Shown: piece by piece, positions 1-64,000 of the stretch
Numbering within the stretch: the first letter of the stretch is position 1
Layout: every line of letters starts with the position of its first letter
Notes under the pieces: generated by a model
What the model was told of the DNA's origin: nothing
Database searches by the model: none
What the model saw: the letters and a program-made list of their open reading frames with translations, nothing else
Made by a program: the position numbers and the translations under genes
From: Bacillota bacterium
GTDB taxonomy: Bacteria; Bacillota_I; Bacilli_A; RF39; UBA660
Assembly: GCA_015059495.1 (NCBI GenBank)
Contig: SVAI01000001.1
Span: 735,811 to 799,810 of the forward strand
Reading direction: 5' to 3'
DNA: 64,000 nucleotides

Positions 1-159
1 ATCGACTATTTTGACAAGTAATCTATCATCATAAATACCACCAAATAATACTCCGTTATAATAAAGTAAATATTCTCCCATCATAGATTTACAAGTAATG
101 TTATCTAATAAGTTTAGTTGTTCTAAAATATAATCTCTATAATCTTTTGTAGTAGCCAT
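1..159 (-). CDS. TfoX N-terminal-domain-like protein, partial (C-terminus lies beyond the window start)
   Basis: Minus-strand ATG at 159..157 preceded by AGGAG. The translation MATTKDYRDYILEQLNLLDNITCKSMMGEYLLYYNGVLFGGIYDDRLLVKIVD... is open to the window edge. The MGEYLLYYNG-LFGGIYDD-LLVK pattern resembles the TfoX_N domain. Confidence 0.35.
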   Translation of the reverse strand, partial: MATTKDYRDYILEQLNLLDNITCKSMMGEYLLYYNGVLFGGIYDDRLLVKIVD

Positions 160-235
160 TATATCAACTCCTATAATTAATTATAACATAAAAGAACGAA
201 TTCTCATCCGTTCTATATATCTTAATATTCCGATT

Positions 236-454
236 TTAATATACTCTTTTATTTAAATCTATTGCATGTAATTGTAATTTAATTATAATTTGACTTATCT
301 CACTATCAGAAAACCCTAATTGTTTTAGTTCTTTTCTCTTCATCTTCCATAAGTCTTTAATTATTCTTATATCTTTTTCTTTAAGTTTATTTATAATCTT
401 TTTGTTAAGTTGTAATTCCTCTATATTTTTTTCTAAAATCATAATACTTACCAT
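236..454 (-). CDS. hypothetical small basic protein
   Basis: 72-aa ORF from the ORF track. It is tightly packed 1 nt downstream of the CarD-like gene. No motif recognised. Confidence 0.3.
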   Translation of the reverse strand: MVSIMILEKNIEELQLNKKIINKLKEKDIRIIKDLWKMKRKELKQLGFSDSEISQIIIKLQLHAIDLNKRVY

Positions 455-455
455 T

Positions 456-950
456 TTACTTAATTAATTCTTGTACTTTATTAACAACATATTCTTTTGT
501 TTCGTCAAAAGTCATATTTAATGCTATTGATAATTCATTATACAAATATTGTTCAGCTTTATTGAAATAGTTTGAATCTTTATCGCTTATTTTTTTCTTA
601 TTATTAATTCTTTCTTCATTTCTTAAATATGCGGTTTTAATTATCTTTATTAGATCTTCTTGAGTTCCATTATAAATTAAGTCTTTATATGTATTTTCAA
701 TATATTTATCTTCAATGTTTTTTAGAGGTTTTATATTTGGAATATTATTAATAAGTTTTTCAGCTTCTTCTTTAGAAATTATATCTCTAATATAACCCAT
801 TCTATTATCAGCAGGAACATCAATTATTAAGGAATCATCGTCTATTGGAACTAATATATAATAATCTAAACCATTCATTTTATTTTTCTTTACTTCTCTA
901 ACTTTGCATACATCTTTTTTGTATACTAAATAATCATTTGCCTTATACAT
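456..950 (-). CDS. CarD/CdnL-family RNAP-binding transcription factor
   Basis: The N-terminus YKANDYLVYKKDVCKVREVKKNKMNGLDYYILVPIDDDSLIIDVP matches the CarD_CdnL_TRCF RNAP-interacting domain pattern (G-D-V-V, G-V-x-I-Y-L). AAGGAGGG RBS upstream. Confidence 0.5.
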   Translation of the reverse strand: MYKANDYLVYKKDVCKVREVKKNKMNGLDYYILVPIDDDSLIIDVPADNRMGYIRDIISKEEAEKLINNIPNIKPLKNIEDKYIENTYKDLIYNGTQEDLIKIIKTAYLRNEERINNKKKISDKDSNYFNKAEQYLYNELSIALNMTFDETKEYVVNKVQELIK

Positions 951-1185
951 CTTATCCCTCCTTTAATTGTTTTAGAAAATAAAAATACGCAAGTCCTTAT
1001 ACAATCGGACTTACGCATTATTGCTACACTTGAATATAATTGACTTAAATATACCTCTTAACACTTATAATTATATCATTTTTTTCTTTTTTTCGTAAGC
1101 TTTAAAAGAAAAAATATTTTTTTAAAAGTATCACAACATTACTATTTTTTGATCTAAAAAATATTTAATAATAAACAAAAAAACG

Positions 1186-1210
1186 GAGCCTTTCGGCTCC
1201 AAGGGGGTTT
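1186..1210 (-). terminator. rho-independent terminator downstream of recG
   Basis: Minus-strand GGAGCC-gaaa-GGCTCC hairpin followed by TTTTTTT. It is preceded by the GC-rich motif CCAAAACCCCC. Confidence 0.6.
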
Positions 1211-1318
1211 TGGTTGATTACATAAGTCACATTACATCGTAAAATATGTAACCGATAAATTTTTTATAGCATAACTACTGTTATGCTATATCAATAATAA
1301 TAGATTTTTATAATTTTG

Positions 1319-3289
1319 TCAATTATTAAAATCTAAATTTTTCATAATATTTTGATAGTTATTGTCAACATGTCCATTCTTTAAATATTCTTCACTATCT
1401 TTTTTAGTTTGCATCAATATTTTATAGTCTCTTCTTATATCTCCAACTTTAAATGCCATGTCTCCACTTTGTCTAATACCAAAAAGATCACCTTCACCAC
1501 GCATTTCAAAATCCTTTTCAGATATATAAAAACCATCATTAGATTCCTCTAAAACTTTTAATCTATCTATATCTTTATCACATATTAAATAACAATAAGA
1601 AGTTAAATCATTTCTACCTACACGACCTCTTAACTGATGAAGTGTAGCAAGACCAAATCTCTCAGAATTATAAATAGCCATAACAGTAGCATTCTTAACA
1701 TCAATACCTACTTCAATAACAGTAGTACTAATTAATATTTGAATATGTCCATTCTTATATTCTTCCATTACTCTGTTTTTTTCAATCTTAGACATCTTAC
1801 CATGTAATATATCTATATTTACTTTAGATCCAAAAGCTTTAACATAATTATCTTTTAATTTCTTAATATCATTTAAATCACTATCTTCTTCATCTTCAAT
1901 TAAAGGAGCTACTACATATATTTGATGACCACTTTTTAATTCATTCCACATATTTTCAAGTACATCTTTAATTTCACTTTCTTTTTTAACCATTGTAACT
2001 ATTTCTTTTCTATTAGCTGGTTTACTCTTAATTAAAGATATATCCATATCACCATATAACGCTAATGCATAAGTTCTAGGTATAGGTGTAGCACTCATAT
2101 AAATAACATCAGTTAAAGTACCTTTATTTTGTAATATATTTCTTTGATTAACACCAAATCTATGTTGTTCATCTGTTATTACTAAACCTAAATTATTAAA
2201 TTCTACATTATCACTTAATATAGCATGAGTACCTATTAATATATCTATTTCCCCTAGTCTTAACTTTTCAATAACTTTCTTCTTTTCTGATGCTTTTAAA
2301 CTACCTACTAATAAACCTATTTTAAGGTCTTTAAATAACTTTGTAAGTGTTTCATAGTGTTGTACTGCTAAAACTTCTGTAGGAGCCATTAAAGCACCTT
2401 GATAGCCACCTAAATAGTTAATATATAAACCAATCGTAGCAACAATAGTTTTACCTGATCCAACATCCCCTAATAATAATCTATTCATTCTTTGAGGACT
2501 AACTAAATCTCTATAAATATCATTAACAGATGTTTCTTGATCTTCAGTTAACTTAAAAGGTAAACTATTAATAAATTCATCTACTTTACTTTTATCTACT
2601 TCTCTTTTTAATCCTATATTATTAATAGTTCTCTTATACTTTAAATAATTCATCTTAAACATAAAAGTAAAGAATTCTTCATATATAGTTCTAAGCTTAG
2701 CTTGTTTTAATAACTTAATATCACTAGGATTATGTAATATACTAATAGCACTACTCTTATCTATAAAGTTATACTTTTCACTATAAATACTAGGTATATA
2801 ATCATCTATATTATATGAAGGAACACTATTAATTAATTTATTTAATTGTTTAGAAGTAATACCACTAGTTAAATGATATACACTTTCAATAGTAGGTTTA
2901 TCTATAACTTCAAACTTAATATCACTAGCAACAAAACTATTAGTCTTATTATTATATTTACCTATTAAAGATATCTCTTTTCCTCTAATTAAATTATTCT
3001 TCATAAATGCTCTATTAAATATAACAACTTTAACTATTTTATTTTCAGTAATAATTCTAAAATTTAAACTATTGAAATTTCTTCTTATATAAGCTACCTT
3101 AACATCACTTTCAATAACACCAGTAATTAACCCTGGATTATCTATTGTATTACTTAATGTAGTTCTATTTAACATATTATATCTATAAGGATAATATGTT
3201 AATAAATCATAAGTATTATATATATTTAATTTATTCAAATTTGATACAATTTTAGGGCCAATTCCCTTTATTTTACTTAATTCTTCCAT
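1319..3289 (-). CDS. recG: ATP-dependent DNA helicase RecG
   Basis: 656 aa. Walker A GDVGSGKT, DEQHRFG box and helicase C motifs. Wedge-domain N-terminus. Confidence 0.9.
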   Translation of the reverse strand: MEELSKIKGIGPKIVSNLNKLNIYNTYDLLTYYPYRYNMLNRTTLSNTIDNPGLITGVIESDVKVAYIRRNFNSLNFRIITENKIVKVVIFNRAFMKNNLIRGKEISLIGKYNNKTNSFVASDIKFEVIDKPTIESVYHLTSGITSKQLNKLINSVPSYNIDDYIPSIYSEKYNFIDKSSAISILHNPSDIKLLKQAKLRTIYEEFFTFMFKMNYLKYKRTINNIGLKREVDKSKVDEFINSLPFKLTEDQETSVNDIYRDLVSPQRMNRLLLGDVGSGKTIVATIGLYINYLGGYQGALMAPTEVLAVQHYETLTKLFKDLKIGLLVGSLKASEKKKVIEKLRLGEIDILIGTHAILSDNVEFNNLGLVITDEQHRFGVNQRNILQNKGTLTDVIYMSATPIPRTYALALYGDMDISLIKSKPANRKEIVTMVKKESEIKDVLENMWNELKSGHQIYVVAPLIEDEEDSDLNDIKKLKDNYVKAFGSKVNIDILHGKMSKIEKNRVMEEYKNGHIQILISTTVIEVGIDVKNATVMAIYNSERFGLATLHQLRGRVGRNDLTSYCYLICDKDIDRLKVLEESNDGFYISEKDFEMRGEGDLFGIRQSGDMAFKVGDIRRDYKILMQTKKDSEEYLKNGHVDNNYQNIMKNLDFNN

Positions 3290-3505
3290 ATTTCAATTAA
3301 CCTTTACATTTATATGTAAATTATACCAAAAAAGTGTTGACTTTTAAAGGCTTTTACATTAGTATAGTAAATACCAATTAGCTTATTGGTTAATTGGTGC
3401 TAGTATCACACTAGCCAACCCCTTTTTATTCTTTTTTTGAGGTAGTTCCCAAGGGGGTCTACCTCTTTTTTGTTTGTTATGATATAATTACTAAGGTGAT
3501 AATAA

Positions 3506-3772
3506 ATGAAAAAAGAAAAAAGATGGTTATATAGTGCTTTAATAATTACAACATATGTAATCTATATTATTGCAAGAACTATATATTATTTAATTAATAA
3601 TAAAACATATGGAGATGTATACTTTGAATTTATGTTCTATCCACATTTAATATTTATGTTAGCAGGACTAATATTAAACTACATCTTATATTTTAAAAAT
3701 AATAAATATCTAAAATACACTATGATACTATGTTATATCATTGGTGTTATATTCTTATTTATAAACAAATAA
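3506..3772 (+). CDS. small integral membrane protein (hypothetical)
   Basis: 88 aa with 2-3 predicted TM helices. TGaTATAAT extended -10 and AGGTGA RBS upstream. Confidence 0.4.
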   Translation: MKKEKRWLYSALIITTYVIYIIARTIYYLINNKTYGDVYFEFMFYPHLIFMLAGLILNYILYFKNNKYLKYTMILCYIIGVIFLFINK

Positions 3773-3777
3773 AAGAC

Positions 3778-4872
3778 TCAAGATTCACTTGAGTCTTTAT
3801 TTTCTAATACTTTAATATCTACTTTATTAATAGCATCAAAACGTTTAGTAATCTTATCAGTAGTAATATTAATATCTTTAATATCTTTAGTTACTGTTTC
3901 AATACTTCTATTTAACTTATCCCAACGTACTCTATACTTACTAAATTCATCACTTAACTTAGATAATTCTAAATGAATTACTTTAGCATATTTATCTCTT
4001 TCCATATTCTTTAATATCATTTGAATAATAGATAATGTAGACATTAATGTAGTTGGAGATGTAATCCATACTCTCTTATCATAAGCATACTTTAATAAAT
4101 CATTATGATATGCATTAATCTCTGCAAATATTGCCTCAGCTGGTAAGAACATAATAGCTTGATCTGTTGTTTCACCTTTAATAATATACTTAGTTGATAT
4201 AGCATCAATATGCTTTTTAACATCACTCTTAAATAACTTAGCAGCTGCTTCTCTTTCAGTCATAGTTAATGATTTATCAGTCATTCTTTGATAATTTTCT
4301 AATGGGAACTTAGAGTCAATACCAATAGTACCAAGTGGCGCAGGAGCATAAAGTATTGCATCTACAATATAATCATTACTCATCTTATGTTGTAATTCAT
4401 ATATCTTAGAATTATTTTCTCCAAATATAGAACTTAAAATATAATTTAAATTAACTTCACCAAATATACCTCTAGTCTTTTTATCAGTTAATACACTTTG
4501 TAAAGAAACTATTTCAGATGATAATCCATCTATCTTCTTTTGTGCTTCATCTATCTTAGTTAATCTCTCTAAAATATTAGTAAATGTTTTATTAGTCTTT
4601 TCAAAATTAACATCTAATCTTTCATTTACTTTATCATTAATCTTATTTAATCTATCTTCAATTTTATCATTTAATTTATCAAAATCATCTCTTAAATTCT
4701 TTGAAAAATCAATCTTAAAATCTGCAATATCCTTTGTCATAGTAGTTTCAAATTTACCTAATCTTTCAGTAACATTTACTTCACTACCTCTATTTTTACT
4801 AACTTTAATTAATAATATAATTACAAGTATTATTAATAAACTAACTAATCCAATTATTATATAACTTTCCAT
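3778..4872 (-). CDS. rmuC: DNA recombination protein RmuC
   Basis: N-terminal TM helix, long coiled coil, then a C-terminal RmuC-type nuclease-like region (VDAILYAPAPLGTIGIDSKFPLENYQ). Confidence 0.65.
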   Translation of the reverse strand: MESYIIIGLVSLLIILVIILLIKVSKNRGSEVNVTERLGKFETTMTKDIADFKIDFSKNLRDDFDKLNDKIEDRLNKINDKVNERLDVNFEKTNKTFTNILERLTKIDEAQKKIDGLSSEIVSLQSVLTDKKTRGIFGEVNLNYILSSIFGENNSKIYELQHKMSNDYIVDAILYAPAPLGTIGIDSKFPLENYQRMTDKSLTMTEREAAAKLFKSDVKKHIDAISTKYIIKGETTDQAIMFLPAEAIFAEINAYHNDLLKYAYDKRVWITSPTTLMSTLSIIQMILKNMERDKYAKVIHLELSKLSDEFSKYRVRWDKLNRSIETVTKDIKDINITTDKITKRFDAINKVDIKVLENKDSSES

Positions 4873-4927
4873 AATATCTACCTCATATATATAATAACAC
4901 TAAAAGTAATACTTTATAAAGTATTAC

Positions 4928-5197
4928 TTAATTATTTAACAAAACTTGTACAACCTTATATCCATATAATTCAAGTATAGATACTACTCTTCTACTTTTA
5001 TTACCTTTGCTACAATAAATATAATATGTTTCATCTTTATTTAATAATCTATCTCTATTATAAAGTAATGTATCTTTATCTATATTAATAGCACCATTAA
5101 CATGGTGTTTTAAATATACTTCCTTACTCTCTATATCAATTAACTTACCCATTGAAGAATTATATTCATTAATATTAATAGTTTTAATAATAATCAC
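4928..5197 (-). CDS. single-domain rhodanese-like sulfurtransferase
   Basis: 89 aa. Active-site loop YIYCSKGNKSRR with catalytic Cys. Confidence 0.5.
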   Translation of the reverse strand: MIIIKTININEYNSSMGKLIDIESKEVYLKHHVNGAINIDKDTLLYNRDRLLNKDETYYIYCSKGNKSRRVVSILELYGYKVVQVLLNN

Positions 5198-5244
5198 CTC
5201 ATAATATTATATGAAATAAAAAAAGTTTAGTATAACTAAACTTT

Positions 5245-7566
5245 TTATTCATCATCTCCAAAGAAATCATCAAAGAATTCATCATCAGAAATAACATTTT
5301 CATCAACTACAATACTATCGGCATCAACGTTAACTCTTGGTTTAGGTACATCCATAGTTACACTAGGTTGTACAACATTTGGAGTTTGTACAGGTACAAC
5401 GTTTGGTGTAGAAACTGGAGTAACTTGTGGTGTTTCAACAACTGGAGTTGGTTTAACATCAACTTCTGGAGCAGGAACACTAACTGGTTCCTTCTTAATC
5501 ATATTATCAATACTTGGAAGTTCAATATTAGCTTCCTTAATATCATCTTCAATAATCTTCTTATTTTCAATAGCATCAGCTTTTTCTTCTTTTTCTAATT
5601 TAGCAAGTTCAGCTTTCTTTCTTGCTTCTTCAGCATCAAGCTCTGCTATCTTTTTATCAATATCTCTCATCATTTGATCGATATCAAGTTCAGATAAACC
5701 TCCAGGTCCAAAAGGATTCTTAGGCATTCCACCACCCATAGGGTTAGGTCCCATTGGATTTGGTCCCATAGGTCCAGGACCCATTGGAGGAATTCCTCCC
5801 ATAAATGGATTAAATCCTGGTCCCATACCCAATGGTTGAGACATTGAATTCATTGTTTGTTCTTGTTTTTTAGCTTTAACATAAGCTTTAATATCAAATA
5901 CTTCGATTGGTTTTACTTCTCTTGTTGGATATTTAGCTGGAGTTGTTGTATGTCCCCAATCTGTTTTAAAGTTAACTGGTAACTTAGTCTTAAATGGATG
6001 TGATCTTAAACGTAATAAAATCGCATCAGGCCAGTGCATATGTTGTAAGTCAGTAACTGTAATTAATGGAGTTGAAGCAGTCTTATCATCTTTCTTAGAC
6101 TTAACTTCACCACAGACTTTAGATATTTCTTCTAAAGCAGCTAACTCAGTAGAAATTAAGTAAATTGTGTTACCGCAGTTACCTTTAATTACTTCTCCTA
6201 CTTCTTTACCATATACATCATTTAACTGTGCATAGTTTTGAATAATAAATGTAAATCTTATTTTACGTGAACGTGCAGCAGAAACCATTGAATCAACATC
6301 TTTTAATGGAGGCATGTTTGCAAACTCATCTAAGATAAAGTTTGTTCTATATGGTAATTTACCACCATTTTCTTGAGCAACATCAATTAATGTTTCATAA
6401 CATTGTTTAACAAAGATAGTAGCAAGGCCATGATATGTTGTTTTTTCATCATGAATAATTAAGAATACTGCAGTCTTACCCTTACCAATATCTCTCATAT
6501 CAAAATCACTATGACCTAACATTTCAGATAGGTTATCACGTGATGTAAATGTTCTAATCTTTTCTCTAAATGAAGCTAAGATACCACCTTGAGTTTCATT
6601 AGGAGATTCAATAGTACCAGATGCAAATGTATAAGCATTTGACTTAGTACCCATCATTTTAAAATACTCGTTAATATATTTAGATGTACCAAATCTCTCA
6701 TCACCATCAGTAGTCATCGCATTAATTGAGTTTAAGTTAGTTTCTTCTTCTTTAGCATTTTCAAATAATGATAATGCACAACCTGCAAAGAAACTTGATG
6801 CAGACTTTTCCCAGAATGGGTCACTCTTATTAGTAACATCTAAGATTGAAGATGAAACATCATCTAAAAGCTCAATTGCTTTATCTTTATTACCTGCTTT
6901 ATAAAATTGATATGGTAAAGCAAGTGGATTCCATGCAGAACCATGTGTTGGTTCTCTGAAGTTTAATACAATAACTTTATATCCTAACGATTTTAAATAT
7001 TCAGCGCTTTCTTGATAAATTTCACCCTTAGGGTCTGTAATAATCATTGATTCATTATTCTTAGCTAAAATATTAACCATTGGTTTAACAACACATAATG
7101 TTTTACCTGAACCAGATGAACCAATAACTAATGAGTGGAACTCACCATTATCAACCCAAACATGACCTTTTTTATCAGCATAAACAGGAATACCAGCAGC
7201 ATTAGTTGATTGAGCATTAGAATCAATCATTTCAATATCATCTGCTTCTTTCATTTCCTTTAATTTAGCCCATCTATTATATCCTTTTTCTTCTTTTTCT
7301 CCTATTTTTAACCCTATTCCAGATCCATCTTTAGAGAATATATAAGAAGATACACTTGTAAATATTACTATTAAAGATGCAATAAATAATGTAAATGTAA
7401 TACCAATATATTTACCTGTAAAAGCTTCAAATGGTACTAAACCATAAAGTTTTCCATGAGCACCAAATTCAACAAAATTCAATACTGCTATTGCACATAA
7501 GTAAAGTAATAGTATACAAAATATAATAAAAATTATTAAATCATCTTTTGATACCCTAAATTTCAT
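5245..7566 (-). CDS. TraG/VirD4(TrwB)-family type IV coupling-protein-like ATPase with disordered C-terminal tail
   Basis: Two N-terminal TM helices. Walker A VIGSSGSGKT, ITDPKGEIY, SAWNPL, Walker B NFILDEFANMPPL, and a TraG-D_C-like IIQNYAQL stretch. The C-terminus carries PMGPNPMGPNPMGGG repeats, a coiled coil, a P/T/V-rich stretch and an acidic DDEFFDDFFGDDE end. Confidence 0.6.
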   Translation of the reverse strand: MKFRVSKDDLIIFIIFCILLLYLCAIAVLNFVEFGAHGKLYGLVPFEAFTGKYIGITFTLFIASLIVIFTSVSSYIFSKDGSGIGLKIGEKEEKGYNRWAKLKEMKEADDIEMIDSNAQSTNAAGIPVYADKKGHVWVDNGEFHSLVIGSSGSGKTLCVVKPMVNILAKNNESMIITDPKGEIYQESAEYLKSLGYKVIVLNFREPTHGSAWNPLALPYQFYKAGNKDKAIELLDDVSSSILDVTNKSDPFWEKSASSFFAGCALSLFENAKEEETNLNSINAMTTDGDERFGTSKYINEYFKMMGTKSNAYTFASGTIESPNETQGGILASFREKIRTFTSRDNLSEMLGHSDFDMRDIGKGKTAVFLIIHDEKTTYHGLATIFVKQCYETLIDVAQENGGKLPYRTNFILDEFANMPPLKDVDSMVSAARSRKIRFTFIIQNYAQLNDVYGKEVGEVIKGNCGNTIYLISTELAALEEISKVCGEVKSKKDDKTASTPLITVTDLQHMHWPDAILLRLRSHPFKTKLPVNFKTDWGHTTTPAKYPTREVKPIEVFDIKAYVKAKKQEQTMNSMSQPLGMGPGFNPFMGGIPPMGPGPMGPNPMGPNPMGGGMPKNPFGPGGLSELDIDQMMRDIDKKIAELDAEEARKKAELAKLEKEEKADAIENKKIIEDDIKEANIELPSIDNMIKKEPVSVPAPEVDVKPTPVVETPQVTPVSTPNVVPVQTPNVVQPSVTMDVPKPRVNVDADSIVVDENVISDDEFFDDFFGDDE

Positions 7567-7610
7567 ATATAATCACCTAATCTTTTATCATTATACTACA
7601 TATAATTAAT

Positions 7611-8384
7611 TTAATCTATTACATAATTACTATTTTTATAATTAATAATTACATTTGTAACATTACTACTTTCAGCAAGATAACCTTCTATTTTATTTAA
7701 TATAATACTATCATTACTATTATCTAAAATATTAATAATAGAATTAATATTATAAACATATAAAGCATCTTCTTTTCTCTCATCTATTAAAGTAATAACT
7801 TCATTATTATACTTTATTAAAACTAAATTATAATAATTATTAATATTATCATTATCTTCCATTGAAGATAAAACTATTATTTCATCTTCAACACCATTCT
7901 TATCTAAATCAATATCTACTACTTCATTAGTAGTTAAATATTTAAATGAACTAATACCATAATTTTGTAATAATAAATATTTATCATCATCATTTATTTC
8001 TCTAACAGTATATTCTCTAGGTACTACTTCAAAATCATTAGATACAGCAAGTAATCTACCTTTATAAGAAACAAATTCATATTTATCATTTAATAAATTC
8101 CATTTAGCAACATATTTTAATCTATAATTACCAAAATATTTATTATCTACAAATACCTTCATATTATTTAACGCTTCGATAGTATTTTTACTAGCCTTTG
8201 AAAAACTATTCTTCTCATATTTATATATGCCAGATTCACCAACAACCATATAATAAGTTGCAGTTTTTGTTGGTGTATTATTAGTTGTTGTACCTTGTTC
8301 TGGTTTACCAAGAACAAAGTACATTACTAATCCATATATTGAAAATATTACAATAGCAATTATTAACCCTTTTATATTTTTCAT
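7611..8384 (-). CDS. membrane-anchored hypothetical protein
   Basis: 257 aa with an N-terminal signal-anchor. It sits between the T4CP-like gene and the hydrolase gene. Confidence 0.4.
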   Translation of the reverse strand: MKNIKGLIIAIVIFSIYGLVMYFVLGKPEQGTTTNNTPTKTATYYMVVGESGIYKYEKNSFSKASKNTIEALNNMKVFVDNKYFGNYRLKYVAKWNLLNDKYEFVSYKGRLLAVSNDFEVVPREYTVREINDDDKYLLLQNYGISSFKYLTTNEVVDIDLDKNGVEDEIIVLSSMEDNDNINNYYNLVLIKYNNEVITLIDERKEDALYVYNINSIINILDNSNDSIILNKIEGYLAESSNVTNVIINYKNSNYVID

Positions 8385-8395
8385 ATCTTTTTCTC

Positions 8396-10789
8396 CTATT
8401 TAGCTGGTCTACAGAAATATGTACCATTGCCTTTATATAGTGAAACACTAACTTGATCTGGTTGTGGTTTAGGTACTGTATGATTTTTGTCTTGCCATTG
8501 ACCATGTGCAGCAAACTCTTGGTTGTTACCAATATACATTGATACATGACCTATACTCTTATAATTATCACTATTAGCATAACCATTACCTGCATAGAAT
8601 ATTAAATCTCCAACAGACAAGCTGCCACTAGAAATAACTTTACCATTCTTTTCACACCATCTATATATTTCACCAGATGTATCTGAACTATCATAAATTT
8701 TATAACTGAAGTGTCCATATGCTCTAGATACCATTGAAGAACAATCTACATATCCATCTTGATGCCTATTACTTTGAGAATAACTCCAACTATCATATGT
8801 AGCAACAGCATATTCAGCTACTCTCTTACCTAATGTTAATAAATCACCAGTAGCAACCGCATCTCCTTCTTCAGTACATGATTCTCCACCTAAATCAAAT
8901 ACTTGTTGTCTAGTTTCACTCATCCTAGAAACTTGCCATTTAGCATAAGCACTTTGATCTTCATCTGTAGTAGGAACACAACTTGCCTCTGATCCAGTAC
9001 ATTTATTTCCTTCAGCACAAGCAGCTTCAACAACACTTTGCCTTTCTTCACTTAAATACTCTCTTATATAAGGAAAGTAATAACAACCTCCAACACCTGA
9101 TCCACCTGGATTTAGCCAAACACGACCTATATAAGAATACTTCATCATCATTTGATATGCAGTAGCATAATTATGATTCTTTATATTATTAATAAATCCC
9201 ATAACACCAGCATCAAATGAAGGGAACTGTTGACATTGTTTTTCACTAGCACCGTTAAAACATCCTAAACCCCAATAGTTGTTAGATGAACCACCTGGGT
9301 CAAATCCTTCTCTAACAGCTCTAACTACAACCATCTCAGGGTTAAAGTTATTTTCAACTGAAATATCATATATTCTTCCAGCATTAGATTTAAACGCTCC
9401 ATTATTAACATTAGACATAACATAATTAATAAATTCTTCTCTAGATAATGTAGTTTCAGTTAATGATATATCACTACAATAACTACCATATTCTCCACCA
9501 GAACCACCAAATTTAACTACATTATAAATATGTCCTTCACCAGTAGCTTTCCAGTCATAGAAATGATATAAAATACCATGATAATTTTGATCCATTTTCT
9601 CAACTAAATACCAAGCAGCCCATGGTGAAAAACTATCTTTATCTGCATCACCTTGTTTAATATAATTAGAATCAACTGTTGAATCTATCCAATCCTTTAT
9701 ATAGTACATATCATCTTGAGATAATACATATACTTCTCCATCATAAGTTGTAGTAACTTCTTTATAAGTAAAATTATCATCTATTTTTAATTCACTTAAA
9801 TTTATAGGATCTAAAGAGAATACCTTATTATGAGTATATTCAATAGCATCAAATATAACTTGATTTTCATCATCTTCTTTAGGGTCAAAATAAGGTTGAT
9901 CTATTTCAAACTCACATGTATTAGATGACATATTATTAGAATTATAATATAAGTTAGTTCTATAAATAATCGCTAATGCTCTTAAAACTTCTTCATTATC
10001 TATTTCTTTATAATTTTTAACAGCCATTTGATAAGCTAAATATTCTTTATTAGTAACAGTTTCTTCTTTTTCTACTAAAACAGTACCTTCCCATTCTTCC
10101 CATTTTACTTTAACATTATCACAATAATTAACATACATATTAGTTACATTAATCTTTTCATCAGTAATAGATGATGTAACAATAAATACTACTGCAATAA
10201 CTAGTAAAATTAAAAGTAATATTCCAAGAATAGGTAATAAAAAAGGTAATACTCTTTCAACAAGGAATACAAATATCTTCTTTCTAACAACAGCTTTAGT
10301 TTTTTCTTTAGCTACTTGAGCAGCAGCACTTGCAGCATTTTCTCCTTCTTCTTTTGCTTTTTTTACTACTTGATTAGCAGCTCCAACTGCACTAGCCATC
10401 TTACTAGAAGCTTCTTTAGCCTTGTTATTAGCAGTAGTCTTCTTATTTTTATCATCTTGATTTTCATCATTTTTCTTTTTGTTATTATTTCTTAAGTTAT
10501 TAATTTTATTATTAATAATTTGAGACATTGAATCTTTAGTTGGTAACTTAGAAGCACCAACTCTATTTCTTTGTCTAGCATTTTGAAGTTGACTATCCAT
10601 TACAACATTCTCATTATTATCTACTTCTTCTTCAACATCATCTTCAATATCAGGAACATTATTTAATGGAGTTTCCATTTCTTCATTTTTAATATCATTA
10701 TCATTTAAAGTATCTATTGGATTAATTTTCCTAGGTTGTCTAGGCAATCCATTGGTAGTGTTATTATTATTTTCATTATTATCACTCAT
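8396..10789 (-). CDS. membrane-anchored cell-wall hydrolase with C-terminal NlpC/P60 (C40) peptidase domain
   Basis: The N-terminus is N/K/E-rich low complexity with one TM segment (LPFLLPILGILLLILLVIAVVFIV), followed by a large extracellular region. The C-terminus has NlpC/P60 signatures (DCSSMVSRAYGH...GDLIFY...IGHVSMYIG). Cys-rich mid-region. Confidence 0.6.
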   Translation of the reverse strand: MSDNNENNNNTTNGLPRQPRKINPIDTLNDNDIKNEEMETPLNNVPDIEDDVEEEVDNNENVVMDSQLQNARQRNRVGASKLPTKDSMSQIINNKINNLRNNNKKKNDENQDDKNKKTTANNKAKEASSKMASAVGAANQVVKKAKEEGENAASAAAQVAKEKTKAVVRKKIFVFLVERVLPFLLPILGILLLILLVIAVVFIVTSSITDEKINVTNMYVNYCDNVKVKWEEWEGTVLVEKEETVTNKEYLAYQMAVKNYKEIDNEEVLRALAIIYRTNLYYNSNNMSSNTCEFEIDQPYFDPKEDDENQVIFDAIEYTHNKVFSLDPINLSELKIDDNFTYKEVTTTYDGEVYVLSQDDMYYIKDWIDSTVDSNYIKQGDADKDSFSPWAAWYLVEKMDQNYHGILYHFYDWKATGEGHIYNVVKFGGSGGEYGSYCSDISLTETTLSREEFINYVMSNVNNGAFKSNAGRIYDISVENNFNPEMVVVRAVREGFDPGGSSNNYWGLGCFNGASEKQCQQFPSFDAGVMGFINNIKNHNYATAYQMMMKYSYIGRVWLNPGGSGVGGCYYFPYIREYLSEERQSVVEAACAEGNKCTGSEASCVPTTDEDQSAYAKWQVSRMSETRQQVFDLGGESCTEEGDAVATGDLLTLGKRVAEYAVATYDSWSYSQSNRHQDGYVDCSSMVSRAYGHFSYKIYDSSDTSGEIYRWCEKNGKVISSGSLSVGDLIFYAGNGYANSDNYKSIGHVSMYIGNNQEFAAHGQWQDKNHTVPKPQPDQVSVSLYKGNGTYFCRPAK

Positions 10790-10849
10790 AGTTTCACACC
10801 ACCTTCACTCTAAATATTTTAACATAAATACTATAAAATATAAAGAAAT

Positions 10850-10883
10850 AAAAAAAACGATATACTAAATATCGTATTTTTTT
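10850..10883. terminator. bidirectional intrinsic terminator
   Basis: ACGATAT-actaa-ATATCGT hairpin flanked by an A-run and a T-run. Confidence 0.5.
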
Positions 10884-11137
10884 CTTATTCTAGATTTTGC
10901 AGTATTGGCGTTTGCTTTTTTTAATTCGTTATAAGTCTTTTGAACACGTTCAAATGTTACTGGTTTAAAGTCATCTAAATGCTTATTAACCGTAACAACG
11001 TTTGCTCTTCCAACGCCAGTAATTGAAATAACTTTTTCATATCCGCAGTCTAAACACTTACATTTACTATTTTCTGTAAAATTGTCTAAAACACCTGCAA
11101 ACCAAATCTCATGTTGACAATCATTATTTTGCATCAC
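10865..11137 (-). CDS. zinc-ribbon small protein (hypothetical)
   Basis: 90 aa. The first pair CxxH...CxC (CQHEIW...CKC) and the second CxxC (LDCGYEK) suggest a 4-ligand zinc ribbon. Confidence 0.35.
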   Translation of the reverse strand: MMQNNDCQHEIWFAGVLDNFTENSKCKCLDCGYEKVISITGVGRANVVTVNKHLDDFKPVTFERVQKTYNELKKANANTAKSRIRKKYDI

Positions 11138-11172
11138 ACTATTCCCCCAACAAGTACTGTATTATATATTAA

Positions 11173-12303
11173 CTATAGATACTTGTCAATAGTTTTAAAT
11201 TCACTATTAATTCTTAAATTAGTGTCATCTAATTCTTTAAATAATTCTTTTTGTTTCTTATCTAATTTTTCAGGAATTAATACATTAACTATAACGTACA
11301 TATCTCCCTTTCTTCCAGTTCTAACATTTTCAACACCTTTAGATTTAATTCTTAACTTAGTACCTGCTTGAGTACCAGCATCTATTTCAATAACTAAGTT
11401 TCCATATACAGTAGGAATTTCTTTTTTACATCCTAATACTGCTTCAGTAATAGTTATAGGTAAATCTAAATAAATGTCGTCACCTTCTCTTTGGAATATA
11501 CCATGTTCTTTAACCTTAAATTGAATATAAATATCTCCATTAGGTCCACCATTAAATCCCTTAGATCCTTTACCAGTAATTCTAAGTTCAGATCCATTAT
11601 CTACACCTGCAGGTATATCAACTTCAATAGTTTTATTCTTAGTAACATGACCATGTCCTTTACAATCAGAACATACTCTTCCAAATGTTCTACCTGTACC
11701 ACCACAATCAGGACAAGTAGTTTGTTGTTGAATTACACCAAATATACTTTGTGTTTGACTAACAACTCTACCAGTACCACCACAAGTTGAACAAGTTTTT
11801 TCATCAAATCCACCTTTACCATTACAAGTAGCACAGTCTTCATCTAAATCAAGTTTTAATTCTTTCTTACATCCAAATATAGCTTCTTCAAAAGTTAAAT
11901 TAACTCTAACTAGAGTATCATCACCTTTTCTAGCTCTATTCTTTTTAGCACCTCTTCTTGATGAGAAACCAAATCCCCCACCAAACATATCTTCAAAAAT
12001 ATCACCTAAATCGATATCTTCAAAACCTTGGAAGCCACTAAATCCACCATAGTTGCCGTATGGATTACCACCAGCACCATTTTCAAATGCAGCATGACCA
12101 AATTGATCATATTGTTTTCTTTTTTGTTCATCACCTAATACAGAATATGCTTCTCCTACTTCTTTAAACTTAGCTTCTGCACCTTCTTCTTTATTAATAT
12201 CAGGATGATATTTCTTAGCCATCTTTCTAAAGGCTGATTTTATCTCTGCTTGTGAAGCATTCTTATCAACACCTAAAACTTCATAATAATCTTTTTTTGC
12301 CAA
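11173..12303 (-). CDS. dnaJ: molecular chaperone DnaJ
   Basis: J-domain with HPD, G/F-rich linker, four CxxCxGxG zinc-finger repeats, C-terminal domain. Confidence 0.92.
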
Positions 12304-12304
12304 A

Positions 12305-14098
12305 TTACTTCACCTCGTCTCTTAATTCAACGAATTTATCTAATAAACTATCAAAATAATTAATAGCTTTTATATAAACTTGTTTATCACTAATATCAAT
12401 ACCTAATACTTTATAGATATCAACATTATCTTTATCTCCTCCTGTAGATAAGAATTTAATATACTTATCCAACATTTCTTTATTACCAGATAATATTTCA
12501 CTAGCAACATAAGATGCTATTGAAATACAAAAAGCATATGCAAATAAATAATAATTCATATAATAATGACTACGTCTAGCCCATGATAGACCAGCATATT
12601 CATCTTTATTAACAGTATCACCATAATATTTATCAATACTATCTATAGTCAATTTATTCATATAATCAGCAGTAATAAAATTGCCATCATTAACATAATT
12701 ATAGAAATCTAATTCCATTTTACCTTCTCTAACAGCACCAAATAAATTAGATACAATTACATCTAAAACATTTTCAATACCTTTTAATTGTTCTTTCTTA
12801 TCTTTACCATTATTAGCTAAATATGAAGATAATAAACATTCATTAGTTAATGATGCTACTTCTGCAATTAAAGATCCAACTTCTCTATATTGTTTAGGAT
12901 TATTTTCTATTAAATATTGATGATGAACATCATGTCCACCTTCGTGAATAATAGTAGATACAGAAGTTAAATCATAGTTATAACTCATTAATATTCTAGA
13001 TTCAAAATCTAAACCAGAAGCACAATATCCACCAGAACACTTACCTGGATAACAAGCATAATCTATATGTCTATTATCAAATACTTTTTTAAAGTGATTG
13101 TAATAATCTTCACCTAATACTTTAATAGAATTCAAACATAATTCTTGAGCTTCTTCGATAGAATATTCTTTATCTAATTTAACCATCTCAAGATTTAAAT
13201 CACACATATCTAATGTATCTAAATTTTTAGTTTCTTTTAATACTTTAAAAAACTTTTGTAACTTATCAACATTTTCTTCAACAGCACTAATTAATGCATC
13301 ATATGCTGATTGAGGCATCTTATTATGAAACAATTTAGCATCCCATGCATCTTTATAATTATGTAATTTACAATTTGTAATATTACTCTTAACATATCCA
13401 TTTAATAATATAGCAGACATATCAGCATATTGTTTTAATACTTTATTATATTTTTTTCTAACTTCTTTTCTTATTTCTTTATTTTCATTTTTATAAAATC
13501 TATCCAAATTAGTTGGAGTAATCTTTTCTTCTTCACCATCTATATTAATAGTTCCATAATCATGTAACTTATTTAACATAGTTGAAGAAGCACTATCAAA
13601 ATTAGGACTAGCATTATTTAATTCATTAATAATTATTTCTTTATCTGTAGATAAAATATGATCTTTAGCTCTATAAATATCATCTAATATAGCTTTATAT
13701 TCTTTTAACTTATCATTTTCAAATAATTTATCATATTCTTCTTTAGATAACTCTAATAATTCAGATGAAAAGAATGCGATAGCATTAGAATACTTAGTTT
13801 CTAAATCATCAGTTTTATTCATTCTTTCCATGTTTTCAGATACACCTAATTCTTGATCATTAACTAAAAATGCATATACACTTAATCTATATAATAAAGT
13901 CATAGTATCAGTATCTAATCTTAAAAATTCATATAATTTATTACTATCTTTAGTACAATTTTTATATGTTGATAATTTATCTACATTACTTTTAGCAATA
14001 TCAAAATCTTTATTAAAAGATTCAATATCTGGATATATTTCTTTTAAATCCCACTTATATTGTTCTGGAACATCACTTCTACTATTATATTTTTGCAT
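12305..14098 (-). CDS. pepF: oligoendopeptidase F (M3B family)
   Basis: 597 aa with the HEGGH zinc-binding motif ([10 protein letters not shown]) and M3B architecture. It lies between dnaK and dnaJ. Confidence 0.85.
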
Positions 14099-14149
14099 AT
14101 TAACTCCTTTATTAGCAGTAAAGGTTCTAGTTTCCTAGAACCTAACTAC

Positions 14150-15991
<1,842 letters not shown>

Positions 15992-16002
15992 TCATCCTTT
16001 CA

Positions 16003-16593
16003 TTATTCAGACACTTTTACAAAGGCATGTCTAATAACCTTATCTTTATACATATAACCTTTTTGAAGTACCATTAACACATAATTTGGTTCAACACCAT
16101 CTACATGTTCAGTCATAATTGCTTCCATAGTATTAGGATCAAATTCCTTATCTTGGCAATCAATTGCTTTTACTTCATACTTTTCTAAAATACTTAAAAG
16201 ATTTGAATAAATCATTTTATAACCTTCTAAATACTTTTCATTAACAGACTTATCCATTTCGATAGCTCTTTCAAAGTTATCTACAATTGGTAAAATATCT
16301 TTAATGAAATCTAATCCTTCATATTTAAACATATTTTGAACTTCATCATTATGTCTTTTACCAATATTTTGAATTTCAGCACTAAGTCTAAGTACTTTAT
16401 CACTTAAATCTCTAATAACTACTTCGTATTTTTCAGAGATTTCTTTTATTTCATCTTTTTTATTTTTCTTTTTATCATGATTCTTGCACTCTTTATCTTC
16501 ACAATGACATTCTTCATTGCAAGTACATTCTTTACCATCTTGGCATCCACAAGTGCAATTTTCATCACATTCGCAATTATTATGCTTTTTCAT
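16003..16593 (-). CDS. grpE: nucleotide exchange factor GrpE with Cys/His-rich N-terminal extension
   Basis: The C-terminal ~150 aa are a typical GrpE coiled-coil plus beta domain. The N-terminal 40 aa read MKKHNNCECDENCTCGCQDGKECTCNEECHCEDKECKNHD. The start overlaps the hrcA stop. Confidence 0.85.
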   Translation of the reverse strand: MKKHNNCECDENCTCGCQDGKECTCNEECHCEDKECKNHDKKKNKKDEIKEISEKYEVVIRDLSDKVLRLSAEIQNIGKRHNDEVQNMFKYEGLDFIKDILPIVDNFERAIEMDKSVNEKYLEGYKMIYSNLLSILEKYEVKAIDCQDKEFDPNTMEAIMTEHVDGVEPNYVLMVLQKGYMYKDKVIRHAFVKVSE

Positions 16594-17603
16594 TAATTAT
16601 CCTCCTCGTCATTTAAATTATCACTGATGTATTTAAGTAAACCTATAACTCTATCATATTCCATTCTCTTAGGACCAATAACAGCTATAGTACCTTCTTC
16701 ACCATTCTTGTGATACTTAGTTTTAATAACAGTAACATCTTTATCAAATTCACTATCATCACCAATATAAACATTAATACCATTATCTTTACTTTCTATT
16801 CTTTTAACGATATCTTCATCATCAAACTTAGAAAGTATTCTCTTAATGTCTTCACTATTTTGAAATTCACTTTGATGTAATAATTTAACTTGACCAGACA
16901 TATGAACATTGCTTGTATTTTTAGCAAAGTCATTAAATGCATCATAAAAGATTGAATATATTTGCTCATATTGTTTAACCTTCTTAGCTATAATAGGTTT
17001 AATATCAAATTCTAATCTTTTTGATACTTCATTAATTGGAATACCAATTAGCATCTTATTAATAATCTCCGAAGTTTTAACAACTTCTGAAACCATAGTG
17101 TCATCAGGTAATGTATATTGTTTATTTTCAACAATACCCTTATCTGTACAAACTAAAGCTACTATTTTATTATCTGATAAAGGAATTATACTTACTTGTT
17201 GAAGTGTATTATCTTTAGATGTACTACCAAGTATTATAGATGTATAGTTTGTAATATCACTAATGATATCAACACATTTTTCTATAGCATCACTAACTTC
17301 TAATTTAGAGTTAGAAAATACTGTTTGTAGTTGTAATACATCTTCACCCGTAAGTTCTTTGACTTCCATTAGGTTTTCAACATAATATTTGTAACCTTCT
17401 TCCGACGGAATTCTACCACTAGATATATGATTCTTTTCAATATATCCAAGACTTTCAAGTTTAGCCATATCATTTCTGATTGTAGCTGAAGAACACTTGA
17501 ACTTCTTGCAAAGCGATTTTGATCCAATCGGAACAGCAGTCTTGATGTATGTTTCTACGATGGCCTTTAACAGTTCACTTTGTCTTTGATTCAAAGTAAT
17601 CAC
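16593..17603 (-). CDS. hrcA: heat-inducible transcription repressor HrcA
   Basis: N-terminal winged HTH (RQSELLKAIVETYIKTAVPIGS) and HrcA C-domain. GTG start with AAAGAGGG RBS. First gene of the hrcA-grpE-dnaK-dnaJ cluster. Confidence 0.85.
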   Translation of the reverse strand: MITLNQRQSELLKAIVETYIKTAVPIGSKSLCKKFKCSSATIRNDMAKLESLGYIEKNHISSGRIPSEEGYKYYVENLMEVKELTGEDVLQLQTVFSNSKLEVSDAIEKCVDIISDITNYTSIILGSTSKDNTLQQVSIIPLSDNKIVALVCTDKGIVENKQYTLPDDTMVSEVVKTSEIINKMLIGIPINEVSKRLEFDIKPIIAKKVKQYEQIYSIFYDAFNDFAKNTSNVHMSGQVKLLHQSEFQNSEDIKRILSKFDDEDIVKRIESKDNGINVYIGDDSEFDKDVTVIKTKYHKNGEEGTIAVIGPKRMEYDRVIGLLKYISDNLNDEEDN

Positions 17604-17609
17604 CCTCTT

Positions 17610-17636
17610 TTAGCACTCACTTAATTAAAATGCTAA
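17610..17636. promoter_or_regulatory. CIRCE-like inverted repeat (proximal, degenerate)
   Basis: TTAGCACTC-N9-AAATGCTAA, matching the TTAGCACTC-N9-GAGTGCTAA consensus at 16/18 positions. It lies immediately upstream of the hrcA RBS. Confidence 0.45.
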
Positions 17637-17655
17637 TAATATATTACTATTATAT

Positions 17656-17682
17656 TTAGCACTTGTCAAGTTTATGTGCTAA
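17656..17682. promoter_or_regulatory. CIRCE-like HrcA operator (distal)
   Basis: TTAGCACTT-N9-ATGTGCTAA. The TTAGCAC/GTGCTAA arms are a perfect inverted repeat with a 9-nt spacer. Confidence 0.6.
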
Positions 17683-17727
17683 TTATTTACATAATTAAAA
17701 AAGTGACCTAAAAAAGCCACTTTTTTA

Positions 17728-19500
17728 TTAAACAATCTTATCTTCGACTGTATGTAATTTTTGATAATATTTACAACTCTTCATTAAAGATTCATGTGTT
17801 CCATGATCTAACACTTTTCCATTAGAAATAACATATATTTCATCACTATCTATAATAGTAGATAATCTATGTGCTACTATTAATACAGTATGATCTTTTG
17901 CTAAAGCATCAACAGAATCTTTAATTATCTTTTGAGAAGCATTATCTAAAGCAGATGTAGCCTCATCCATTAATATAATTTTAGATTTCTTTAATAATGT
18001 TCTAGCAATAGCAATTCTTTGCTTTTGACCACCTGATAAATTAACTCCACCTTCACCTAAAACAGTGTCATATTTTTTAGGTAAAGACATTATATAATCA
18101 TCAATTGATGCTAGTTTACAATACTTTCTTATTTCCTTTAATGTTATCTTATCATCCAACATTTTAAAGTTATCTTTTATAGACATATTAAAGATAAATG
18201 GTTCTTGTCTAATAATTGAAATATTACTTCTTAATGATTTTTCACTAATTCCTTTAATATCTACTCCATCAATTGTAATACTTCCTTTATCAGTATCAAA
18301 TAATCTTGTTAATAAGTTAAATATTGTAGTTTTACCACCACCAGATGCACCAACAATAGCTATCTTTTTATTTGGTTCAAATTTAATACTAAAATCATTT
18401 AATATAACTCCTTCATTAGGATAATTAAATGTTACATTTTTAAATTCTACTACCCCTTTTATATTCTTTAATTCTTTATCACCAAATTTAACATCTTCAT
18501 ATAATTTATTATTTAATATATCAGAAATTCTATCAAACGATACAGATAATCTTGCCATATCCTTTGAAAAATCAGTTACTGAATGAATAATCCAAGTATA
18601 TCTATAAACATAATATGTCATAGCTATAAAGAATGTTACATTACTCTTACCAGTACCTACTAGTACAGCACAAGTAATAAATACTAAACTTTCTAAAATA
18701 CCACACATTGTATCGCTTATAGAATCATACTTCACAGTTTCTTCCATTCCTTTAAAACTAACCTTAGTTAATCTTTTAACTACTTCATCAACTCTTGAAT
18801 AAACCCTATTTACAATTCCTAAAGTTTTTATTTCTCTAATACCCCTAATTGATTCAGTTGTTAATGATGTATATTTATCATTTTCCTTTTTAGTATCTTC
18901 TCTATATTTCTTCAATCTCTTTGTAAAATACTTAACTATAAAATAATAAATAGCTAAAAAGAAAATTATTTCTAGACCTACTACATAAGAATTAATAAAT
19001 ATGTATATTAATATTAATGCAGCAGCTATTATTCTAGATACCATTTCTACTAGTTTTTGTGAAATACCAATAATACTTTCAGTATCACTAGTAACTCTGT
19101 TAACTAACTCACCTGTAGATAAATCTTCAAATGCTCTAGCAGGTAATCTTAATGTTTTATTATAAACATCAAGTCCAATTCTTCTAGATATCAATGTTTG
19201 TGCTTTATTAAATAAATAATAAACTACTACAATAACTACATTAGAAACAGTAGCAATTAAAAAGTAAATAAATAAGTAAAATAATCCTTTTCTTACATCT
19301 AATAATGTTACAGCTTCAGTAGCAGCACCAACTAAATATCCAGAAAACACAAAAGACATATTAAATATAAATAATAAAATAGAATAAAATAATAGCTTAC
19401 CTTTAAATTCATCAAAATATTTTAATAAAGGTTTAACACTATTAATATAATCTTTTAATGTTTTTTTATTTTCTTTAGACGTTTTTGAAACGTTCAACAC
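17728..19500 (-). CDS. ABC transporter ATP-binding/permease protein (MsbA-like exporter)
   Basis: Six-TM domain followed by an NBD: Walker A GASGGGKTT, LSGGQKQR, Walker B ILMDEATSALD. Confidence 0.8.
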   Translation of the reverse strand: MLNVSKTSKENKKTLKDYINSVKPLLKYFDEFKGKLLFYSILLFIFNMSFVFSGYLVGAATEAVTLLDVRKGLFYLFIYFLIATVSNVVIVVVYYLFNKAQTLISRRIGLDVYNKTLRLPARAFEDLSTGELVNRVTSDTESIIGISQKLVEMVSRIIAAALILIYIFINSYVVGLEIIFFLAIYYFIVKYFTKRLKKYREDTKKENDKYTSLTTESIRGIREIKTLGIVNRVYSRVDEVVKRLTKVSFKGMEETVKYDSISDTMCGILESLVFITCAVLVGTGKSNVTFFIAMTYYVYRYTWIIHSVTDFSKDMARLSVSFDRISDILNNKLYEDVKFGDKELKNIKGVVEFKNVTFNYPNEGVILNDFSIKFEPNKKIAIVGASGGGKTTIFNLLTRLFDTDKGSITIDGVDIKGISEKSLRSNISIIRQEPFIFNMSIKDNFKMLDDKITLKEIRKYCKLASIDDYIMSLPKKYDTVLGEGGVNLSGGQKQRIAIARTLLKKSKIILMDEATSALDNASQKIIKDSVDALAKDHTVLIVAHRLSTIIDSDEIYVISNGKVLDHGTHESLMKSCKYYQKLHTVEDKIV

Positions 19501-19744
19501 AATATCACTCTCCTTTTTTTCTCATAATAAAAATCCTATTTTCATAGGATTCAAGTGATATTTTTATACACAAAAATATTAGAGACTTAAATCCCATGAA
19601 AAATAATATTTGTTATTAATTTTAATATTGTAAAATAATCTAATCATGGAACTCACATCTCCTTTCTTTTTCCCATTTCAAAAATTACAAGTATAATGTA
19701 TCAAATATGTCAATAAATGTCAACCAAATTTTAAGTAATAATTA

Positions 19745-19773
19745 TTGATAAAATTTACCTAAAATAGTATAAT
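19745..19773 (+). promoter_or_regulatory. sigma-A-type promoter upstream of the GspE-like gene
   Basis: TTGATA, 17-nt spacer, TATAAT. Confidence 0.4.
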
Positions 19774-19796
19774 GGATATTAGGATAAAAGGGTACG

Positions 19797-21086
19797 GTGA
19801 GGAATATGAACGAAGAAGCTAAAAAAAGTCCAATATTTCATAAGTTCGACTACGATAAGATTCCTATCGTAGATTTAGTTAACCAAATCATTACTGACGC
19901 TTATGAAAAAAGAGCTTCAGATATTCACTTCGATCCAGCTGAAACTGACCTTAACGTTAGAATCAGAGTCGATGGTGAATTAGTTCTATACGCTATTGTA
20001 CCTGAACATGTAAAAAAGAACTTATCAACAAGAATTAAAATCATCGCTGGTATGAATATTACTGAAACAAGATTACCACAAGATGGTGCTATAAAAATGG
20101 AATTTGATGGAAACCCAATAGACATGCGTGTCTCTTCCCTTCCTTCAGTAAACGGTGAAAAAATCGTTATCCGTATCTTAGACTATTCAAGAAGTTTAGA
20201 TGGTTTAGAAGTAATTGGACTTTCTAGTGAAAACTTAAAAACAATTAAAAATATGTTAAATGCTCAAAACGGTATCATCCTAGTAACCGGTGCTACTGGT
20301 TCAGGTAAATCAACAACTGTATACTCAATGTTACAAAGATTAAATAAAGTTGAAACAAATGTCATCACAGTTGAAGATCCAGTAGAAATGAAAGTTGCTG
20401 GACTAAACCAAGTTCAAGTTATGAGTGATATCGGTCTTACATTTGCAGCCGCACTAAGAAGTATCTTACGTCAAGACCCAGATGTAATAATGATCGGAGA
20501 GATCCGTGATGATGAAACTGCTCGTATCGCTGTACGTGCTGCCATCACTGGTCACTTAGTTTTATCAACAATCCACACAAACAATACATTAAATACAATC
20601 GAAAGACTTTTAGATATGGATGTTGAACGTTACCTATTAGGTTCAGCCTTAACTGGTATAATTTCACAAAGACTTACTAAAAAACTTTGTCCTAAATGTA
20701 AAAAATCAAGACCAACAACAAAATATGAAAAAATCGTATTTGAAAAAGCATTAGGAAGAAAAGTTGATGCAGTTTATGAACCAGTAGGATGTCAACATTG
20801 TATTAAAGGTTACTTAGGTCGTGTTCCAGTACACGAAGTTTTAGAATTAAACCAAGAAATCAGAGACGCTATTGTTAACAACATGAGAGAAGAAGACTTA
20901 AGAGAATTAGTTTATGAAAAATCACATGTAAAATCTATCCTACAAGATGGATTATTCAAAGTTCTTCAAGGTGAAACTTCTTTTGAAGAAGTATTAAGAG
21001 TTGTTGACGTTGAAACAGATTTCGGAGATAAAGACTCTGAACTAAAAGCAGCACTTCTTGGTAAATATCAAGAGATGAATGAATAA
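19797..21086 (+). CDS. GspE/PilB-family secretion/pilus-assembly ATPase
   Basis: N2 domain, Walker A VTGATGSGKSTT, Asp and His boxes, and the tetracysteine CPKCKK...CQHC motif. The track start is a GTG. An ATG three codons downstream (MNEEAKK) is equally plausible. Confidence 0.8.
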   Translation: MRNMNEEAKKSPIFHKFDYDKIPIVDLVNQIITDAYEKRASDIHFDPAETDLNVRIRVDGELVLYAIVPEHVKKNLSTRIKIIAGMNITETRLPQDGAIKMEFDGNPIDMRVSSLPSVNGEKIVIRILDYSRSLDGLEVIGLSSENLKTIKNMLNAQNGIILVTGATGSGKSTTVYSMLQRLNKVETNVITVEDPVEMKVAGLNQVQVMSDIGLTFAAALRSILRQDPDVIMIGEIRDDETARIAVRAAITGHLVLSTIHTNNTLNTIERLLDMDVERYLLGSALTGIISQRLTKKLCPKCKKSRPTTKYEKIVFEKALGRKVDAVYEPVGCQHCIKGYLGRVPVHEVLELNQEIRDAIVNNMREEDLRELVYEKSHVKSILQDGLFKVLQGETSFEEVLRVVDVETDFGDKDSELKAALLGKYQEMNE

Positions 21087-21144
21087 AAAAATTTCATATT
21101 TTTTACATATGAAATTTTTTTATAGATTTAAGGGAGGTATTTTT

Positions 21145-22065
21145 ATGCAAAAGAAAAAATTATTTTTGAAAGGAGAACCAAAACAAACAAAACAAAACAT
21201 TATTTTTATTGATAGTGATTCATTAGTTAAAACAGACACAAATGAATATACTAAACATGATATTAATAAAACTAAAGAATATTTATCAATAAAATATAAT
21301 GATTGTATATATGAGCAAATAAATTCTGAAGATTTAGCTAAATTCTTTTATGATATAGATAATATATCAGTTGGTATTTTAACTGAACTACTAGAACTAT
21401 TCTCTTCTAGTTTAGTTATAACATCTAAAGATAATAAAACAGATGAAGAAATAAAATCATTATTTAGATTATATGGTTTAGATAACTATATTATAGATAT
21501 AATTAGAACTAAAAATTATAATTCTAAATCAAATGATATTAAAGATTATGTTACATCAAATAACATTGAGAATTACATAGTATTTGATGAATATGATTAT
21601 ACTAAAGAATTAGGACATGCCTTTAGAAGAAAATCAGCATCTCTTAGAATTGAAGATATCAAATATAGTGAATTATTATTTAATAAAGATTTAAAAGTTA
21701 TTCAAGATGATACTACTATAAGATTATTATCTAATAATCAAGAAATAATATCATTAAAATATGTTAATTATAAAATACATAATTTAAATATCTTATATTT
21801 AGATTTACAAAGAATATATAATTATGAATATGAAGGTAAAGAATATATTGAATATTTAATTAACTATTTAACTATGACTAATAATGTAGATTATATATTA
21901 TTAGATATGAATCAAATACACGATGAAAACTTAAATATATCTGGTGCTCTAGATCATAATAATATTTATACTATTAATAAAACACATAATGATACCTTAC
22001 ACCAAATATCAGAATGTAAAAAGAAAATTATGAGAATACATGAAAAAGAAAAAAGTGTGATATAA
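21145..22065 (+). CDS. hypothetical protein
   Basis: The ORF track starts at 21079. I place the start at the ATG at 21145, which has an AGGGAGG RBS 8 nt upstream (MQKKKLFLKG...). No recognised domain. IIFIDSD and IVFDEYDY stretches. Confidence 0.4.
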   Translation: MQKKKLFLKGEPKQTKQNIIFIDSDSLVKTDTNEYTKHDINKTKEYLSIKYNDCIYEQINSEDLAKFFYDIDNISVGILTELLELFSSSLVITSKDNKTDEEIKSLFRLYGLDNYIIDIIRTKNYNSKSNDIKDYVTSNNIENYIVFDEYDYTKELGHAFRRKSASLRIEDIKYSELLFNKDLKVIQDDTTIRLLSNNQEIISLKYVNYKIHNLNILYLDLQRIYNYEYEGKEYIEYLINYLTMTNNVDYILLDMNQIHDENLNISGALDHNNIYTINKTHNDTLHQISECKKKIMRIHEKEKSVI

Positions 22066-22080
22066 ATCACACTTTTTATT
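22041..22080. terminator. bidirectional intrinsic terminator shared by the convergent hypothetical gene and rny
   Basis: GTGTGAT-ataa-ATCACAC hairpin with an A-run upstream and a T-run downstream. Both stop codons lie in or next to the hairpin. Confidence 0.6.
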
Positions 22081-23632
22081 TCGCTTCTTCTTGAGCTCTA
22101 GTTTCTCTAATTACTGTAATCTTAATAGTACCAGGATATTGCATTTCTGCTTCAATCTTTTCTTTCATATCTCTAGCAATCTTATAAGATGTAGCATCAT
22201 CAACTTTACCAGGTTCAACCATAACTCTAACTTCTCTACCTGCTTGCATTGCATATGTTTTTTCAACACCTTCAAAAGAATTACCAATTTCTTCTAATTG
22301 TTCTAATCTCTTGATATAGTTTTCTAAACTATCATTTCTTGCACCAGGACGAGATGCACTCATTGTATCTGCTACTTGAACTAAAACAGCAATAATACTC
22401 TTTTGTTCTTCATCACCATGATGTGATGCAATAGCATTAATAACAATATTATCTTCATGGAATTTCTTAGCAATATCTACACCAAGTTCAACATGAGATC
22501 CTTCAACTTCATAATCAATAGCTTTACCAATGTCATGAAGTAAACCAGCACGTTTAGCTAATGTAACATTTTCACCTAATTCACTAGCCATAATACCACA
22601 TAGTTCTGCAACTTCTTTTGAATGTTGTAAAACATTTTGACCATAACTAGTTCTGAAATTTAACTTACCAATTAAATGTACTAATTCTGGATCTACTTTA
22701 GTTAATCCAAGTTCATTAATTGTTTGGTTACCTAATTCAGTAATATGTGCATTAACATCATTACATACTTTATCATATAATTCTTCAATTCTAGCTGGAT
22801 GGATTCTACCATCTCTAATTAAAGTTTCAATGGTTACTTTAGCTATTTCTCTTCTTAATGGATCAAAAGATGATATAACAATAGCTTCAGGTGTATCATC
22901 AATAATTAAATCAACACCAGTAACTGCTTCAATAGTTCTAATATTTCTACCTTCTCTACCAATTAATCTACCTTTCATTTCATCATTAGGTAATGCAATT
23001 GTAGATACAGTTTGTTCAGATGTAACATCATTAGCATATCTTTGCATTGAAGATACAATTAAATTCTTAGCTTTTTCATTAGCTTGTAATTTAGCTTTAC
23101 CTTCTTCTTCTTGAATGTAAGTAGCTATTTCTTTAGACATTTCATCTTCTACTCTTTTCATGATTAAATCATGAGCTTTTTCTTTAGAAAACTTAGCAAT
23201 GTTTTCTAATTGTTTCATTTCTTCTTTTAGAAGTTCATCCATTTTATTTTCTTTTTCTTGCAACTCTTTTTGTTTAACTAATAAATCATTATCTTTTTTA
23301 TCTAAGTTGTCTACTCTAGTTTGTAACATTTCTTCTCTCTTATCAAGATTACGTTCTCTTTGTAGTAATTTATCTTCACTTTCTTTAAGTTCTTGTTTCT
23401 TTTCTCTAATTTCTTTATCAGTTTCTTGTTTTAATCTATAAGATTCTTCCTTTAATTCTAATAAAGCATCTCTTTTTTTCTTTTCAGCTTCCTTTGAAGC
23501 GTTCTCTATTAATTTATTAGCTTTACTCTCTGTTGTTTTATTTCTTATATAACCAATTATAAGTGCAATAACAACTCCAAGTAGTGTCCCAAGAAGAAGA
23601 GTTAAAATGGGCATCACATTAAACTTTTCCAT
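22076..23632 (-). CDS. rny: ribonuclease Y
   Basis: N-terminal TM, coiled coil, KH domain (LIGREGRNIR), HD domain (HDIGK). Confidence 0.9.
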   Translation of the reverse strand: MEKFNVMPILTLLLGTLLGVVIALIIGYIRNKTTESKANKLIENASKEAEKKKRDALLELKEESYRLKQETDKEIREKKQELKESEDKLLQRERNLDKREEMLQTRVDNLDKKDNDLLVKQKELQEKENKMDELLKEEMKQLENIAKFSKEKAHDLIMKRVEDEMSKEIATYIQEEEGKAKLQANEKAKNLIVSSMQRYANDVTSEQTVSTIALPNDEMKGRLIGREGRNIRTIEAVTGVDLIIDDTPEAIVISSFDPLRREIAKVTIETLIRDGRIHPARIEELYDKVCNDVNAHITELGNQTINELGLTKVDPELVHLIGKLNFRTSYGQNVLQHSKEVAELCGIMASELGENVTLAKRAGLLHDIGKAIDYEVEGSHVELGVDIAKKFHEDNIVINAIASHHGDEEQKSIIAVLVQVADTMSASRPGARNDSLENYIKRLEQLEEIGNSFEGVEKTYAMQAGREVRVMVEPGKVDDATSYKIARDMKEKIEAEMQYPGTIKITVIRETRAQEEAK

Positions 23633-23677
23633 ATATTCTCCTTCTTTATAATAGATTAAAGTAATCTATATATATTT

Positions 23678-23706
23678 ATTATAATGACTATTTGTACATT
23701 TATCAA
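23678..23706 (-). promoter_or_regulatory. sigma-A-type promoter for rny
   Basis: Minus strand TTGATA, 17-nt spacer, TATAAT. Confidence 0.45.
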
Positions 23707-23740
23707 GGAAAAAAGGAAAATACTCATGTAAAGACATTAT

Positions 23741-23772
23741 TTGTTGAATATATATAAATTATGTGATATAAA
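23741..23772 (+). promoter_or_regulatory. promoter of convergent small RNA (locus 1)
   Basis: TTGTTG, 17 nt, TGaTATAAA (extended -10). Confidence 0.4.
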
Positions 23773-23779
23773 TTAATTA

Positions 23780-23884
23780 AGGACGACATCCAAACATTAA
23801 TACTGTTCAGGTGTTGTGCCGTATTTTTGGTTTAGCACTCACTGACCAAAACCCCCGTGGGTTAAATCAGTGAGTGCTTTTTTT
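23780..23884 (+). ncRNA. candidate ~105-nt small RNA ending in an intrinsic terminator that abuts the stop codon of the convergent peptide gene (putative type I antitoxin)
   Basis: No ORF. The 5' end begins AAGGACGACAUCC. The 3' end is a 12-bp stem AGCACTCACTGA / TCAGTGAGTGCT (23834..23878) followed by T7. Confidence 0.35.
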
Positions 23885-23963
23885 ATCTATAAATTATAAT
23901 ACCTAGTAAGGTAAAAATAACAACAAATAATAAGATTATTATAAAGTAAACTTTATTACTCAT
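23883..23963 (-). CDS. 26-aa hydrophobic peptide MSNKVYFIIILLFVVIFTLLGIIIYR (putative type I toxin-like membrane peptide)
   Basis: Not in the ORF track. GGAGGG RBS 8 nt upstream of the ATG. An upstream CCUUUC...GGAAGG hairpin can sequester the SD. A paralogue is at 35881..35949. Confidence 0.45.
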   Translation of the reverse strand: MSNKVYFIIILLFVVIFTLLGIIIYR

Positions 23964-24035
23964 AATTATCCCTCCTTCCTTTTAAAGAAAGGCACAAGCA
24001 CACCTGATTTGTATTACATCAGATGCGTCTTTTTT

Positions 24036-24064
24036 CTTATATCACAAGTAATAACAAAAGACAA
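24036..24064 (-). promoter_or_regulatory. promoter for the hydrophobic-peptide mRNA (locus 1)
   Basis: Minus strand TTGTCT, 17 nt, TGaTATAAG. The predicted transcript starts AAGACGCAUCUG. Confidence 0.4.
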
Positions 24065-24186
24065 ATTTCAAAAATATACTCAAACTTAAACAGTTATTTA
24101 ATTATCCATAGATAAAAAAGAATTTATTGATATTAATAAATCTTAATAAATATCTTATTGAACATATTTTCATTCAAAAAATACAA

Positions 24187-24216
24187 TAAAAAAAGTGTAA
24201 TTTTTTACACTTTTTT
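24187..24216. terminator. bidirectional terminator after the PBP gene
   Basis: GTGTAA-tttt-TTACAC hairpin flanked by A and T runs. Confidence 0.5.
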
Positions 24217-24219
24217 ACG

Positions 24220-26121
24220 TTAACTTGTATATAATTTTGAATTAGTTTGAAATAATACTTTGGATAACTTAGCTGCTAAAATCTTTCTACCTACAGTACC
24301 ATCATTAGTAGACATATAGTATTGATGAGATATTTTATCATATCCATACCATAATGCTATTGAATATTCTCTTGAGTATAAACATGCCCAAGAATCTAAA
24401 ATAGCATCTGCAGATAAATTATATTGTCTAATAGCAGTACCACCAACAGTCGATGTTCCAGTCTTAACTGCAACTTCAGTGTTTAAATGATCTATCTTAC
24501 CAATAGCACCTTGGTTTAATGCATATATTAAAATATCATTAATATATTTAGCAGTTTGTAAAGAACATATTTGTGTTCTTTTTATTGTTCTATTATATTC
24601 AATACCTGTTTGTCTATATACTATTTTTGTATATGAGTAAGGTTCAATATAATAACCACCTCTGGCATAAGCACCATATGCTGCGGACATAGTAAGTGGT
24701 GAAACACCTTCAAAAGCTCCAATCGAAGCAGATTCATATAAATTAGGTCCATAATCTATTCCAAAAGAATGAACATAATTAGCAATCTTATTTTTATCCA
24801 CTTGTTGAAATGCTCTTAAAGCAGGTATATTTCTAGATTGAGCTAAAGCTTCTTTAATAGTCATGTTACCTCTATATTGTCTATCAGCATCAGTTATAGG
24901 TGTACCATCTGAATAAGTATATGGTGTATCAGCTAACACTGTACTTGGTGTTGCACCATTATATTCAAATAAAGGTCCATAATCCATAAATGGTTTTATA
25001 GTAGAACCAGGATGTCTTTTAATCATAGTCGCATAATTATATTGTCTAACACCAGTCTTATTTCTACCTGCACCAATTGCAAGTATAGCACCATTATCAA
25101 CACTAGTAATTGCAATACCAGTTTGAATAACATTATCTTTAAAATTTTTAGAATTATTCATTATTTTATTAACAGTAACTTGAATATCAGGATTTAAAGT
25201 TGTATGTATAACCATAGGAACAACATATGGATTATTACCAGTTTCCTTAATTACTTGATCTACTAAAGTATCAATAAAATCTTGATAAGTATTATTATTT
25301 TCTTTATTCTTATCTAACATAGATTCAACAGTAATCTTCTTAGCATCTGCTCTTTGTTCATCGCTAATATATCCATGTCTATACATTAAATCTAATACTG
25401 TATTCTTTCTTTGTTCACATGCTTCAATATCATTATATGGATCATAGGTATAAGGTAAATTAAATAATCCCGCAAGCATCGCAGATTCACTTAATGTTAA
25501 ATCACTAACATTCTTACCAAAATAAGTAAGTGATGCCTGTTTAACACCATATGAATAAGCACCTAAATACTGAGCATTAACATAATATTCTAATATTTCT
25601 TCTTTAGTATACTCTTTTTCAATTTTAAATACTGAAATATAAATATCAGTAAACTTTCTAACTATTCCTTCTATACCTCTAGATTCAGTTGAAGTAAAGA
25701 AGTTCTTTGATAACTGCATAGTAATAGTTGAAGCTCCACCTGCTTTATCATTACCAGATAGTTGTCCTAAAGAAGCTTTAACAAATCTAGGTAAATCAAA
25801 ACCTTTATGTTCAAAGAATCTTGAATCTTCAGCAGATATAATAGCATCAATTAATACTTGTGGTAATTCTTCATATTTAACTAATTCTCTATTTTGTTCA
25901 CCAAGTCTAGCAAACTCAGTATTATCATTATATAAAAGTACAGTTGATTCTTTAGTATATAAATTATCAGGATTAAATTCAGGAGCATTAGTAGCTATGT
26001 AATCAAAGAATAACAAAGCACTAAAAAAAGTAATTATAATAAGACTTAATATAATTTTTAAAAAAATATGTTTCTTCTTTTTCTTAACTACTTTTAGTCT
26101 TGGTAATTCTCTTGGACTCAT
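24220..26121 (-). CDS. class A penicillin-binding protein (glycosyltransferase + transpeptidase)
   Basis: Signal anchor, GT51 motifs (EDSRFFEHKGFD, GASTITMQL), transpeptidase STIKP (SxxK) and KTGTS (KTG). Confidence 0.8.
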   Translation of the reverse strand: MSPRELPRLKVVKKKKKHIFLKIILSLIIITFFSALLFFDYIATNAPEFNPDNLYTKESTVLLYNDNTEFARLGEQNRELVKYEELPQVLIDAIISAEDSRFFEHKGFDLPRFVKASLGQLSGNDKAGGASTITMQLSKNFFTSTESRGIEGIVRKFTDIYISVFKIEKEYTKEEILEYYVNAQYLGAYSYGVKQASLTYFGKNVSDLTLSESAMLAGLFNLPYTYDPYNDIEACEQRKNTVLDLMYRHGYISDEQRADAKKITVESMLDKNKENNNTYQDFIDTLVDQVIKETGNNPYVVPMVIHTTLNPDIQVTVNKIMNNSKNFKDNVIQTGIAITSVDNGAILAIGAGRNKTGVRQYNYATMIKRHPGSTIKPFMDYGPLFEYNGATPSTVLADTPYTYSDGTPITDADRQYRGNMTIKEALAQSRNIPALRAFQQVDKNKIANYVHSFGIDYGPNLYESASIGAFEGVSPLTMSAAYGAYARGGYYIEPYSYTKIVYRQTGIEYNRTIKRTQICSLQTAKYINDILIYALNQGAIGKIDHLNTEVAVKTGTSTVGGTAIRQYNLSADAILDSWACLYSREYSIALWYGYDKISHQYYMSTNDGTVGRKILAAKLSKVLFQTNSKLYTS

Positions 26122-26138
26122 AACTACACCCCCTTAAA

Positions 26139-26732
26139 CTATTTTTTAATTAATTTTCTAGTGGTTCTATAATAAGTTGTTCCATCATAATCTTTAGAAT
26201 CAGCTTTATCTACATCATAATATACACAATAATCTTTTAAATCTTCAAAAGTATCTGAATCATATGTTCTACATACACCATTATAATAATTAAAGTCATC
26301 TTCTTCAAAGATATATAATCCATTATCAATGATGTATTCATATATAATTCTACCATCACTAGTATAATACTTATCTCCAAATTTTACATATTCAATATCA
26401 CTATTAGATACATAATCACAAATGTAATCACCATTTGTATATTCAAGACCTCCATCTAATGTAGTGTAATTTGTATAATCTGAATCTACAAACGCAGTTT
26501 TTCCATAAGTATTATCATCAATTAATTGTTGGGCATTCTTCTTATAAAAACCATCAATTTTTTCTTCATTTTGTTTTTTTATATCGAAATATCTTAAACA
26601 AGTAATAGAACCAAAGACAATTTCTAAAGCAACAATACCTGCAATTATAAATGTTCTTTTTTCATTTTTATCCATAGTTGCCACCCCTTTTTTGATGAAC
26701 TTTATTATAAATCTAATAAAATAAAAAAACAA
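26139..26732 (-). CDS. membrane-anchored hypothetical protein
   Basis: 197 aa. One TM helix after residue 25. Tyr/Asp-rich ectodomain. Confidence 0.35.
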   Translation of the reverse strand: MFFYFIRFIIKFIKKGVATMDKNEKRTFIIAGIVALEIVFGSITCLRYFDIKKQNEEKIDGFYKKNAQQLIDDNTYGKTAFVDSDYTNYTTLDGGLEYTNGDYICDYVSNSDIEYVKFGDKYYTSDGRIIYEYIIDNGLYIFEEDDFNYYNGVCRTYDSDTFEDLKDYCVYYDVDKADSKDYDGTTYYRTTRKLIKK

Positions 26733-26750
26733 GATATAATCTTGTATATT

Positions 26751-27236
26751 TTAACAATTATTTTTAAGCAAAAATATATTATACTCTTTATTCCTATCAA
26801 GTAATTTAATAATTAAATCATGTTTTAGATTATTATTAATACTTAATACTTTATAACATAAATCATTATCTAAATATTTTATATTAACAATATCATTTAT
26901 TCTAATATCATTAACATCCAAATTATTAGTACTAGAATATATAATCGAATTATTATTATTTAATAAATCACCATAAGTATCTAAAAAGAACTCACCATTA
27001 TTACTATCCATATTTAAATAATTATGATCTAAATAATATTTATTATCTAATCCTTGCATTAATTTCCTATCAATATTTAATAATGGTATTTTAATAATAC
27101 CTATTTCATAATCATTACTATAAGATATTACTTCATATGAATTAGAATACTTAATATTATCTTTTAAATAAAAATAACCAAATAAAGAAATAACACTAAT
27201 ACTAACTATATATAATTTAAATTTCATTAATATCAC
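26751..27236 (-). CDS. hypothetical protein with N-terminal signal/anchor
   Basis: 161 aa. No domain recognised. Confidence 0.35.
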   Translation of the reverse strand: MILMKFKLYIVSISVISLFGYFYLKDNIKYSNSYEVISYSNDYEIGIIKIPLLNIDRKLMQGLDNKYYLDHNYLNMDSNNGEFFLDTYGDLLNNNNSIIYSSTNNLDVNDIRINDIVNIKYLDNDLCYKVLSINNNLKHDLIIKLLDRNKEYNIFLLKNNC

Positions 27237-27597
27237 CAGATTAATAGTAACATAATGAAACCAAAAAAAATGTCAAAAAAAAAGTATGATAATCTGTCAA
27301 AATATCATACCCTATGTGAGAAGAATGAATTAAATAGTAAATTGACAGATTTACTAATCAATCTCTCATCTGTTAGGTCACATAAACCCATGTAATTACA
27401 TACTTAATAGTAGACGAGAACTTAGCATTCACAAACAACCAATATAATCTATTAATAAAGATCATTAATAGAAAACACTAGTATACCGAGTAAGAACTCG
27501 CCAGTGTAAAATAAATTCTACATCAGCCAATTCTTACTACTTTCTCTATTAAGTGATTTAAGTATACAATAATATTTATAAAATGTCAATAGACATT

Positions 27598-28089
27598 TTA
27601 TAAAAAATTAAAAAAATTTTTCTTTGCGTCAATTATACACACAAATGATTGTTTATCTATGGACTTTATCAAGGATAATAAGCCTTTTACTTTCCTATTA
27701 TCTACTTCAATAAATAGCATCTTATTGTCATTATCAAGTGTCAATGAAGATAATCTATATCCATTATTTTTAATTATATTAATTTCTTTTTTCTTAATTA
27801 CTTTACTAACTATAAAAATACCTGAGTTACCACTGATAAAATAATTAGATATAAAAGATCCAATTAAAGTACCAAAGGCATAACCTAAAGAATAACATAC
27901 AGCAATCACTATATTAAATTCTTTATAAGTTAAAGCTTCTCTTGCTACAATATACCAAATTAAAACCTCAAAAAAAGCAATTATCACTGCTTTAATTGTA
28001 TTCTTTTTAACAATTTCAACAGTTCTAATTACTCCAAGTGTTACATCAAGTATTCTAGCAAAAAATATTTTTATACTTAAGTAAAACAT
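27598..28089 (-). CDS. UPF0316/DUF2179-like small membrane protein
   Basis: N-terminal TM helices with a conserved-looking LDVTLGVIRT motif and a soluble C-terminal domain. The architecture resembles the Bacillus UPF0316 family. Confidence 0.45.
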   Translation of the reverse strand: MFYLSIKIFFARILDVTLGVIRTVEIVKKNTIKAVIIAFFEVLIWYIVAREALTYKEFNIVIAVCYSLGYAFGTLIGSFISNYFISGNSGIFIVSKVIKKKEINIIKNNGYRLSSLTLDNDNKMLFIEVDNRKVKGLLSLIKSIDKQSFVCIIDAKKNFFNFL

Positions 28090-28101
28090 ATTATAATCAC
28101 C

Positions 28102-28365
28102 TTAAAATATCCAAGCTATTATAACTATTCCTAATAATATTAATAGAATAATAACATATGGTTTAATACTAATATGTTCCCCATTATTATCTAATCTATA
28201 CTTACTTTTTTCAAAACCTAACTTTTCTAATCTTTGCATGTATGGATTATTGACACCATTCATTTCTTTTCTCATCTCTAATTGCTCTTGACTCATTATC
28301 CTTTTACATTTAGGACATATTGGTGAATTCTTAGATAAAGCAGTTCCACAATACTTACAATGCAT
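28102..28365 (-). CDS. zinc-ribbon / TM small protein
   Basis: N-terminal CKYC...CPKC zinc ribbon and a C-terminal TM helix. Confidence 0.35.
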   Translation of the reverse strand: MHCKYCGTALSKNSPICPKCKRIMSQEQLEMRKEMNGVNNPYMQRLEKLGFEKSKYRLDNNGEHISIKPYVIILLILLGIVIIAWIF

Positions 28366-28367
28366 TA

Positions 28368-28880
28368 TTACTCACTCTCCTCAATAAAGTTTTTAGACTT
28401 ATGTGGCTCATCTCTTAAAAGATCTAAATAATCTTGTTGTCTTAATGCTTCATATAACATTATAGCAACACTATTAGAAACATTTAACGCTCTAACCTTA
28501 TCAGTCATAGGAATTCTCATGCAGTGATCTAAATGTGGTTTTAATAATTTTGGAGGAATACCAGTAGATTCCTTACCAAATATAAAATATATATTTTCAT
28601 CTTTATTAGAATAATCAAATGAAGTATGTGGTTTATGACCATATCTAGTTAAATAATAATAAGTACCTTTATTTTTAGAATAAAAGTCTTCAATATTTTC
28701 ATAAACCTCATAATCACAATATGGTATATAATTTACCCCACTTCTCTTAATATATTTTTCATCTAATGAAAAACCTAATGGTTTAATCAAATGTAATTTA
28801 GTATGTGTAGCAACACAAGTTCTCATAATATTACCAGTATTTTGTGGAATCTCTGGTTCAAATAAAACAATATTTAACAT
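28368..28880 (-). CDS. trmL: tRNA (cytidine/uridine-2'-O)-methyltransferase TrmL (SpoU family)
   Basis: 170 aa. The N-terminus LNIVLFEPEIPQNTGNIMRTCVATHTKLHLIKPLGFSLDEKYIKRSGVNY matches the TrmL/CspR SPOUT pattern. Confidence 0.7.
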   Translation of the reverse strand: MLNIVLFEPEIPQNTGNIMRTCVATHTKLHLIKPLGFSLDEKYIKRSGVNYIPYCDYEVYENIEDFYSKNKGTYYYLTRYGHKPHTSFDYSNKDENIYFIFGKESTGIPPKLLKPHLDHCMRIPMTDKVRALNVSNSVAIMLYEALRQQDYLDLLRDEPHKSKNFIEESE

Positions 28881-28924
28881 AATAACCTCCCTTAAAGAAA
28901 AAAAATAGTTATAGAACTATTTTT

Positions 28925-29740
28925 TTAAAAACCATTTCTATCTAATAAACTCTTAACATCATTAATATCAATTAATTTATCATCAATTCTAGTAATAATA
29001 TTTTCATTTCTAACAACATTTTCACTATTAACATAAACTATTGTTGGAACTTTAACTACTAAAGCATCACTAAATCCAAAAATTCTATTAACTTTTTCAA
29101 TTAAATTTTCTTCATTTTTGATATCATCAATATTAACATAATAGAATTTATCTTTAATATTTTTTTCTTCTAATAAACTAACTAGTTCTTTTTCAAATAA
29201 ATTTACTTCTTTATCATTATAAGTAATATAAATAAAATAATTACCATTTAATGCACTTAATTTAAATGAAGCATCTTTATAATCAATAATATTACTCTTA
29301 TCTAATCCACCTTTTGTTTCAATATATGATACTGGATCTTTCTTTTCAACAGGTACTTCTTTAATATTAGTTAATGAATCAACAAAACCAATTACCAAGA
29401 ATACAATAATTAAAGTATAAGATACTAGTAAGATACTTCTCATAACTAAATCTCTATTTAATGTATTTTCTTCAACCTTAGCTTTAGTTTCAACTTTAAC
29501 ACTTGGTCTAGCAATTGTTTTAGGTACACTAGCCTTTTTAGTTACAACTTTTGTCTTAGTTACTGTTCTTTTTACTGGAGCTTTTTTAACTACAGCTTTA
29601 GTAGCAACTTTAGCAGTACTTTTCTTTGGCGCACTTACTGTCTTTTTAGGAACAGCTTTAACTGCAGCATTAACGTTTTTTACAACTCTTTTATTATTAG
29701 ATTTTTTAGTAGCAGTTTTTTTACCATTTTCCATATTCAA
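28925..29740 (-). CDS. membrane protein with histone-H1-like lysine-rich N-terminal tail
   Basis: Roughly 85 aa of K/A/V/T-rich repeats (AVKAVPKKTVSAPKKSTAKVATKAVVKKAPVKR), then one TM helix and a C-terminal extracytoplasmic domain. Confidence 0.4.
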   Translation of the reverse strand: MNMENGKKTATKKSNNKRVVKNVNAAVKAVPKKTVSAPKKSTAKVATKAVVKKAPVKRTVTKTKVVTKKASVPKTIARPSVKVETKAKVEENTLNRDLVMRSILLVSYTLIIVFLVIGFVDSLTNIKEVPVEKKDPVSYIETKGGLDKSNIIDYKDASFKLSALNGNYFIYITYNDKEVNLFEKELVSLLEEKNIKDKFYYVNIDDIKNEENLIEKVNRIFGFSDALVVKVPTIVYVNSENVVRNENIITRIDDKLIDINDVKSLLDRNGF

Positions 29741-29837
29741 CCCTTACTTTCTTAAAATTATTTTATCACACATTAGGTAAAAGAACTAGTGGTAATTTAC
29801 CTAGATTTCATATTTTATAAAAGAAAGGAGAAATAAT

Positions 29838-30251
29838 ATGTTTTTTGATAATCAAAATGATTTAAATATTATTATTAATGATATATCTAATGATAATAAT
29901 ACCCTAACTAATGTAAAAGAAGGATTAATAAAAGGTAACATGTTTAATAAAGAATATATGCCTTATAAAAATATTGAGCCAAAATTAATTGAAGCTTTAA
30001 ATGAAGAATCTAAATTATTACTTAATATCTATGAATTAGATTTTGCTTTAATTGATTTATCACTATATCTAGACTTACATAAAGATGATGAAGATATCTA
30101 TAAAATATTTAAAATGTACCTAAATAAATATAATGATTATAAAAAATTATATGAAGAAAAATATTATATTTTATGCCAAGATAATACCTTAAAAGATACA
30201 TATACTTGGGTAGATAACTCAATAACTACTGGAGGTATAAAATATGTTTAA
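29838..30251 (+). CDS. CotJB-like protein (possibly CotJA-CotJB fusion)
   Basis: YELDFALIDLSLYLDLHKDDEDIYKIFKMYLNKYNDYKKLYEEKY resembles the CotJB motif (L-x-F-A-x-x-D-L-x-L-Y-L-D-T-H-P). It overlaps the CotJC-like gene by 8 nt. Confidence 0.5.
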   Translation: MFFDNQNDLNIIINDISNDNNTLTNVKEGLIKGNMFNKEYMPYKNIEPKLIEALNEESKLLLNIYELDFALIDLSLYLDLHKDDEDIYKIFKMYLNKYNDYKKLYEEKYYILCQDNTLKDTYTWVDNSITTGGIKYV

Positions 30252-30798
30252 GTTTGAAAAAAAATTAGAATATCCAATTAACATAACTAAAAAAGATTTA
30301 CCTATGGCTAAATACTTATTAACTGCTCTTGGAGGAAGTGCTGGCGAACTAGCAGCAGCAATTCGTTATTTCACTCAAAGTTTTTCAATGCCAGATGATA
30401 AAGGTAAAATGTTACTAAAAGATATAGCAACTGAAGAATTAGCTCATGTTGAAATCATATCTACTCTATTTACTGAACTTACTAAAGGTGCAACAATTAA
30501 TGAGTTAAAAGAATATGATTTAGCATGCTATTTTACTGAACATGGAACTGGTGTTTATCCTTCTAATGCTATAGGACTTCCTTTTACAAGTGAGTATATA
30601 GCATCAACAGGAAATCCAATCGTAGATCTAGCCGAAGATATGGCAGCAGAAGAAAAAGCTAGAGCATCATATGAAGCACTAATAGACCTATGTCAAAACG
30701 AAGAAGTATTAAACCCTTTACTTTTCCTACGTCAAAGAGAAGTAGTACACTACAACAGATTTAAAGAACTATATGAAGATTATAAAAATCGACTATAA
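30244..30798 (+). CDS. CotJC-like manganese catalase-family protein
   Basis: EKKLEYPINITKKDLPMAKYLLTALGGSAGELAAAIRYFTQSF...TEELAHVEIISTLF aligns closely with B. subtilis CotJC (ferritin-like di-metal site). Confidence 0.75.
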   Translation: MFKFEKKLEYPINITKKDLPMAKYLLTALGGSAGELAAAIRYFTQSFSMPDDKGKMLLKDIATEELAHVEIISTLFTELTKGATINELKEYDLACYFTEHGTGVYPSNAIGLPFTSEYIASTGNPIVDLAEDMAAEEKARASYEALIDLCQNEEVLNPLLFLRQREVVHYNRFKELYEDYKNRL

Positions 30799-30807
30799 GT
30801 CGATTCT

Positions 30808-33303
30808 TTATATTGCTTTATTTTTATATTTTAATTTAAATAGTATATTAACAGGTATTACACTTAAAGATAACATAATTACATATACTAATTCTTTTAC
30901 ACTTAATCCATATGTTCTAAACAAATCGCTACCATAATATATTAAATATATTTGAATAATAAATATTAATAAAAATATAATTATGAATATTTTGTTTTTA
31001 AATATATTAGCAAATATATTAATTCTAGTAGTTCTAGAATTTAATGCATTAAATATACCCATAAATACAAATAACGCAAAATAAGAAGTCATAATATTTT
31101 TAATATTATTACTTATAAATAATCTAAATATATTACATTTTAAAAACAATAAACTTATTAATGCACTATAAATACCCATAGATAATATTTGCTTAATCAT
31201 ATACTTATTAATAATCTTTTCATCACTATTCTTAGGTAATTCCTTCATGTATTCATCTAATGGTGCTTCATAAGAAAACGCTATACCTGCTAAAGTATCC
31301 ATAATCATATTTATCCATAACATTTGAATAACTGTTACCGGACTAGAAATATTAAGAATTGGTCCAATAATAGATATTAACATTGCACATAAATTAACAG
31401 TTAATTGAAATACTATAAACTTTCTTATACTTTTAAAAATAGTTCTACCATAAAGTATAGCTTTACCAATAGATTTAATATCATCATCTAATATAATAAT
31501 ATCACTTGCTTCTTTTGCTACTTCTACTCCTGATCCAATCGCAAAACCAACATTAGCAAGCTTTAATGCTGATGCATCATTAACACCATCTCCACACATA
31601 CCAACCACTAAATTATTATCTTCTAATATTTTAACTAACCTACTTTTATCATTTGGTAAAGACCTAGCAATTACTTTTAATCTAGGATAAATATCTTTAA
31701 TTTCTTCATCACTTAACTTATTAAACTCTTCACTAGTTAGGCAAATACTATCATCATCTAATATATCTACTTCTCTAGCTATACTCTTAACTGTATTTAA
31801 TGAATCCCCACTAACAATAATAGTATTTATACCAGCGTTACTTAACATATTTATAGTCTCTCTACTACTATCTCTTAAATTATCCTTAATTAATGCTATA
31901 CCTTGATATGTTAAATTAGATATATTATCTTCTAATGTAGATGCTAACAATAATACTCTAATACCATCACTACTATACTTATCTATTAAATTCTTAATTC
32001 TATCTTTATCATATAATATTTTCTTATTACCTAAACTATCTAAATAATAATTACACTTATCTAATAATACTTCACTAGCACCTTTAACATAAGTAATATT
32101 ATTATCCAATTTAACTAAAGAATATTTCTTATTACTATCAAATACTTCTCTATACTTAATATTATATAGATCATTATATTTACTAAATAATAATAATGCT
32201 TTATCAGTAGAATTACTTCCGATAATATTATTATTATTTATTATTGAACTATTATTATAAAAAATATTATTATTAATCTCTAATAATAACTTATTACTTA
32301 AATCATCAATATTACTTATTTCATTATCATAAGTAATAATCTTACTAACACTTAATTTACCCACAGTTAAAGTACCGGTTTTATCAGTTAATAATACATT
32401 AATATTACCAGATGTTTCAATACCTACTAATCTTCTTACCATTACATTATCTTTTATCATTCTTTTCATATTTGATGATAATACTAATGTTATCATCATA
32501 GGTAAACCTTCAGGTACTGATACAACTATTACAGTAACACTTAAAGTTAATGCATATAAAATATTAGATACACTAAAATCTCTTGTTGATAACATATATA
32601 CTATAAACACTAATATAGACCCTATATAACCAAAAATAGATATTAACTTAGCTAAATGAGTTAATCTAATCTTTAGAGGACTAGTAGGACTACTTTCTTG
32701 TATATCTAACGCTACTTTACCTATTAAAGTATTATCTCCTACTTTTTCACATCTTATCTTTGCTTCACCATCTATAACAATACTAGAAGAATACACATAA
32801 TTACTATAAGTCTTCTTTTTCTCTTTAGTTTCTCCATTAATAGAGGATTCATTAACACTAATATTACCATCTATTATTATTCCATCTACAACTATTTTAT
32901 CCCCACTACTAACTACCAAGATATCTCCAACTACTACTTCACTACTACTTATTTCATCAATAATATTATCTCTTATTACTCTAACTTTAATATTATTATT
33001 TTCCTCACTTAATGATTCAAAAGCACTATCACTACCATATTCACTTAAAGCTGATATAACAGATGAAAACAATATAGCAATTAAAATTCCTATAGTTTCA
33101 AAATAATCATAATCTCTAAATAAAAAAATTATTTTAATTAATAATACTATTAATAATATTTTAATTATTGGATCACTAAAAGTCTCTAATAATAATCTAA
33201 TAAAAGATTTTCTTTTAACTTTAGTATAATTATTACTACCATATTTCTTTCTACTTATTACTACTTCTTCTGAAGTTAATCCCATAAAAAAACACCTATT
33301 CAA
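30808..33303 (-). CDS. P-type cation-transporting ATPase (type IIA, Ca2+/Mg2+-type)
   Basis: DKTGTLT phosphorylation site, GDGVNDA hinge, TGES-like actuator, ~10 TM helices. Confidence 0.85.
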   Translation of the reverse strand: MNRCFFMGLTSEEVVISRKKYGSNNYTKVKRKSFIRLLLETFSDPIIKILLIVLLIKIIFLFRDYDYFETIGILIAILFSSVISALSEYGSDSAFESLSEENNNIKVRVIRDNIIDEISSSEVVVGDILVVSSGDKIVVDGIIIDGNISVNESSINGETKEKKKTYSNYVYSSSIVIDGEAKIRCEKVGDNTLIGKVALDIQESSPTSPLKIRLTHLAKLISIFGYIGSILVFIVYMLSTRDFSVSNILYALTLSVTVIVVSVPEGLPMMITLVLSSNMKRMIKDNVMVRRLVGIETSGNINVLLTDKTGTLTVGKLSVSKIITYDNEISNIDDLSNKLLLEINNNIFYNNSSIINNNNIIGSNSTDKALLLFSKYNDLYNIKYREVFDSNKKYSLVKLDNNITYVKGASEVLLDKCNYYLDSLGNKKILYDKDRIKNLIDKYSSDGIRVLLLASTLEDNISNLTYQGIALIKDNLRDSSRETINMLSNAGINTIIVSGDSLNTVKSIAREVDILDDDSICLTSEEFNKLSDEEIKDIYPRLKVIARSLPNDKSRLVKILEDNNLVVGMCGDGVNDASALKLANVGFAIGSGVEVAKEASDIIILDDDIKSIGKAILYGRTIFKSIRKFIVFQLTVNLCAMLISIIGPILNISSPVTVIQMLWINMIMDTLAGIAFSYEAPLDEYMKELPKNSDEKIINKYMIKQILSMGIYSALISLLFLKCNIFRLFISNNIKNIMTSYFALFVFMGIFNALNSRTTRINIFANIFKNKIFIIIFLLIFIIQIYLIYYGSDLFRTYGLSVKELVYVIMLSLSVIPVNILFKLKYKNKAI

Positions 33304-33339
33304 TTATATGAATAGGTATCTTTATTTATTAATTATAAT

Positions 33340-35706
33340 TTATTCTGTTCTAAGTGATGTAACAACATCTTGTTTACTAGCAATATGAGCAGGTATTGCT
33401 CCGCCAATTAATGTTAATACCATACTAATTGCTATTAATATAACTGCATGTATAGGATTTAACTCTGCTACATTTTCTAATGTAGTTAAATCATATAATA
33501 GATTATTAATTGGAATAATTAGCAATAATGCTATTATAATACCAAGTAAACCAGACACTAATCCAATAATAACTGTTTCAGCATTAAATACTCTTTTAAT
33601 ATCTTTTTTACGAGCACCTAAGCTTCTTAAAATACCAATCTCTTTAGTTCTTTCTAATACACTAATATATGTAATTATACCAAGCATAATAGATGATACA
33701 ACTAATGATATTGCACTAAATGCAATTAATACTGCAGTAATACCATCCATGATTGATCCAGACATATTACTAATTAATTCAGCTTGATTAATAAATGATA
33801 CTTTATCTTTTTCTTCTTTACCATCATTATATTTATTTAAATATTCAACTATCTTTTCAGTAGAATTAAAATCATTAGGATAAATATATATATAACCAGG
33901 AGTTTCAATAGCCCCTAAATTTAATAATGTCATATGTCTTTCATATTTACCCATTTCAGTAGTATTATCAAATTCTAATCCAGTTAAAACATTATAATCA
34001 GCTTTTTCTTGTTCTTTAACAATCTTAGAATTCTTAGCACTTTCCTTAACATAATCTTGTAATTTATTAGATGTGTATAAAGAAGACTTACTATCTCTTA
34101 ATCCAATTGAACTATATTTATCTTCTTTGATTCTTATAATACCAACTACTTTTAAGGTTAAATTAGAATTATCATTATACATTTTTTCATTTATTACATC
34201 TGGAATAAATAAGTTTCCAATATTTTTATAATATGTATCATTATTAACTAATTTAATAGTACATTTTAAAATATCATCAAATGTATATTCATCACCATTT
34301 AAATTCAAAGCCTTTACTAAATCAGATGAAATCATATTTGATTTAGATACTTCAACTACTATCTCATCTTTTTCAACAGGTAATTTACCTTCTAATACAT
34401 CATAATAATTTTCTAAAATAGTATTTTTATTTTCATCATATTTTATAGGAATAGGCATAATATTAACATTTAATCTATCTAAATTAATATATTTATCTCC
34501 ACTCTTTTGAATAAGATTCATTCTTATACTATTATCTACTAATGAAGATGAAACATATTCTTTAGGAATATTATTAATATATTCCATATAATCATCAGTA
34601 ATAGGATTAATAGAAGTAGCAAATACATTACTCTTATCTTCATCCACCTTTTTAACTACTCTTTCATCAGTAAAATCATTTTCTTCATCTTCTTGAGTCA
34701 TACCTGAATTAGAAGAAAAAGCACTTCTTATAGATTCAGCAGTAATATTTTGTTTTGTAGCACTAATAATTATTGGCATAGCATCACTAACTTGATGTTC
34801 AAAATCATCTATTTTATTTTGAAAACCATTAGATAATGATAGTATTAAAGCAATACCAATAATACCAATTGATGAAGCAAAAGCAGTTATTAATGTTCTA
34901 CCTTTTTTAGTTTTAATATTATTTAATGATAAATATAATGCAGTAAAGAAAGACATCTTAGTCTTCTTTAATTTATATTCACTATCTTCTTCATCACTAT
35001 CATATTTATTAGAATCATTAATAATTTCTCCATCTTTCATATTAATAACTCTAGATGCATAATCTTTAGCTAAATCAGGATTATGAGTAACCATAATAAC
35101 TAACTTATCTTCAGCTATTTCTTTTATTAATTTCATGATTTGAACACTAGTCTTTGTATCTAATGCACCAGTTGGCTCATCAGCTAAAATAATCTCTGGA
35201 TCATTCGCTAAAGCTCTAGCAATAGCAACTCTTTGCATTTGTCCACCAGAAAGTTGATTAGGTTTCTTATGCATATGGTCTCCTAAACCAACCTTTTTTA
35301 ATAATTCTTTAGCTTTCTTTCTTCTTACTTTATATTTCTTACCAGATAAAGTCATACCCATTTCAACATTATCTAAAATGGAAATATGACTAATTAAATT
35401 ATAACTTTGAAATATAAATCCAATAGATTTATTTCTATAAGCATCAAAGTCTTTATCTTTAAACTTTTTAGTAGATTTACCCTTAATTAATAAATCACCA
35501 CTATCATATCTATCTAAACCACCAATTATATTAAGTAATGTTGTTTTACCACTACCAGATGGTCCTAATATAGCAACAAATTCATTTTTTCTAAACTTTA
35601 AATTAATTCCATTTAAAGCATGTTGAATAAATGTACCAGTCTTATAACTTTTCTTAATATTCTTTAACTCTAACATATTATCCCTCCATATCATTAATAA
35701 TAACAT
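33340..35706 (-). CDS. fused ABC transporter ATP-binding protein/permease (MacB/FtsX-type)
   Basis: N-terminal NBD (GPSGSGKTT, LSGGQMQR, ILADEPTGALD) and a C-terminal FtsX-like 4-TM permease with a large extracytoplasmic loop. Confidence 0.8.
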   Translation of the reverse strand: MLLLMIWRDNMLELKNIKKSYKTGTFIQHALNGINLKFRKNEFVAILGPSGSGKTTLLNIIGGLDRYDSGDLLIKGKSTKKFKDKDFDAYRNKSIGFIFQSYNLISHISILDNVEMGMTLSGKKYKVRRKKAKELLKKVGLGDHMHKKPNQLSGGQMQRVAIARALANDPEIILADEPTGALDTKTSVQIMKLIKEIAEDKLVIMVTHNPDLAKDYASRVINMKDGEIINDSNKYDSDEEDSEYKLKKTKMSFFTALYLSLNNIKTKKGRTLITAFASSIGIIGIALILSLSNGFQNKIDDFEHQVSDAMPIIISATKQNITAESIRSAFSSNSGMTQEDEENDFTDERVVKKVDEDKSNVFATSINPITDDYMEYINNIPKEYVSSSLVDNSIRMNLIQKSGDKYINLDRLNVNIMPIPIKYDENKNTILENYYDVLEGKLPVEKDEIVVEVSKSNMISSDLVKALNLNGDEYTFDDILKCTIKLVNNDTYYKNIGNLFIPDVINEKMYNDNSNLTLKVVGIIRIKEDKYSSIGLRDSKSSLYTSNKLQDYVKESAKNSKIVKEQEKADYNVLTGLEFDNTTEMGKYERHMTLLNLGAIETPGYIYIYPNDFNSTEKIVEYLNKYNDGKEEKDKVSFINQAELISNMSGSIMDGITAVLIAFSAISLVVSSIMLGIITYISVLERTKEIGILRSLGARKKDIKRVFNAETVIIGLVSGLLGIIIALLLIIPINNLLYDLTTLENVAELNPIHAVILIAISMVLTLIGGAIPAHIASKQDVVTSLRTE

Positions 35707-35713
35707 ATTTTAT

Positions 35714-35742
35714 TGATTATTAAACTAAATTGTGTTATATAT
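35714..35742 (+). promoter_or_regulatory. promoter of convergent small RNA (locus 2)
   Basis: TTGATT, 17 nt, TGtTATATA. Confidence 0.35.
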
Positions 35743-35747
35743 TATTT

Positions 35748-35825
35748 AGGGACGACATCTAAAGTGATTAATTTAGATGTTTGTGCCTTAGGTTTTTAGG
35801 CATTCATCTTTGAATGTCCTTTTTA
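35748..35825 (+). ncRNA. candidate ~80-nt small RNA, paralogue of the 23780..23884 RNA
   Basis: Begins AGGGACGACAUCU. Contains an ACATCTAAA/TTTAGATGT hairpin and a CATTCA-tctt-TGAATG hairpin followed by T5. No ORF. Confidence 0.3.
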
Positions 35826-35880
35826 ATTTCTAAAAATTATCCATACCAAAACCCCCACGGTTTTATATATGTAACTTATG

Positions 35881-35949
35881 TCAATTTATGATCATAAGAA
35901 TAATTGTTATAATTAATAATATAATTATGACATAAGAATACTTATTCAT
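35881..35949 (-). CDS. 22-aa hydrophobic peptide MNKYSYVIIILLIITIILMIIN (paralogue of the locus-1 peptide)
   Basis: Not in the ORF track. AAGGAGG RBS 8 nt upstream. The SD lies in a CCUUAAU-gaau-AUUAAGG hairpin. It shares the M-x-N-K-x-Y-x-I-I-I-L-L pattern with the locus-1 peptide. Confidence 0.45.
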   Translation of the reverse strand: MNKYSYVIIILLIITIILMIIN

Positions 35950-36017
35950 AAATTATACCTCCTTAATATTCATTAAGGCATAAACATTCACTTAACCAAA
36001 ATAGATGCGTCTACATC

Positions 36018-36046
36018 CTTATAACACATAAGTATTAAAAAAACAA
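36018..36046 (-). promoter_or_regulatory. promoter for the hydrophobic-peptide mRNA (locus 2)
   Basis: Minus strand TTGTTT, 17 nt, TGtTATAAG. The transcript would start ...GUAGACGCAUCUA. Confidence 0.35.
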
Positions 36047-36095
36047 ATTTCAATTTTTTATATAAAACAACCCAATAATTTAATTATCTTATAGC

Positions 36096-36140
36096 AATAA
36101 AAAAATAATTGAATACATCACAATTCAATTATTTTTATTT
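36096..36140. terminator. bidirectional intrinsic terminator
   Basis: AATAATTGAAT-acatcaca-ATTCAATTATT hairpin with flanking A and T runs. Confidence 0.5.
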
Positions 36141-36185
36141 TGAACTAATTTTAATCTAAAATTAATTATAAAATTTTACATTATT

Positions 36186-36482
36186 TTACACAAATAACTT
36201 ACTTATACTACCAATAAACTCACTTAAACCACTTTCAATAAAGTTGTTTATTGAATTAGATAAACTACTTCCAACCCTTGACATAGTTGAAGAATAATCC
36301 ACATAATCATCACCCAAATAGTTTTTAATATCCACTACTTGATTGTTTTCTAAATCACGCTCAAATTCTTCTTTCTTTTCATTAGTAATAATAGCTTTCT
36401 TTGAATTACTTAATTCATAATAACCACTATTATAAGCAAGTATATAAGATACAAATACTATAAATAACATACCTAATATCAT
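36186..36482 (-). CDS. small membrane-anchored hypothetical protein
   Basis: 98 aa with an N-terminal TM helix. Confidence 0.35.
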   Translation of the reverse strand: MILGMLFIVFVSYILAYNSGYYELSNSKKAIITNEKKEEFERDLENNQVVDIKNYLGDDYVDYSSTMSRVGSSLSNSINNFIESGLSEFIGSISKLFV

Positions 36483-36505
36483 AAAAAAATAATTATTATT
36501 CTTTT

Positions 36506-37390
36506 TTATATATCATCATCTCCAATATAATCACTTAATACATCTGCTAATACTTTAATACTATTACTTACTTCTAATATATTATTATCTACTCCACCTA
36601 TTTCTACTACTATAAGATTATGAGAAAAGTCTTGATTGTATACCCCATTTACTCCTAAACCTTCTTTTTTTAATACTCCCTTTGATATTCCATTAACCTT
36701 CTTATTTAACATATCACTTAATTCATTAGATAACTTTAAATTATATTCATATGATTCATTTTCTAATCCAACTATAAACATTATCTTAGCATATACCTTA
36801 TCACTATTTAATGTAGTCATATCATAACTAGATGAATCTCTATGTATATCTATATAGTATTCATAAGTATTATTTTTTTCTAATAATATCCTACTAGCAT
36901 TATATGAATCTTTATATATCCAATTATTATCATCTAATATCTTTTTAATACTATTTAATTCTACATAAGATTCTATATTATTATTTTTTAAATATTCCTG
37001 TAATACATATGATGCTATTTTAACATTAGGTATAACTGAATATTCACTACTATAATCTAATTTATATTCTTCACTATCATGTGTATTATAAATATATATT
37101 AAACTCTTATTAAATCTTTTATTAACTTTATCTACATAACTAATAAAACTCTTATTATCACTTTTAATATTTTTATCTAATAATAAAGATACATTTAATA
37201 TATTATCTACATTATTAACTTTATAGTTTAATCCTTCATTTACTAAATAATTAATATACTTACTTGGATCTACTTCATTATCCAATATATTTAATGTTAT
37301 TTTAAAGAATACATACATAAAAATAATAAATAATATAAGTTTTAATAACTTATGTTTTCTTCTAGATTTAAACCTTTTCATAATAATCAC
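36506..37390 (-). CDS. spoIIP: stage II sporulation protein P (SpoIIP)-family protein
   Basis: Signal anchor, IYIYNTHDSEEY, IDIHRDSSS and GVYNQDFSHNLIVVEIGG. These match SpoIIP family signature blocks. Confidence 0.65.
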   Translation of the reverse strand: MIIMKRFKSRRKHKLLKLILFIIFMYVFFKITLNILDNEVDPSKYINYLVNEGLNYKVNNVDNILNVSLLLDKNIKSDNKSFISYVDKVNKRFNKSLIYIYNTHDSEEYKLDYSSEYSVIPNVKIASYVLQEYLKNNNIESYVELNSIKKILDDNNWIYKDSYNASRILLEKNNTYEYYIDIHRDSSSYDMTTLNSDKVYAKIMFIVGLENESYEYNLKLSNELSDMLNKKVNGISKGVLKKEGLGVNGVYNQDFSHNLIVVEIGGVDNNILEVSNSIKVLADVLSDYIGDDDI

Positions 37391-37443
37391 TAACTAAATA
37401 ATAAATTACTTATAATAAAAAATATGTCAAAACTTATAAATTA

Positions 37444-37472
37444 GTTGCAATTATTCATTATTTTTGGTATAA
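37444..37472 (+). promoter_or_regulatory. sigma-A promoter of rpsT
   Basis: TTGCAA, 17 nt, TGgTATAAT. GGAAGGAG RBS follows. Confidence 0.55.
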
Positions 37473-37506
37473 TTTCACGTAGTGATTTAAGGAAGGAGCA
37501 ATTACT

Positions 37507-37773
37507 ATGGCTAATATCAAAAGTGCTAAGAAAGATATTAAAAGAACTAAAAAAGTTACTTTAAATAATCATGAATTAAAAGCTAGAGTTAAAAATGATA
37601 TCAAAAAATGTGAAAAAGCTATTCTTGCTGGTGACAAAAAAGTTGCTGACGAAGCTTTCAAAAACGTTCAAAAAACTATCGATAAAGCTCTTGCTAAAGG
37701 CTTAATTAAAAAGAATACTGCCTCTAGAGAAAAATCTAGATTAAATAATAAAGTAAAAGAAATGAATAAGTAA
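37507..37773 (+). CDS. rpsT: 30S ribosomal protein S20
   Basis: MANIKSAKKDIKRTKK..., 88 aa, basic, S20 family. Confidence 0.9.
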   Translation: MANIKSAKKDIKRTKKVTLNNHELKARVKNDIKKCEKAILAGDKKVADEAFKNVQKTIDKALAKGLIKKNTASREKSRLNNKVKEMNK

Positions 37774-37821
37774 TTGTATCGTTTCTTTTTTTTTGTTATA
37801 ATTCTTTTAGGTGAAATTAAT

Positions 37822-38736
37822 ATGAAGAAATACATCTTTTCAATCATACTTGCAACATTAATATTACTTGAAATAATTTTCATGAATCCTATTAAAGAAT
37901 TTGCTATAAAGATTATAAATAATAGACCAGATTTAATTATATTACCTAGTAATAACTATACAAAACACTATGATTTCATGTTTGTTAAACAATCAACTGA
38001 CTATGTACCCTATAGTATTGGTGATATAAGAAATATCTATTATTCAATGATAAATAATGGTTGGAGTGAATTTACTTTTTACTGTCCTACCGAGTATGAA
38101 GAATGTGTAAAAGATGTACAAACAGTTAGTTCTAATGATACTTTACTAACTAATATTAATAATTATACTAATCCATTTAATGCATTTAATAGCATTGAAA
38201 CAACATATGATGATTCTGGTGAAATAAATATTAAACTAGATCAACTATATGATATACAAGAAATAAATGCAATTAATAAAAAGCTAGATCAAATGATTAA
38301 AGAAAATATAACACCAAATATGAGTGATGAAGATAAAATAAAAGCTTTACATGATTATATTATTAATTCAACTGAATATGATAAAGTAAGAAATGATACA
38401 GGTTCATCTACATTTAAATCAAATACAGCATATGGTGCTTTAATTGAAAATAAAGCTATTTGTTCAGGATATGCTGATGCAATGTCATTGTTACTTGATA
38501 AACTTGGAATTAAAAACTTTAAAATAGCAAGTAAGACACATGTATGGAATGCAGTATATATTAACAACCAATGGTTACACTTAGACTTAACTTGGGATGA
38601 TCCAGTGTCTGAGCGTGGACCAATACTAGATCACAAATACTTTTTAATAACAACAGATGAACTAGTAAAAGCTGATGGTGATGATATCGATACACATGTA
38701 TTTGATAAAACAGTGTATCTAGAATTTAATGACTAA
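37822..38736 (+). CDS. transglutaminase-like cysteine peptidase domain membrane protein
   Basis: The ORF track starts at 37774. I start at the ATG at 37822, which has an AGGTGA RBS. Signal anchor. The core CSGYADAMSLLLDKLGIKNFKIASKTHVWNAVYINNQWLHLDLTWDDP is a C-H-D transglutaminase-like fold. Confidence 0.55.
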   Translation: MKKYIFSIILATLILLEIIFMNPIKEFAIKIINNRPDLIILPSNNYTKHYDFMFVKQSTDYVPYSIGDIRNIYYSMINNGWSEFTFYCPTEYEECVKDVQTVSSNDTLLTNINNYTNPFNAFNSIETTYDDSGEINIKLDQLYDIQEINAINKKLDQMIKENITPNMSDEDKIKALHDYIINSTEYDKVRNDTGSSTFKSNTAYGALIENKAICSGYADAMSLLLDKLGIKNFKIASKTHVWNAVYINNQWLHLDLTWDDPVSERGPILDHKYFLITTDELVKADGDDIDTHVFDKTVYLEFND

Positions 38737-38762
38737 AAAAAGATTAACACATGTTAATCTTT

Positions 38763-40961
38763 TTAATTTGTTTTTAAAGTGAAGTATCCTGGATTACCAT
38801 TTGTAGGATCATCAACACGAGCATATTCTTTGTCAGTATGAGATGAATCATATGTTGTACCTGCTCCACCTTTGATATTTATAGATTTTAGAAACATATT
38901 AGTGCTACTTGTAACTGCCGAAGTATTAAAATTGTTGCCAACATACAACGTTGTTAATGCACTCATTCCATTAAACATTGATAACATATTTGTTACATTT
39001 GAAGTATTAAAATTACTTATGTCCAAACTTGTTATACCTTTCGTTCCAGAAAACATTGCGGACATATTTGTTACATTTGAGGTATCAAGATTACTTACAT
39101 TTAAGTTAGTTAGACTACTCATTCCGGAAAACATTGCAGACATATTTGTTACTTTTGAGGTATTAAGATTACTTACATTTAAATTAGTTAAACTTCTCAT
39201 TCCATAAAACATATCTGACATATTCGTTACATTTGAGGTATTAAAACTACTTATATCAAAGCTAGTCAAACTATTCAATCCATAAAACATATAAGACATA
39301 TTTGTTACATTTGAAGTATTAAAATTACGCAAATCTAAACTTGTTAAATTATTCATTCCATTAAACATTGATGACATATCAGTTACATTTGAAGTATTAA
39401 AATTATGCAAATCTAAACTTGTTAAATTATTCATTCCACTAAACATACTGTTCATATTTTCTACATTTGAAGTATCAAAATTTCTTATATCTAAATTTGT
39501 TAGACCACTCATTAAAGAAAACATACTAGACATATTTGTTACATTTGATGTATTAAAACTACTTATATCTAAATTTGTTAGACTACTCATTTTATAAAAC
39601 ATAAAAGCCATACTTGTAACTTTTGAAGTATCAAAATTACTTATATCAAGTACTGTTAAATTGTTCATATTACTAAACATACTATTCATGCCTGTTACAT
39701 TTGAGGTATCAAAACTACTTAAATCTAACGTTGTTAATGCACTCATTGTAGAAAACATATATGACATAGTTGTTACTTTTGAAGTATCAAAATTTCTTAC
39801 ATCTAAAATTGATAAGCTTTGTAAATTGTCAAACATTGACACCATATTTGTAACTTTTGAGGTATTAAAAGTGCTTACATCTAAATCTGTTAGACTATAC
39901 ATTGCATGAAACATACTGTACATATTTTCTACATTTGAAGTATCAAAATTACTTATATCTAGTACTGTTAAATTGACCAATCCATCAAACATACTACCCA
40001 TATTCGTTACTTTTGAGGTATCAAAATTACTTACATCTAAAGTTGTTAATGCACCCATGCTAGAAAACATTTTAGACATGTCAGTTACTTTTGAAGTATT
40101 AAAGATATTTAAGTCTAGGTTTGTTAAACCCAGCATATGGTAAAACATATATGATGAATCACTATTCATATAAATAGTATCCGCTTCACTATAAAGATAT
40201 ACAGTTCCATTATCAAACCACGCATATACAAGAATAGGTTCATTAAAATCAGAAACTATAACCTTATCAGCACCTTCTGGTGGTGGATTCAAACTTCTCA
40301 CGATAGCTTTTATTGACGTATTTCTATCACTATATGACGCATAAGTACTACCAGTTGATTTTTTAAGATACTGGTTAAAATATTTACCATTTTTTAATAT
40401 TACTTCCTTATAATTCTTTTTTAATGTTGATCTAACTGTTATTTTAGAACTTAAAGTTTTACTTAATACTTCATCATTGTCAGCATCTTCTTTAATCCAT
40501 AATCTTAAGTTATATGATTTAGAGTCCCCTGCTGCTATAGTATCTTCATAGAACTTAGCAGCACTAGATGCATTAGATAACGTGGGTTCAACACTATTAT
40601 TATCGCCATATGTATGAATATGTCCATTAACATCTACTCTTAAATTTTCACCAGCAATTTGACTATCATTTAAAGTTTCCAAATTTATTGATATATCTGC
40701 TGCATGTTCACATATATTTGTTAAAGTAAATTTATATGGAGTTGTATATACACCCTTACCATCTTTCATTGGAAATGAATTAGTTAAACTAATAGCTTGA
40801 CTTCCCTCAGTAAAAGTTATTTCAAAACAATCTGATACTACTACATTTGTACTCTCTTGTGATACATTAAATACCCATAATGCATAAGAAGAACTTAGCA
40901 TTAAAGATAATACTAATAAAATACCAATAACTAATAATGTAATTTTATGTTTCTTCTTCAT
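38763..40961 (-). CDS. DUF285 (PF03382)-repeat surface protein, paralogue A
   Basis: N-terminal signal/TM, then about 17 tandem ~25-aa repeats of the form LTxLDISNFDTSNVTNMSSMFxGM, and a C-terminus GGAGTTYDSSHTDKEYARVDDPTNGNPGYFTLKTN. Confidence 0.75.
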   Translation of the reverse strand: MKKKHKITLLVIGILLVLSLMLSSSYALWVFNVSQESTNVVVSDCFEITFTEGSQAISLTNSFPMKDGKGVYTTPYKFTLTNICEHAADISINLETLNDSQIAGENLRVDVNGHIHTYGDNNSVEPTLSNASSAAKFYEDTIAAGDSKSYNLRLWIKEDADNDEVLSKTLSSKITVRSTLKKNYKEVILKNGKYFNQYLKKSTGSTYASYSDRNTSIKAIVRSLNPPPEGADKVIVSDFNEPILVYAWFDNGTVYLYSEADTIYMNSDSSYMFYHMLGLTNLDLNIFNTSKVTDMSKMFSSMGALTTLDVSNFDTSKVTNMGSMFDGLVNLTVLDISNFDTSNVENMYSMFHAMYSLTDLDVSTFNTSKVTNMVSMFDNLQSLSILDVRNFDTSKVTTMSYMFSTMSALTTLDLSSFDTSNVTGMNSMFSNMNNLTVLDISNFDTSKVTSMAFMFYKMSSLTNLDISSFNTSNVTNMSSMFSLMSGLTNLDIRNFDTSNVENMNSMFSGMNNLTSLDLHNFNTSNVTDMSSMFNGMNNLTSLDLRNFNTSNVTNMSYMFYGLNSLTSFDISSFNTSNVTNMSDMFYGMRSLTNLNVSNLNTSKVTNMSAMFSGMSSLTNLNVSNLDTSNVTNMSAMFSGTKGITSLDISNFNTSNVTNMLSMFNGMSALTTLYVGNNFNTSAVTSSTNMFLKSINIKGGAGTTYDSSHTDKEYARVDDPTNGNPGYFTLKTN

Positions 40962-41040
40962 AATACATACCTACTAACTATTTTTTTATCGTCTTTACTA
41001 TATATAAATAATAACATATTTTTTTAAACAAAAAAAGATA

Positions 41041-41913
41041 CTATTTAAAAGTATCTATATAATTTACAACTTCATCTATAGTTTTATTAAAGTCACTATA
41101 ATTAGTATTAAACCATTTAATATTCATTTGATTATTAAACCAAGTATATTGTCTTTTAGCATAATGTCTAGAGTTCTTTTTTATTAAATCTATAGCTTCA
41201 TCTAAAGATATATTACCATCAAAATATTGATATAATTCTTTATATCCTATAGCAGTATTAGTAGCTTTACTATTAATATGATTATCATAAAAGTATTTAA
41301 CTTCTTCTAATAATCCTAAATTGATCATCTCATCTACTCTATCATCTATTCTTTTATAAAGATTCTCTCTATCAGTAGTTAATCCAATAAATATAACATT
41401 ATCATATAATAACTTATCACCATTATTATTAGATTCATTTTCTTTATTTAAAAATCTAACTAATCTTTTTCTATTATTAATATGAATATCCATATTTTTA
41501 TCTTTTTTTAATGCTAATTCATATAATTCTTCATTAGATAAATCATCATAAGTATTAACTTCTTTAGTTTCTTCTTCAAAATTATAATCATATAATAATG
41601 CTTTTAAATATAAACCAGTACCACCAACTAATACTATGTTTTTATCTTTATTATCTTCTAATAACTTTCTAGCATCTTTTTGATAATCATACACAGTATA
41701 ATTGGTTTTAGAATCTACAAAATCAAATAAACAATGAGTAACTCCATCCATTTCTTCTTTAGTTGGTTTTGCAGTTCCAATATCCATTCCCTTATATACT
41801 TGCATAGCATCATTATTAACAACTATAGCATTATACTTTTTAGCTAATTCTACAGATAATTTAGTCTTACCAACACCAGTTGGCCCTACAATTGATATAA
41901 TCATATTTCTCAC
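41041..41913 (-). CDS. miaA: tRNA dimethylallyltransferase MiaA
   Basis: P-loop IVGPTGVGKT. 290 aa. IPPT family. Confidence 0.9.
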   Translation of the reverse strand: MRNMIISIVGPTGVGKTKLSVELAKKYNAIVVNNDAMQVYKGMDIGTAKPTKEEMDGVTHCLFDFVDSKTNYTVYDYQKDARKLLEDNKDKNIVLVGGTGLYLKALLYDYNFEEETKEVNTYDDLSNEELYELALKKDKNMDIHINNRKRLVRFLNKENESNNNGDKLLYDNVIFIGLTTDRENLYKRIDDRVDEMINLGLLEEVKYFYDNHINSKATNTAIGYKELYQYFDGNISLDEAIDLIKKNSRHYAKRQYTWFNNQMNIKWFNTNYSDFNKTIDEVVNYIDTFK

Positions 41914-41931
41914 CTGTTTACATATTATACA

Positions 41932-42723
41932 CTATCTTTTCTTAATTGGGTATCCCCCATCTAACAATAAAAACTGATCATGACTACTAGATAATTCACT
42001 ATCTAAAAAAGCCTTAACTTGTGCATCAGTAGTTCCATTTTTATATACATCAGTTACATCAATTACCATAACATTATCAATATTAATATTTAATTCAGAA
42101 AAGTTAGTATCATTATCAACACCAGTCTTCATATTACTAACATTAAATCCTAAATATTGACTATCACTATTAACATTAACAGTTAATATTTCACTATACA
42201 AATTCCAACTAGAATATTCACCACATAAACGATTCTCTGCTTTTAATGTATAAGTTATAGAACCTATTTTTAAATATGGTTGATCATTAGTACAATTAAT
42301 TGTATAGTTTCTAAATACATTATATCTAACATATATTTTACTTGAAGTAGCTCTTTTCTTTAATAATCTAGAACTATTAATAGTTTGACCAAAAGAAGCA
42401 GCAGTTGGTTTTAGTCTTATATATGATGATCTTTGTGTTGACTCATCATTATACGCTACAGCATTTGTACCTAATGTCCACGCAGTACTATTAAATGCAC
42501 CAGTTTTAATACTATCAAAATCTCCATCTATAATAGAATTATATAAAGTAGTAAATTTACCAATAATAACATTATCATTTAAATCATTTAATACATTTTC
42601 ATTAGAACTATTAATTAAAGTTTGATATTGAGTATATGTAGCCATTATCATTAATGTCATAGTTAAAAAAATAATAAAGAAAGAAAACATTAATGAAGTT
42701 GCAATAAATCCATTCTTTTTCAT
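41932..42723 (-). CDS. hypothetical membrane-anchored protein
   Basis: 263 aa. N-terminus MKKNGFIATSLMFSFFIIFLTMTLMIM. S/T/N-rich ectodomain. It lies downstream of the bacteriocin-like peptide genes. Confidence 0.35.
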   Translation of the reverse strand: MKKNGFIATSLMFSFFIIFLTMTLMIMATYTQYQTLINSSNENVLNDLNDNVIIGKFTTLYNSIIDGDFDSIKTGAFNSTAWTLGTNAVAYNDESTQRSSYIRLKPTAASFGQTINSSRLLKKRATSSKIYVRYNVFRNYTINCTNDQPYLKIGSITYTLKAENRLCGEYSSWNLYSEILTVNVNSDSQYLGFNVSNMKTGVDNDTNFSELNINIDNVMVIDVTDVYKNGTTDAQVKAFLDSELSSSHDQFLLLDGGYPIKKR

Positions 42724-42750
42724 TATCTACTCACCTACTATACATATTTT

Positions 42751-42782
42751 ATCATAATAATAAAAAAAGAGATAGTTAAATC
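42751..42782 (-). terminator. intrinsic terminator after the bacteriocin-like peptide genes
   Basis: Minus strand AAAAAGAGAT-ttaact-ATCTCTTTTTTT. Confidence 0.5.
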
Positions 42783-42791
42783 TCTTTTTTA

Positions 42792-42947
42792 TTAACGACA
42801 TACTTTACCACTTATAGCCATTCGAATAGATGTACCAAGACTTCTACCTAACTCTAAAGCAGTATTAACAACTCTAGCAGCAGCATTCATTAGTGTAGCA
42901 CTAAACCATCCACCACCAACAACATTAATTAGTTCTTCTTCTCTCAT
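42792..42947 (-). CDS. double-glycine-leader bacteriocin-like peptide 1 (51 aa)
   Basis: Not in the ORF track. AAGGAGG RBS. Leader MREEELINVVGG (hydrophobic at -4, -7, -12; Glu at -8). Predicted amphipathic 39-aa core GWFSATLMNAAARVVNTALELGRSLGTSIRMAISGKVCR. Confidence 0.6.
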   Translation of the reverse strand: MREEELINVVGGGWFSATLMNAAARVVNTALELGRSLGTSIRMAISGKVCR

Positions 42948-42958
42948 GATTTACCTCC

Positions 42959-43105
42959 TTATTTTCTACAACCGTATGGTCTAAAAAAGCCATCAATTAT
43001 GCCAATAACGAATGCACCACCAGTAATTAATGCACCGATTAGTCCAAGACTAATTGCACCACCTTTAACATCTTTTAATTCTTCTTTACTAAGTTCTATT
43101 TTCAT
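42959..43105 (-). CDS. double-glycine-leader bacteriocin-like peptide 2 (48 aa)
   Basis: Not in the ORF track. GGAGG RBS. Leader MKIELSKEELKDVKGG fits the LSxxELxxIxGG consensus. The 32-aa core AISLGLIGALITGGAFVIGIIDGFFRPYGCRK has GxxxG-type motifs. Its stop overlaps the RBS of peptide 1. Confidence 0.6.
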   Translation of the reverse strand: MKIELSKEELKDVKGGAISLGLIGALITGGAFVIGIIDGFFRPYGCRK

Positions 43106-43115
43106 AACATACCTC

Positions 43116-43550
43116 CTATAATAAAACATTAATTATTTTATTTATTATTAGTTCTTTATTCGAATACAAACTAACATCTATAAAAGTATTTAATATACCA
43201 TCATCTAGTTGGTCTACTTCTAAAGTTACAATTTGATAATTATTCTTAGTTAATTCATCTGAATATATATCACTAACTGTTATATTATTTATATTTTTGT
43301 TTTCTTTGTTAATTTTAATCATATCTATATTTTTATATTTATTAGTATCTAAATAATTAACAGTTAATTCTATCTTACATATATCATCACAACTAACATA
43401 TCCTTTTATTTTTTTAACATCATATATTTTAAAAATAAATAAAGATATTATGATAATACTAAAACTAATTAATATTAAATATATTAATATATTATATTTT
43501 GGTTTTAAACTTCTTAAATAACTTATATTATCAACCATTAAAACCACCAC
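43116..43550 (-). CDS. short membrane-anchored accessory protein of the bacteriocin exporter (HlyD/LcnD-like, truncated)
   Basis: 144 aa. N-terminal TM then a small beta-rich domain. It overlaps the ABC gene by 20 nt and precedes the peptide genes by 10 nt. Confidence 0.4.
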   Translation of the reverse strand: MVVLMVDNISYLRSLKPKYNILIYLILISFSIIIISLFIFKIYDVKKIKGYVSCDDICKIELTVNYLDTNKYKNIDMIKINKENKNINNITVSDIYSDELTKNNYQIVTLEVDQLDDGILNTFIDVSLYSNKELIINKIINVLL

Positions 43551-45579
43551 TTACTACTAAATCAAAATGATAACTAGGCTTAAAATGAGAAATAATAATG
43601 AAGGTTTTATTATTATAATAGTTAAAAATATTATTAATCATTTTATTAGCATCACCTTCTTCTACTGCACTAAATGTTTCATCAAAAATTATTATTGGGT
43701 TATCTTTTAATAATTCTCTTGCCATGATAATTCTAGATCTTTCTCCACCACTCAAATTAGAAACATCTTCTCTTATCATAGTATCTAATCTTAAAGACTT
43801 CTTATTTAATATATCATTAACTTCACATAATTCTAATACAGTATTTAATTTATTCTTATCAACATCCATATTTAAAGTAATATTATTAAAAATAGTATCA
43901 TTAAATATAGCTTCATCTTGAGATATATAAGAAATATTATTTCTAATAGTATCTAAACTATAATCTAATATATTAATATTATTAATTTTAATACTACCTT
44001 TAATTGGATTATATAATCTATCTAATAATTTAAATAAAGTACTCTTACCACTACCACTTTTACCCATAACTAATACTTTACTATTTTCTCTTATTTTTAA
44101 AGAATAATTCTTAATTGGATAATCATACATATTATAAGAATAATCAATATTATTAAACTCTATATCACCATTTTTAAATGACTCTTTTTTCTTATTACTT
44201 TCTTCCTCCAACATAAGAAAATCATTTATTTTAATAAAACTTCTTCTTATATATACATACTTAGGTATTAAATTAATAATATCTTTTATTGGATTAATAA
44301 AAAACATATATAAAGAATTATAAGTAATTAAATCTAATAATTCTAAAGTATTATTAATTACAAACATAAGAGCAAAACTATTTAAGATAAATAAACCTAT
44401 TTCTAATATAAAAGTATTAATAAAATTATAAATATTTATTTTATTATTAATTGAAAAGGTATTATATAAATATTCATATATTTTATTATTTAACTTACTC
44501 ATAGTAAAAGATTTATTATTCTTAACACTTATAATGTGATTTAAACTATTAGTAAGACTAGAATTAAAACTAGTCTGATAATTAATATTATCCTCAATAT
44601 AATTATTAATTGGTTTAATCCATATTAAATTATTAATTAAATAGATAAATATAACTAATAATAATATAATTGTTAATTTCACATTAATAATCATTAATAC
44701 AATTATAGATGTTATAACTAATAATAAATTTAATACTAAAGTAACAAACATATTAGCAAATAATTCTTTTAAGTTATTTAATTCATTAACTCTAGTAATT
44801 ATTTCACCACTGGTTCTATTACTTATAGCATTCAAAGGGATATTAAATATATGTTTAATAAAATCAGGTAATAAACTACAATCAATATTTTTATTAATAT
44901 AATTTTCAAAATAAGTTCTTAAATAATCTAATATTACTTTTAATAAAGTTATTATAAAGAATATTAAAATAATAAAATAAAACATACCCTTATTATTACT
45001 ATCTACATTACCAATAATTACCTTTATCATAAAAGAACTAATTATGGATACAATAGTTAGTAATAAACTAGTAATAAACATTCTTATTATTAATCTATTA
45101 TCACTTTTAATATATCTTAAAAATATATTCAATAATTTATTATCTTTAGAGTAATTAATTACATTAGATATTAAACTAAATTCAATAATAATATCTTTAT
45201 AAATACTTTTAAATTCATCATACTTTAGTTTTCTTAATCCTTTAGCAGGATCCATAACTAATATATACTTTTTAGTTATTTCATAAACTACTATATAATG
45301 CCTTAAACCATTTTTTAATTCAACGTAGGAAATAAACGGATAAACTAATTTACTCTTTATTAAATCATCAAAACTAATTCTTGTACCCCTTCCATCAAAC
45401 CCGTACCTTTTAGCTGCAGCAATTAAATTAAAAGCACTAATACCTGATGAACTAATACATGAATCTATTTTTATCTTTTCTAGTGATATATTACCACCAT
45501 AATATTTAATAATAGATAGTAAACAAGCAGCACCACAATCCTTAATATCTTGTTGTCTAACAACTACTTTTTTAAACAT
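43531..45579 (-). CDS. bacteriocin-processing ABC transporter with N-terminal C39 double-glycine peptidase domain
   Basis: N-terminus VVRQQDIKDCGAACLLSIIKYYG (C39 Cys motif). Six TM helices. NBD GKSGSGKST, LSGGERSR, Walker B-like IIIFDETFSAVE. Confidence 0.8.
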   Translation of the reverse strand: MFKKVVVRQQDIKDCGAACLLSIIKYYGGNISLEKIKIDSCISSSGISAFNLIAAAKRYGFDGRGTRISFDDLIKSKLVYPFISYVELKNGLRHYIVVYEITKKYILVMDPAKGLRKLKYDEFKSIYKDIIIEFSLISNVINYSKDNKLLNIFLRYIKSDNRLIIRMFITSLLLTIVSIISSFMIKVIIGNVDSNNKGMFYFIILIFFIITLLKVILDYLRTYFENYINKNIDCSLLPDFIKHIFNIPLNAISNRTSGEIITRVNELNNLKELFANMFVTLVLNLLLVITSIIVLMIINVKLTIILLLVIFIYLINNLIWIKPINNYIEDNINYQTSFNSSLTNSLNHIISVKNNKSFTMSKLNNKIYEYLYNTFSINNKINIYNFINTFILEIGLFILNSFALMFVINNTLELLDLITYNSLYMFFINPIKDIINLIPKYVYIRRSFIKINDFLMLEEESNKKKESFKNGDIEFNNIDYSYNMYDYPIKNYSLKIRENSKVLVMGKSGSGKSTLFKLLDRLYNPIKGSIKINNINILDYSLDTIRNNISYISQDEAIFNDTIFNNITLNMDVDKNKLNTVLELCEVNDILNKKSLRLDTMIREDVSNLSGGERSRIIMARELLKDNPIIIFDETFSAVEEGDANKMINNIFNYYNNKTFIIISHFKPSYHFDLVVSGGFNG

Positions 45580-45657
45580 ATCTTATTTCTCCCTTCATAA
45601 GATATATTATCGATAAGTTGCTTATTTCCTTTTTTTTAAATAAAAAAAATGCAAAAT

Positions 45658-46425
45658 TTACTTAAATTTTACATTTTTACTATTTTTCTTAGATGTCTTC
45701 TTTACACCTTTAGCGTCAATAACCATATTTTTAATATCATTCAATTCTTTCCTTAAATCCTTAGCTAAGTTTGGATAGTTCTTAATTAAACGATTTTGCT
45801 TAAATCTAATCTTAGCAAGTTGACTTTGATGTTTACTTTCAAACATTTGAGGTATTAATTTTAATTTATCCTTCTTTAATTCTTCAGCAACTATTAATCT
45901 TGAACGTAAGTTATAAGCAATAAATACTGACCAAACAAAATCCGCAATAACTACAATAAATAATAAAACAGATGCCATAATTAAATACTTACTACTAATA
46001 CTTAATATTATATTATCTACTACTGGATTAATAATATATAAAATAATTAATATACCAAATCCAAATAGAATAGAATTTTGTAAACATATTCTACCATTAA
46101 TACTATCTCTTCTATATGAATAATCCCACCATTTATTATTAAATATTTTTTCAAATATATAACTAGTAAAATATTCTAATATAGATGTTATTAACATACC
46201 CATAACAAATACTATTATTGGATCATCTAAATATTCTTTTAAAGTGTATATAGTTAATATAGCACCAAAGCCATAAATTGGACAAAGAGGTCCAAATAAG
46301 AAACCTCTATTAACCCATTTCTTTTGTAAGAAACTACAATATATAACTTCACTAATATATCCTATTACACTATAAATAATAAATTGAATAAAAATATAGC
46401 TTAAATTATACATAATTATCACCAA
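45658..46425 (-). CDS. polytopic membrane protein (DUF1113 / 'ABC-transporter type IV'-like)
   Basis: 255 aa, ~6 TM helices. FGPLCPIYGFG and WWDYSY motifs are reminiscent of PF06541. A possible immunity or accessory role is speculative. Confidence 0.35.
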   Translation of the reverse strand: MVIIMYNLSYIFIQFIIYSVIGYISEVIYCSFLQKKWVNRGFLFGPLCPIYGFGAILTIYTLKEYLDDPIIVFVMGMLITSILEYFTSYIFEKIFNNKWWDYSYRRDSINGRICLQNSILFGFGILIILYIINPVVDNIILSISSKYLIMASVLLFIVVIADFVWSVFIAYNLRSRLIVAEELKKDKLKLIPQMFESKHQSQLAKIRFKQNRLIKNYPNLAKDLRKELNDIKNMVIDAKGVKKTSKKNSKNVKFK

Positions 46426-46427
46426 AC

Positions 46428-47702
46428 TTACTTAGAAGTTTCCTTAATATTTTCATTCTTAGTATTAGGATTTAATTGGCCATTACTTCTTTCTCTAGCT
46501 CTACGTTTAGTTTCTTCAACTAATTCTTCATCAGTCATTACGTGTCCAGAATCACCAGTAGATCCATTTGCACCAAATCCAACATTAGGACACTTCTTAC
46601 TTCCTAAAATACAATCCATACATGTACTGAACTGTCCTTTAACATTATCCCATCCATCAATATAATGGAATAAAGCAAGTATAATCGATGGAACAAAGAA
46701 TATTAATACACAAGCAATAGCTCTTCTTAATAAACTTATAGCTTGTTTTTTAATACTATCATCTTTTCCTTCAAGTACAGCCTTAGACATATCAAACATA
46801 CCCATAATTATAATAACAATAGGAGCAATTATTTTAATAATAGTAACAAATATACCAACTAATCTAAATGATGCAACAACTTTAGGATTTTCATTAGCAT
46901 CACATATTTCTAATGCATCAGATACATTCGCAATTGTTGGATCTTCAGTTGTTCCAGATTCACCAGAACCTGAACCTTCATTACCAGAATCACAGTCAAT
47001 ATTAACTCCCATGGCTTTTTTAAAGTCATTACAAGAAGCATAATTTAATGCAGTTTGATATTCACCAATATTAGTTAGTGCTGAGGCACAATTCTTTTGC
47101 ATTTCAGAATAAGTAGAATCATCTTTAGAAATATATCCACTAGAAACATAACCATTTATCTCAGAAACTTTACTTCTAATTTGTGAAGCGTAAGCATTAG
47201 CCTCATTTTTACACTCAGTATATTTTGTTGAAACTTTACCTTCAGCCCAACATTTTGTATAATCAAACTTCATTGAAGATACATTTTTACATTGAGTATT
47301 TAAATTTGTTAGTTCCTCTTTAGCACTATCGACATGTCTTGTATCACCAGTATCTTCCGCATAAGTCAAACTATTTAAAATAGTAGCCTTTTTTTCAGTA
47401 GCATCAGCAATCATTTGATCATAGTCATAATATAAATATAATTTAGAATTGTAAACATAACTATATGATGGACACTTCTTGCCAGATATAAATGTATCTT
47501 TTACATTTTCCCAGTTAGAAATTGGTAACCCATCAACATTAGAAACATTACCTTTATCATCTACATCAAAAGTAATTTTATATTTATTAGCAGCCAAAGA
47601 ATTATCATAATTACTATAACCACATGATACAGCATAAACATTACTTTTTAAAACAAATAAACTAAAAATTGCAAAAATAATTAAATTTAATTTTTTCTTC
47701 AT
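46428..47702 (-). CDS. secreted Cys-rich protein with C-terminal membrane-spanning region
   Basis: Signal peptide MKKKLNLIIFAIFSLFVLKSNVYA. The ectodomain has ~16 Cys. Two to three C-terminal TM helices and a basic cytoplasmic tail. Co-operonic with the 255-aa protein (2-nt gap). Confidence 0.35.
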   Translation of the reverse strand: MKKKLNLIIFAIFSLFVLKSNVYAVSCGYSNYDNSLAANKYKITFDVDDKGNVSNVDGLPISNWENVKDTFISGKKCPSYSYVYNSKLYLYYDYDQMIADATEKKATILNSLTYAEDTGDTRHVDSAKEELTNLNTQCKNVSSMKFDYTKCWAEGKVSTKYTECKNEANAYASQIRSKVSEINGYVSSGYISKDDSTYSEMQKNCASALTNIGEYQTALNYASCNDFKKAMGVNIDCDSGNEGSGSGESGTTEDPTIANVSDALEICDANENPKVVASFRLVGIFVTIIKIIAPIVIIIMGMFDMSKAVLEGKDDSIKKQAISLLRRAIACVLIFFVPSIILALFHYIDGWDNVKGQFSTCMDCILGSKKCPNVGFGANGSTGDSGHVMTDEELVEETKRRARERSNGQLNPNTKNENIKETSK

Positions 47703-47787
47703 TTATATCAACTCTTCTCTATAATTATAACATAAAATTACTATATTTCTATCATAAATATTTAATACTTAACATATTTATTATTAG

Positions 47788-48282
47788 GTGATATTAATGA
47801 ATAAAAAGAATCTTATATATGTATCTTTAATTAGTCTTATTTTAATACTTGGTATATATTATATAACTATACCAAATAACATGTTAGAGAATGTTGAACC
47901 AACCATATCTGAATCAATTGATAATACATCAACTGAAGAAATAAGTTCTCTTGTAGGTCTACGTGTAGAAAATGAAGAAATGGTAATTGCTAAACTAGAG
48001 GACCTTCAAAACACTATTACTGATACATCCAAATCTTCAGAAGAAAAAAACATAGCATATGAACAACTAAAAAACTTAAACCAGCTTAAAGGTAAACAAG
48101 AAGAAATTGAAAAATTAATTAAAAAAGAATTTAACTTTGATTCATTTGTTAAAATAAATGAAGATCAAATAAATATAGTTATTTCAAATAATAATCATAA
48201 TAAAGAATTAGCAAATAACATTATTAAAAAAGTACAATCTATGTTTAAAGAAAAGAAATATATAACCATTAAATTTAATTAA
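47788..48282 (+). CDS. SpoIIIAH-like protein (putative)
   Basis: N-terminal TM, coiled coil, and a C-terminal FDSFVKINEDQINIVISNNN...ANNIIKKVQSMF block resembling the SpoIIIAH/YscJ-like fold. Confidence 0.35.
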   Translation: MILMNKKNLIYVSLISLILILGIYYITIPNNMLENVEPTISESIDNTSTEEISSLVGLRVENEEMVIAKLEDLQNTITDTSKSSEEKNIAYEQLKNLNQLKGKQEEIEKLIKKEFNFDSFVKINEDQINIVISNNNHNKELANNIIKKVQSMFKEKKYITIKFN

Positions 48283-48308
48283 CATATAATATACTAGAGA
48301 GTGATTAT

Positions 48309-48509
48309 ATGAATATATTAACAATTAGAGAAAAAGAAATATTTGATTTATTAATACAAAATAACACTACTAAAGAAATATCTAAATTATTACATATTAG
48401 TGAAAAAACAACTAGAAATCATATTTCGAATGTAATACAAAAACTGGGAGTAAAATCTAGAACTCAAGCACTAGTAGAACTAATAAAACTAAAGTGTATA
48501 AAAATATAG
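48309..48509 (+). CDS. gerE: GerE/LuxR-family HTH transcription regulator
   Basis: 66 aa. LTIREKEIFDLLIQNNTTKEISKLLHISEKTTRNHISNVIQKLGVKSRTQA is a LuxR-type HTH of GerE size. Confidence 0.6.
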   Translation: MNILTIREKEIFDLLIQNNTTKEISKLLHISEKTTRNHISNVIQKLGVKSRTQALVELIKLKCIKI

Positions 48510-48554
48510 GTCTATTTAAGACCTATTTTTATATACTTTATTAGAGGTTATATT

Positions 48555-49448
48555 ATGTTAAAAAGAGCTATTAAAAAAAGAATATTAATTACTATAACTA
48601 CTCTAATAATATTATTAATAATTTATATAATACCAATAAATAAAGAATTTAATGAAACTATATCTTATAACAATAATATTAATTATATATATTTACTTAA
48701 TGATAACAAATTAATTAGAACTAGTATTATTTCAAATGAAGAAGATACTCTAAACAAAGTTAAAGAAATAATTAATAACTTAAAAGATAATAACTATAAT
48801 GATAAATTAAAATCAATAATACCTAAAGATACTAAAATAATAAATTTATCTTTAGATAATAAATTATTAAAGATTAACTTTAGTAAAGAACTATTAAATA
48901 TACCATCTAATCTAGAAGAAAAATTAATTGAATCACTTATATATTCTTTAACTGAACTAGATGAAATAGATTCAATAATGATATTTATTGAAGATAAATT
49001 ATTATTGCAATTACCTAACTCTAATAAAAAACTACCAAGTATATTAACTAGAGATTATGGTATTAATAAAATATATAATTTAACTAGTATTAATAATGTT
49101 AATAAAGTAACTATATATTATTATCAAGAATTAAATAATAACTATAATGCCGTACCAGTAACTATATTTACTAATGATAATACTGAAAAAATAGAAGTTA
49201 TTATTAAAGATTTAAAATCATCTTCTATATACCAAACTAACTTAGTATCATTTCTATCAAGTAATACTAAATTATTAGATTATGAATTAACCGAAAATAA
49301 AATAAAACTTAATTTTAATCAACCCCTATTAGACACATTTTATAATGATTCCCTACTAGAAGAAGTTAAATATGCTATATCTAATTCTATTAAAGATACT
49401 TATAATGTTAAAGATGTAATAATAACTGTTAATAATAAAGAAATATAA
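48555..49448 (+). CDS. GerM-like (GerMN-domain) membrane-anchored protein, putative
   Basis: Signal anchor and two repeated ~120-aa modules of Germane-domain size. Context next to gerE and the spoIIIAH-like gene. Confidence 0.3.
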   Translation: MLKRAIKKRILITITTLIILLIIYIIPINKEFNETISYNNNINYIYLLNDNKLIRTSIISNEEDTLNKVKEIINNLKDNNYNDKLKSIIPKDTKIINLSLDNKLLKINFSKELLNIPSNLEEKLIESLIYSLTELDEIDSIMIFIEDKLLLQLPNSNKKLPSILTRDYGINKIYNLTSINNVNKVTIYYYQELNNNYNAVPVTIFTNDNTEKIEVIIKDLKSSSIYQTNLVSFLSSNTKLLDYELTENKIKLNFNQPLLDTFYNDSLLEEVKYAISNSIKDTYNVKDVIITVNNKEI

Positions 49449-49456
49449 AAAGAATA

Positions 49457-50383
49457 TTATGGTTTTAATATTCTCTTCTTTGTTTTCTCTTCTTTAAGTG
49501 CTCTATCAAGTTCTTTTATCATATCTATATTATTATATACTTTAATATTATTATCAAAACTAATATTAAATTCATCACTTACCATTGCTTCACCATCAAC
49601 ATTAGCATTAATAGGTTTTCTAGATACAATAGTAATATTATCAAGCATGTGTTTTTCTACGCCATTCATATCTTCATGTTTACCATCATGCATTTTAAGA
49701 ATAGTCTTTAAAAGTTGTATATGACCAAAACCATCTACTAAATAAACATCAAATAAATTGTCTTGAATATCTGCAGTTGGTGCAATATTAAATCCACCAC
49801 CATAATATCTACTATTGCATACAGCTACAGTAGCAAACTTACCTGCTATAGCAGTATTATAAATACCCTCTTTAAAATATATTTCTAATTCTTTAGGTCT
49901 ATAACTAGCAAAATGTGCTATAGCACTTAATGGATATCTAAGTTTTTCAGGTATTATTCTATTATGAATAAATCTATCATCATTAGCAGCATCAGCATCC
50001 ATACCAAAACAAGCAACATTAATAAAATATTTATCATTTATTTTACCAACATTTACTTCTCTAATATCTTGTTTATAAGTAGACATTACTCTATCAAAAT
50101 CATTACCAGTACCATTAGGTAAATAACCTAACGTAGCTTCTGTACCAACAATAGCATTTAATACACGGTTGATCATTCCATCTCCACCAACTGCATATAT
50201 AATACTATTCTTATTAGCATATTCTTTAACTAAATCTTCAGTTGATTTTTTCTTACTATTAGTAACACATTTATAATCCATATTATGATTAACACAATAT
50301 TTAAATATTTCATTACTTAGTTTATTACAATCTTCATTTCTAAAACTATTTAATATAAACACATGTTTCATAAAACCCTCCAC
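49457..50383 (-). CDS. diacylglycerol/lipid kinase (DagK/YegS family)
   Basis: DAGK catalytic motif IYAVGGDGMINRVLNAIVG. 308 aa. Confidence 0.75.
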   Translation of the reverse strand: MEGFMKHVFILNSFRNEDCNKLSNEIFKYCVNHNMDYKCVTNSKKKSTEDLVKEYANKNSIIYAVGGDGMINRVLNAIVGTEATLGYLPNGTGNDFDRVMSTYKQDIREVNVGKINDKYFINVACFGMDADAANDDRFIHNRIIPEKLRYPLSAIAHFASYRPKELEIYFKEGIYNTAIAGKFATVAVCNSRYYGGGFNIAPTADIQDNLFDVYLVDGFGHIQLLKTILKMHDGKHEDMNGVEKHMLDNITIVSRKPINANVDGEAMVSDEFNISFDNNIKVYNNIDMIKELDRALKEEKTKKRILKP

Positions 50384-50432
50384 TAACTATTTTTATTATA
50401 AATAAAAAGAATAAAACTATCAAGTTTTATTC

Positions 50433-52397
50433 TTATGTTGTTTTTAAAGTAAATAACCCAGGTTTTCCATTATCTGGATCATCTACTCTAGCTAGCTTAG
50501 TATTTATATAACCAACACTTGATTTAGTTGTACCAGCACCACCAATTAAATTATCACATCCAGCAAATACACTGTTAAAATAATCAGCGCTTATTCTTTC
50601 AGTATCCCATTCACTAGAAACATATATAGTTTCTACAGATGTCATATCTTTAAACATATTATTAATATTACTAAGAGAAGAAGTATTAAAACTACTTAAA
50701 TCTAAAACTTTTAATGTTGAAGCACCCTCAAACATACTTGCCATACCTGTAACTTTAGATGTATTAAAACTTGTTATATTTAAAGATGTTAGTTTTACCA
50801 TATTACGAAACATCCATGACATATCTGTTACATTTGAGGTATCAAAATTAGATAAATCCAATTCTTCTAACTTAGTATCTCCGCTAAACATTACTGACAT
50901 ATAGTTTACATTTGATGTATTAAAAGAACTTAGATTTATACTTTTTAATTCATGCATATCACTAAACATACTCGTCATATTCTCAACTTTGGAAGTATCA
51001 AAATTACTCAAATCTAAGGATTGTAATGCCCATAAATTAGAAAACATATAAGACATATTTGTTACATTTGATGTATTAAAATTACTTATATCTAAATATG
51101 TTAACGAGCCTAAATCATCAAACATATTACTCATATTTTCAACCTTAGAAGTATCAAAATTACTTAAATCTAAGGATTGTAATGTCCATAAATGAGAAAA
51201 CATATTTGACATATCAATAACATTAGATGTATCAAAACTACTTAAATCTAAATAAACCAATTCAGTATTATTATCTCCCTTATCAAACATCCATGACATA
51301 TCAGTAACTTTTGAGGTATCAAAGTTAGATAAATCTAATCTTTCAATACTACATAGATACGAAAACATATGAGACATGTTTTCTACATTGGAAGTATCAA
51401 AGGAACTAATATTAAGATTAATAAGACCCTGATCTTCATTAAACATACTACTCATATCAGTTACATTAGACGTATCAAAATTAGATAAGTCCAATGTCTC
51501 TAAATGAATCATACCATAAAACATACTAGACATATCAGTAACTATAGATGAATCAAATCTAGACACATCAATTTCACTAAGATTGTAAAGAGATGAAAAC
51601 ATATGTGACGAATCTTCGTTTAAAAATATTTTAGGACTATCACTATAAATATAAATAATACCATTTTCAAACCACATCAAAACGTCACTTTTTGAATCAG
51701 CAGTAGAAACTACAACATAAGTATCATTAGAAGGAGCTTCTTGAGAAAATAATACTTTTTCAACATTACCATTATTTCCAGATAATTCATATATTTTATC
51801 ATTAATATACTGACCATCCATAAGTTTAGCACCAACTTCTACTCGCTTTAATCTAGAAATTACAACTACTTTTGAATAAAACTCCTTATCAGCACTTTGC
51901 TCAACTGTAGAATTTTCATCAATGTATAATCTTAAATCAAAGCTTTTTGAAGTATTACCTTTTAAAGAACCTGACTTGATATTTTTTGATGATATTGCAT
52001 TATTATTTATTATAGAACTATTATCATTATTTTCTATATCCCCTAAATTAAACGGAGCAAACTGATTAATTTTTACTTTAACAGCACTTAAATCAATAGT
52101 ACTACCATCTAAAGTTTCAAGATTAACATCATAGTCTATATCATAATTACACACATTACTAATAGTAAAAGTATATGGATCTAATTCTCTTGCATCTTTA
52201 TCACTTAAAGGTATAGTGTTTGTTAAGTTAATCGCATTACCATCACTAAAAGTTATTTCAAAGCAGTCAGTTCTAACAACATTACTACCACTCTGTGACA
52301 CGTTAAAAATATAATATGCATAAGATATACCTATTAATATACTAGTAACTAAAAAGATACCTATTACACATAATAGTATTTTACTCTTCTTACTCAT
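50433..52397 (-). CDS. DUF285 (PF03382)-repeat surface protein, paralogue B
   Basis: N-terminal signal/TM (homologous to the N-terminus of paralogue A), about 13 LDLSNFDTSNVTDMSxMF repeats, and a C-terminus GGAGTTKSSVGYINTKLARVDDPDNGKPGLFTLKTT. Confidence 0.75.
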   Translation of the reverse strand: MSKKSKILLCVIGIFLVTSILIGISYAYYIFNVSQSGSNVVRTDCFEITFSDGNAINLTNTIPLSDKDARELDPYTFTISNVCNYDIDYDVNLETLDGSTIDLSAVKVKINQFAPFNLGDIENNDNSSIINNNAISSKNIKSGSLKGNTSKSFDLRLYIDENSTVEQSADKEFYSKVVVISRLKRVEVGAKLMDGQYINDKIYELSGNNGNVEKVLFSQEAPSNDTYVVVSTADSKSDVLMWFENGIIYIYSDSPKIFLNEDSSHMFSSLYNLSEIDVSRFDSSIVTDMSSMFYGMIHLETLDLSNFDTSNVTDMSSMFNEDQGLINLNISSFDTSNVENMSHMFSYLCSIERLDLSNFDTSKVTDMSWMFDKGDNNTELVYLDLSSFDTSNVIDMSNMFSHLWTLQSLDLSNFDTSKVENMSNMFDDLGSLTYLDISNFNTSNVTNMSYMFSNLWALQSLDLSNFDTSKVENMTSMFSDMHELKSINLSSFNTSNVNYMSVMFSGDTKLEELDLSNFDTSNVTDMSWMFRNMVKLTSLNITSFNTSKVTGMASMFEGASTLKVLDLSSFNTSSLSNINNMFKDMTSVETIYVSSEWDTERISADYFNSVFAGCDNLIGGAGTTKSSVGYINTKLARVDDPDNGKPGLFTLKTT

Positions 52398-52451
52398 AAG
52401 TCTTACCTCTACTATAAATATAATAACATAATAAAAAGAATAAAACTAGTT

Positions 52452-53795
52452 TTATTCTTTAGATAATTCTACTATCTTTCTCCATAGTAATGGACCAACT
52501 ATTCCATTTATATCAAACCCATTATCATTTTGTATTTTATATATACTTTTTAATGTTAAATCATCAAATGTACCATTAACTCTAACACCCGGTATATTCT
52601 TTTTACTCTTACATATTTTAAGTAAAAACTTTTGTAATCTTCTTACATCTTCTCCGCTCATACCATATGTTAAAAAATAATCAGGATATAATTCATTAAC
52701 ATACTCTTGATATTCTTTTGGATAAGATCTCAATATATTTTTATAAGCATTTCTTAATACTTCCCAATCACTATAAGTAAATACACCAGTAACTGGTAAC
52801 TTATATTTATTTTGAAATGCTTTAACCATATTTTGAGTATTATAAGTAAATATAGAATTAGTAGGTAATCTAGGTATATCTCTATCTAAAAAAGCTAAAG
52901 CATCTAAATAATAATGCATATATTCTACTTCTATTCCAGTATCACCATATTTTAATTCATCTTCATATAAAAAAGTAACATCATCATCAGATAATCCTTC
53001 ACTATATAAATCCCCTAGTTTTTTAACACTATTATAAACATACTTTATTTTATACCATGTTGCTTTATCAACATTACCAGTTATAGGTAAAGAAAATATT
53101 TCTTGAAACTTTTTAACAGATTCACTAACTTTATTATCATATGTACCAATATTATTACTAATACTAGGTATAGCAGGATAATTCTTACTAATTCTATTTA
53201 AATCTCTAATAATAGCAAGTACTGGATTACCAACATCCCCTATAGTAATAACTTTACCTGGATATCCTTCTTTTAAATCACCTACTGGAGCATCATATAC
53301 TATTTTTATATCATTACCATAATAATACTTTAATATATCTATTGCCTTATAACCCCTATTAGCAAGTTCAACACTTCCCCACTGACTTAAACCATCACAT
53401 GTCTTATTTCTACCATCACAATAAGTAGTAAATAAAGGTTGAACTTGATTACCTTTAACTACATAATTATTAAATATATCATTAACTATATCATCTATAT
53501 TTTCATATGTAGATCTATTTTCATTAAATGCTTGATCATATATTGGAGATGATGTTATATCAAAATTATAACCCCTAGATCTATACCATTCATTATATAT
53601 TCTATTTAAAGTAAAAGATATAATAGCATATATATTAGCTATTAATGCTTCTTTTGGCCATGTAGGATATATTTCTGAAGACGCTACATTAGATATATAA
53701 TCAGTAAATGATATTGTTATATCTTTTGCAGCACTACTAGGTATACCTAAATGAACAGTTATATTATTAGGTACTTTAGGATATCTAATAGCCAT
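52452..53795 (-). CDS. SpoIID/LytB-domain protein with three PG_binding_1 repeats
   Basis: CDGLSQWGSVELANRGYKAIDILKYYYG matches the SpoIID/LytB signature. Three C-terminal ~60-aa peptidoglycan-binding repeats (VKKFQEIF..LPITG, VKAFQNKYKLPVTG, VRRLQKFLL...GTFD). Confidence 0.55.
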   Translation of the reverse strand: MAIRYPKVPNNITVHLGIPSSAAKDITISFTDYISNVASSEIYPTWPKEALIANIYAIISFTLNRIYNEWYRSRGYNFDITSSPIYDQAFNENRSTYENIDDIVNDIFNNYVVKGNQVQPLFTTYCDGRNKTCDGLSQWGSVELANRGYKAIDILKYYYGNDIKIVYDAPVGDLKEGYPGKVITIGDVGNPVLAIIRDLNRISKNYPAIPSISNNIGTYDNKVSESVKKFQEIFSLPITGNVDKATWYKIKYVYNSVKKLGDLYSEGLSDDDVTFLYEDELKYGDTGIEVEYMHYYLDALAFLDRDIPRLPTNSIFTYNTQNMVKAFQNKYKLPVTGVFTYSDWEVLRNAYKNILRSYPKEYQEYVNELYPDYFLTYGMSGEDVRRLQKFLLKICKSKKNIPGVRVNGTFDDLTLKSIYKIQNDNGFDINGIVGPLLWRKIVELSKE

Positions 53796-54145
53796 TATAT
53801 TACCTCCTGAGAAGGTACTATATTAATATTTTGTAATACTTTAATATTAGAATACATCTTTACTTTAAAATATAAACTTTGATTATTATAATATGCTTCA
53901 ATATCATATTCAGTTGCAATAGGTTCAATCATATTATTATCACTATCTAATTTAGTATTTAACTTAATATTAGATATACTACCTACTTCATCAGTTATCC
54001 CTTCATAAAATATAATCTTTTCATTATCTATAGTTTTACTAATAATTATTTTTACACCACTAACAGGTAAAGCACTATTAGCAAAACTAGTTCTAATATT
54101 TAAATAACCAATACCTTTATTATCTTCTATAAACTTTTCTTTCAT
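53795..54145 (-). CDS. hypothetical protein
   Basis: 116 aa. Translationally coupled between the LysM and SpoIID-like genes. Confidence 0.35.
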   Translation of the reverse strand: MKEKFIEDNKGIGYLNIRTSFANSALPVSGVKIIISKTIDNEKIIFYEGITDEVGSISNIKLNTKLDSDNNMIEPIATEYDIEAYYNNQSLYFKVKMYSNIKVLQNINIVPSQEVI

Positions 54146-54840
54146 TAATTACCCTCCTTTATTTTTAATACTTGTCCTATAGCTAAATTAGCACTTTTTA
54201 AATTATTTAACCCTAATAATTCACTAACACTAGTTTTATATTTATTAGCAATCTTATATAAACTATCTCCCTTTTTAACTGTATAAGTTACGTAATTCTT
54301 TTTAGGTAATTCAAAATCTTCACCTATACATTCTTCTACTTCAATAGTTTCTCCACTTTTTAATCTAATCCTAATTATTTGACCTACACTTAATATATCT
54401 GAAGTTAAAGCATTATCTTTTTTTAATGTATTAATATCTATATTATTATCTTTAGCTATCTTATATAAAGTATCTCCTTTTTTAACTGTATAATTAAAAT
54501 AATTAGGTAAAGACATATTATCCATATCAAAATAAAACTCAGGTATACGAAGTACTTGTCCTACACTTAAATTAGTATTAGTTAAATAATTTAACTTCAT
54601 TATTTCACTAACACTAGTATTATACTTTTGTGCAATCTTATATAAACTATCACCTTTTTTAACTGTATACATAAACATATTATCTGGATTATTATCTTGT
54701 TTAACAGGTATATTTAATACCTGACCTATATTTAAATTAGACCCCTTAATATTATTTAATTTAGCTAGTTCACTAACTGATACTCCATATTGATTAGATA
54801 TTCCATATAAAGTATCACCTTTCTTAACAATATATGTCAT
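54145..54840 (-). CDS. LysM-repeat peptidoglycan-binding protein (4 LysM)
   Basis: Four copies of YxVKKGDTLYxIAxKY...LxxLNxL...L.VGQVLxIP. Confidence 0.75.
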   Translation of the reverse strand: MTYIVKKGDTLYGISNQYGVSVSELAKLNNIKGSNLNIGQVLNIPVKQDNNPDNMFMYTVKKGDSLYKIAQKYNTSVSEIMKLNYLTNTNLSVGQVLRIPEFYFDMDNMSLPNYFNYTVKKGDTLYKIAKDNNIDINTLKKDNALTSDILSVGQIIRIRLKSGETIEVEECIGEDFELPKKNYVTYTVKKGDSLYKIANKYKTSVSELLGLNNLKSANLAIGQVLKIKEGN

Positions 54841-54882
54841 ATATCACCTCTTATAAATTATATGAAATAAAAAAGAATACTA

Positions 54883-55638
54883 TTATAAAATAGTACTCTT
54901 TCTAGCTAATAATCTATCATTATCAAAAGCTTGTAAACCATATACAAAAGTTCTATCTAAATATATACTCTTAGCAATCTTTTCTATTTCTTCATCACTA
55001 AACTTATATGATGATGCATTAGCAACACTATATAATGAGAATTCTCCATTAAGTAAATATATTAATTTAAAATTAATATTATATATACCAAAAGATACTT
55101 CAACATAATTTAACTTAGTAATATCATTACTATCAAATCTAACAGATATAACTACATCATTATTTAAATTTAAATTACTAAACTTATCAACAATAACATT
55201 ATATCTATTTAATAAATCTTGATACTTCTTTCCTACATTTAAATATTCAATAACTATAGATGGATCAATATTCATATTAATTCTATTTTCAATATCACTA
55301 ATACTTTCTTTAATTAATTTAATATTATTATTTAAAATTATAAAATATAATAATGATTCTTCATTAATATATCTTAATGATTTAAAATATGGTGTTTCAT
55401 AATAAGTAGATAATCTATAATTATCTAATACACTTAAAGGAGTTAATTCTTTATAATCTCTAATAAATGATTGATATAAACTATTAAATTCTTTAATATA
55501 ATCTAATAAATTAATACAATTATTATAACTAATATCTACTAAAGAAGAATCAAATCCTGAATATAATATATCATCTATTTTTTCTATACTTCTAGTAGAT
55601 ACTAAATTAATACTTCTTTCATATTCTTTTGCATTCAT
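54883..55638 (-). CDS. hypothetical protein
   Basis: The ORF track extends this to 55854 across two tRNA genes. I start at ATG 55638 (MNAKEYERS...), which has a GGGGTGAT RBS. Confidence 0.4.
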   Translation of the reverse strand: MNAKEYERSINLVSTRSIEKIDDILYSGFDSSLVDISYNNCINLLDYIKEFNSLYQSFIRDYKELTPLSVLDNYRLSTYYETPYFKSLRYINEESLLYFIILNNNIKLIKESISDIENRINMNIDPSIVIEYLNVGKKYQDLLNRYNVIVDKFSNLNLNNDVVISVRFDSNDITKLNYVEVSFGIYNINFKLIYLLNGEFSLYSVANASSYKFSDEEIEKIAKSIYLDRTFVYGLQAFDNDRLLARKSTIL

Positions 55639-55731
55639 AACCATCACCCCAAAAAACAAATATATATTAACATAATAATTATTAATAGACAATAAAAAAA
55701 AGTATCTATAAGATACTTCAATAAACAAAAA

Positions 55732-55806
55732 TGGTGCCGGAGGAAGGAATTGCACCCCAACCTGCTGCATACAATGCAGCTGCTCTAGAAATTGAGCTAC
55801 TCCGGC
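55732..55806 (-). tRNA. tRNA-Thr(UGU)-like gene lacking G18G19 and with GUGC in place of TΨC
   Basis: GCCGGAG-TA-GCTC-AATTTCTA-GAGC-A-GCTGC-ATTGTAT-GCAGC-AGGTT-GGGGTGCAATTCCTTCC-TCCGGC-ACCA. Acceptor, D and anticodon stems are perfect. Anticodon UGU. The D-loop has no GG. The T-arm reads GGGG-UGCAAUU-CCUUCC. Confidence 0.5.
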
Positions 55807-55819
55807 ATAAATAAAAAAA

Positions 55820-55895
55820 TGGTGGACCCTTAGGGATTCGAACCCTAGACCCACTGATTAAGAGTCAGTTGCTCTACCAACTGAGCTAAGGGTCC
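55820..55895 (-). tRNA. tRNA-Lys(CUU)
   Basis: GGACCCT-TA-GCTC-AGTTGGTA-GAGC-A-ACTGA-CTCTTAA-TCAGT-GGGTC-TAGGG-TTCGAAT-CCCTA-AGGGTCC-ACCA. Canonical cloverleaf, encoded CCA. A TGgTATAAT extended -10 lies upstream (55908..55916, minus strand). Confidence 0.85.
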
Positions 55896-55943
55896 AACAC
55901 AATATAAATTATACCACAAATTTTAAAAAAGTATAGTAAAAAT

Positions 55944-55975
55944 TAAAAAAAGTAAGAAATTTCTTACTTTTGTTT
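55944..55975. terminator. bidirectional intrinsic terminator after the ABC-2 permease gene
   Basis: Palindrome AGTAAGAAATTTCTTACT with an A-run and a T-run. Confidence 0.5.
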
Positions 55976-57205
55976 ATATAAAGCTATTATATCTTTAATA
56001 CTTAATTTAGTACCATAATTTAATATTGCATTAGAATAAATTCTAATTGCTATCTTAGCAACAACAAATATTGTTACTGCTAAAATACCTAAAGATATTA
56101 ATACATCAGTTGAACTTGCAAGTCCCATCATTAATCTAAGTGGCATACAAAATGGTGATGAGAATGGGAACATAGCAGCAAATGCATTTAATTCACTAGC
56201 AGGATCCATCATAGTAAAGTATGCTAGATAAAAACATGCAACACCAATTAATGATACAGGTCCGTTAGCCGATTGTACGTCTTCAGGTTTAGATACAGTT
56301 GATCCAGTTAAAGCATAAAGAACAGCATAAGCTAAATAACCTAAAATGAAATATACAAATGTTATTAAACCTAATGTCCAAGTAATTGTAGATAAATCTA
56401 ATAACGAATTAATTAGTTCTGGATCCATAAATGTTCTAGCACTAAATATAGCAGTACCAACAAGTAATATTAATTGGAATAATCCAACAACACCAATACC
56501 TAGTGTTTTTCCTATAACTATATTCTTAGGACTAGTTGATGTAACTAATGTTTCAATTATCTTTGATGTCTTTTCTGTAGTTATTGCAGATGATACTTGG
56601 AATGCATTAAAGTATACTGCATAGAATAACACAATTGATAACATCATAATTGCTAAAACATTACCTTTAGCTTCTTCTTCAGTTTGTTTAATTTCAACTT
56701 GATAATTAGGATTAATCTTAGCTAAATCTTCATCACTTAAATTTAACTTAGATATTTCCATAGCTCTATAAGTCATAGTTAATCTTAAATAAATATCTTC
56801 AGGAATAGATTTAACATACATAGCATTCTTAACAACATAAGTAAACTTTAATCCATTATAAGTTACTCCATCATTTTCTACTAAGATAGCACTTTCTATT
56901 TCTTCATCTTCAATCTTTTTCTTTAATTCATCAATATTATCTTTAGTAACACTAACATCATAATTAACACAATTTTGATTAGGTTCACACTTATTAAACA
57001 TATTAGCTAATTCATCACCATAAATATTATTAGGATCAGAAATAACTAACTTTTCAGGTGTTCCATCATCAAATGCCTTAATAATATTTGGAATATTAAA
57101 TCCTACTACAATCATAGCAAGTAATACTATTGTAGATATAATAAATGATTTTCTTTTTAACATATCTTTAATAGTAAACTTCATTACTGTTAACATATCT
57201 CTCAT
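55964..57205 (-). CDS. ABC-2-type transporter permease (NatB-like)
   Basis: 413 aa. N-terminal TM, a large extracytoplasmic loop, five C-terminal TM helices. It overlaps the upstream ATPase gene. Confidence 0.7.
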   Translation of the reverse strand: MRDMLTVMKFTIKDMLKRKSFIISTIVLLAMIVVGFNIPNIIKAFDDGTPEKLVISDPNNIYGDELANMFNKCEPNQNCVNYDVSVTKDNIDELKKKIEDEEIESAILVENDGVTYNGLKFTYVVKNAMYVKSIPEDIYLRLTMTYRAMEISKLNLSDEDLAKINPNYQVEIKQTEEEAKGNVLAIMMLSIVLFYAVYFNAFQVSSAITTEKTSKIIETLVTSTSPKNIVIGKTLGIGVVGLFQLILLVGTAIFSARTFMDPELINSLLDLSTITWTLGLITFVYFILGYLAYAVLYALTGSTVSKPEDVQSANGPVSLIGVACFYLAYFTMMDPASELNAFAAMFPFSSPFCMPLRLMMGLASSTDVLISLGILAVTIFVVAKIAIRIYSNAILNYGTKLSIKDIIALYKQK

Positions 57206-58098
57206 TTATTATCACCTACCTTTTCAATAAATATATCATTTAATGTAGGTCTCATAATTTCAAATCTTGTTACTTCAACCTTAGCTTTAATAACTTCTTT
57301 TAATAACTTATGACCTTCATCTTCACTATCTATTAATATTGTATAATTATTATCATGCTCATTTTCTACTTTTAATTTTAATTCTTTAATAATAGATTTA
57401 ATAGATTCACTAGTCTCTATTTCAACTCTATTAGCATCATAAGAATTTCTAATATCTTTTAAGTTACCTTTTAATACAGTTTTACCTTTATTTAAAATAA
57501 CTATATCACTACAAAACTCTTGAATAGTATGCATTTCATGAGCAGACATAATAATATATTTACCCTTTTTAACTAAATCAATAATAGCATTCTTTAGTAT
57601 TTCAGTATTAACTGGATCTAGACCAGAGAATGGTTCATCTAAAACTACTAACTCAGGATCATGAATAACTGCAGTTAAAAATTGAACTTTTTGTTGATTA
57701 CCTTTACTTAACTTTTCAGCAGTCATTTCTAGATATTCTTCTATTTTTAACTTTTTAGCCCAATATTCTATAGACTTAAGAGCATCATCTTTTTTCATAC
57801 CCTTAAGTTCCGCAAAATATAATAATTGATCCATTATCTTAACTTTAGGATATACTCCTCTTTCTTCTGGTAAATAACCAAAATTTACACTCTTTCTTGA
57901 AACTTCTTTACCATTCCAAGTAATAACACCACTATCTTTTTTAATAATACCTAAAAGCATTCTAATAGTAGTAGTCTTACCAGCACCATTAGTTCCAAGA
58001 AGACCAAATACAGATGGTTTATCTAAATTAATAGATATATCATCTACTACTTTTTTTCTACCAAATGTCTTTGAAACATTTTCTAACTTTAATCCCAT
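57202..58098 (-). CDS. ABC transporter ATP-binding protein (NatA-like)
   Basis: GTNGAGKTT, LSKGNQQK, VVLDEPFSGLD. Confidence 0.85.
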   Translation of the reverse strand: MGLKLENVSKTFGRKKVVDDISINLDKPSVFGLLGTNGAGKTTTIRMLLGIIKKDSGVITWNGKEVSRKSVNFGYLPEERGVYPKVKIMDQLLYFAELKGMKKDDALKSIEYWAKKLKIEEYLEMTAEKLSKGNQQKVQFLTAVIHDPELVVLDEPFSGLDPVNTEILKNAIIDLVKKGKYIIMSAHEMHTIQEFCSDIVILNKGKTVLKGNLKDIRNSYDANRVEIETSESIKSIIKELKLKVENEHDNNYTILIDSEDEGHKLLKEVIKAKVEVTRFEIMRPTLNDIFIEKVGDNK

Positions 58099-58152
58099 AA
58101 TAAACTCTCCTTAGTATGATTATATCAAAAAAATAAAAAAAGTGATATTAAA

Positions 58153-59118
58153 TCACTTTAGTTTATTCTCTTCTTTATAAACTTTGCAAGCTTCATCTAA
58201 GTCTTTTAATAACTTATCAACATCTTTTTCATCTTCTGTTCTAACACCACTTGCAAGTTTATGTCCACCACCATTATATTTAGCAGCTATCTCATTAATA
58301 ACAGGTCCTCTACTTCTAATATTTATTTTATATAATTTATTTTTTTCATTATATGTAATAAATGTCCATACATAAATACCATCAATATAATTAAAATCAT
58401 TAATCATATTACTTGCAGTAGAAGCATCAACACTATATTTTTCTATTTCTTTAGTTCCTATTTTACAATAAGCAAATCCATTTTCACTTACTATTAAATG
58501 TTGAGCTAAATATGCTTGGAATTGTACTTCACATAGTGGTCTTTCATATAATTTAGGATATAATTCTTTAACATTAATCTTACCCTTTTCAATTAATTCA
58601 CCAACTATTCTTAAAGTCTTAGATGTACCAAGTAAGAATCTATTACTATCACTAACAATACCTACAAATAAATTCTCAGCTACTTTCTTAGTTAACTTTA
58701 ATCTAGTATTTAAAATTAAATAAGCAATTATTTCTGCAGCAGAAGATGCTCTAGTATCAACTATTTCTAGTTTACCCATCTTATCTTCTATTGGATGGTG
58801 ATCTATTTTAATAACATCTTTATATAAAGATATATTAGCACCATCTATTCTAGATATATTAGGTAAATCTACTACTATTAACAATGGATTTACTAACTTA
58901 GATTCATCTATCTTATCTAAAATACCAATATATTTAAATTTATTTACACCAGAACCAACAGCATATACTTTCTTATCTGGAAAAGTTTCTCTAATTGAAT
59001 CCCTTAACGCAATTTGTGAACTAATAGCATCTGGATCTGGTCCTACATGGCGAACAATAACGATTTCGTCATATAGTTTAATTTTCTTGTATATTTTTTT
59101 ATAAATATTATTCACCAT
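58153..59118 (-). CDS. nrnA: bifunctional oligoribonuclease/pAp phosphatase NrnA (DHH-DHHA1)
   Basis: DHH motifs (VRHVGPDPDAISS, DHH) and a DHHA1 GGGH motif (GGGHKLASG). Confidence 0.8.
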   Translation of the reverse strand: MVNNIYKKIYKKIKLYDEIVIVRHVGPDPDAISSQIALRDSIRETFPDKKVYAVGSGVNKFKYIGILDKIDESKLVNPLLIVVDLPNISRIDGANISLYKDVIKIDHHPIEDKMGKLEIVDTRASSAAEIIAYLILNTRLKLTKKVAENLFVGIVSDSNRFLLGTSKTLRIVGELIEKGKINVKELYPKLYERPLCEVQFQAYLAQHLIVSENGFAYCKIGTKEIEKYSVDASTASNMINDFNYIDGIYVWTFITYNEKNKLYKINIRSRGPVINEIAAKYNGGGHKLASGVRTEDEKDVDKLLKDLDEACKVYKEENKLK

Positions 59119-59179
59119 ATTAATTCCCTTTCTTTATATTAATACCATATAAATTATACTACAAACTACCCTATTTTAA

Positions 59180-59214
59180 AAGAAAAATAAAAAGAAGTAG
59201 ACACTTCTACTTCA
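59180..59214 (-). terminator. intrinsic terminator after ackA
   Basis: Minus strand GAAGTAGAA-gtg-TCTACTTC followed by TTTTTATTTTT. Confidence 0.5.
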
Positions 59215-59217
59215 TAA

Positions 59218-60393
59218 TTACTTTACTAAATTATATGTATCTTTAGCAATCATTAATTCTTCATTAGTTGGAACAACCCATACAGGAATTTTAGAATCAT
59301 CTGTAGAGATTAATCTTTCTTCTCCTCTAAAGTCATTCTTTTCTAAATCAATTTTAACTCCAAGTGATGCAATCTTATTTAAGATATCTCTTCTAGTATT
59401 TTTAGAATTTTCTCCTAAACCTGCAGTTAATACAATAACATCTGCACCATTTAGTTCATTATTATATTGAGCAATGTAATTAGCAACTCTTTGTGCATAC
59501 ATATCTTGTGCTAGTTTGCACTTTTCATCACCATTGTTAATTCCTGTTTCTACATCTCTAGAATCACTATAACCACAAATACCTTCTAAACCACTATGTT
59601 TATTTAATGTAGTCATAACTTCTTCTAATGACATATTAGCTTCATCCATTACATATTCAATAATAGATGGATCCATATCTCCAGGTCTAGTTCCCATCAT
59701 AACACCAGTTATTGGACTAAATCCCATTGTTGTATCAACAACTTTATCATTATCGATAGCACAAAGTGATGCACCTGAACCAATATGACAAGAAATAACC
59801 TTTAAATTATCTCTACCAAGAATTTCTTTAATTCTTGAATTAATATATCTATGACTTGTACCATGGAAACCATATTTTCTTACTCCATATTTTGTATACC
59901 AATCATATGGTAGTGCATACATAAAGTTAGTAGCACTCATTGATTGATGGAATGCTGTATCAAATACTGCAACCATTGGAGTATCTTTAAATGCTTCTTT
60001 AGAAGCTTCAATACAAGATAACATAGCTGGCATATGTAACTTAGCTAACTTCTTATATTTTTCACATGTACTAATTACTTCATCATCAATTAATACACTT
60101 TCTTTATAAGATTCACCACCGTGAACTAATCTATGTCCAATACCATCAATTTCATCTAATGATGATACTACACCTAGTTCAACGATTTCTTTTTTAATGC
60201 ACTCAAGTGCAACTAAATGATTAGGTAGATCAAGTTCTCTATGTAACTTTTCTCCATTAATCTTTACATCATAGAAACTATTATCTAGTCCTATTCTTTG
60301 GAAATATCCATTAATTAATTCTTTTTCTTCAGGAAGCTCAAAGATGGAAAATTTCATTGAGGAACTACCTGCATTAATTGTCAAAATCTTCAT
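59218..60393 (-). CDS. ackA: acetate kinase
   Basis: MKILTINAGSSS..., FHGTSHRY. 391 aa. Confidence 0.9.
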   Translation of the reverse strand: MKILTINAGSSSMKFSIFELPEEKELINGYFQRIGLDNSFYDVKINGEKLHRELDLPNHLVALECIKKEIVELGVVSSLDEIDGIGHRLVHGGESYKESVLIDDEVISTCEKYKKLAKLHMPAMLSCIEASKEAFKDTPMVAVFDTAFHQSMSATNFMYALPYDWYTKYGVRKYGFHGTSHRYINSRIKEILGRDNLKVISCHIGSGASLCAIDNDKVVDTTMGFSPITGVMMGTRPGDMDPSIIEYVMDEANMSLEEVMTTLNKHSGLEGICGYSDSRDVETGINNGDEKCKLAQDMYAQRVANYIAQYNNELNGADVIVLTAGLGENSKNTRRDILNKIASLGVKIDLEKNDFRGEERLISTDDSKIPVWVVPTNEELMIAKDTYNLVK

Positions 60394-60471
60394 AAAAACA
60401 CCTCATAGTTTCATTATACAAAATAATATTTAATAATTCTATCTTTTTTTACGTATTTTAAGGTATTTTTT

Positions 60472-60504
60472 AATAAATAAAAAGAAATGGCTTATTGCCA
60501 TTTC
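60472..60504 (-). terminator. intrinsic terminator after xfp
   Basis: GAAATGGC-aata-AGCCATTTC followed by TTTTTATTT on the minus strand. Confidence 0.5.
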
Positions 60505-62801
60505 CAATCCCTAATTTCTGGAGTATCAATTCCATACTCTTTAATATAATTTTTATGTTCAATTAACTTCTTACTCATTAAGTCATATAAGTACAAACCA
60601 TCACTACCTAGATCAGGTAAACTCTCAATAACATTTTGTACTAAATGATATCTATCTATCTTATTTAATACTCTCATATCAAATGGAGTTGTAATAGTTC
60701 CTTCTTCAATATAACCTGCTACTTTCATATTATGATTATGTCTAGTATAAGTTAATTCATGAATTAATGATGGATATCCATGATATGCAAATATAATTGG
60801 TTTATCTTTAGTAAATAATAAATCATATTCAGCATCACTTATTCCATGTGGATGTCTAGAATCTAATTTCATTAAATCTATTACATTAACAAATCTAACT
60901 TTTACTTGTGGTAAATATTCACCTAGAATTTGAGTAGCAGCTAGCGCTTCGACTGTTGGTGTATCACCACAGCAAGCCATAACAACATCTACCCCATCCA
61001 TATCATTACTTGCAAAAGGCCAAATACCTAATCCTTTGGTACAATGCTTAATTGCTTCATCCATATTTAACCATTGATATGATGGATGTTTAGATGCAAC
61101 TATTATATTTATATAATCTTTAGTTTTAGATACATGATCATAACAAGATAATAATGTATTAGCATCTACTGGTAAATAAACTCTAACTATATCAGCTTTC
61201 TTAGTAACCATATGATCAATAAATCCAGGATCTTGATGAGTAAATCCATTATGATCTTGTTGCCATACATTACTTGTTAATATGTAATTTAAAGATGATA
61301 TACTTTGTCTCCAAGGTATTTCTTTACATACTTTTAACCATTTAGCATGTTGACTAGCCATTGAATCTATAATTCTAATAAATGCTTCATAAGAAACAAA
61401 TACACCATGTCTACCTGTTAATAAATAACCTTCTAACATACCTTGACATAAATGTTCTGATAAATAAGAATCCATAATCTTACCATTTTTAGATAAATAT
61501 TCATCATCCATATTTGTTGGTAATTGAAAATCTCTCTTAGTTGCTTCAAATACCTTATATAATCTATTAGACATAGCTTCATCTGGACAGAACAATCTAA
61601 AATTATTATTATCTTTATTTAAATTAAATATATCTCTAATATAACCAGATAATACTAACATATCTTGTTCTTTAACTTGACCAGGATAATCTAATTTTAC
61701 TTGATAATCTCTAAAGTCAGGTAATCTTAAACTCTTAAGTAGTGCTCCACCATTAGCAATTGGATTAGCACCCATTCTTCTATTACCTTTAGGTATTACT
61801 TTATTTATTTCTTCTTTTAATTTACCATTACTATCAAATAACTTTTCTGGATGATAAGATCTTAACCATTTTTCTAACACTTCAATATCTTCATCAGTTT
61901 CAATAGTAACTGGAACTTGATGTGCTCTAAATGATCCTTCAATTTTCTTACCATTAACTACCTTAGGACCAGTCCATCCTTTAGGTGTTCTAAGTATTAT
62001 CATTGGATAATATGGTTTCTTTTCTGGATTTTGTTTAATATATTTAATATCTAATAATACTTGATCTAATGTTTTAGCCATTAACTGATGCATTTCTTCA
62101 AGGTTTTCACCTTCAACAAAATATGGTCTATAACCTAAACCTACAAAATAGAATTTTAAGTTTTGATCATCCATTCTACCAAGTACTGTTGGATTAGAAA
62201 TCTTAAATCCATTTAAATGTAATATTGGTAAAACAATACCATCACTCTTAGGATTAATAAACTTATTAGCTTGCCAACTTGTTGCAAGTGGACCAGTTTC
62301 AGCTTCACCATCTCCAACAACACAAGCAACAATTAAATCAGGATTGTCTAATACTGCACCAAAAGAATGTGCAAGACTATAACCTAATTCACCACCCTCA
62401 TGAATTGAACCAGGAGTTTCTGGTGCAACATGTGAAGGTACTCCACCTGGAAATGAAAATTGTTTAAATAACTTTTTCATTCCAATCTTATCTTGAGTAA
62501 TATCTTGATATTTTTCTGTATATGATCCATCTAAATAATCATTAGCAATCATGAAATTACCACCATGACCTGGACCAGATACATAAATCATATTTAAATC
62601 ATTATCAACAATTAATCTATTTAAATGTGCATATATAAAGTTTTGACCAGGAACTGTACCCCAGTGTCCAACTATTTTCTTTTTTAAATCACTTCTTTTA
62701 AGTGGATTTTCCAATAAGGGATTATCAAGTAAATATAGTTGACATGCAGATAAATAATTAGCTGCATCAAAATATTTAGCCACTAAATCTATATTTTCCA
62801 T
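60492..62801 (-). CDS. xfp: xylulose-5-phosphate/fructose-6-phosphate phosphoketolase
   Basis: 769 aa. The N-terminus MENIDLVAKYFDAANYLSACQLYLLDNPLL, the EGGELGY motif, the ThDP-binding GDGE motif and overall Xfp family architecture. Confidence 0.9.
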   Translation of the reverse strand: MENIDLVAKYFDAANYLSACQLYLLDNPLLENPLKRSDLKKKIVGHWGTVPGQNFIYAHLNRLIVDNDLNMIYVSGPGHGGNFMIANDYLDGSYTEKYQDITQDKIGMKKLFKQFSFPGGVPSHVAPETPGSIHEGGELGYSLAHSFGAVLDNPDLIVACVVGDGEAETGPLATSWQANKFINPKSDGIVLPILHLNGFKISNPTVLGRMDDQNLKFYFVGLGYRPYFVEGENLEEMHQLMAKTLDQVLLDIKYIKQNPEKKPYYPMIILRTPKGWTGPKVVNGKKIEGSFRAHQVPVTIETDEDIEVLEKWLRSYHPEKLFDSNGKLKEEINKVIPKGNRRMGANPIANGGALLKSLRLPDFRDYQVKLDYPGQVKEQDMLVLSGYIRDIFNLNKDNNNFRLFCPDEAMSNRLYKVFEATKRDFQLPTNMDDEYLSKNGKIMDSYLSEHLCQGMLEGYLLTGRHGVFVSYEAFIRIIDSMASQHAKWLKVCKEIPWRQSISSLNYILTSNVWQQDHNGFTHQDPGFIDHMVTKKADIVRVYLPVDANTLLSCYDHVSKTKDYINIIVASKHPSYQWLNMDEAIKHCTKGLGIWPFASNDMDGVDVVMACCGDTPTVEALAATQILGEYLPQVKVRFVNVIDLMKLDSRHPHGISDAEYDLLFTKDKPIIFAYHGYPSLIHELTYTRHNHNMKVAGYIEEGTITTPFDMRVLNKIDRYHLVQNVIESLPDLGSDGLYLYDLMSKKLIEHKNYIKEYGIDTPEIRDWKWQ

Positions 62802-62835
62802 AATTATCCCTTCCTATTCTTAAAATAGTATATCA

Positions 62836-63516
62836 CTATTTACTATTTTTTAAAACTAATTTTTCAATTGGTTCATTTTTATTCTCTTTATAAAATTCAT
62901 GTGATAGTAACATTCTTTGTATTTCTTTCTTATCTTTTAATTCTCTTTCAAATACTTTTTTCTTCTTACCATTCTTTATATATCTTCTAGTATAATCTAT
63001 TAAAGTTATACCTTCAAATATAAATATTATAGTAAGTAAACAATTAATAATTAATTCACTATTTATACTTATATTAAATAATTCATTTATCTTAGTAGGA
63101 TCACTAAGTAATAATATTAATACAATAGATATAGACATAACTACCATCTTAACTTTACCTAACTTAGTAGCTCTAGATTTATTACCATTAACAGTACTAT
63201 TAAATGCTACATAAAATATAATAAATTCCATTAGTATTACAAGTAGCATAATTGGATATTTAATAGATAATAATATTAATACAATTACATTAAATAATTT
63301 ATCTGATACTGCATCAAATATTGCACCAAAGAATGTTGATGTATGTAATACTCTAGCTAAGAATCCATCAATACAATCAGTTGATACGAATATTAATACC
63401 CCAATACCTAAAGCAAAGTATCCTAAATTAAAGTATATTGGTATTAAAAGTAATGAACCAATAACTCTTAAAAAAGTAATACTATTAACTAGTATAAATC
63501 TTTTACTAACCTTCAT
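62836..63516 (-). CDS. CDP-alcohol phosphatidyltransferase family protein (PgsA-like) with C-terminal extension
   Basis: DCIDGFLARV...GAIFDAVSDK matches D-x2-DG-x2-AR...G-x3-D-x3-D. Multi-TM. ~60-aa charged C-terminal tail. Confidence 0.65.
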   Translation of the reverse strand: MKVSKRFILVNSITFLRVIGSLLLIPIYFNLGYFALGIGVLIFVSTDCIDGFLARVLHTSTFFGAIFDAVSDKLFNVIVLILLSIKYPIMLLVILMEFIIFYVAFNSTVNGNKSRATKLGKVKMVVMSISIVLILLLSDPTKINELFNISINSELIINCLLTIIFIFEGITLIDYTRRYIKNGKKKKVFERELKDKKEIQRMLLSHEFYKENKNEPIEKLVLKNSK

Positions 63517-63524
63517 AACCTACC

Positions 63525-64000
63525 TCATATCTTTATATATTTAATATTATATATTCTATCATCATGACTAATAACTATATTATTTAACTTATCATAAGTA
63601 GTTTCTATTTCAAATACTATATCTTTATCATCATAAACATATTTAAAAGTATATGTTTTAATATTCTTATCTTCTTTTTCTTCTCCATTTAAATAACTTA
63701 CATAACTATAAATATTACTAGGTAAAAAGAAATATGCTAAATAATCATCATATAAATTATCTATTACAGTATTAGTAGTAGTATCAGTAATTATATTACT
63801 TTCTACTTTATATGAAATACTTTCTTCTCCCTTAGTTTTAACACCAGTATCTATAGTATTTTTCATAGTGCCTTTATATGTAGTTACATTATCATCTAAA
63901 TCATTAATAATTATTTCATAATTATAATCTTTATATATTGAAAAAATATCTCCTAAATTATTAAAAGTAATAACTTCCTCTTTTGGATTATTAACATTAT
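63525..64000 (-). CDS. hypothetical protein, 5' end probably beyond the window
   Basis: The ORF track starts it at Met 63866, but the frame stays open upstream to the window edge (…NVNNPKEEVITFNNLGDIFSIYKDYNYEIINDLDDNVTTYKGT-MKNT…). Confidence 0.3.
   Translation of the reverse strand, partial: NVNNPKEEVITFNNLGDIFSIYKDYNYEIIINDLDDNVTTYKGTMKNTIDTGVKTKGEESISYKVESNIITDTTTNTVIDNLYDDYLAYFFLPSNIYSYVSYLNGEEKEDKNIKTYTFKYVYDDKDIVFEIETTYDKLNNIVISHDDRIYNIKYIKI

Follow-up and report, generated by a model that had tools for sequence, protein, structure and literature searches.

A four-gene operon lies on the minus strand of the 64-kb stretch of DNA analysed here (hereafter the window), which comes from an uncultured gut bacterium, and encodes a C39-peptidase ABC exporter, a short accessory protein and two small peptides, beta and alpha, followed by a terminator-like hairpin. 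All four open reading frames were re-located in the window at the positions originally assigned to them, and the operon is confirmed. Its features are as follows.

43531-45579, minus strand: C39-peptidase ABC exporter (PCAT), 682 aa
43116-43538, minus strand: accessory protein, 140 aa from an ATG
42959-43105, minus strand: peptide beta, 48 aa, leader MKIELSKEELKDVKGG followed by the core AISLG...GCRK
42792-42947, minus strand: peptide alpha, 51 aa, leader MREEELINVVGG followed by the core GWFS...KVCR
about 42762-42790, minus strand: AT-rich terminator-like hairpin (AAAAAGAGAU / AUCUCUUUUU) with a U-run, directly 3' of the alpha stop codon

The accessory protein was previously given as 144 aa from a GTG start, but there is no need to invoke the GTG, and 140 aa is the length in public gene calls. 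Both peptide genes have a GGAGG located 6–7 nt 5' of the ATG, in keeping with the strong ribosome binding sites claimed for them, and in each case this site overlies the stop codon of the preceding gene. Translational overlap had been proposed for the peptide genes; it is seen between the ABC and accessory genes (8 nt, ATGGTTGA), but the accessory and beta genes, and the beta and alpha genes, are separated by 10–11 nt (11 nt between beta and alpha). RNA folding of the hairpin that follows alpha gives a dG of -15 kcal/mol (z -5.1), none of 200 shuffled sequences folds as well, and the hairpin is kept nearly base for base at a related locus, L001. The proposed intrinsic terminator is thus present as an AT-rich hairpin with a U-run, but it is not called by a G+C-dependent terminator consensus scan, which returned no sites and whose G+C rule the hairpin fails. 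A consensus promoter scan was uninformative in DNA of 20–25% G+C, with 38 sites found versus 35 expected.

Comparison of the window with L001 reveals 12 synonymous and one non-synonymous codon differences in alpha, and five synonymous and one non-synonymous in beta; on this comparative evidence both small open reading frames are shown to be under purifying selection, and to be coding. A six-frame scan of the whole window found no small open reading frames with double-glycine leaders elsewhere, the only extra match to the search pattern lying inside the ABC gene. Beta is present in the GenBank MAG record as MBE6158917.1, a "class IIb bacteriocin, lactobin A/cerein 7B family" protein, for which the 56-aa GenBank start is probably too early. 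Alpha is absent from that annotation, and consecutive accessions and locus tags skip it. The earlier description of both peptides as unannotated therefore holds for alpha only, because GenBank already annotates beta.

Exporter and accessory protein

In the exporter a C39 peptidase at the N-terminus is combined with an ABC membrane domain of six helices and an ATPase, with Pfam matches to Peptidase_C39 (1.2e-32, as anticipated for the N-terminus), ABC_membrane (4.7e-23) and ABC_tran (3e-27). Its catalytic residues (Q10, C15, H94 and D110) align with those of PCAT1 and ComA, as do its DCGAAC, RHY and DP motifs, and the ATPase has Walker A at 506, the signature at 609 and Walker B at 629. The closest solved structures are those of Clostridium thermocellum PCAT1 (4ry2, E 6.5e-93) and Streptococcus ComA (8hf4, E 2e-78), which are alike in full length, in the C39 Cys, His and Asp, and in the ATPase motifs. 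With these domains present and the catalytic residues aligned to PCAT1, the peptide operon contains its own C39-ABC exporter. The best NCBIfam models, NF045998 (363.8 bits, cut-off 500) and TIGR01193 (359.1 bits, cut-off 523.85), align over their full length but both scores are below the curated cut-offs; the exporter shares their superfamily and architecture, is a member of neither family, and is therefore taken to represent a divergent PCAT lineage.

The accessory protein is predicted to have one N-terminal membrane helix, about 95 residues that form a beta-rich domain outside the cytoplasm, and a short helix at the C-terminus. Its extreme shortness (140 aa versus about 450 aa) was recognised from the outset, and from the predicted model it now looks like a minimal membrane-fusion-protein-like adaptor. 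The long alpha-helical hairpin is not present in the model, no Pfam HlyD match was found, and of the anchor, beta-barrel, lipoyl and alpha-helical hairpin elements of HlyD-family proteins (e.g. LcnD and ComB, and the solved MacA, AcrA, BesA and EmrA) the accessory protein fits only the anchor and a beta-rich domain. It scores 10.8–11.2 bits against NF045999, the MAG1140 family (cut-off 35), and its best orthologue, from locus L007, gives a full-length, sub-threshold match of 29 bits (E 9.8e-7). By sequence comparison this indicates remote homology rather than membership.

NF045998, the best NCBIfam model for the exporter, describes the Mbov_0121-family transporter of Mycoplasma, and the genes for Mbov_0121 and MAG1140 are presumably neighbours there. 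The correspondence with this pair is limited in that both scores are below cut-offs here, and the host is walled and has sporulation genes, unlike a mycoplasma. We found no published function for Mbov_0121 or MAG1140 in the literature. A wall-less mollicute host using genetic code 4 was considered and rejected: long open reading frames read through with code 11, TGA serves as a stop codon, and the locus is flanked by genes for sporulation and peptidoglycan binding.

The two peptides and their relatives

Both peptides carry the double-glycine leaders predicted for them, of 16 aa in beta (LSKEELKDVKGG) and 12 aa in alpha (EELINVVGG), and the leaders of both fit an LSxxELxxIxGG consensus. The beta core is 32 aa, very hydrophobic, Gly-rich and nearly uncharged, and has a C-terminal module, IG(V/I)IDG(F/Y)xRP(L/Y)xC, with a single Cys; its mean hydrophobicity is about 0.8 and its hydrophobic moment is low, and a membrane-spanning helix is therefore indicated. 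The 39-aa alpha core is cationic (net charge about +3.8) and amphipathic (hydrophobic moment up to 0.65), with an invariant L(E/D)LGRSLGT(S/A)IR module and a single Cys (C50) near its end, ...KVCR. The AlphaFold2 model of alpha is one long helix from 17 to 46, with pLDDT of 94–96 in the core.

Beta scores 24.0 bits against NCBIfam TIGR03949 (cut-off 21.5) and so is a member of that family, although the score is marginal and comes for the most part from the leader and the Gly-rich segment. The match that had been envisaged to Pfam Bacteriocin_IIc (PF10439) did not materialise, as beta is sub-threshold (18.1 bits, gathering threshold 27.1) and alpha has no match to any Pfam or NCBIfam model, leader and bacteriocin models, TIGR03949 and PF10439 included. 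Leader-peptide models, by which the original prediction was to be judged, thus recognise beta (through TIGR03949) but not alpha, and the support for alpha is therefore comparative.

Word-indexed homologue searches with the two peptides returned five and two close relatives, and relatives were instead collected by a pattern scan of a genome collection and an exhaustive profile search. With a profile built from a five-sequence alignment (A3), the search of the representative library places at least 233 clusters (50% identity representatives) in the alpha family at E<=1e-3. Only G38, the second Gly of the GxxxG motif, and C50 are invariant in a 128-sequence alpha alignment. TIGR03949 is matched by 16 of the 128 alpha homologues at E<=0.01, and the ComC, EntF-induction-factor and VP1 models are weakly matched by one or two of the 128 each.

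Gene organisation was compared at 23 related loci in MAGs of uncultured Bacilli/"Tenericutes", with no GTDB species represented twice. The arrangement ABC, (accessory), beta, alpha, which had been flagged as atypical in the window, recurs at 21 of these, and the other two are cut or disrupted. Wherever beta is intact alpha adjoins it in the same order, and no locus in the sample has an intact beta without alpha; the adjacent, co-transcribed pair of double-glycine-leader genes seen in the window is thus kept in its relatives. GxxxG motifs are invariant in species-level alignments of both peptides (G-RSL-G in alpha and G-(V/I)ID-G in beta). They were originally ascribed to beta, where they are indeed found, but they are not confined to it, and both peptides thus have this helix-helix motif.

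Exactly one Cys is present in each of 20 alpha cores and 18 beta cores, at a fixed distance from the GxxxG of the same peptide. The single C-terminal Cys first seen in the two window cores is therefore a property of every homologue examined, save beta copies cut by a mobile element. A Cys-less beta (...IDGQIKLK) was considered as counter-evidence to a functional Cys, and was rejected as the left junction of a mobile element at a contig end. Mean identity among the cores is about 60%, similar to that of ribosomal protein S21, compared with 46–51% for the leaders and 42% for the exporter; the cores are conserved like S21 and YqeY, and more than the exporter and leaders. Such very slow core evolution is unusual for bacteriocins. 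On these comparisons, the alpha-beta pair belongs to a large, unstudied and unusually conserved family with one Cys near the end of each peptide. Literature searches on the peptide motifs and on intermolecular disulfides in two-peptide bacteriocins yielded nothing relevant.

Gamma and the genomic neighbourhood

A third small membrane protein, gamma, is encoded at 14 of the related loci; it is leaderless and membrane-anchored, its gene overlaps the alpha stop codon where examined, and its C-terminal tail aligns to the alpha tail (hhalign E 9e-6, probability 83%). From these features we regard gamma as a candidate immunity protein. In the window, a gamma HMM finds nothing after alpha and inspection of open reading frames reveals neither a gamma-like nor another small membrane protein there, so that the absence of an obvious small immunity gene, as first noted, is borne out, and no cognate immunity gene lies beside the peptide genes. 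The window and nine other loci have no gamma or evident immunity gene, and gamma has either been lost from the window's genome or was never there. The membrane proteins upstream (255 aa, PF06541) and downstream (263 aa), which were considered as possible immunity proteins, are syntenic neighbours in the clade, including at locus L004, which has its own divergent gamma besides both of them; the gene for the 263-aa protein lies beyond the terminator. These observations speak neither for nor against such a role. We found nothing relevant to PF06541 in the literature.

In many species the locus occupies one and the same boundary between housekeeping clusters, with S21 and/or YqeY genes downstream at 15 loci and YlbD-YlbE-RsmD upstream at six. 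The shared neighbour families scanned (YlbD, YlbE, RsmD, S21, YqeY, YqfD, VanZ, YbeY and Era) include no modification enzyme and no two-component regulator; with conserved neighbours that are housekeeping only and an operon of just four genes, the peptides have the setting of unmodified ones. The only regulator among the scanned flanking genes of the window is a small GerE-type gene, which is oppositely oriented and has three other genes between it and the operon. Natural loci that are interrupted by a mobile element, or that have no accessory gene, exist; at locus L005, beta is disrupted and alpha and gamma are kept.

Function of the operon

Judged by its genes, the operon most likely serves to cleave two small membrane-active peptides and carry them out of the cell, and we think it probable that these constitute a class IIb-like two-peptide bacteriocin. 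Architecture, the TIGR03949 match, synteny and the GxxxG motifs all support the initial reading of the C39-ABC exporter, short accessory protein and two double-glycine peptides as a class IIb-type operon. Class IIb systems (e.g. lactococcin G, plantaricin EF/JK, ABP-118/salivaricin P; TIGR03949) likewise have adjacent double-glycine-leader genes with cores of 25–40 residues, one amphipathic and cationic and one hydrophobic and Gly-rich with GxxxG in both, together with a dedicated C39-ABC exporter, an accessory gene and a small downstream membrane protein, the last found here in relatives. There are also clear differences: alpha shows no detectable sequence similarity to any bacteriocin family for which a model exists, the peptide genes follow the transporter gene instead of preceding it, the accessory protein is 140 aa rather than about 450 aa, the cores are conserved across species at the level of a ribosomal protein, and each has one invariant near-terminal Cys. 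To our knowledge, characterised class IIb peptides have either no Cys or an intramolecular pair. Lactococcin B, a one-peptide bacteriocin without sequence similarity to alpha or beta, is reportedly "thiol-activated" through a single Cys whose redox state matters, and the invariant Cys residues here might likewise act through their redox state instead of through a disulfide.

In the mechanism that we propose, alpha and beta would be translated with double-glycine leaders acting as export signals, the C39 domain would cut after the Gly-Gly and the transporter would expel the cores, as suggested by homology to PCAT1 and ComA and by the intact catalytic residues. The membrane-anchored accessory protein, whose fold resembles that of membrane fusion proteins in their beta-barrel-like part only, may dock on the exporter and help release. 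Outside the cell, beta as a neutral Gly-rich membrane-spanning helix and alpha as a cationic amphipathic 30-residue helix would pair through the invariant GxxxG motifs in the target membrane, and would permeabilise the target. Lactococcin G and the plantaricins are the models for this step, in which a conserved membrane protein is probably bound first. The invariant Cys near each C-terminus would be at the outer membrane face, forming an alpha-beta disulfide or acting as a required free thiol. The disulfide is a tentative proposal, and we lean against it; the producers are gut and rumen anaerobes, and disulfide formation is not favoured there. In the 14 related species that have it, gamma would be the likely immunity factor, perhaps as a tethered decoy for beta. 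A fuller reading has a heterodimeric alpha-beta toxin, either Cys-Cys linked or thiol-dependent, with gamma as a tethered alpha-module immunity protein, inherited vertically at ribosomal-protein-like rates throughout a lineage of uncultured small-genome gut Bacilli, and with beta as a serine-integrase attachment site so that integration and excision switch the toxin; taken jointly, we hold these elements to be unlikely.

What weighs against the bacteriocin interpretation is that we infer both antimicrobial activity and alpha-beta synergy from sequence, that alpha matches no bacteriocin or leader model and beta does so marginally, that no immunity gene is recognisable in the window, that a leader of 12 residues, as in alpha, is among the shorter ones of PCAT substrates, and that S21-like core conservation together with housekeeping synteny suggests a core function passed on vertically more than a patchy, fast-evolving bacteriocin island. 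This conservation and synteny favour instead a peptide complex that is exported to act on the producer itself or on its kin (e.g. a membrane complex associated with the envelope or with sporulation, or a means of self-recognition), in which the peptides, cut and exported by the PCAT, stay in or return to the producer membrane and gamma is one more subunit, not an immunity protein. The nearly uncharged and extremely hydrophobic beta and the ten loci, the window among them, with neither gamma nor an evident immunity gene would suit such a role, and gamma, having the alpha tail, could therefore be a paralogous subunit. However, double-glycine leaders, a dedicated PCAT, an amphipathic/hydrophobic GxxxG pair and a small downstream membrane protein are the class IIb signature; the locus is dispensable, because mobile-element interruption or absence of the accessory gene occurs in natural genomes; and we know of no housekeeping systems that use PCAT-exported peptide pairs. 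We consider a non-toxin role of this kind to be quite improbable.

A less probable explanation still is that alpha and beta are independent one-peptide bacteriocins, or a bacteriocin and an enhancer, that share an exporter and form no obligate heterodimer. Many PCAT loci export several unrelated double-glycine peptides, two-peptide action does not follow from an NCBIfam family name, and L005 retains alpha and gamma despite its disrupted beta. Independence is difficult to reconcile, however, with the constant adjacency and order of alpha and beta wherever beta is intact, the failure to find an intact beta without alpha in any sampled locus, and the one GxxxG and one Cys at fixed spacing in both peptides. 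We give very little credence to the idea that either peptide, or the two together, is a secreted pheromone of the ComC or BlpC type and not a toxin. PCAT-exported double-glycine peptides do include pheromones, and a few alpha homologues weakly match the ComC, EntF-induction-factor and VP1 models, but these are a small minority, no histidine kinase or response regulator was found in the scanned conserved neighbour families, the lone GerE-type regulator among the scanned flanking genes is oppositely oriented and separated by three genes, and a membrane-spanning beta is unlike diffusible pheromones.

Returning to the two-peptide bacteriocin, what is new here on our best reading is the alpha family and a variant class IIb-like system, the class IIb naming of beta being already in GenBank; current Pfam and NCBIfam models fail to detect the alpha partner. 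The 140-aa adaptor, which has an uncharacterised Mycoplasma family among its relatives, would reveal what portion of a membrane fusion protein is truly required for peptide export from a Gram-positive cell, and the paired invariant Cys residues and a gamma that copies the alpha tail provide testable ideas on two-peptide assembly and producer self-protection. If the peptides are active, they would represent a bacteriocin family of uncultured small-genome gut and rumen Bacilli with at least 233 clusters. That the cores evolve so slowly prompts one to ask whether their target, or their function, lies outside classical competition.

Organization of the operon and its export genes

The operon consists of four minus-strand genes followed by a hairpin, at these positions in the window:

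43531–45579, minus, ABC protein, 682 aa (ORF)
43116–43538, minus, accessory protein, 140 aa (ORF from ATG)
42959–43105, minus, peptide beta, 48 aa (ORF)
42792–42947, minus, peptide alpha, 51 aa (ORF)
about 42762–42790, after alpha, AT-rich hairpin with a U-run (folding −15 kcal/mol, z = −5.1)

The ABC and accessory genes share 8 nt, the accessory ATG overlapping the ABC stop, but the peptide genes are merely closely spaced with gaps of 10–11 nt, and the translational overlap in the original prediction thus applies to the first gene pair only. A GGAGG box precedes both beta and alpha, each over the preceding stop codon. The hairpin agrees with the intrinsic terminator proposed earlier, although it fails the G+C rule of a consensus terminator scan. 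The operon region has a G+C content of 20% (vs 25% for the window), and scanning all six frames of the full 64-kb window revealed no small ORF with a double-glycine leader besides alpha and beta.

Exact-sequence look-ups give E7159_ locus tags for the operon genes, in a MAG record titled "Firmicutes/Bacillota bacterium". The description of the peptides as unannotated holds for alpha, which is called "hypothetical protein" in another source and was omitted from the GenBank record (the flanking accessions and locus tags are consecutive, so it was skipped), but not for beta, which is already named MBE6158917.1, "class IIb bacteriocin, lactobin A/cerein 7B family", with a 56-aa start. That start (42959–43129, minus; MFYYRRYVMKIEL...) lies inside the accessory gene and lacks a ribosome-binding site. 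The 48-aa start, with its GGAGG and 16-aa leader, agrees with all orthologues; we favor it because orthologous leaders have 13–16 residues, and the deposited start is probably too early.

The predicted C39-peptidase ABC transporter has Peptidase_C39, ABC_membrane and ABC_tran domains and aligns end to end with the solved structures of the peptidase-containing transporters PCAT1 (E = 6.5e-93) and ComA (E = 2e-78). In this alignment the C39 active site is complete, with C15 (in DCGAAC), H94 and D110 as catalytic Cys, His and Asp and Q10 as oxyanion Gln, and the ATPase retains its Walker A, signature and Walker B motifs; the peptidase should therefore be active and not a degenerate C39-like domain. 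Among NCBIfam models, NF045998 (Mycoplasma "Mbov_0121 family", 363.8 bits) and TIGR01193 (359.1 bits) score highest, each below its cut-off.

The accessory protein matches no Pfam family. Its AlphaFold2 model, built with 11 homologues (pLDDT 79.6), has a membrane helix at 13–35, a beta-rich domain at 37–130 and a short terminal helix, and the family gives full-length, sub-threshold matches to NCBIfam MAG1140_fam (cut-off 35): 11 bits for the window protein, matches in 5/11 close homologues, and 29 bits (E = 9.8e-7) for the orthologue in L007, one of the related loci. On the model, it reads as a minimal HlyD/LcnD-type adaptor comprising only the anchor and a barrel-like domain, which would explain the shortness noted earlier (140 aa rather than the 144 aa first given, against about 450 aa for an HlyD/LcnD-type protein). 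Several related loci lack the gene, and it is therefore not indispensable.

The alpha and beta peptides

One genome per GTDB species was scanned for the pattern of an alpha alignment, giving 23 loci, all in MAGs whose titles read Bacilli, Tenericutes or the like. Of these, 21/23 have the order ABC, (accessory), beta, alpha; the exceptions are L016, truncated by the start of its contig, and L005, with a disrupted beta. In L012 (4840–5913) a 357-aa protein with a Pfam Amidase_2 domain (N-acetylmuramoyl-L-alanine amidase, E = 2.5e-13) lies between beta and alpha, and in L016 (370–2022) the gene after alpha encodes a 550-aa protein whose long C-terminal half is rich in Gly and Ala; the latter may be another secreted factor. 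Synonymous to non-synonymous codon differences between the window and its nearest relative (L001) are 12:1 for alpha and 5:1 for beta, and 14:11 for the accessory gene and 19:9 for the ABC tail. Both peptides are under purifying selection, and this, with loci in 23 species, bears out the prediction of two small double-glycine peptides.

Searched exhaustively with a profile, 1.84 billion representatives yielded 233 clusters of the alpha type (E ≤ 1e-3). Almost all of these are peptides of ~50 residues that have a GG leader and match G..(L/V)G(S/T).IRR......C, and no alpha homologue carries a functional name. Among 128 homologues scanned there was no dedicated Pfam or NCBIfam family, and the commonest match, TIGR03949, was reached by only 16/128 at E ≤ 0.01; the alpha family has no existing model in these databases. 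Beta scores 24.0 bits on TIGR03949 (cut-off 21.5) and falls below the thresholds of TIGR01847 and of Pfam Bacteriocin_IIc, the family suggested for the search.

Beta cores have 30–32 almost uncharged, very hydrophobic residues (GRAVY 0.8–1.5) with small-xxx-small repeats and a conserved C-terminal module (F/I)LIG(V/I)IDG(Y/F)xRP(L/Y)xC. Alpha cores carry a positive charge of about +3 to +6 and are amphipathic, their hydrophobic moment reaching 0.65; alpha is modelled as a continuous helix at 17–46 (pLDDT 94–96) and has the invariant module L(E/D)LGRSLGT(A/S)IRR. The GxxxG seen earlier in beta is present, but not there only, as the invariant module of each core contains one. Exactly one Cys lies 0–4 residues from the end in 20/20 alpha and 18/18 intact beta cores of the species set, and in a 128-sequence alpha alignment only this Cys and the second Gly of GxxxG are invariant; the single C-terminal Cys thus holds across the family and is no peculiarity of one genome.

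Three beta variants end in ...IDGQIKLK, without Cys. We rejected these as natural Cys-less peptides: L024 (868–1016), the one of the three examined, departs from the beta sequence directly behind the IDG codons, some 30 nt from the end of its contig, and recombinase genes occupy that site elsewhere. In L031 (791–2500), from another sample of the same species as L024 and the window, the gene for a 558-aa large serine recombinase ends 30 nt upstream of a retained beta tail, GFFRPYGCRR, with alpha intact after it. In L005 (644–1053), from a different species, the beta tail GYVRPLKCR is retained right next to the C-terminus of a recombinase 65% identical to that of L031, and the junction falls at the same codon. 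A mobile element carrying the large serine recombinase is thus inserted in beta of some strains of the window's species, at the D-G/F codons (about 42980–42990 of the window), and gives rise to the truncated variants without Cys; the conserved IGVIDG-coding stretch is therefore an integration (attachment) site for a serine-integrase element family.

A third peptide in relatives, the cysteines and possible immunity

Directly after alpha, 14/23 loci encode a leaderless 52–60-aa ORF, gamma (L002:6147–6323, L010:6147–6326, L006:6144–6305 and 11 other loci), overlapping the alpha stop codon in the loci examined. Gamma combines a Lys-rich N-terminus with a single membrane helix and the tail G.Y(V/I)GT.IR....C, which aligns to the C-terminal 25 columns of alpha in a profile-profile comparison (hhalign probability 83%, E = 9e-6); a gamma HMM ranks all alphas directly after the gammas. 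Gamma has the position, size and topology expected of a class II immunity protein, and the tail module shared with alpha suggests a candidate membrane-tethered decoy for beta, conferring immunity, or a third subunit. By HMM, the window and nine other loci, L001 and L023 among them, lack gamma, in keeping with the absence of an obvious small immunity gene noted in the original prediction.

By positive-inside logic, the charged tail of beta and the tails of alpha and gamma would all lie on the outer face, where the three Cys residues could meet, making an alpha-beta disulfide sterically plausible. We nonetheless regard such a bond as rather doubtful because the producers live in reducing habitats, a free thiol being the alternative. 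Lactococcin B needs its single Cys as a free thiol. We found no published class IIb example of an intermolecular disulfide of the alpha-beta type.

Two larger neighbors flank the operon:

45658–46425, minus, upstream 255-aa multi-pass membrane protein, PF06541 (ABC_trans_CmpB, E = 1.4e-49)
41932–42723, minus, 263-aa protein downstream of the terminator

PF06541 is listed as a candidate queuosine-precursor transporter (PMC11130926). The 263-aa protein belongs to no family, and its N-terminus (MKKNGFIATSLMFSFFIIF...) resembles a prepilin or minor-pilin signal, with a weak ComGE match (E = 0.11). Its conservation after alpha is confined to the window's clade: L001, L023 and, as a truncated copy, L004. 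Both proteins are syntenic neighbors in that clade, including L004, which has its own divergent gamma, and this synteny comparison tied neither to immunity.

Chromosomal setting, host and proposed function

Around the operon lie genes for SpoIIIAH-like, GerE, GerM-like, SpoIIP and peptidoglycan-binding proteins, and the host therefore appears to be a walled, small-genome bacterium carrying sporulation genes, not a mycoplasma. Long ORFs in the window read through with code 11. Further features of the window are:

36506–37390, SpoIIP
47788–48282, SpoIIIAH-like protein
48309–48509, GerE-type regulator
48555–49448, GerM-like protein (Germane)
38763–40961 and 50433–52397, minus, two large DUF285/PARCEL-repeat, leucine-rich surface proteins
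54883–55854, minus, 323-aa GTG ORF
55732–55895, same strand, tRNA-Thr and tRNA-Lys genes

The genome that carries these sporulation genes is only about 1.25 Mb in size; related loci contain YqfD and YlbD, and this lineage of small-genome gut Bacilli appears to retain sporulation machinery. DUF285/PARCEL repeats are typical of Mycoplasma and Listeria lipoproteins; here they coexist with sporulation genes in one genome. The GTG ORF enters the tRNA genes, and its true start therefore lies further downstream.

Mean pairwise identities over the same set of loci

Ribosomal protein S21: 61.5%
Alpha core: 60.9%
Beta core: 60.2%
YqeY: 57.5%
Leaders: 46–51%
ABC exporter: 41.6%

S21 and/or YqeY genes follow the locus in 15 loci, in some with YqfD, VanZ, YbeY and Era further downstream, and YlbD-YlbE-RsmD lie upstream in six. 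The window's clade differs, with PF06541 upstream and the 263-aa protein and miaA downstream.

In the proposed mechanism, the C39 domain would strip the leaders from the alpha and beta precursors, the ABC exporter, aided by the mini-adaptor, would expel the cores, and membrane-spanning beta and interfacial alpha would pair through GxxxG packing in the target membrane. The most likely reading of the operon, and a probable one, is still the predicted class IIb-like two-peptide bacteriocin, putative in function, together with its PCAT exporter. Slow-evolving cores at a stable chromosomal position are unusual for bacteriocins, and they are the main reason for keeping a non-antagonistic role of the locus in view, improbable as we consider it. 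As a putative bacteriocin operon, the system would be a known kind in variant form, with a model-less alpha family, a single invariant Cys in each peptide, a minimal MFP-like adaptor, an alpha-mimicking third peptide in relatives and unusually strong conservation.

Follow-up and report, generated by a model that had tools for sequence, protein, structure and literature searches.

To our knowledge, loss of G18G19 and U55 is almost unheard of among elongator tRNAs of bacteria. The 64-kb stretch of DNA analysed here (the window) carries a tRNA-Thr(UGU) gene from which these nucleotides are absent, which raises the question of whether the tRNA still serves translation, is decaying, or has been taken over for another purpose. 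The tRNA elbow is used by RNase P, by the A, P and E sites of the ribosome and by T-boxes, and a destabilised elbow slows translocation (PMC4810234). The first-pass annotation had seen in the gene a cloverleaf-perfect tRNA reminiscent of those dedicated to cell-wall synthesis in staphylococci. The window is chromosomal DNA of a spore-forming Firmicute, with approximately 25% G+C and nearly all genes on the minus strand, among them hrcA-grpE-dnaK-dnaJ, RNase Y, MiaA, PBP1, SpoIIP, SpoIIIAH, CotJB/C, GerM, phosphoketolase and acetate kinase. The MAG from which it was taken (a contig of ~1.26 Mb at 25% G+C, with SpoIIP, SpoIIIAH, CotJB/C, GerM and SpoIID-like genes) appears to represent a small-genome rumen spore-former.

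The tRNA-Thr gene and its operon

The locus is composed of the following features:

55732..55806, minus strand: tRNA-Thr(UGU) allele with a non-canonical elbow (ARAGORN; Rfam 52.1 bits; identical copies; covariation across alleles)
55820..55895, minus strand: canonical tRNA-Lys(CUU), first gene of the two-tRNA operon (ARAGORN; Rfam 75.1 bits in all loci)
55908..55918, minus strand: extended -10 element TGTGGTATAAT, 12 nt upstream of tRNA-Lys (direct reading)
55694..55719, minus strand: terminator-like hairpin GAAGUAUCU-UAU-AGAUACUU with a U run, 12 nt after the CCA
55948..55969, minus strand: hairpin with a T run just after the ABC-2 permease gene (direct reading)
54883..55638, minus strand: 251-aa ORF, function not assigned (no family match; forms a divergent block with tRNA-Thr)

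ARAGORN called the gene as tRNA-Thr(tgt) at 55732-55806, confirming its presence and placing it on the minus strand. Covariance-model scoring, which the first-pass annotation had proposed as a check, gave 52.1 bits with Rfam RF00005 (gathering score 29 bits), compared with 75.1 bits for the neighbouring tRNA-Lys(CUU); together with the ARAGORN call and the cloverleaf covariation described below, this score places the gene in the tRNA family. Its sequence, 5′ to 3′, is GCCGGAG UA GCUC AAUUUCUA GAGC A GCUGC AUUGUAU GCAGC AGGU UGGGG UGCAAUU CCUUC CUCCGGC A CCA. Reading of this sequence bore out the perfect acceptor (7/7), D (4/4) and anticodon (5/5) stems and the encoded CCA that had been claimed for it; A73 precedes the CCA, the anticodon loop is AUUGUAU and the variable region has 4 nt. 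The description "cloverleaf-perfect" does not extend to the T arm (UGGGG-UGCAAUU-CCUUC), which is 1 nt shorter than in the CGU alleles described below and in which a 5-bp stem is replaced by a U49.C65 mismatch followed by two G-U and two G-C pairs, or in an alternative register by a stem with a bulged U63.

The D loop, AAUUUCUA, is devoid of G and therefore of G18G19, positions 18 and 19 being U and C. In the T loop, UGCAAUU, U55 is replaced by G55 and C56 is kept. Where a standard elbow joins G18G19 to U55 and C56 of T54-Psi55-C56, the window tRNA consequently has U.G at 18-55 and C.C at 19-56, the missing partner of the latter pair being G19. The reported loss of both elbow partners is thus correct for the D loop and for U55, and incorrect for C56. 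Within the anticodon loop A32 and U38 can pair, and the minimum free energy fold extends the anticodon arm into a 7-bp hairpin with a 3-nt loop. This arm (55767-55783, positions 27-43; also seen in L170 and L156) is a near-perfect palindrome, GCUGCAU-UGU-AUGCAGC, in all UGU alleles. Assembly error could be ruled out, since the identical 75-nt sequence is present in five further assemblies (L162, L168, L174, L177 and L178).

As previously noted, the gene lies just 3′ of a canonical tRNA-Lys(CUU), upstream of which the extended -10 element is found. It would form the second cistron of a small operon consisting of its own promoter, tRNA-Lys(CUU), tRNA-Thr and its own terminator. The tRNA-Lys is 100% identical across every related contig, and the -10 motif, which was absent from the output of a simple -35/-10 scan and was found by direct reading, recurs in L157 and L174. 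A hairpin and U run occupy the same place after every Thr allele, with a stem sequence that differs from allele to allele; the window copy was unlisted by a consensus terminator scan because it has fewer than three G-C pairs. Upstream, the hairpin at 55948-55969 separates the operon from the preceding genes. Rfam searches across the 64 kb returned only the two tRNAs, with no T-box or other RNA family, and the addition of 10 kb at each window end revealed no further tRNA.

The neighbours are LysM (x4), a PG_binding_1/SpoIID-like protein and the 251-aa ORF. The LysM and PG-binding/SpoIID-like genes cited as evidence of a cell-wall-rich neighbourhood are indeed nearby, but their adjacency is not conserved among related contigs: L154, L160, L168, L171, L173 and L156 have other genes in between, and in L164 and L165 a GerM-like gene directly follows the tRNAs and the LysM/PG cluster is absent after them. 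Likewise, the uncharacterised protein said to lie directly downstream (252 aa in the first-pass annotation, 251 aa here) is the next ORF, but the hairpin and U run at 55694-55719 stand between it and the tRNA-Thr gene.

The 251-aa protein had no match in Pfam, NCBIfam or PADLOC and a PDB profile search was empty; the 54 remote relatives recovered by a profile search carry no Pfam domain that is informative. There was also no exact-protein match, probably reflecting a start-codon difference from the deposited annotation. The 54 representatives of the family (E<=1e-3) are mostly 250-290 aa in length. Conserved N-terminal NLVSTRS and SFGIY/FVYGL motifs were recognised, and the AF2 core is built of two halves, each a helix plus an antiparallel sheet, for which the PDB offered no convincing neighbour. 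We considered the protein as a candidate tRNA-using enzyme and found no support for this in the family, profile or PDB searches.

Two allele classes at one site

Orthologous contigs were collected using ten homologues of the 251-aa protein (46-94% identity) and by scanning metagenomes for the 3′ end of tRNA-Lys. These contigs come from rumen metagenomes, those of L154 and L157 being from sheep, and yielded the second tRNA in ten distinct full-length forms, together with a truncated copy in L167. tRNA-Lys(CUU) is followed by Thr(CGU) in L157, L158, L159, L163, L166, L164, L165, L169, L172 and L173, and by a UGU form in the window, L162, L168, L174, L177, L178, L171, L170, L167 and L156; the first six of these UGU assemblies carry the identical tRNA-Thr sequence. 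The two classes are distinguished as follows:

CGU class (L157/158/159/163/166, L164, L165, L169, L172, L173): D loop AAUUGAUA; normal 5-bp T stem; T loop UUU(G/A)A..; anticodon loop with A32 and A38, pair 31-39 A-U; Rfam 58-63 bits
UGU class (window group, L171, L170, L167, L156): D loop AAUU(U/A)CUA; T arm 1 nt shorter; T loop UGCAAUU, UGUAAUU or UUAAAUU; A32-U38, pair 31-39 C-G; Rfam 47-52 bits

An A19-U56 pair replaces G19-C56 in five of the six CGU alleles (L165 has A19.A56), and in the UGU class no 19-56 pair can form, C19 facing C, U or A at position 56. Between classes the tRNAs differ at 14-21 of 76 positions; within classes they differ at up to 8 (UGU) or up to 16 (CGU), and the accompanying tRNA-Lys at 0. 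Two individual alleles carry further oddities, L171 (119-193) having C73 in place of A73 and L169 (870-945) having G4.U69 in the acceptor stem. A G4.U69 pair makes vertebrate tRNAThr an AlaRS substrate (PMC9976931).

Comparison of the window with L163 and L157 revealed 93-99% nucleotide identity over the ABC-2 gene and tRNA-Lys, and 57-81% over tRNA-Thr and the 251-aa ORF; beyond this, identity to L163 is 92-99% over the LysM gene and a 116-aa gene, the L157 contig ending shortly after the LysM gene begins to be covered. The encoded proteins in this comparison share 97% identity for ABC-2, 98% for LysM and 47-48% for the 251-aa protein. Since the CGU form occupies the same site in contigs with near-identical flanks, the two forms behave as interchangeable alleles, and at this locus the UGU form is not an extra dedicated gene. 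L156, a more distant genome (ABC-2 68% identical), nevertheless bears a UGU-class tRNA, and the sister 251-aa alleles P0006 and P0007, which are 78% identical, are paired with CGU and UGU tRNAs, respectively; the classes must therefore be old and have been reshuffled. Judged from these alignments, the locus is made up of two old allele classes, CGU and UGU, which are alleles and not paralogues. The P0006/P0007 pair also rules out strict co-variation of tRNA class with 251-aa allele. No functional link between the 251-aa protein and tRNA-Thr emerged.

Relative to L163, L157 and L169 the divergent block at 54883-55806 is sharply bounded, which suggests allelic exchange or diversifying selection there. 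The tRNA locus is also an insertion hotspot (L154, L160, L161, L168, L171, L173, L178 and L156). Between the tRNAs and the 251-aa gene we found an M73 peptidase gene in L154, L160, L168 and L171, a GNAT gene and one other in L173, and ABC/FtsX genes in L156; L178 has an S41 peptidase gene between the ABC-2 gene and tRNA-Lys.

A divergent block between near-identical flanks is also what would be seen if tRNA-Thr and the 251-aa gene formed a diversifying cassette, the UGU allele evading a tRNA-cleaving toxin or defence nuclease much as phage T5 tRNA variants escape AriB of the PARIS system. AriB cuts Thr(UGU) and has weak activity on Thr(CGU); it touches U16/U17, and altering position 39 blocks it (bioRxiv 10.1101/2025.02.04.636281); the motif around its cut site, U36-A-A-U-C-A41, is kept in the CGU alleles and in tRNA-Lys, and the UGU alleles have U38 and G39 within it as well as a changed D loop. 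However, this motif is general among ANN-reading tRNAs, and the block could have diverged because the 251-aa gene was selected or exchanged and the tRNA hitchhiked with it. Searches of the neighbours revealed neither a defence nor a nuclease family, and defence-system models searched against the unannotated window ORFs gave no match. The whole idea is an analogy with an E. coli system, and we regard an origin of the UGU allele in conflict as highly improbable.

Selection, decay and codon demand

Pairing is kept in 96.5% of cloverleaf cells over the ten distinct alleles, and in 9 pairs both partners have changed. This level of pairing was reached by 0 of 500 shuffles, and shifted registers were only 35-58% paired. 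The window and L170 have the odd D loop and short T arm in common and differ at 7 positions, 6 of which make up three compensated pairs (6-67, 27-43 and 30-40; P ~4.6e-5 under random placement). G1-C72, C2-G71, G35 and U36, which we take to be the Thr identity elements after the E. coli set, are invariant in all ten alleles, each of which also encodes CCA, and A73 is present in all except L171. The window tRNA therefore has the identity bases expected of a ThrRS substrate. Recognition as tRNA-Thr is set by acceptor pairs together with the anticodon (PMC9976931). The T-arm defect of the window tRNA is shared across the UGU class, and is old. Compensated changes, retention of the identity bases and CCA, and identical copies in six assemblies are not features of a pseudogene, and on this comparative evidence the UGU class is under selection. 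The earlier argument that the gene is not a decaying pseudogene is upheld by the compensated pairs, the cloverleaf pairing and the shuffles.

We also weighed the possibility that the gene is a relic on its way out, a dead or nearly dead copy persisting in a transcribed operon beside an essential tRNA-Lys. Rfam scores are lower in the UGU class than anywhere else at the locus (47-52 bits, versus 58-63 for CGU and 75 for Lys); the class also has a T-arm deletion and a mismatch, and includes visibly weaker members: L156 combines a G27.A43 mismatch with a UUAAAUU T loop, L167 has an extra G-U and U56, and ARAGORN misses the L156 and L170 versions. ACG codons are, in addition, nearly absent. A relic would not be expected to accumulate three fully compensated pairs between two versions that both carry the deviant D loop and T arm, nor to keep its identity nucleotides and CCA invariant (A73 except in L171) or the same sequence in six assemblies; moreover, the terminator always follows the Thr gene and never precedes it. 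Taken together, these observations make a relic unlikely.

Codon usage indicates how much the locus is needed. The Thr codons of the 49 window ORFs are ACU 645, ACA 365, ACC 28 and ACG 13, so that ACG accounts for 1.2%, and AAG makes up 30% of Lys codons in the same set. With ACG at about 1% of Thr codons in a 25% G+C genome, little translational load falls on the locus. The two tRNAs of the operon contrast in this respect: the CGU tRNA reads a codon of ~1% use, whereas the adjacent tRNA-Lys(CUU) is heavily used and frozen.

The reading that we favour, with a probability of roughly one half, is that the UGU allele of the window is a minor tRNA-Thr with a shifted anticodon, on which translational selection is weak. 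The UGU class would most simply be derived from a minor tRNA-Thr(CGU), the reader of rare ACG codons. The steps would comprise C34 to U, A38 to U, pair 31-39 from A-U to C-G, the loss of one T-arm base, and changes to the elbow nucleotides. By the first of these a nearly idle tRNA would become a reader of both ACA and ACG, and tRNA genes that switch anticodon to meet demand have been documented (PMC3868979). The elbow contacts would have drifted furthest, while the parts required for making, processing and charging the tRNA would have been held by selection. On this view the window tRNA would still be expressed, receive threonine from ThrRS and work in translation, where it would supplement the reading of ACA and ACG, and possibly of ACU, probably with low efficiency. 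Because a CGU anticodon cannot read ACA, the near-identical CGU-bearing genomes must have a Thr(UGU) elsewhere, and we infer that a canonical tRNA-Thr(UGU) is present elsewhere in the genome of the window too.

Such a history resembles that of remoulded, anticodon-shifted tRNA genes, in that the same syntenic site and amino acid are retained with CGU in one form and UGU in the other, and the shift fits the codons actually used (PMC3868979, PMC3923123). It differs in that the shift is here accompanied by wholesale change of the elbow and anticodon loop, and in that both forms persist in near-identical backgrounds.

EF-Tu affinities were calculated with the additive model of PMC3239215 from pairs 49-65, 50-64 and 51-63, a mismatch having no tabulated value:

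Neighbouring tRNA-Lys: -10.3 kcal/mol
Thr(CGU) class mean across bacteria: -10.0 kcal/mol
L157, L172, L173: -9.7 kcal/mol
L165, L169: -8.2 kcal/mol
L164: -8.1 kcal/mol
Window allele: about -7.9 kcal/mol or weaker (mismatch untabulated)

The window tRNA is thus probably a poor translator, as would be the case if selection on a seldom-used tRNA were weak, or if the tRNA acted away from the ribosome. We prefer weak selection because the UGU form is interchangeable with a CGU form, because CGU alleles have weak T stems too, because no aa-tRNA-dependent enzyme was found among the scanned window ORFs, and because the 251-aa protein has no relevant family or fold. Several points count against a minor tRNA in translation. 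A merely redundant tRNA that is yet kept with compensatory changes needs explaining; the 19-56 pair cannot form, predicted EF-Tu binding is weak, the anticodon loop is closed by A32-U38 and ARAGORN misses some versions. In addition, G55 excludes pseudouridine-55.

Off-ribosome roles and elbow variants elsewhere

Staphylococcal non-proteogenic tRNAGly lack G18G19, as does the window tRNA, and the first-pass annotation had likened the gene to tRNAs of this type. Its product would then be a dedicated non-ribosomal Thr donor which escapes EF-Tu and feeds a Fem/MurM-type or other aa-tRNA transferase, for instance for a peptidoglycan side chain. The staphylococcal tRNAs (NP1-NP3, used by FmhB/FemA/FemB) likewise combine an intact cloverleaf with an altered D/T region, and in both cases the first three T-stem pairs are predicted to be weak for EF-Tu (PMC7826273, PMC3239215). 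For the window tRNA the weak T stem is predicted to cost approximately 2 kcal/mol or more of EF-Tu binding; the tRNAGly are also weak EF-Tu binders, with T-stem pairs A49-U65, U50-A64 and A51-U63 and with D- and T-arm determinants for FmhB (PMC7826273). In Bifidobacterium longum, an additional tRNA-Thr(CGU) that binds weakly has been flagged as a candidate for a non-translational role (PMC3239215), and selection keeps the window tRNA, as it would a donor.

In staphylococci, to which they are restricted (PMC7826273), the tRNAGly are extra paralogues beside proteogenic copies and occur together with Fem transferases and a Gly5 bridge, whereas the window tRNA is an allele of the Thr(CGU) locus which replaces Thr(CGU) in near-identical genomes, and only the window tRNA has G55, a shortened T arm and A32-U38. 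The search for FemXAB/MurM, MprF or cyclodipeptide synthases (CDPS) suggested at first pass was negative: among the 49 window ORFs of at least 100 aa there was no FemAB (PF02388), MprF, CDPS, L/F-transferase or other aa-tRNA transferase domain, and the 251-aa neighbour matches no family or fold. Many contigs do not preserve the linkage to the LysM/PG genes, the 78%-identical sister alleles of the 251-aa protein accompany different tRNA classes, and the CGU alleles L164, L165 and L169 are also predicted to bind EF-Tu weakly. The cell-wall interpretation is thus without support from the data at hand, and we consider a dedicated donor very unlikely.

A broader version would see the UGU allele as a neofunctionalised Thr-charged RNA pushed off the ribosome by the absence of an elbow platform, weak EF-Tu binding and a closed anticodon loop. 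It might be the substrate of an enzyme, so far unrecognised, that depends on aa-tRNA, or it might resist nucleases or act as a decoy in an arms race between strains; the co-diverging 251-aa orphan would be its partner. We regard this as quite unlikely.

To place the elbow of the window tRNA among known variants, phage contigs and 185,579 species genomes were scanned for tRNA-Thr(UGU) with a T loop beginning GGUGCAA, which yielded 116 distinct sequences; the pattern used for the species genomes, requiring TTGTA and GGTGCAA, gave 69 loci, none of them from the lineage of the window. Positions 18-19 are A-G in place of G18G19 in 98 of the 116 sequences, with G19-C56 kept, and a D loop without G was found in none of them, nor does any of the 116 come from the window's lineage. 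As a rule, then, G55 goes together with A18 and an intact G19-C56, and the window tRNA falls outside that class: it shares the anticodon and the UGCAA start of the T loop (G55, C56), but has U18 and C19. From these alignments the 98/116 pattern looks like A18/G55 covariation, of which our literature search found no description. The A18/G55 variant occurs in phages, Patescibacteria, Planctomycetota and DPANN archaea (viral L001-L081, genome L085-L153).

Metazoan mitochondrial tRNAs without an elbow offer a second comparison, having lost D- and T-loop nucleotides in AT-rich genomes with the stems kept; there, however, the L1 region and RNase P, as their partners, have evolved along with them (PMC4810234). 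The tRNA-Lys of the window is fully canonical, so the cell machinery must expect a normal elbow, unlike that of mitochondria.

A selected, elbow-deviant tRNA coexisting with a more normal allele amounts to a natural test of how far the elbow is needed when the codon is rare, and the locus would show how AT pressure yields anticodon shifts. It also calls for caution: relaxed translational selection by itself can produce a likeness to the cell-wall tRNAs of staphylococci.

Three further regions of the window were noted. At 5245-10789, between dnaJ and rmuC/recG, genes for a 773-aa coupling protein of the TraG/VirD4 type and an NlpC/P60 protein of 797 aa, both also found in L175, look like the remnant of a conjugative element. 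A C39-peptidase ABC exporter of the bacteriocin type at 43531-45579, followed by a 144-aa ORF without a family match, may represent a bacteriocin export locus. Two large DUF285/BspA-like leucine-rich-repeat proteins are encoded at 38763-40961 and 50433-52397, the second of which varies in length, with 654 aa in the window and 607 aa in L154.
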